From a virus (taxonomy: Duplodnaviria > Heunggongvirae > Uroviricota > Caudoviricetes): 5,560 bases of DNA. The DNA lies in IMG/VR virus record IMGVR_UViG_2534681941_000049, positions 1 through 5,560 of that record; one strand, given 5' to 3'. This document shows positions 1 to 5,560 of the stretch, in pieces (position 1 is the first letter of the stretch; every line of letters starts with the position of its first letter). The position numbers and the translations under genes were made by a program. The notes under the pieces were generated by a model that was not told the DNA's origin, did no database searches, and worked only from the letters and a program-made list of their open reading frames with translations.

Positions 1-114
1 GCGATGCGCCTGCAAGAGGCATCCGGCGGGGAACTTCAGTACGACCCCAAAGTTTATGACGAATATCGTAAGGCAAAGCGGGCGGGGCGGTTGAACAATG
101 AAAATCACCCCTGA
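1..114 (+). CDS. 3' end of an upstream gene (partial, start lies outside the window); product unknown
   Basis: Frame 1 is open from the window edge to TGA at 112-114 (…MRLQEASGGELQYDPKVYDEYRKAKRAGRLNNENHP*). Its end overlaps the ATG at 98 of the next gene, the same compact arrangement seen through the rest of the operon. Too short to assign a family. Confidence 0.3.
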   Translation, partial: AMRLQEASGGELQYDPKVYDEYRKAKRAGRLNNENHP

Positions 115-649
115 ACAGGTTTGTGAGGCTCTGGATGCCTGGGTGTGCCGACCAGGAATGACACAGGAACAGGCGACGATATTAATCACGGAAGCATTCT
201 GGGCTCTGAAAGAACGCCCGAACATCGATGTTCAACGCATCACGTTTAATGATGGCGAGGTTGATCAACGGGCGCTGGGCGTTAACCGGGTGAAGATATT
301 CGAACGCTGGAAAGCTATCGACACCAGAGATAAGCGTGACAAATTCACGGCGCTGATTCCGGCAATTATGGAGGCTATCCGGATCAGCGATTTCAGATTG
401 TATTGTGAAATTACTGACGGAAAAAGCATTACGTACATGATCGCCGGGTTAAACAAAGAATATGGCGATGTGGTGGAGTCCGGGCTGCTTTTTGCGGATC
501 CAGTTGTTGTGGAACGTGAGACTGACGAGCTTATAGAAAAAGCTATTGCTTTCAAGCACGCGTATCGTCAGCAATACCAATATTACTTTGCAGATAAACA
601 AATGTCTGCCAGGGGTTCGTATGAGTATCGATGCACTACGATGGGCTAA
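98..649 (+). CDS. YdaT-family protein (DUF1019-like; CII-like regulator of Rac-type prophages), 183 aa
   Basis: ATG at 98, TAA at 647-649. The N-terminal half (MKITPEQV…AW…; …KIFERWKAIDTRDKRDKFTALIPAIMEAI) matches my recollection of E. coli Rac YdaT (…KIFRWVEKDT…ALLPAIEK…). It sits immediately upstream of the replication initiator, as ydaT/cII does in Rac and lambdoid phages. Family call is from memory, not a search. Confidence 0.7.
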   Translation: MKITPEQVCEALDAWVCRPGMTQEQATILITEAFWALKERPNIDVQRITFNDGEVDQRALGVNRVKIFERWKAIDTRDKRDKFTALIPAIMEAIRISDFRLYCEITDGKSITYMIAGLNKEYGDVVESGLLFADPVVVERETDELIEKAIAFKHAYRQQYQYYFADKQMSARGSYEYRCTTMG

Positions 650-1661
650 AAAGGTGAAAACCGGCAGTTCATCCAGTAAGTCAGTATTGACCTGGCTTGC
701 TGATATGTGCGGTGCCGATTTGTGTGCATACCCGTCTGTATCTGCACTGGCAGAAGTAACGGAACTGAACAAAAAGACTGTGCAGGACAGCTTACGACAC
801 CTGATGGAGATTGGGTTAATTGTTGATACCGGTGAGAGAAAAGGCAGAACAAAGCAAATTGTGGTGTACCGACTTATCGGTGTAGAAGAAAGTGTTGCCG
901 AGCCTGAATACACCCAAAAACGGGTGTCTTTAAAGGTGGGTAAAATTGGTGCTGTTAATAAAAACAGTACCGAAAACGGTTATGTTTCAGCACAAAAGAG
1001 CCCCAAAAACGGAACTCTTTGTTGCATGGAAAATAACCAAAGACACCCAAATTTTCCATCAAAGACACCCAAAAACGGATCACGGAACCCAAAGGAACCC
1101 AAAGATCTAAACCCCACACATAACGCACGCGAGAGTGCTCCGACCAGTGAGCAGGAAGTTTTGTCGTTACAGGCAGCCCCCCATGTATTCCTGGATGGCC
1201 TGAGCGAACCCATCGGAAAATTTCCGATGACCGATAGCTGGTATCCGTCACGGGATTTTCGACGACGGGCTGCGTTGTGGGGGATGGCTTTGCCGGAGAC
1301 AGAATTTACACCTGCTGAACTTACCGCATTCCGGGACTACTGGGCAGCGGAGGGGAAAGTGTTTACGCAGATTCAGTGGGAGCAGAAATTCGCCCGTCAC
1401 GTAAATCACGTCAGGGCGCAGGTTAAACCAGTCAGCAAGGGGGTAAACCATGCAGCAGCACCAGGTGGCACCGCATCACGGGCAGTTCAGGAAATTCGGG
1501 CAGCACGTGAGCAGTGGGAACGTGAAAACGGATTTATCAGCGACGGAAACGGCCTGGAAGCTGTGGGAACTCATGGGGGAGGTTTATTCGAACCGCTGGA
1601 CCCAGAAGAACGGGGCCGCACCTTCGAAGCTCTGGATTGCACAGATTGGCGCGATGACTGA
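621..1661 (+). CDS. Phage replication initiator: N-terminal helix-turn-helix (O-like/HTH_36-type) domain plus C-terminal DnaT-like domain
   Basis: ATG at 621 preceded by AGGGG (611-615); the ORF-track start at 546 is a TTG and is less likely. N-terminus MSIDALRWAKKV…SVLTWLADMC…YPSVSALAEVTELNKKTVQDSLRHLMEIGLI is typical of phage replication-protein HTH domains. The C-terminal part (FPMTDSWYPSRDFRRRAALWGMALPETEFTPAELTAFRDYWAAEGKVFTQIQWEQKFARHV) resembles the DnaT C-terminal domain. A low-complexity P/K/N-rich linker separates them and the protein ends in an acidic tail (…DCTDWRDD). Stop TGA at 1659-1661. Confidence 0.8.
   Translation: MSIDALRWAKKVKTGSSSSKSVLTWLADMCGADLCAYPSVSALAEVTELNKKTVQDSLRHLMEIGLIVDTGERKGRTKQIVVYRLIGVEESVAEPEYTQKRVSLKVGKIGAVNKNSTENGYVSAQKSPKNGTLCCMENNQRHPNFPSKTPKNGSRNPKEPKDLNPTHNARESAPTSEQEVLSLQAAPHVFLDGLSEPIGKFPMTDSWYPSRDFRRRAALWGMALPETEFTPAELTAFRDYWAAEGKVFTQIQWEQKFARHVNHVRAQVKPVSKGVNHAAAPGGTASRAVQEIRAAREQWERENGFISDGNGLEAVGTHGGGLFEPLDPEERGRTFEALDCTDWRDD
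905..1120. repeat. Iteron-like direct repeats inside the initiator gene (putative replication origin)
   Basis: Direct repeats: aaagacacccaaa at 1039-1051 and 1061-1073 (22 bp apart); ggaacccaaag in tandem at 1084-1094 and 1094-1104; cacccaaaaacgg-type copies at 911-923 and 1066-1079, with variants ccccaaaaacgga (1001-1013) and accgaaaacgg (969-979). About seven copies of a (A/C)CCCAAA core in roughly 200 bp, all in the inter-domain linker of the initiator gene. Confidence 0.45.
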
Positions 1662-2115
1662 GCAGCAAATCCGGCAGGTCTGCCGCCAGTGCATGGACCG
1701 CTGCCGGGCGGGTGAAACATGGCCTCCGGACCTGGCTGAGTTTGTGGCACTGATTTCGAAAAGCGGAGCCAATCCATTCGGTCTGACGGTGGATGCTGTG
1801 ATGGAGGAGTACCGCCGCTGGCGCAATGAGTCCTGGCGATACGACGGAAGTGATAAGTACCCGTGGTCTCAGCCTGTGCTGTATCACATTTGCCTCGAGA
1901 TGCGTTCAAAGGGGATTGAGCGCCAGATGACCGAAGGGGAATTAAAACGGCTTGCAGAACGGCAACTGACGAAATGGGCAAAGCATGTTAGTAACGGCCT
2001 GAGCGTTCCGCCAGTACGGCGACAACTGGCGGCACCAAAACGCCCGTTGGGACCAACGCCAATTGAGTTGCTGAAACAGGAGTATGAACGCCGGAAAGCG
2101 GCTGGTTTTGTCTGA
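1450..2115 (+). CDS. Lambda P-like replication protein (replicative helicase loader)
   Basis: ATG at 1450 lies 6 nt after a strong SD AAGGGGG (1437-1443) and directly after an in-frame TAA (1444-1446). Clear similarity to my recollection of lambda P: ours …EFVALISK…[47 protein letters not shown]… versus lambda …GQFVAWCREE…YPWKSNAHYWLVTNLYQNMRANALTDAELRRKAADELVHMTARINRG…. Stop TGA at 2113-2115. Start is uncertain: in-frame alternatives are ATG 1573 and ATG 1654, the latter overlapping the upstream stop by 8 nt. Confidence 0.8.
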
Positions 2116-2149
2116 TTTGAGAAGTAATTTTTATCCGGAGGAAATTTTA

Positions 2150-2920
2150 ATGGGAACCGTATTGCATGCACTGAAAGCGATGGGTAAAGCCAATTCTGTT
2201 GAACTGGCGGCGCGGCTTGATATCAGCCGTGAAGAAGTTCTCAACGAACTGTGGGAACTCAAAAAAAATGGCGTTGTTGATAAAACGGGTCACACCTGGT
2301 TTCTGGCTGGTGAAGGTGAATCCGGGGTAACCGAAGAACAGCCAGCACAGTCTGAAGTACCGGATGTGCTGACCGGGGAGGTCGAACAAAAAGTTACTGC
2401 GGACATGATGATTGAGTTTATCTGTCAGGATGGGGCTAAAACGTGTGAGGAACTGGCGGATAAGTTCGGTGTTAGCATTCGCAAGGTTGCTTCCACGTTG
2501 GCGGTCGTAACAGCAACGGGGAGCCTGGCACGCGTAAATCAGAACGGTAAATTTCGTTACTGCATACCGGGCGCTGATTTACCGGCAGAGCCGGAAGCTG
2601 CATCGGTAACGGAAACCGATGGTAAAGCCTTTCCTCAGCCAACAGGTGTTGCGTTACCAGTCCGGGAAGCGGAAACACAGGAAGAAATAAAAACTGAAAG
2701 TGTGGCGGTCACAGTGCAGTCACAGCCGTTGTTCACCAGAAAACATCCGGATGGTCTGATTTTACCATCGCTGCATGTGGCTAACCGCGAGCTGCGCCGG
2801 GCAAAAGGTCAGGTTCAGAAGTGGGAGCGTGTCTGCGCCGCGCTGCGGGAGCTGAACAAGCACCGGGATATTGTTCGGCAGATTGTCGATTCATCCGGTC
2901 GTATTGTGTCGGAAAAGTGA
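2150..2920 (+). CDS. Tandem winged-helix DNA-binding protein, function unknown (possibly DUF1627-like)
   Basis: ATG at 2150 with GGAGG (2137-2141) 8 nt upstream; the ORF-track start at 2084 falls inside the P-like gene with a poorly spaced SD. Two wHTH-like segments ([28 protein letters not shown]; [32 protein letters not shown]), an acidic linker and a C-terminal coiled-coil-like region ([28 protein letters not shown]). Stop TGA at 2918-2920. Confidence 0.7.
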
Positions 2921-2935
2921 TTGCCGGAGGCGCTT

Positions 2936-3331
2936 ATGGCGAAACCTTTTACACACGAACAGCGTGAAGAACTGAAGGCCCGAATTATCGGGCTGGTACG
3001 CAAAAATGAACGCATGACGATATCACAACTGGAGAGAGCGACGGGAGCAGGCTGGCATTCAGTCAGACGTTGCCTTGTGGATGTACTGGCTTGCGGCGAT
3101 TTATACATGCCCGGTAAATACGGTGTTTTTACATCAGAACAGGTGTATCGCGTATGGCGTAAGGCAGCGGAGAAAACAACCGACCAGACATTGATTCGAA
3201 AGTTACCAGACGGAGAAATACGCCGCTACGACAGACAACAGAACATAATCTGTGGCGAGTGCCGGAAGAGTGAAGTTATGCTGCGTGTACTGGCGTTCTA
3301 TCAGGGCAATTTTCAGGAGGCGGTATTGTGA
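2936..3331 (+). CDS. Hypothetical protein, 131 aa; N-terminal wHTH-like segment and C-terminal CxxC motif
   Basis: ATG at 2936 with GGAGG (2926-2930) 5 nt upstream; the track start at 2921 is TTG. Sequence includes MTISQLERATGAGWHSVRRCLVDVLA (HTH-like) and …NIICGECRK…. Stop TGA at 3329-3331. Confidence 0.65.
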   Translation: MAKPFTHEQREELKARIIGLVRKNERMTISQLERATGAGWHSVRRCLVDVLACGDLYMPGKYGVFTSEQVYRVWRKAAEKTTDQTLIRKLPDGEIRRYDRQQNIICGECRKSEVMLRVLAFYQGNFQEAVL

Positions 3332-3744
3332 GTGAATTAGCTATCAGGCTTCAATTGTCGCTGGCATTCACATCAAAGGAGAAGAGCATGGAAATAAAAC
3401 CAGAAGATGAGTTAAGCAATATCGTTTTATTTCCGGTAAAAGAGGATGACCCACGTAATCAGGTTAATTTTCTTTATGAGCCATCGGAAAGAGCATATTG
3501 TCATCACGCCTCTGTTCGGGTTGACGAAAAAGAGCGTCAGGTCCGCTGTAAAATCTGCGGTGCAGTTGTGGAGCCATTTGACTGGATGCTCTCTGTGGCG
3601 AAAAGAGAAACCAGACTGGCAGATGATGTAAGGATCTTGCGCCAGGAGGAACGGGAAAGGCGGAGAAATATAGAAAAGCTAATTCAGATTGAGCGTAACG
3701 TGAAAGCGCGGATACGCAGGGTGACAAAATCCAGAACTGAATAA
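3328..3744 (+). CDS. Hypothetical zinc-ribbon (C-x-H…C-x2-C) protein with a basic coiled-coil C-terminus
   Basis: GTG at 3328 overlaps the upstream stop (GTGA) with AGGAGG (3315-3320) 7 nt upstream. Alternative start ATG 3388 with AAGGAG (3376-3381) 6 nt upstream; I cannot decide between them. Motif YCHHASVRVDEKERQVRCKICGAV suggests a zinc ribbon; the C-terminus RILRQEERERRRNIEKLIQIERNVKARIRR is basic and helical. Stop TAA at 3742-3744. Confidence 0.65.
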   Translation: MSELAIRLQLSLAFTSKEKSMEIKPEDELSNIVLFPVKEDDPRNQVNFLYEPSERAYCHHASVRVDEKERQVRCKICGAVVEPFDWMLSVAKRETRLADDVRILRQEERERRRNIEKLIQIERNVKARIRRVTKSRTE

Positions 3745-3772
3745 TTAAATTTAGCTCTGTTAAAAATTTAAT
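3744..3772. promoter_or_regulatory. AT-rich inverted repeat in an intergenic region (possible operator or promoter element)
   Basis: ATTAAATTT (3744-3752) and its exact reverse complement AAATTTAAT (3764-3772) flank an 11-bp spacer. It lies between the stop at 3744 and the SD GGAGG (3781-3785) of the next gene. An all-A/T stem is a poor intrinsic terminator, so a protein-binding site or promoter element is more plausible. Confidence 0.2.
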
Positions 3773-3792
3773 CCTTAACCGGAGGTATATCA

Positions 3793-4005
3793 ATGTCAAA
3801 CGCACAGAAAGTTATTAACGCTGAAAAATATAACGAGTGGGTGAAAAAGTTCTCAGAGCAGATTTTTAAAATTACTGGCGACGAGAATGCGGCAAAAAAT
3901 GAATTAGAGCCGTGGACACCTGAAGGTGTCGACCCAAATTATTGCTGGTGGGATGTTGATCCAGTTGATGCTGCAAATGAAGCTATGAGTTATCACAACG
4001 ATTAA
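3793..4005 (+). CDS. Small acidic hypothetical protein, 70 aa
   Basis: ATG at 3793 with GGAGG (3781-3785) 7 nt upstream; stop TAA at 4003-4005. About 14 D/E versus 6 K (net charge about -8); W-rich C-terminal half (PNYCWWDVDPVDAANEA). Confidence 0.6.
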   Translation: MSNAQKVINAEKYNEWVKKFSEQIFKITGDENAAKNELEPWTPEGVDPNYCWWDVDPVDAANEAMSYHND

Positions 4006-4014
4006 TGTCAGGAG

Positions 4015-4032
4015 GCCGCCCGAAAGGGCGGT
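4015..4032 (+). promoter_or_regulatory. GC-rich stem-loop with GAAA tetraloop between the SD and the start codon of the 4041 gene
   Basis: gCCGCCC-GAAA-GGGCGGt: ccgccc (4016-4021) pairs with gggcgg (4026-4031), loop gaaa. It lies immediately after AGGAGG (4010-4015) and 9 nt before GTG 4041. No downstream U-tract, so not a classical terminator. Confidence 0.3.
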
Positions 4033-4040
4033 AATGAAAA

Positions 4041-4412
4041 GTGACTGAATTAACCAAAGAGAAATTAATCGAAGAAGCCAAATTAAAAATAGCGATTGCG
4101 AAATGCTACCCCAATTCAGGGATGGCACGGGTAGAGGGCGAGTTATTCAAAATTGCACTGGCATCGCTGGAAGCAGAACCGATAGCGTGGGAATGCGGTG
4201 AAAACATAATCCTGTTTAACCCTGACACAGTTGAAGCATACGCAAAACGTGCGGAAATATCACCTAAACCACTATTCTCCGCGCCGCCAGCGCTGGTAGT
4301 GCCTGATAAGTTGCCGCGTGAATACAGAAACGGTTGGCCTCTTGCGTATAGTGATTATGCTGAAGGCTGGAACGACTGCCGCGAAGCCATGCTTCAGGGA
4401 GATAAATCATGA
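4041..4412 (+). CDS. Hypothetical protein, 123 aa
   Basis: GTG at 4041 is the only start available after the in-frame TGA at 4035-4037; the next in-frame ATG is at 4122. The nearest SD (AGGAGG 4010-4015) is about 25 nt upstream unless the intervening hairpin shortens the effective spacing. Stop TGA at 4410-4412 overlaps the next start (ATGA). Confidence 0.6.
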   Translation: MTELTKEKLIEEAKLKIAIAKCYPNSGMARVEGELFKIALASLEAEPIAWECGENIILFNPDTVEAYAKRAEISPKPLFSAPPALVVPDKLPREYRNGWPLAYSDYAEGWNDCREAMLQGDKS

Positions 4413-4759
4413 TTAATCGTATCAAGCTGGAGCACATCCTCGAATATGCCAGGCAGCAGAGGCATATTGGTCAGCATTGTAAAATTCCACCAGGAGATAT
4501 GGTTGAAATCATGGAGATTGCCATGCGCAAGGCTGGCAACTCTCCGGTAACTCCGGATGGTTGGATAAGCTGTAGTGAGCGAATGCCGGAGAAATACGAT
4601 TTCGATATCTGGGTATTCTCTCCATCCAGAGGTGTTCTTGACGGGCTACAGTGGGATGGCTCGATGTTTACTGATGATGAATATCAGTTCGTTATTCATG
4701 ACGCCACGCATTGGATGAGAAAAGTATATCCAGCAGCACCGCAGCAGGATGGTGAATGA
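4409..4759 (+). CDS. DUF551-like phage protein, 116 aa
   Basis: ATG at 4409 with GGGAGA (4397-4402) 6 nt upstream, overlapping the upstream stop. Motif GWISCSERMPEKYDFDIWVF…DATHWMRKVYPAAP resembles the DUF551 pattern as I recall it (W-I-x-V-x-D-R-L-P-E … T-H-W-M-P-L-P). Confidence 0.7.
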   Translation: MINRIKLEHILEYARQQRHIGQHCKIPPGDMVEIMEIAMRKAGNSPVTPDGWISCSERMPEKYDFDIWVFSPSRGVLDGLQWDGSMFTDDEYQFVIHDATHWMRKVYPAAPQQDGE

Positions 4760-4845
4760 TGCCGCCAGTTAAAGTTGTGATTATCACTTTGGTGATGATA
4801 GTGATTGCGAGAATCATGTCTGGTGAAATTGTGTGGATATGGTAA
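4756..4845 (+). CDS. Small hydrophobic peptide ORF, 29 aa, predicted single transmembrane helix (not in the ORF track)
   Basis: ATG at 4756 overlaps the DUF551 stop TGA 4757-4759 (ATGA coupling); a second in-frame ATG is at 4759. Translation: MMPPVKVVIITLVMIVIARIMSGEIVWIW, stop TAA at 4843-4845. Weak SD-like CAGGAT/GGTGA just upstream. Followed within about 35 nt by terminator hairpins. Confidence 0.4.
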   Translation: MMPPVKVVIITLVMIVIARIMSGEIVWIW

Positions 4846-4878
4846 TGGCTAAGGCAGCAGCAGAGCGCAACTAACAAT

Positions 4879-4907
4879 CCTCGCACTCGCGGGGATTTCT
4901 TTTATCT
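4879..4907 (+). terminator. Putative intrinsic terminator (first of a tandem pair)
   Basis: cctcgc (4879-4884) pairs with gcgggg (4889-4894), including one G-U pair, loop acuc; followed by ATTTCTTTTATCT (4895-4907). Confidence 0.4.
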
Positions 4908-4908
4908 G

Positions 4909-4933
4909 AACTCGCTACGGCGAGTTTTGTTTT
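4909..4933 (+). terminator. Putative intrinsic (rho-independent) terminator
   Basis: Perfect 7-bp stem AACTCGC (4909-4915) / GCGAGTT (4920-4926) with loop TACG, followed by the T-tract TTTTGTTTT (4925-4933). Confidence 0.6.
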
Positions 4934-4946
4934 ATGGAGACAAGAA

Positions 4947-5291
4947 ATGTCAGATTTGGCTATGAAGGTTTTGAAATGGCAATCAACTGGCGATGTCGGC
5001 ATCAGTAGCGCAACTCTTGCCTCAATCGCATGTGGCCTGAAAAAGAATATCTATGGTCATGGCTTCGGTGCTCCACATGACGCAGCCGATTTCAGACGAT
5101 GCGTTGCACTTGTTGAGCAGATTCCAGAAATCAGAGATTCATTCGACAAGGTTGCAAAGCGCGTTCCGGCATTCAAAGGAATCCTCAACGAATGGGATTC
5201 CCTCGTTGCTCTGTTGAAGTCTGAAATGAAGATACACGGAAACAAAGCACCAGAGACTTACAGAAGAATCAGCGAGCTACGCAAGGACTAA
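4947..5291 (+). CDS. Hypothetical protein, 114 aa; moron-like gene bracketed by terminators
   Basis: ATG at 4947 with GGAGA (4936-4940) 6 nt upstream; stop TAA at 5289-5291. No family recognised (MSDLAMKVLKWQSTGDVGISSATLASIACGLKKNIYGHGFGAPHDAADFRRCVALVEQIPEIR…). Confidence 0.65.
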   Translation: MSDLAMKVLKWQSTGDVGISSATLASIACGLKKNIYGHGFGAPHDAADFRRCVALVEQIPEIRDSFDKVAKRVPAFKGILNEWDSLVALLKSEMKIHGNKAPETYRRISELRKD

Positions 5292-5328
5292 CGCCTCACA
5301 CTCGATGAGGCCTGTTCATATCTGATAG

Positions 5329-5353
5329 AGCCGCTATATGGCGGTTTCTTTTT
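5329..5353 (+). terminator. Putative intrinsic terminator downstream of the 114-aa gene
   Basis: Stem agccgc (5329-5334) / gcgguu (5341-5346), loop tatatg, followed by TTTCTTTTT (to 5353). A second perfect hairpin gcctca-cactcga-tgaggc (5293-5311) lies just upstream but lacks a U-tract. Confidence 0.5.
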
Positions 5354-5368
5354 GCCTGGAGAATTAAG

Positions 5369-5560
5369 ATGACCGATACCAGCCTGATTCCTGAGAAAGA
5401 AGTGATGAACAAGCTCGGTGTTTCATCACGTCAGACAATCTGGAACTATACCAAACGGCACGGATTTCCGAAGCCAGTCAGAACCCACCCCAAATCATAC
5501 CTTCGTGAAGCTGTTGAAGGGTGGATTCTTAACGGTGGCGTTAATCAGAAATGCTCCTGA
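5369..5560 (+). CDS. alpA: AlpA-family (Phage_AlpA / excisionase-like HTH) transcriptional regulator, 63 aa
   Basis: ATG at 5369 with GGAGA (5358-5362) 6 nt upstream; stop TGA at 5558-5560 at the window end. Sequence LIPEKEVMNKLGVSSRQTIWNYTKRHGFPKPVRTHPKSYLREAVEGWI has the AlpA-family signature (…L…R.TIY…K.G.FPKPV…G…W…EV..WI). Confidence 0.85.
   Translation: MTDTSLIPEKEVMNKLGVSSRQTIWNYTKRHGFPKPVRTHPKSYLREAVEGWILNGGVNQKCS

Follow-up and report, generated by a model that had tools for sequence, protein, structure and literature searches.

The DNA analysed here (the window, 5,560 nucleotides) holds the early-right operon of an E. coli lambdoid prophage, with a ydaT-like gene, an initiator gene and a gene encoding a lambda-P-like helicase loader, in the order dicA/dicC(cro)-ydaT-initiator-P. 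The ATG at the start of the initiator gene agrees with the MSIDA(L/M)RWAKK start found in all homologues, and PGAP names the product 'DnaT-like ssDNA-binding domain-containing protein'. The loader, named 'replication protein P' by PGAP, matches the Pfam family Phage_lambda_P (PF06992, 1.1e-16, 61.5 bits against a cut-off of 26). Its gene overlaps the end of the initiator gene (Table 1), as it does in the annotation of Rac-SA53, and is predicted to be translationally coupled to the initiator gene upstream of it. No promoters or terminators were found in a scan of positions 500-1800, and Rfam gave no match.

Domain organization of the initiator

The AlphaFold2 model of the initiator has an N-terminal domain (NTD) with helices at residues 3-13, 17-29, 40-47 and 51-64 and a beta hairpin at 67-69/83-85, with mean pLDDT per block of 55-87 and values below 50 at residues 74-76. 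Its fold weakly matches winged helix-turn-helix (wHTH) proteins of the ArsR/SmtB type. The HTH_36 score (PF13730) of the window initiator is 20.9 bits, under the Pfam cut-off of 25; phage homologues reach 30-47 bits, and homologues at 52-79% identity carry precomputed PF13730 hits. A search with the NTD only was dominated by short fragments, which proved to be frameshifted alleles. The C-terminal domain (CTD) is DnaT-like, as seen from Pfam (PF17948, 1.4e-16), from DnaT in the PDB (E = 7.6e-31) and from Foldseek matches to 6aeq/4ou6 with a TM score of about 0.9. Between the two domains lies a linker with pLDDT below 50 at residues 90-173 and 175-195, predicted to be disordered, and natural variants with an in-frame deletion of 22 linker residues exist.

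Table 1. Genes, coding regions and predicted origin elements in the window (dyad arms as matched positions; PWM, position matrix).
Feature	Position	Strand	Details
Initiator gene	621..1661	+	346 aa; putative HTH_36-type winged-helix N-domain, disordered linker, DnaT-like C-domain; from the ORF list
Winged-helix N-domain coding region (aa 1-89)	621..887	+	Presumed iteron-binding domain; AlphaFold2, weak fold matches, K52-T53 co-variation
Disordered linker coding region (aa 90-195)	888..1205	+	Contains all repeats; AlphaFold2 pLDDT
Iteron 1	907..930	+	AATACACCC-AAAAAC-GGGTGTCTT; arms 8/9; core read T-Q-K-R; PWM 27.1 bits
Least stable 40-mer inside the gene	930..969	.	-47.0 kcal/mol (window mean -54.9, sd 3.8); weak candidate unwinding region
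Iteron 2	963..986	+	AACAGTACC-GAAAAC-GGTTATGTT; arms 7/9; core read T-E-N-G; PWM 25.5 bits
Iteron 3	996..1019	+	AAGAGCCCC-AAAAAC-GGAACTCTT; arms 7/9; core read P-K-N-G; PWM 28.0 bits
Variant iteron-like site	1040..1060	+	ACACCCAAATTTTCC, i.e. AAGACACCC-AAATTTT-CCATC; AAATTT centre; not PWM-scored, lower confidence
Iteron 4	1062..1085	+	AAGACACCC-AAAAAC-GGATCACGG; left half-site canonical, right arm 4/9; core read P-K-N-G; PWM 25.5 bits
Tandem GGAACCCAAA x2 (+G)	1084..1104	+	TRF period 10, 2.1 copies; directly after last iteron; candidate unwinding or single-strand-binding element
Conserved junction CAAAGATCTAAACCCCACACA (peptide KDLNPTH)	1100..1120	+	Boundary of N-domain-plus-iteron module and exchangeable C-terminal module; contains GATC
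Lambda-P-like helicase loader gene	1654..2115	+	Start overlaps initiator stop (ATGACTGA)

Dyad-symmetric repeats and a tandem element in the linker-coding region

The earlier note had described iteron-like direct repeats of a CCCAAA-containing motif at 905-1120, in a low-complexity linker of the initiator. The repeats are real: each one listed was located, including the pair 22 bp apart (CAAAGACACCCAAA at 1038-1051 and 1060-1073) and the ggaacccaaag tandem, and the quoted low-complexity peptide is encoded there. CCCAAA, however, is not the repeat unit, which is a 24-bp near-palindrome, AAnnGTCCC-RAAAAC-GGGACnnTT, with the core CC[A/G]AAAACGG. Four canonical copies (henceforth iterons) are present, all on the + strand, and one of them (iteron 2, CCGAAAACGG) had been overlooked; AA(T/G)A(C/G)(A/C)CCCAAAAACGG occurs at 907, 996 and 1062. 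The tandem, although present as listed, belongs to a different element. CCCAAA itself is found nine times in the 5,560 nucleotides, six of them within 913-1103 and all on the + strand, and TTTGGG is absent from the + strand of the whole window, so that no minus-strand copy of CCCAAA exists.

The iterons span residues 96-155, between the winged-helix and DnaT-like domains and within the segment unstructured in the AlphaFold2 model, which bears out their proposed place in the linker. We scored the window with a position matrix derived from 70 sites in homologous loci, none of them in the window itself, and obtained four matches at 25.5-28.0 bits (core starts 914, 970, 1003 and 1069). On neither strand did any other site in the window exceed 0.6 bits, and 17.2 bits was the highest score reached in 1000 first-order Markov nulls of the full window. 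Spacing between the iterons is wide and irregular (56, 33 and 66 bp). These distances lie near multiples of 11, but we rejected helical phasing, as spacings in the family (17, 18, 22, 24, 26 and others) have no common period. We likewise rejected a separate hairpin: the fold of the single-stranded DNA has z = -3.5, but this is accounted for by the dyad arms of the iterons.

Alignment with other E. coli sequences revealed different degrees of constancy among the sites. Iteron 4, which contains GATC, is invariant in all eight aligned sequences, and iteron 1 in seven of the eight, being deleted in the remaining one. At iteron 2, five of the seven other sequences have CCGAAAATGG, and close alleles often carry a synonymous C>T in its core; iteron 3 reads ...AAAAACAG in some alleles, with an occasional G>A. 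These point changes imply either that three sites or fewer suffice or that many such prophages are decaying. The place of the variant site is taken in homologues by GTCCCAAATTTGGGAC or by an inverted copy (GTACCGTTTTTCC, peptide VPFFP).

Directly after iteron 4, the ggaacccaaag tandem is an element separate from the iterons and a shortened form of a conserved tandem of GAAYCTAYCAAT. It is orthologous to GGAATCTACCAAAGGAACCTAAAG in the homologous locus L006, and a full element in a homologue reads GAATCTACCAAT x3. Across the family, all 32 strict matches to GAAYCTAYCAAT are on the + strand and in the linker, and this 12-mer is retained where iterons, C-terminal domains and helicase or loader genes all differ. 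An informal comparison by eye of the 12-mer with the IHF and DnaA-box consensus sequences gave no match. In E. coli the 10-bp unit is present in one, two or three copies, and a change in copy number turns the initiator ORF off. The junction that follows (CAAAGATCTAAACCCCACACA) is conserved in L003, L004, L006 and L007 and partly in L008, and similarity to ydaU of Rac-SA53 starts at about 1101-1105 of the window. We found no clear AT-rich unwinding element beside the array, GC content after iteron 4 being about 48-52%. The 40-mer of lowest stability (930-969) falls within the array itself and exceeds the mean by only about 2 sd. It resembles two decayed iterons, and homologues carry extra iteron copies there.

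Iterons and the putative recognition helix across the initiator family

We then compared 20 homologous loci (94.6 kb), which include the phages phiV10, Vibrio phage Her, Acinetobacter AP22, Burkholderia Bcep176 and Edwardsiella EPP-1. In their linkers we counted 70 occurrences of the strict core CC[AG]AAAACGG, always on the + strand; outside the linkers there are no copies on the + strand and one on the minus strand. In Vibrio phage Her the core lies in five 24-bp tandem copies, with a sixth 34 bp upstream. The consensus is dyad-symmetric as far as AA/TT at -7/-6 and +15/+16, which fits the expectation for the site of a dimeric wHTH protein. The core persists from E. coli to Acinetobacter, Vibrio, Cupriavidus and Sulfuricella, over which the flanking domain falls to about 40-50% amino acid identity. 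Among 123 family representatives, peptides encoding the core are about 36-fold denser at residues 86-190 than in the rest of the protein. We relied on such family-wide enrichment because per-position conservation of the first iteron is imperfect: among eight enterobacterial genes, the orthologous copy is lost in L007 and degraded in L004 and L005. Natural deletions (66 bp and 89 bp) extend precisely from one iteron to another, and the repeats thus behave as DNA repeats in nature.

Distant homologues have different repeats, and the type of iteron appears to track a Lys-Thr pair (K52-T53 in the window initiator) at the start of the putative recognition helix. All 24 loci with this pair have the core or a close variant, compared with none of the eight loci without it, a count across loci that takes no account of phylogeny. 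The seven of these eight loci without Lys-Thr that we examined all have repeats of their own, spaced 17-24 bp, in the same place. Whatever the phage type, the array is always inside the initiator gene and beside a helicase loader or helicase gene. Judging from these comparisons, the layout recurs in a large and uncharacterised group of phage initiators, whose N-domain family comprises 2274 clusters at 50% identity. Of 5426 complete E. coli genomes, 907 have the predicted origin type, among them many O157, O145 and O111 strains.

A predicted origin of replication and its relation to known systems

Based on these comparisons, which support the probable embedded origin proposed in the earlier note, we consider it probable that positions 907-1104 form the core of a theta-type replication origin of the prophage, placed within the linker-coding part of its own initiator gene. 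The locus would most likely be a further member of a kind already known, the lambda-type origin inside an initiator gene. The literature that we searched contained no description of an origin for this initiator family, and papers on the related replication units of Shiga-toxin phages state that the way in which these replicate is not known (PMC8951638).

Binding of the repeats by the HTH domain of the initiator might instead serve mainly autoregulation, copy control, handcuffing or exclusion of related phages, with replication starting elsewhere, a reading that we regard as unlikely. It gains from the titration of initiators and inhibition of replication that are known for plasmid iterons and ectopic copies of ori-lambda (PMC4488673 and PMC3349717). 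The lack of a convincing AT-rich unwinding element adjoining the array fits with it too, as does the tolerance of point changes in iterons 2 and 3 by common alleles. Yet there is no promoter-like site nearby for the array to control, its position next to the loader or helicase gene holds in every phage type, and its single orientation, with a further conserved tandem element behind it, gives it the build of an origin and not that of an operator. Moreover, regulatory and origin roles are not mutually exclusive.

Two further explanations would deny the repeats a function as DNA. It is very improbable that they serve the protein, with a repeated PKNG-type linker peptide being functional and the DNA similarity a by-product. 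The commonest reading frame (frame 1) does encode PKNG(T)/PENG(T), at 51 of the 70 linker cores, and several enterobacterial linkers align as protein; but at other sites this 10-nt core encodes QKRN (11 sites) or PKTG (8 sites), at times within a single gene (L011 and L019). It is invariant at all codon positions over phyla-level distances, as against 4 of 90 third-codon positions in the folded domain, even among eight enterobacterial sequences. Dyad symmetry would be meaningless for a peptide, and the linker, predicted to be disordered, tolerates the 22-residue deletion. We give as little credence to a neutral origin of the repeats, through slippage and duplication within a disordered linker of low complexity or as a chance outcome of its A/C-rich composition. 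Local composition is indeed skewed and slippage does happen, as seen in the varying number of 10-bp units and in the deletions between repeats. However, 5000 nulls that imitated the A/C-rich composition of this stretch never gave at least two matches of at least 10 bits, and the same core, strand and dyad shape are found in Enterobacterales, Acinetobacter, Vibrio, Burkholderiales and others whose linkers have no other DNA similarity. Neutral processes also leave the link to residues of the recognition helix unexplained. The suggestion that the DNA constrains the protein therefore stands, with one core in three frames, always on the coding strand, kept while the flanking domain diverges. The earlier note had named absence of the repeats in homologues that retain the linker protein as grounds for refutation; the comparison revealed the opposite.

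For the embedded origin, analogy with lambda O/ori-lambda and with iteron plasmids suggests how initiation might proceed. Dimers of the winged-helix NTD would bind each iteron, with the recognition helix that starts at K52-T53 reading the GTCCC half-sites, and the array of bound dimers would wrap and strain the DNA. The duplex could then open next to these dimers, with the tandem repeat that directly follows iteron 4 and the AT-richer 930-969 as the two candidate places, and the DnaT-like CTD may hold single-stranded DNA, recruit the P-DnaB complex or do both, such that the host helicase is loaded. The linker would tolerate any iteron-encoded peptide in any frame because it is disordered. A possibility that we put forward tentatively is that the origins of this family carry a code in two parts: variable iterons that co-evolve with the recognition helix, and the invariant 12-mer, in two to four tandem copies directly after the last iteron, as a conserved sequence-specific unwinding or single-strand-binding element like the oriC 13-mers or DnaA-trios. 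If so, the 12-mer would be read by a conserved N-domain surface or by a universal host factor, and would show exactly where the helicase enters in more than 2000 clusters of phage initiators.

The iteron consensus, the predicted recognition helix and the candidate second element are directly testable targets, of use for mapping origins, predicting incompatibility or exclusion between co-resident prophages and building mini-replicons. The locus also illustrates cleanly how, in a disordered linker, the function of the DNA overrides its coding for protein, with one motif read in three frames.

Among known systems, the parallel with lambda that had been drawn earlier proved close. Ori-lambda, in gene O, likewise consists of four direct repeats in one orientation, with dyads around an asymmetric A-tract centre; the lambda iteron TCCCTC-AAAAC-GAGGGA and the prophage GTCCC-RAAAAC-GGGAC share the same design, and the AAATTG centre of lambda iteron 3 resembles the AAATT-type centre of the prophage variant copy. 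In both, the repeats lie in the linker between a DNA-binding N-domain and a C-domain, are read in several frames, and are followed directly downstream by a P-family loader gene that overlaps the initiator stop. By contrast, the prophage N-domain is probably of the HTH_36 type and not Phage_rep_O (PF04492), for which the initiator has no match and to whose lambda O family it therefore does not belong, and its C-domain is DnaT-like, unlike that of lambda O. We claim no homology to lambda O, since BLASTP of the initiator against it gave chance matches only. Iterons in lambda are about 20-24 bp apart, more closely spaced than in the prophage, and the last one is followed by a 40-bp AT-rich block, where the prophage has a GAAYC-type tandem repeat instead. 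The lambda origin is experimentally proven, whereas that of the prophage is a prediction from sequence. The prophage module would thus work like that of lambda although its initiator is not a member of the O family.

Other relatives share parts of this arrangement. The initiators of iteron plasmids (RepA, RepE, pi and TrfA) are winged-helix proteins that bind arrays of direct repeats of about 17-22 bp in one orientation, adjacent to an unwinding element with short tandem repeats. Plasmid iterons lie outside the rep gene, and their initiators have two winged-helix domains and bind iterons as monomers; the prophage sites, unlike these, are inside coding sequence and dyad-symmetric, which suggests binding by dimers. 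Rac-SA53 has the same gene order (dicA-dicC-ydaT-initiator-loader), and its ydaU/ydaV share 90.6% DNA identity with the C-terminal half of the initiator gene (...LNPTH onwards) and the start of the next gene. The N-domain of its YdaU, however, is DUF1376 and not HTH_36, and we found no CCRAAAACGG sites in the ydaU linker; Rac is said to have an active origin, oriJ (PMC3945230). Finally, DopC and DopE are products of domesticated lambda-like genes with a proposed role as helicase matchmaker (Brezellec et al. 2017, PMC5509034). Their architecture is like that of the two genes in the window, where the HTH_36 domain is a putative one: dopC encodes an HTH_36 N-domain and a DnaT C-terminal motif and is followed by a gene (dopE) resembling that of replication protein P (PMC5509034). 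DopC/E are chromosomal and vertically inherited, whereas the present locus is a prophage module with four iterons.

Iteron-like repeats within the initiator gene

The window corresponds to the early-right region of a lambdoid prophage from E. coli: across the initiator region it is 98.6% identical to PPompW prophages, and across 4.6 kb it is 99.1-99.8% identical to O157:H7 prophages (e.g. EC4115 and TW14359). Those prophage records show a dicA-like repressor gene, a dicC/cro-like gene and a ydaT-like gene, then two genes annotated as 'phage replication protein'. The overlap between the initiator stop and the ATG of the lambda-P-like gene (ATGACTGA) suggests that these two genes are translationally coupled. 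Farther downstream, inverted repeats that are rich in G+C and run into stretches of T (4860-4930 and 5290-5350, e.g. cctcgcactcgcggggatttcttttat and agccgctatatggcggtttctttttg) resemble intrinsic terminators lying between the small genes.

Features of the replication region (window numbering)
Feature	Position	Strand	Remarks
ydaT-like ORF	98-649		runs 29 nt into initiator gene (621-649)
Initiator gene	621-1661
Iteron 1	907-930	+	dyad arms 8/9
Iteron 2	963-986	+	dyad arms 7/9
Iteron 3	996-1019	+	dyad arms 7/9
Iteron 4	1062-1085	+	dyad arms 4/9; GATC in right arm (1078)
lambda-P-like gene	1654-2115		ATG overlaps initiator stop (1654-1661)
DUF1627 and DUF977 genes			downstream of lambda-P-like gene

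In the 346-residue initiator, Pfam places a DnaT DNA-binding domain at residues 201-267 (1.4e-16) and a sub-threshold HTH_36 match at residues 36-67 (20.9 bits versus a cut-off of 25, which homologues exceed). An AlphaFold2 model built from a 30-sequence alignment folds residues 1-89 into a domain of helices plus a beta hairpin (block-mean pLDDT 55-87), leaves residues 90-195 as an unstructured linker (pLDDT <50) and places a confident domain at residues 196-268. Solved structures that match the C-terminal domain are those of DnaT C-terminal domains (profile E = 7.6e-31; Foldseek TM ~0.9), while the N-domain gave only weak fold matches, to ArsR/SmtB-type winged helices.

The repeats that an earlier note had listed in the linker-coding DNA, around a CCCAAA motif, are all present. 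The window contains nine CCCAAA motifs, and the six within 913-1103 are all + strand copies, their reading frames being 1, 0, 2, 0, 2 and 0. The true repeat unit emerged only when homologues were compared. In a scoring matrix made from 70 homologue sites, with no window site included, GTCCC and GGGAC arms flank a centre RAAAAC, AA is conserved at -7/-6 and +15/+16 is T-rich; this makes the unit a near-palindrome of 24 bp whose centre is asymmetric. This matrix found sites of 28.0, 27.1, 25.5 and 25.5 bits in the window (core starts 1003, 914, 970 and 1069), the next best site scoring 0.6 bits, and none of the null sequences scored came near these four. The earlier note overlooked iteron 2, and the copy that it counted at 1040-1060 is a variant centred on AAATTT, at whose place homologues carry GTCCCAAATTTGGGAC or an inverted copy.

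The iteron core and the second element across homologues

A scan with the N-domain, covering a single genome of each species, yielded 26 loci with 32-76% amino acid identity to the query, from Enterobacterales, Plesiomonas, Serratia, Acinetobacter, Cupriavidus, Oleiphilaceae, Reinekea, Sulfuricella, Desulfovibrionaceae and others. A tblastn search of phage records contributed true phages as well: Edwardsiella EPP-1, Burkholderia Bcep176, Acinetobacter AP22, Vibrio anguillarum phages and E. coli phiV10. Almost every locus above ~40% identity has CC[A/G]AAAACGG just past the N-domain, on the + strand and in two to six copies; AP22 and Bcep176 have one strict copy each, plus variants. Across 20 loci (94.6 kb), the strict core occurs 70 times on the + strand of linkers, and outside them never on the + strand and once on the minus strand. 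The 70 linker cores are read as (S/P/T/A)-(K/E)-N-G (51), (Q/R)-K-R (11) or P-K-T-x (8), with frames mixed inside single genes at two loci (L011 and L019), whereas only 4 of 90 third-codon positions are invariant in the folded N-domain (eight enterobacterial sequences). Both observations favour the proposal that the DNA repeats constrain the protein: selection on the linker core acts at the level of the DNA and not of the peptide.

Loci below ~40% identity lack the core, and the seven examined have arrays of their own at the same position, with three to eight repeats spaced 17-24 bp apart (e.g. GGTAGTCTCACCATGAGACC x5; ACCGGTAGGGAAAAsCATAC x8). In the N-domain alignment, the CCRAAAACGG type or a near variant accompanies a Lys-Thr pair with which the third long helix begins (K52-T53 in the window) in 24/24 loci and accompanies other residues in 0/8, a match that direct read-out by a putative recognition helix predicts, the figures being raw locus counts that ignore kinship.

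The ggaacccaaag pair at 1084-1104, previously counted among the iteron repeats, belongs to a separate element. Starting a few bases after the last iteron, members of the family (linkers of L009-L033) carry two to four tandem units of the 12-mer GAAYCTAYCAAT; an Acinetobacter locus, for example, has GAATCTACCAAT x3 and a Methylococcaceae locus GAACCTATCAAT x3. This tandem is kept in distant homologues with differing iterons. There are 32 copies of its strict form, GAAYCTAYCA, across 31 loci (148 kb), always on the + strand and in the linker and never outside it, with 19/32 and 12/32 copies in two frames (E-S/P-I/T-N or N-L-S/P) and 1/32 in the third. The window pair is a shortened version or remnant; the nearest relatives have GGAATCTACCAAAGGAACCTAAAGATCTAAACCCC in place of GGAACCCAAAGGAACCCAAAGATCTAAACCCC. 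We propose that this element might serve in unwinding or single-strand binding.

Natural variation and the module boundary

Variation among E. coli prophages shows the iterons and a 10-bp unit to be recombining DNA repeats. In two protein clusters (P0033/P0036, 324-residue proteins), precisely the 22 codons from iteron 3 to iteron 4 are missing, an in-frame 66-bp deletion from iteron core to iteron core (1003-1069). Strain MS14387 lacks 89 bp between iterons 1 and 3, again exactly from core to core (914-1003), and its allele carries a frameshift annotation. The 10-bp unit GGAACCCAAA (1084-1104) is present in one, two or three copies in E. coli (L035, at about 1960-1995, and L040). With one copy or three, the reading frame shifts and the initiator gene is split into an HTH-only ORF of 160-170 residues ending in KPHT and a DnaT-like pseudogene. 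Slippage has a hotspot in this unit, which thereby turns off the initiator. In another genus, the homologue of Klebsiella pneumoniae CP063913 is also split, into a 162-residue HTH ORF ending in NPHT and a separate DnaT-domain ORF, with break type and junction matching the E. coli split alleles.

Among eight aligned E. coli sequences (including the window, L001 and L037-L040), iteron 4 is unchanged in all eight and iteron 1 in all seven retaining the site. A caveat is that a synonymous C>T change alters the iteron 2 core in five of the seven aligned sequences other than the window (CCGAAAATGG), and that some carry G>A in iteron 3 (CCCAAAAACAG). Either fewer than four sites may suffice, or many prophage copies may no longer be selected to replicate.

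Similarity to ydaU of Rac-SA53, whose product has a DUF1376 N-domain, begins at ~1101 with the peptide LNPTH, and the window's repeats were not found in that gene. Many E. coli proteins ('replisome organizer', DUF1376) likewise share just the DnaT-like half from LNPTH onwards, and the junction DNA AAAGATCTAAACCCC (~1100-1120), which contains GATC, is conserved across different C-terminal modules. The N-domain and its iterons therefore move jointly, forming a single specificity module as in lambdoid phages.

Comparison with known origins

The iteron-like repeats within the initiator linker are confirmed, and their interpretation as an embedded origin is supported as far as sequence analysis reaches. 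Our literature search found no description of an origin of this type or of its motifs. Shiga-toxin phage replication units with YdaT and HTH_36 proteins have been noted and their replication called unstudied (PMC8951638). DopC/DopE share with the window locus the pairing of HTH_36 with a DnaT C-terminus, followed by a P-like gene; they are chromosomal and thought to be phage-derived, and the authors found no iterons there (PMC5509034).

The annotated iterons of lambda, TCCCTCAAAACGAGGGA and relatives (one with an AAATTG centre), lie inside the O linker in several reading frames, with gene P after. The parallel with lambda covers iteron design, linker position, multi-frame reading and the downstream P-type gene, and the two designs are strikingly alike. 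However, the initiator has no BLASTP similarity to lambda O, which belongs to a different Pfam family. The locus probably belongs in a known class, origins embedded in the initiator gene, as a new and uncharacterised member: by analogy, the putative origin would work like that of lambda, yet outside the O family.

Follow-up and report, generated by a model that had tools for sequence, protein, structure and literature searches.

Genes and features of the 3793-5291 block

The block analyzed in this study occupies positions 3793-5291 of a 5,560-nt stretch of phage DNA, below referred to as the window. It was originally predicted to be an AT-rich accessory block of five small genes of unknown function lying between replication genes and an AlpA regulator. 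All five open reading frames (ORFs) are present at the predicted positions; four of them are annotated coding sequences in RefSeq relatives, while the fifth, encoding 29 amino acids, is a putative gene. The ORFs and the neighboring features are as follows.

3328..3744, + strand: gene of a Zn-ribbon protein, outside the block (phrog_1621, E 8e-54; weak zinc-ribbon Pfam match)
3745..3792, no strand: AT-rich spacer (GC 0.27), holding a mosaic boundary at about 3785 and the ribosome-binding site of the 70-aa gene
3793..4005, + strand: gene of a 70-aa acidic protein (WP_000063625.1; phrog_4659, E 4e-50, unknown function)
4015..4032, + strand: GC-rich hairpin with no T-run between the 70-aa and 123-aa genes (dG -16.9 kcal/mol, z -3.9 versus shuffles)
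4041..4412, + strand: gene of a 123-aa protein, GTG start (WP_000137941.1; phrog_5117/660/60), homologue of the N-terminal half of the P22-type EaA
4150..4588, + strand: 439-bp module common to both parent prophages, recombination joint (from matches of 1-4588 to the Rac-like and of 4150-5560 to the sbcB prophage)
4409..4759, + strand: gene of a 116-aa DUF551 protein (WP_000610373.1), homologue of the C-terminal half of the P22-type EaA
4756..4845, + strand: hydrophobic 29-aa ORF overlapping the DUF551 stop codon (ATGA), unannotated by PGAP in the RefSeq records inspected and called by some gene callers only
4876..4936, + strand: two tandem intrinsic-terminator-like hairpins with T-runs, on mosaic boundaries (dG -13.1 and -11.9 kcal/mol; z -5.7 and -4.2)
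4947..5291, + strand: gene of a 114-aa basic all-helical protein (WP_001281188.1; pI 9.2), the last gene before xis/int
5328..5356, + strand: weaker terminator-like hairpin with a T-run, upstream of the excisionase gene (dG -10.5 kcal/mol, z -1.6)
5369..5560, + strand: gene of a 63-aa HTH protein of the AlpA/Xis type, the excisionase of a 2851/sbcB-type integration module (PHROG 66, "excisionase and transcriptional regulator", E 1.9e-8)
5541..5560, - strand: last 20 nt of the convergent integrase gene, overlapping the 3' end of the excisionase gene (position from the layout of coding sequences in L002)

The GC content of the block is 0.460 versus 0.505 for positions 1-3744, but the predicted AT-richness from about 3745 onward holds weakly, for positions 3745-4050 (0.399), whereas the rest of the block, at about 0.47, equals the segments 1-1050 (0.472) and 3001-3744 (0.466). 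As many as 23% of all 1,499-bp segments of the window are at least as AT-rich as the block, and the most AT-rich of them begins at 3308, not at 3745. The real contrast is formed by a GC-rich stretch at 1051-3000 (0.537) and one short AT-rich patch, that is, the 48-bp spacer at 3745-3792 together with the 70-aa gene (0.40). A single AT-rich, horizontally acquired island was considered and rejected, since the 4051-5560 segment (0.469) is similar to the flanks and only 3745-4050 is clearly low. The Rfam search of the whole window at E<=1 gave no RNA family match.

The gene to the right of the block encodes an AlpA/Xis-type HTH protein, as proposed, but its score of 17.8 bits against the Pfam family Phage_AlpA is below the cut-off of 21. 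It is better called a prophage excisionase, because it matches PHROG 66, because gp26 of mEp234 is annotated as similar to the phi24B excisionase, and because the gene overlaps the 3' end of a convergent tyrosine integrase gene in all relatives, where attP or sbcB follows. For instance, in L002 the integrase coding sequence 10392-11570 (minus strand) overlaps the HTH coding sequence 10220-10411, and window position 5560 corresponds to position 10411. In contrast to the five block products, this protein has a PADLOC match, to the generic model mad1 (E 3.7e-4).

Parental prophages and the joint at 4150-4588

The window combines sequences of two prophage types. Positions 1-4588 correspond to the rightward early operon of a DicA/DicC Rac-like prophage and were found by megablast in 15 complete genomes at 99.1-99.8% identity; to the left of 4150, the genes follow in the order cro/dicC, YdaT, O-like, P, DUF1627, DUF977, Zn-ribbon, 70 aa, 123 aa. 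Positions 4150-5560 match, at 100% identity, the terminal part of the leftward early operon in sbcB-integrated Stx2c phages (1717/2851 type), immediately ahead of the excisionase and integrase genes, and contain, to the right of 4588, the DUF551 core, the 114-aa gene, the excisionase gene, and the convergent integrase gene. The same O157:H7 genomes hold both segments, the second one at 100% identity and at a different locus (megablast), and look-ups of the exact DUF551, YdaT, and O-like proteins, which covered the longest contigs, gave parental contexts only. Further, in every complete relative the 4150-5291 segment lies in a leftward operon between recombination genes and xis/int, whereas here the upstream genes are the replication genes of the other prophage, and the 70-aa gene and the leader part of the 123-aa gene come from a rightward operon.

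The edges of the 439-bp shared module coincide with the codons for KIALASLEAEP at its start and GWISCSERMP at its end. The sole base in this module that discriminates between the parents, at position 4540, is of the sbcB type, and therefore the crossover is placed within 4150-4539; other prophages break at 4177 and at 4588-4593.

The join is carried by none of the 5,426 complete E. coli genomes. Coverage of positions 4000-4800 never exceeds 81% in any complete genome, no genome covers at least 80% of 3745-5560, and a junction-spanning pattern had 0 matches in IMG/VR, the GTDB species genomes, and the JGI metagenomes. Accordingly, we regard it as a chimera of the assembly or as a rare product of recombination between prophages. 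The layout on which the original prediction was built, with replication genes at one end and AlpA at the other, is likewise absent from complete genomes, so the argument from position rests on a hybrid or chimeric join. Every complete genome that contains both parents has its two copies of the shared module as direct repeats, separated by about 970 kb, and thus a simple crossover would delete approximately 970 kb around the terminus. We take such a deletion to be implausible given the essential genes located there, which favors a less simple event or an assembly artifact.

The best explanation as a whole is that the block probably straddles a homologous-recombination joint between two prophage types and is not the single cargo unit that had been envisaged: the part up to 4149 belongs to the post-replication region of the Rac-like prophage, and from 4589 on the DNA is that of the exo-xis ("ea") end of the Stx2c-type leftward operon. 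In vivo, the join would arise by prophage-prophage recombination or, alternatively, by a circular Stx2c-type genome integrating through homology into a Rac-like prophage already resident; in silico, it would be a mis-join at a 390-bp exact repeat. The data are compatible with each of these routes.

The chance of the in silico origin, in which a short-read assembler walked from the Rac-like into the Stx2c-type sequence through the 390-bp repeat, is considerable, though somewhat short of even; the block would then never have been contiguous DNA, and its halves would belong to two separate ordinary prophages. The absence of the join from all four collections is consistent with such a chimera, as are the coexistence of both parental sequences in the same O157:H7 genomes, where the simple in vivo product is a huge deletion, the identity of each side to a parental type up to the repeat (100% or 99.98%), and the length of most public contigs with the left-hand genes, which at only 5-10 kb indicates that the region is usually fragmented at repeats. 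However, repeat-aware assemblers tend to halt when they reach a repeat of this kind, complete genomes often show in-frame exchanges at precisely these joints, and the left half of the window is closest to contigs from outside the O157 clade (L016, L019). A recombinant origin also agrees with the documented role of PhiStx2c as an in vivo hotspot of recombination with other prophages in O157:H7 (PMC8743559) and with the prophage-prophage recombination documented in O157 (PMC2669165). The join bears both on the rearrangement of Stx2c prophages and on the reading of STEC draft assemblies.

The genes of the block are exchanged as cassettes. Cassette boundaries were found at 2872, 3785, 4150, 4177, 4588-4593, 4872-4874, 4930/4949, and 5323. 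For instance, the match to the O103:H2 12009-type prophages ends at 3785 and is followed by different cargo, and the homology to mEp234, HK022, E212, and the Stx1/Stx2a phages begins at 4872-4874 or at 4930. Many prophages swap modules in frame at the joints IALASLEAEP and GWISCSERMP, and DUF551 is shuffled even within its coding sequence: among 107 DUF551 proteins, 21 N-modules and 19 cores occur in 37 combinations, the leader of the window protein being paired with 17 cores and its core with 18 leaders. A combination of the reciprocal type is present in three complete genomes. The window itself starts 24 nt inside a mosaic boundary in the immunity region.

The slot after the Zn-ribbon gene also varies in Rac-like relatives between the conserved flanks DUF1627/DUF977 (upstream) and hokD, DUF968, RusA, and Q (downstream). 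It may contain DUF7167 with a PP2C phosphatase and a Ser/Thr kinase, ORF6N with a RelE/HTH toxin-antitoxin pair, or DUF4406 with an Ea22-like gene. The view of these genes as mosaic, non-core early genes with no assigned function is thus borne out: their content differs between relatives, and no protein falls into a characterized housekeeping family. The Zn-ribbon gene, a 138-aa ORF annotated in RefSeq as a 118-aa form starting at 3388, travels as a pair with the 70-aa gene, and the same pair occurs at 92% identity among the Ea22-like genes in the leftward operon of the Stx2a phage ArgO145.

Gene families of the block and their probable roles

Annotation of the third gene as DUF551-like was confirmed by a match to PF04448 (residues 51-104; 40.6 bits versus a cut-off of 22); its product consists of a leader (residues 1-59) and a small beta-rich core (residues 60-116). 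By sequence similarity, the 123-aa and 116-aa genes are the two halves of a homologue of P22 EaA. In the comparison, which was made with the P22-like phage SPN9CC rather than with P22, the 123-aa product aligned with residues 1-82 of eaa (BLASTP, E 7e-10) and the 116-aa product with residues 109-222 (E 3e-14). In support of this assignment, a UniRef cluster 96% identical to the 123-aa protein is named "Eaa protein", 215-aa fusions with DUF551 occur, and the annotators of HK022 used the names "P22 EaA C-term half" and "N15 early protein homolog" for genes in the same order. The stop codon of the 123-aa gene (4410-4412) overlaps the ATG of the DUF551 gene (ATGA at 4409-4412). The 123-aa protein is 78% identical to the product of a 118-aa gene of the sbcB prophage, and all differences are in the first 36 residues. 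A relationship of the 123-aa protein to Ea22 was rejected, as PF13935 was matched by none of the five products at E<=0.1 and no PDB match was found.

The 70-aa protein (pI 4.4, net charge about -8) has no match in Pfam, NCBIfam, PADLOC, or PDB. For the 29-aa ORF, which is open in phage E212 with three of the three differences there being non-synonymous, no family match was found in Pfam or PHROGs. Searches of all five products in Pfam, NCBIfam, and PADLOC gave nothing but DUF551, PHROGs returned only families of unknown function, and the PDB sequence search with four products yielded nothing below E 0.3.

The suggestion that the block may hold something undescribed was not upheld, as counterparts of every gene, at 99-100% identity, occur in published phages (1717, 2851, mEp234, HK022, and ArgO145) and across hundreds to thousands of E. 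coli genomes, the identity to phages 1717 and 2851, beside int, being 99.9%, and two of the genes are halves of the P22 EaA homologue. The genes are widely known and uncharacterized, and the block is ordinary apart from the join and the 114-aa family. Probably, it is a chain of independently exchangeable, non-essential early genes of lambdoid phages, of the "ea"/exo-xis type. On the + strand, the only sigma-70-like promoter match upstream of the genes is a weak site inside the 70-aa gene, and we therefore infer the route of expression from the operon position: the genes would be transcribed with the delayed-early operons, in the Stx2c-type parent from pL, and antiterminated polymerase would read through the hairpins at 4876-4936 and 5328-5356. 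By analogy with the neighboring exo-xis genes, the small acidic or helical products would bind host or phage proteins, tuning host physiology, the lysis-lysogeny decision, and excision, and we infer for them a role of non-essential early modulators. Effects on host physiology and on lysis-lysogeny or excision have reportedly been shown for the exo-xis genes ea22, orf60a, orf61, orf63, and orf73.

The 114-aa gene does not fit the variable-cargo position ascribed to the block, since at least five phage groups carry it at the same place in the leftward operon, as the last gene ahead of xis/int. The gene order is shared by HK022, mEp234, the P22-like SPN9CC (eai-eaa-homologue-int), and Citrobacter prophages. 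The protein belongs to a large family for which there is no Pfam model; its fold is predicted with very high confidence and has no solved structural relative, and the residues G18, S20, P43, D45, D48, C52, and W83 are invariant. Homologues also occur in unrelated phages of Vibrio, Arthrobacter, Clavibacter, and Pseudomonas. As some homologues come from phage records in which no integrase is seen close to the gene (Bas82, 60-kb Vibrio phages), the role of this family is not tied to excision, and the candidate function of an excision cofactor is weakened. Possibly, the 114-aa protein stands for a large phage family not described before, with a novel fold and a motif suggestive of an enzyme or of ligand binding, acting as a general host-takeover or counter-defense factor, and the join may be a genuine new hybrid element produced by recombination of a Stx2c-type phage into a resident Rac-like prophage via the 439-bp coding module; these two proposals taken jointly are rather unlikely. 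Structural and functional studies of early phage genes would do well to include the 114-aa family.

Two further explanations of the block or of its parts compete with the modulator role. Anti-defense or superinfection-exclusion cargo, with the acidic 70-, 123-, and 116-aa proteins as mimics of DNA or proteins or with the 114-aa protein as an enzyme-like counter-defense factor, is improbable. It draws on the kinase/phosphatase or RelE/HTH toxin-antitoxin content of the same slot in related Rac-like prophages and on the acidity of three products (pI 4.4-5.3). DUF551, a portable domain, is fused in some proteins to MazG-like dATP/dGTP pyrophosphohydrolase domains, and such an enzyme has been linked to restriction evasion (PMC10834534), but many of these fusions are singleton database proteins, possibly recombinants or artifacts. 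The 114-aa family, with its invariant S/D/D/C residues, is found in early regions of temperate phages as well as in the records with no integrase near the gene, and in Vibrio phage D80 a Lar-like restriction-alleviation gene is located 2 kb away. However, no structural match to known anti-restriction or anti-CRISPR folds was observed, and none of the five products matched any defense model of PADLOC at E<=0.1, which speaks against the cargo role considered originally. The Rac-like slot, in view of its content in other strains, is a reasonable site to seek defense genes, whereas the content described here shows none.

The other explanation treats the 114-aa gene as a self-contained moron that has its own promoter, is bracketed by terminators, and benefits the host through expression while the prophage is repressed. 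Terminator-like hairpins are indeed located directly upstream (4876-4936) and downstream (5328-5356) of the gene, and homology starts exactly at 4872-4874 in several phages and ends at 5323 in HK022, indicating that the gene moves as a unit. Nevertheless, we consider this explanation very improbable, as the interval from the upstream terminators to the start codon of the 114-aa gene yielded no sigma-70-like promoter, its GC content (0.467) equals that of the surroundings, and it is fixed before xis/int in the leftward operons of those at least five phage groups.

Comparison with known phage regions and rearrangements

As in the prophage rearrangements described in O157:H7, PhiStx2c sequence is joined here to another lambdoid prophage via short identity (compare the PhiStx2c-bounded inversions and duplications in PMC8743559 and the recombinants in PMC2669165). 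In contrast to them, the boundary homology is 439 bp instead of the published at least 5 kb, the join comes from assembled sequence, and recombination between the modules as they are oriented in known genomes would delete the DNA between them instead of inverting it.

The Rac-like parent has the 70-aa, 123-aa, and DUF551 genes between its replication genes and hokD, DUF968, RusA, and Q, an arrangement resembling the nin-like P-Q region of Rac-like and lambdoid prophages. However, the same cassettes are present in leftward operons and thus are not specific to the nin-like region; the P-Q position applies only to the left part and only to this parent, and no Pfam or NCBIfam match to the lambda nin gene families (NinB-NinH or related) was found.

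The right half resembles the exo-xis region, whose ea genes have been studied in expression and phage-development assays (PMC3824215, PMC7093339). In all complete relatives it is downstream of DUF1317, DUF1382, a 71-aa gene, TraR/DksA, and an Ea22-like gene, and directly upstream of xis/int, and it corresponds to the "variable set of downstream genes" described after the conserved exo-xis block (PMC8614690), consisting of small, mosaic, non-essential genes. The five proteins had no Pfam Ead_Ea22 match and no PDB sequence match to the Ea22 C-terminal domain, Ea8.5, or Orf63, and here, unlike in the exo-xis region, the block follows replication genes and not exo/bet.

Finally, the pair of 123-aa and DUF551 genes differs from eaA (Eaa) of the P22 "ea" region in being split into two translationally coupled genes instead of encoding one polypeptide, and its DUF551 core is a variant with about 36% identity. 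Nonetheless, both halves align with SPN9CC eaa, and the order eaa, 114-aa homologue, int is the same in both cases.

Genes and composition of the block

The window comes from the early region of an E. coli lambdoid prophage. Each of the five small ORFs of the original prediction was found in the block (3793-5291), and four of them (70, 123, 116, and 114 aa) are annotated CDSs in RefSeq relatives.

Features of the block and its right flank (window coordinates)
3793-4005, 70-aa ORF, annotated in RefSeq relatives
4041-4412, 123-aa ORF, GTG start, annotated in RefSeq relatives
4409-4759, DUF551 protein, 116 aa, annotated in RefSeq relatives
4756-4845, 29-aa hydrophobic ORF, overlapping the DUF551 stop codon
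4876-4936, tandem terminator-like hairpins with T-runs, dG -13.1 and -11.9 kcal/mol, z -5.7 and -4.2
4947-5291, 114-aa ORF, annotated in RefSeq relatives
5328-5356, weaker terminator-like hairpin

The 29-aa ORF, which has no PGAP annotation in the RefSeq records inspected and is called by some pipelines only, is unproven as a real gene; it is open in phage E212, where three of three differences are non-synonymous. The 70-aa protein is acidic (pI 4.4), and its sole family match is a PHROG of unknown function. No block product has a match in NCBIfam or PADLOC, and the four searched against PDB sequences gave none.

The observation of an AT-rich block stands in its gene content and is weak in its composition. 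Low GC is limited to the spacer 3745-3792 and the 70-aa gene (0.399 in 3745-4050, against 0.537 in 1051-3000 and 0.466 in 3001-3744), whereas the remainder does not stand out: GC is 0.469 in 4051-5560 versus 0.472 in 1-1050, and 23% of all equal-length windows are as AT-rich as the block or more.

Two parental prophages and the join between them

In a megablast search of 5,426 complete E. coli genomes, window 1-4588 was matched at 99.1-99.8% in 15 genomes, and 4150-5560 at 100% in many O157:H7 genomes, at another locus of the same chromosomes. The left part lies in EC4115 at 1.74 Mb, within the rightward operon of a DicA/DicC Rac-like prophage, whose gene order is repeated in a second annotated relative. 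The right part lies at 2.72 Mb, at the leftward operon end of an sbcB-integrated prophage, and shares 99.9% identity with Stx2c phages 1717 and 2851.

Gene order at the two parental loci
Rac-like: cro, YdaT, O-like, P, DUF1627, DUF977, Zn-ribbon, 70 aa, 123 aa, 120-aa DUF551, hokD, DUF968, RusA, Q
sbcB: cIII, kil, gam, bet, exo, DUF1317, DUF1382, TraR/DksA, Ea22-like, 118 aa, 116-aa DUF551, 114 aa, 63-aa HTH, convergent integrase, sbcB

At the base level, the region common to both parents is exactly 4150-4588. Two contigs (L016 and L019) are identical to the window's left part except at position 4540, where the window has the sbcB-type base; hence the crossover falls within 4150-4539. Composition and this two-parent join speak against a single acquired AT-rich island. 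Nor is the placement between replication genes and an AlpA regulator a natural one, since the halves come from two prophage types and are joined in no complete genome. The block had also been proposed as the best candidate for any undescribed content in the window, but each of its parts has a 99-100% identical counterpart in known prophage DNA.

The window starts inside the cro/dicC gene (1-114; compared with L016 9200-9904), and 24 nt to the left of this start the alignment of two immunity types, DicA/DicC versus another Cro/CI pair, ends. The window end is exactly the stop codon of the excisionase gene. Compared with the O157:H7 Rac-like copies, 39 of 40 differences fall in two patches (145-683 and 1749-1965; 23 sites in YdaT/O-like, 16 in P), where L016 and L019 are identical to the window; this clustering looks like patchy gene conversion between prophages.

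Among the complete genomes none spans the join (best coverage of 4000-4800, 81%), and no site covers 80% of 3745-5560. A join-spanning pattern was absent from IMG/VR, the GTDB species genomes, and the JGI metagenomes, and exact look-ups of the window's DUF551, YdaT, and O-like proteins (longest contigs) returned parental contexts only. The shared modules lie in direct orientation about 970 kb apart in every complete genome with both parents, so a simple crossover would delete the terminus region; given the essential genes located there, such an origin of the join seems implausible. It is quite possible that the join is an assembly chimera: draft assemblies are usually fragmented in this region, and the join carries a 390-bp exact repeat, a classic kind of mis-join site. 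However, the same junction would arise in vivo through homologous insertion of a circular Stx2c-type genome into a Rac-like prophage already present, or in a strain whose prophages are laid out differently. Published work identifies PhiStx2c as a hotspot at which recombination with other prophages occurs (PMC8743559), and recombinants between prophages have been documented in O157 (PMC2669165).

Cassette exchange and expression signals

The proposal of mosaic accessory DNA is borne out by the exchange of modules, cores, and slot contents among prophages. The shared 439 bp start at the KIALASLEAEP codons of the 123-aa gene and end at the GWISCSERMP codons of the DUF551 gene; breakpoints of other prophages lie at 4177 and 4588-4593. 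Both stretches (4150-4180 and 4560-4588) are general in-frame exchange joints. The 107 DUF551 proteins related to that of the window combine 21 N-terminal modules with 19 cores in 37 different ways; the window's leader occurs with 17 different cores and its core with 18 leaders, among them Ea22 coiled coils and MazG-like domains. A reciprocal-type combination (118-aa leader, Rac-type core) was found in three complete genomes, within an sbcB prophage in which extra cargo (a 242-aa protein and Ant) also separates DUF551 from the 114-aa gene. Further cassette boundaries are at 2872, 3785, 4872-4874, 4930/4949, and 5323. In the sbcB prophage of O157:H7 F8798 (L055 5516-7410), genes for a 242-aa hypothetical protein, the antirepressor Ant, and a 55-aa hypothetical protein are inserted between these two genes, where the window has the 29-aa ORF and tandem hairpins.

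The 123-aa and 116-aa proteins are similar to the eaa product of P22-like SPN9CC (E 7e-10 and 3e-14, respectively) and are the two halves of a P22-type EaA homologue. The UniRef name in use is 'Eaa protein', fused 215-aa forms exist, and annotators of HK022 drew the same link.

The slot after the Zn-ribbon gene differs in content among Rac-like relatives and is a variable cargo site, which may hold defence-type genes in other strains.

Slot contents in Rac-like relatives
O103:H2 12009 (L053 7340-9267): DUF7167, with PP2C phosphatase and Ser/Thr kinase on the opposite strand
Other relatives: ORF6N and a RelE/HTH toxin-antitoxin pair
Further content: DUF4406 and Ea22-like

The Zn-ribbon and 70-aa genes travel as a pair, in rightward operons and in the leftward operon of Stx2a phage ArgO145; therefore, cassettes move between both early operons. 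The Zn-ribbon protein (3328-3744; 138 aa) has four Cys (residues 58, 73, 76, 78) and a weak TFIIB-type zinc-ribbon match. The DUF1627 protein (2084-2920) has weak matches to many winged-helix/HTH families in two N-terminal stretches (residues ~19-72 and ~108-159) and may bind DNA; the DUF1627 match itself (residues 113-267) begins within the second stretch. The boundary at 2872 is near the 3' end of its gene.

The terminator-like hairpins fall on cassette boundaries, and in the Stx2c-type parent the same hairpins lie inside the leftward operon. By analogy with the lambda tL terminators, transcription reaching the 114-aa gene and xis would be antiterminated only. The window scan gave no convincing promoter upstream of the block genes and no Rfam family. 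The hairpin and ribosome-binding-site linker before the 114-aa gene (4874-4949) recurs upstream of other small genes (HK022, L034 3192-3267 and 3440-3460; E212, L036 1897-1916 and 2090-2109). E212 carries an inserted 168-bp gene flanked on each side by a copy of 20 bp from this linker (4930-4949), an arrangement that suggests linker-mediated cassette insertion.

The 114-aa family and predicted roles

The 114-aa protein is the most interesting block component. Its family counts 1,884 cluster representatives at E<=1e-3 and has no Pfam model (relevant-family matches in none of 104 members). Its gene is the last before xis/int in Stx2c phages, mEp234, HK022, P22-like SPN9CC, and Citrobacter prophages, the latter with different integrases. 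Homologues also occur in an Arthrobacter phage and in early regions of phage records showing no nearby integrase (Bas82, 60-kb Vibrio phages); thus the role of the protein is not tied to excision. Five singleton database proteins (P0015, P0017, P0031, P0035, P0053) join parts of it to fragments of ERF, Kil, Ea22, or MazG-like proteins; they are either genuine recombinants of a hyper-mosaic region or artefacts of assembly or gene calling. The 63-aa neighbour, originally called an AlpA regulator, scores below the Pfam AlpA cut-off and is best interpreted as the excisionase belonging to the 2851/sbcB-type integration module. The points still of interest are the putative hybrid join and the well-folded 114-aa family with no Pfam model.

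The comparisons establish the identity, position, mosaic structure, and family membership of the block genes. A defence or anti-defence function of their products is unlikely, and nothing in this analysis supports it. We suggest that the genes would be non-essential and delayed-early, and that their small products would, by analogy, bind host or phage proteins, tuning host physiology and the lysis-lysogeny and excision decision. [quoted passage not shown] The right half of the block corresponds to what has been called the 'variable set of downstream genes', located from ea22 to xis in the exo-xis region (PMC8614690), and its left half occupies a nin-like variable slot of Rac-like prophages.

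Follow-up and report, generated by a model that had tools for sequence, protein, structure and literature searches.

A candidate translationally coupled micropeptide gene behind a DUF551 gene in lambdoid prophages of Escherichia coli and Shigella

A 29-aa open reading frame (ORF; MMPPVKVVIITLVMIVIARIMSGEIVWIW) lying directly behind a DUF551 gene was analyzed in a stretch of viral DNA of 5,560 nucleotides (hereafter the window). On balance, we favor the interpretation that this small ORF is a true gene, translationally coupled and encoding a membrane-associated micropeptide of 28-29 residues, and that it is carried as an accessory cassette by lambdoid prophages. It is probably a micropeptide gene of a known kind with a narrow distribution. 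This interpretation draws on the anatomy of the ORF, the conservation of its frame, the strength of its Shine-Dalgarno (SD) sequence, a hydrophobic pattern specific to one codon phase and the positional analogues found behind other DUF551 genes. By itself the ORF is an ordinary case of a well-known class, the small hydrophobic proteins missed by annotation; the stronger lead is the recurrent pairing of DUF551 with coupled micropeptides of several unrelated families.

Position, ribosome-binding site and start codons

The features of the window that bear on the small ORF are listed below by coordinates and strand.

4409-4759, plus strand: upstream DUF551 gene, 116 aa (Pfam PF04448, E 4.9e-10)
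4692-4886, minus strand: antisense shadow ORF, 64 aa, open in all contexts
4746-4755, plus strand: SD-like sequence AGGATGGTGA, 0 nt before ATG 4756 and 3 nt before ATG 4759
4756-4845, plus strand: small ORF, 29 aa, stop TAA at 4843-4845
4768-4827, plus strand: hydrophobic core, codons 5-24, VKVVIITLVMIVIARIMSGE, with the lowest variability in the module
4845-4874, plus strand: nine-codon stub of gene X (its first eight codons, then AAC TAA)
4876-4907, plus strand: predicted intrinsic terminator 1 (hairpin 4876-4897 with a 9-bp stem and a 4-nt loop; U-tract)
4908-4937, plus strand: predicted intrinsic terminator 2 (hairpin 4908-4927 with an 8-bp stem and a 4-nt loop; U-tract)
4947-5291, plus strand: next gene, 114 aa, phrog_1229, of unknown function

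The small ORF and its overlap with the upstream gene, both pointed out in an earlier sequence-only reading of this DNA, were present as described: the ATG at 4756-4758 overlaps the DUF551 stop TGA at 4757-4759 as ATGA, and a second in-frame ATG follows directly at 4759. The product of 4409-4759 carries the RefSeq label 'DUF551 domain-containing protein'. Besides DUF551, the neighbors of the small ORF in the window are the terminators, the 114-aa gene, an AlpA-like gene and int, and the 114-aa gene is reached only by read-through of both terminators.

The ribosome-binding site of the small ORF is contained in the last DUF551 codons (Q-Q-D-G-E, stop TGA). The duplex of AGGATGGTGA with the 3' end of 16S rRNA has an energy of -11.9/-12.4 kcal/mol, on a par with the best genes of the window, where just 18% of all ATGs have an SD of -7 kcal/mol or better, and the ORF combines a start codon with a properly spaced ribosome-binding site (ATG 4756, ATG 4759). 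The other allelic upstream variants gave -6.5 to -12.4 kcal/mol, and an in-frame chimera found in PEC411 gave -2.7 kcal/mol. ATG 4756 was replaced by GTG in two loci and by ATA in nine, the latter change turning the DUF551 stop TGA into TAA and leaving ATG 4759 in place. ATG 4759 was kept in all loci but L024, L017 and the PEC411 chimera; in L024 it is changed to ATT and no canonical start remains, and in L017, which carries a 1-nt deletion, an in-frame GTG remains. The true start may be ATG 4759, the better conserved of the two, which would give a peptide of 28 aa. Neither the ATGA overlap alone nor the ORF length alone is significant. Translation, which the sequence-only reading had argued from the overlap, is made plausible by the strong SD, the double ATG, the stop-start overlap, an exact fit in the ancestral context, a frame intact in 73 loci and a third-position bias of the changes in the core.

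Ancestral context and terminators

In seven phage and metagenome contigs, five of them L015, L020, L025, L051 and L054, the small ORF lies between DUF551 and a gene of 112-114 aa (phrog_536; MAKAAAERKAAQRARQ...), here called gene X. It overlaps both, by ATGA on the DUF551 side and by TAATG on the other, where the ATG of gene X overlaps the TAA of the small ORF. Where the contig is long enough (L020, L054), gene X is followed by terS and terL. The neighbors in this ancestral context are Ead/Ea22, DUF7446, DUF551, gene X and the terminase genes.

In the window, the 27 nt after the small ORF are the 5' stub of gene X, which reads ATG GCT AAG GCA GCA GCA GAG CGC AAC TAA. The homology between stub and gene X ends at 4870/4871, where the terminator module starts, indicating that the terminators came secondarily. 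The small ORF and the terminators do not form one original unit; the terminators replaced a downstream gene whose 5' stub persists. The derived arrangement, with the small ORF followed by terminators, was found in 62 of 71 loci; EC.P3 lacks both terminators.

The terminators themselves were found downstream of the small ORF as predicted from the sequence: there are two hairpins, and a T-run follows each of them. Terminator 1 is a homologue of tL4 of phage HK022, with 93% identity to the 'tL4 terminator' of the HK022 int-xis record X51962. The predicted pair folds into two clean stem-loops (z = -2.5) and shows the GC-rich hairpins and U-tracts that mark intrinsic terminators, with an annotated homologue for the first. 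The stop of the small ORF precedes the first hairpin by 31 nt, and the nine-codon stub alone ends beside it (stop at 4872-4874, stem from 4876); a possible leader-peptide or attenuation role of the terminators is mentioned here in passing only.

Composition and membrane properties of the peptide

The peptide has a GRAVY of 1.76, and its best 19-residue Kyte-Doolittle window scored 2.28, the usual cut-off for a membrane-spanning stretch being 1.6. T occupies the second codon position in 18 of the 29 codons and a purine the first position in 23. In dinucleotide shuffles, 10% stayed open, and a single one of the 2,052 open shuffles was equally hydrophobic, which corresponds to a joint probability of about 5e-5 for a sequence both open and this hydrophobic. 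Related phage DNA (766 kb, read in all six frames) contains 1,873 distinct natural ATG ORFs of 25-45 aa, and 0.2% of them attained a GRAVY of 1.76. The hydrophobic pattern belongs to a single codon phase and is not a composition effect.

The uninterrupted hydrophobic stretch, V7-A18, is only 12 residues long. R19 and E24 fall inside the putative helix and break the hydrophobic run, and the unweighted Hessa sum of the best 19-mer was +1.9 kcal/mol, so that insertion as a canonical helix is plausible but its efficiency is not assured. Of the single membrane-spanning helix proposed by the sequence-only reading, the hydrophobicity and a plausible membrane association stand, and the helix itself is open to this reservation.

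Distribution and annotation

The DNA of the small ORF was found in 222 of 5,426 complete E. coli genomes (about 4%), in 10 of 50,697 phage records, in 40 IMG/VR contigs and in 20 metagenome contigs. All copies are confined to E. coli and Shigella prophages; the carriers include the Stx2c phages 1717 and 2851, and one protein variant comes from Shigella flexneri. A relaxed hydrophobic-codon pattern gave no match in 185,579 species-representative genomes. A tblastn search of phages, which the sequence-only reading had proposed as a test of conservation, returned just 10 near-identical copies and nothing else. The element is young or narrowly spread. In many close relatives the small ORF is missing and the terminators come immediately after DUF551.

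The small ORF was not called in any of the 12 annotated records checked (eight RefSeq E. coli and four GenBank phage records). GenBank has the exact peptide, seen on about 1,000 contigs, under the name 'hypothetical protein' (BBC51094.1, STF23722.1 and others); three variants are also recorded, and Prodigal-type annotators already call the ORF. The earlier description of the gene as unannotated is thus correct only for RefSeq and some depositors, and applies to some annotation pipelines only. As a consequence of the RefSeq omission, the small ORF escapes pangenome and functional screens.

The peptide had no sequence match in Pfam, PHROG, NCBIfam, PADLOC or PDB (E-value limits of the profile searches were 10 for Pfam and 1 for NCBIfam and PADLOC). 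No ribosome-profiling or proteomic record of it turned up in two EHEC translatome papers or in the accessible part of the supplementary files of an Enterobacteriaceae microprotein catalogue (PMC11188072), and full-text search with peptide fragments gave no hit. According to the same catalogue, intergenic small ORFs of Enterobacteriaceae are mostly hydrophobic, which is partly due to AT-rich sequence, and about 13% of the small ORFs co-directed with the upstream gene start at most 10 nt from its stop (PMC11188072).

Variation in the reading frame

Variation was analyzed in 73 loci, comprising 16 haplotypes, drawn from E. coli genomes, phages, IMG/VR and metagenomes. No indels and no internal stops were present in the small ORF. 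The frame conservation in homologous prophages that the sequence-only reading had named as a check was thereby confirmed, by a test that the low divergence makes weak, DNA identity among all copies being at least 94%. Frameshifts would have shown up, because the metagenome scan, which used head and tail anchors, tolerated ±10 nt between them. The exceptions to the intact frame are a W29stop (L032), the loss of the start in L024 and the chimera of PEC411, where a recombination junction inside the small ORF fuses its codon 12 in frame to the opening codons of a DUF2737 gene.

Synonymous changes were observed at codons 7 (twice), 9, 13 and 20, and the replacements were M1V, M1I, M2I, P3L, P4S, I10T, M14I, R19K, I25V, G26V, G26W and W29stop. 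Residue 26 is G, V or W, and the V26 of the window is a minority allele. The synonymous to nonsynonymous ratio over the whole ORF, 5:12, is about neutral. In the core (codons 5-24), six of the eight substitutions fell at third positions; five were synonymous and three were conservative or mild replacements (I10T, M14I, R19K). At the two ends of the ORF, all nine changes were replacements. The density of variable sites was 0.08 per nucleotide in the core, compared with 0.27 in the 30 nt that follow and 0.50 in codons 1-4.

A bias of the core count introduced by the amino-acid-constrained scan was considered and ruled out: when IMG/VR was scanned at the DNA level with a head anchor or a tail anchor, the same 40 contigs came up as in the constrained scan and none extra, showing that the core variation is no ascertainment artefact. 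Low core variability as proof of selection was downgraded, as the flanks are diverged mosaic alleles. The presence of diverged DUF551 and gene X alleles in the flanks, through recombination, limits the weight of a comparison of core with flanks, and the low core variability may partly reflect this mosaic history. Given the identity of at least 94% and the narrow spread, selection tests have little power and deep conservation is lacking.

Small hydrophobic ORFs behind other DUF551 genes

Of the 78 evaluable DUF551 loci from IMG/VR, 38 have a hydrophobic ORF no longer than 45 aa at -8 to +12 nt after DUF551. These ORFs belong to at least four unrelated families; a small non-hydrophobic ORF followed DUF551 in one locus among the 78. 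The 29-aa ORF occupies the same position, being on the same strand, near the DUF551 stop, within the 45-aa limit and hydrophobic.

An ORF of this kind is also present in the O157 prophage that supplies positions 1-4588 of the window. Its 27-aa hydrophobic product (MIWPEAFAITGVAIAIDFLVYVICRWG) is encoded by an ORF that overlaps the DUF551 stop as ATGA and was not called by PGAP; it is followed by a 34-aa hydrophobic protein and then by hokD. The family to which it belongs (M-x-W-P-E-A-F...V-Y-S-I-C-R-W-G) occurs in Stx and other lambdoid phages (ASL59204.1, FORC44_3281; L014 1301-1384) and shows 55-89% identity over 93 phage records, a diversity indicating that it is clearly conserved as protein. 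Like the 27-aa family, the 29-aa ORF lies directly after DUF551 on the same strand, overlaps the DUF551 stop as ATGA, has its SD within the DUF551 C-terminal codons, is of similar size and encodes a single hydrophobic stretch with an aromatic C-terminus. Unlike the 27-aa family with its 55-89% identity, the 29-aa ORF is nearly invariant and has no detectable homology to it. Kinship of the two peptides was ruled out on an hhalign probability of 0.8%, and PHROG gave no match.

In two other loci (L128, L133), a 40-aa hydrophobic protein, phrog_5525, is encoded between DUF551 and phrog_536 by an ORF overlapping both. The 29-aa ORF resembles it in occupying the slot between DUF551 and gene X upstream of terminase and in overlapping both neighbors; phrog_5525 differs in being longer (40 aa), unrelated in sequence and a recognized PHROG family. 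The conserved DUF551 C-terminus PEPPQEV is encoded by CAGGAGGTG, which is a perfect SD and forms the boundary beyond which differing cassettes occur.

These observations could be taken to mean that the small hydrophobic ORFs behind DUF551 fill an interchangeable slot and that DUF551 plus a micropeptide make up an unrecognized two-gene module of lambdoid phages, a proposal that we regard as unlikely. The 29-aa peptide, the WPEAF...CRWG family of 27 aa, phrog_5525 and others would all be members. The micropeptide would be a partner, in fixed stoichiometry, of the DUF551 protein or of the phrog_536 regulator, for example tethering or gating one of them at the membrane, and the PEPPQEV codons CAGGAGGTG would double as ribosome-binding site and recombination boundary.

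If real, the 29-aa gene extends the accessory repertoire of Stx-converting prophages by another small membrane peptide. The wider pattern may be of greater use: a coupled small hydrophobic ORF from one of several unrelated families stands behind half of the DUF551 genes sampled. The ORFs behind DUF551 offer a handle on this widespread phage domain of unknown function, together with natural swap variants.

Proposed expression and action of the micropeptide

Our inferences on how the peptide is translated, whether it enters the membrane, when it is expressed and what it may do are as follows. The micropeptide would be translated by coupling to DUF551, with ribosomes either re-initiating at the ATGA or being recruited directly by AGGATGGTGA, and its gene would behave as a mobile accessory cassette of lambdoid prophages in E. 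coli and Shigella. The ancestral order was presumably DUF551, small ORF, gene X (phrog_536) and terminase. In the lineage of the Stx2c phages, recombination in the first codons of gene X would have placed the small ORF before tL4-type terminators, with the result that DUF551 and the small ORF came to form the distal part of the leftward early operon, just ahead of the AlpA-like gene and int. From this distal position, expression in a lysogen would be expected after prophage induction rather than constitutively. Judged by composition, the peptide most likely inserts in the inner membrane, and the same reasoning would put K6 in the cytoplasm, V7-M21 in the bilayer and the Trp-rich tail at the outer interface. 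Its action may be that usual for small membrane proteins, which is to bind or modulate a membrane protein or to perturb the membrane.

Examples of chromosomal small inner-membrane proteins of E. coli are KdpF (29 aa), MgtS (31 aa) and AcrZ (49 aa). Like these proteins and those of the microprotein catalogue (PMC11188072), the 29-aa peptide belongs to a class of fewer than 50 aa, mostly with one hydrophobic helix and often unannotated. Unlike the chromosomal small membrane proteins of E. coli, it is prophage-borne and occurs in a few percent of strains.

Alternative readings

A less probable, though possible, reading is that the small ORF is young and has no selected function, being a proto-gene or passenger spacer that travels with the 3' end of DUF551; translation would be possible through the SD located there, and the uniformity of the copies would reflect recent spread instead of constraint. 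The narrow distribution with at least 94% identity everywhere and the near-neutral ratio of 5:12 over the whole ORF are in agreement with this, as are the variable C-terminal tail, the haplotype without a start and the one with a junction within the ORF. The ORF is also dispensable, being absent from close relatives, and intergenic hydrophobicity partly follows AT-rich sequence (PMC11188072). A passenger would, however, not be expected to have a phase-specific hydrophobic pattern that one of 2,052 open shuffles reproduced, a core that varies less than the rest of the module and has its changes concentrated at third positions, or an exact overlapping fit between two genes; the same slot is also taken repeatedly by unrelated small hydrophobic ORFs, including one clearly conserved as protein. 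That the conserved element works instead as nucleic acid or on the other strand is very improbable. As nucleic acid it might serve as 3' UTR or spacer, as recombination boundary or as protein-binding site, candidate features for the latter being GTGAT repeats, found three times in phase, and the palindrome GTGATTATCAC at 4777-4787; the region showed no unusual RNA structure (z = -0.5) and Rfam gave no match in 4300-5560. On the other strand, the 64-aa antisense ORF is open in all loci and fits the substitutions about as well as the sense frame, with synonymous to nonsynonymous ratios of 6:11 overall and 4:4 in the core. As both frames have their third codon positions in common, substitutions alone cannot pick the strand. 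The antisense ORF was nevertheless rejected as a real gene: its start codon, its length (41-93 aa) and both its ends vary with context, it runs counter to every neighboring gene, and the sole antisense promoter-like match (4822-4795, 9/12) is within chance (four found, 3.0 ± 1.8 expected). Its openness is automatic, because the RTN codons of the sense strand place stop-free AYN codons opposite.

The sequence-only reading had also raised the possibility of a toxic or lysis-related peptide. Type I toxins of E. coli are small, IbsC having 19 aa, ShoB 26 aa, TisB 29 aa and Hok about 50 aa. The 29-aa peptide shares with them a very small size, a strong hydrophobicity and a possible single helix, and in size and composition it recalls the Ibs, ShoB and TisB-type toxins; moreover, the O157 prophage of positions 1-4588 has DUF551, two small hydrophobic ORFs and then hokD. 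Even so, we consider a membrane-damaging peptide acting in host killing or abortive infection, whether type I toxin-like or holin-like, to be distinctly improbable. Searches of Pfam, NCBIfam, PHROG and PADLOC, toxin families included, gave no match, and none was obtained to Hok/Gef, Ldr, Ibs, TisB, ShoB, Zor or DinQ. In contrast to type I toxin genes, the 29-aa ORF is not an independent unit with its own promoter and a long 5' UTR; it is coupled within a phage operon, its start overlapping the upstream stop, and no antisense RNA accompanies it, there being neither an antisense promoter above chance nor an Rfam antitoxin RNA. The holin or antiholin proposal fared no better, with 29 aa lying far below the typical 60-150 aa and no lysis genes nearby either in the window or in the ancestral context.

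Mosaic origin of the window

Positions 4150-5560, which include the small ORF and the terminators, show 100% identity both to the O157:H7 prophage adjoining sbcB and to the Stx2c phages 1717 and 2851 at their integrase-proximal end. Positions 1-4588 belong to another O157 prophage, and no genome among the 5,426 complete ones of E. coli contains the window contiguously. The two prophage sources indicate that the window is a hybrid, joined inside 4150-4588.

Hydrophobic ORFs downstream of DUF551 genes

In the IMG/VR DUF551 loci compared (L055-L134), the conserved DUF551 C-terminus, PEPPQEV, is coded by CAGGAGGTG, a perfect Shine-Dalgarno sequence, and this same CAGGAGGTG is a mosaic boundary with many alternative genes downstream. 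A hydrophobic ORF of 45 aa or less follows the DUF551 boundary in 38 of 78 IMG/VR loci, and these ORFs fall into at least four unrelated families. A 27-aa hydrophobic ORF, MIWPEAFAITGVAIAIDFLVYVICRWG, was found at 1301-1384 of locus L014 (E. coli O157:H7 TR01, NZ_CP033605.1, about position 1748800), where it shares an ATGA overlap with the stop of another DUF551 gene. PGAP made no call for this ORF in L014; downstream of it, WP_001278450.1, a hydrophobic protein of 34 aa that is annotated, precedes hokD. Identity within the 27-aa ORF family was 55-89% in 93 phage records. Two loci carry a phrog_5525 ORF in the slot that the small ORF also takes, between the DUF551 and phrog_536 genes, overlapping the GTG start of the phrog_536 gene by 8 nt:

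L128, 284-409: phrog_5525 ORF, 40 aa, hydrophobic
L133, about 1776-1898: phrog_5525 ORF, 40 aa, hydrophobic

Stub of the phrog_536 gene and terminators

The phrog_536 gene, annotated as 'transcriptional regulator', is full length 3' of the small ORF in L015, L020, L025, L051 and L054. The window holds its 5' end and the following downstream features:

4845-4874: stub of nine codons, MAKAAAERN and stop, equal to the 5' end of the 112-114-aa phrog_536 gene
4947-5291: 114-aa gene, phrog_1229
5328-5347: third terminator-like hairpin and T-run, between the 114-aa and AlpA-like genes
5369-5560: AlpA-like gene

Since the stop codon of the stub (4872-4874) lies 2 nt upstream of the first terminator stem, a ribosome ending on the stub could, speculatively, mask this hairpin. 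Compared with window positions 4871-4933, phage EC.P3 (L013) retains the small ORF but both terminators are missing, and the stub runs straight into the 114-aa gene's ribosome-binding site. With the third hairpin included, terminators bound each small transcription segment ahead of int.

Recombination and the hybrid make-up of the window

An in-frame chimera, MTEEFTILVMIVIARIMSGEIGWIW, was found in E. coli PEC411 (L007, 1188-1265). Here MTEEFT, encoded by the opening codons of the DUF2737 gene that lies 3' of abc2, runs on into the small ORF from its codon 12, which places a recombination junction within the small ORF. Sequence matches revealed that the window itself is a hybrid combining two O157:H7 prophage regions, with the junction within 4150-4588:

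1-4588: match to a replication/nin-side prophage, TR01 1744033-1748620
4150-5560: match to the Stx2c phage at sbcB

The segment common to both matched prophage regions is 439 bp long. The contiguous window was present in none of the 5,426 complete E. coli genomes, and the IMG/VR contigs L021 and L030 end where the window ends (5560). Either genuine recombination or chimeric assembly accounts for the hybrid.

Antisense frame and GTGAT repeats

One further frame has its third codon positions in common with the small ORF:

4692-4886, minus strand: antisense ORF, 64 aa

In every context this frame stays open, but its start varies and its length ranges from 41 to 93 aa; it was rejected as a gene and read as a shadow ORF. 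The small ORF also contains three GTGAT repeats in codon phase (4777, 4792 and 4801; window 4777-4805) and a perfect palindrome, GTGATTATCAC, at 4777-4787, which may be a mere reflection of Val-Ile and Val-Met codon pairs.
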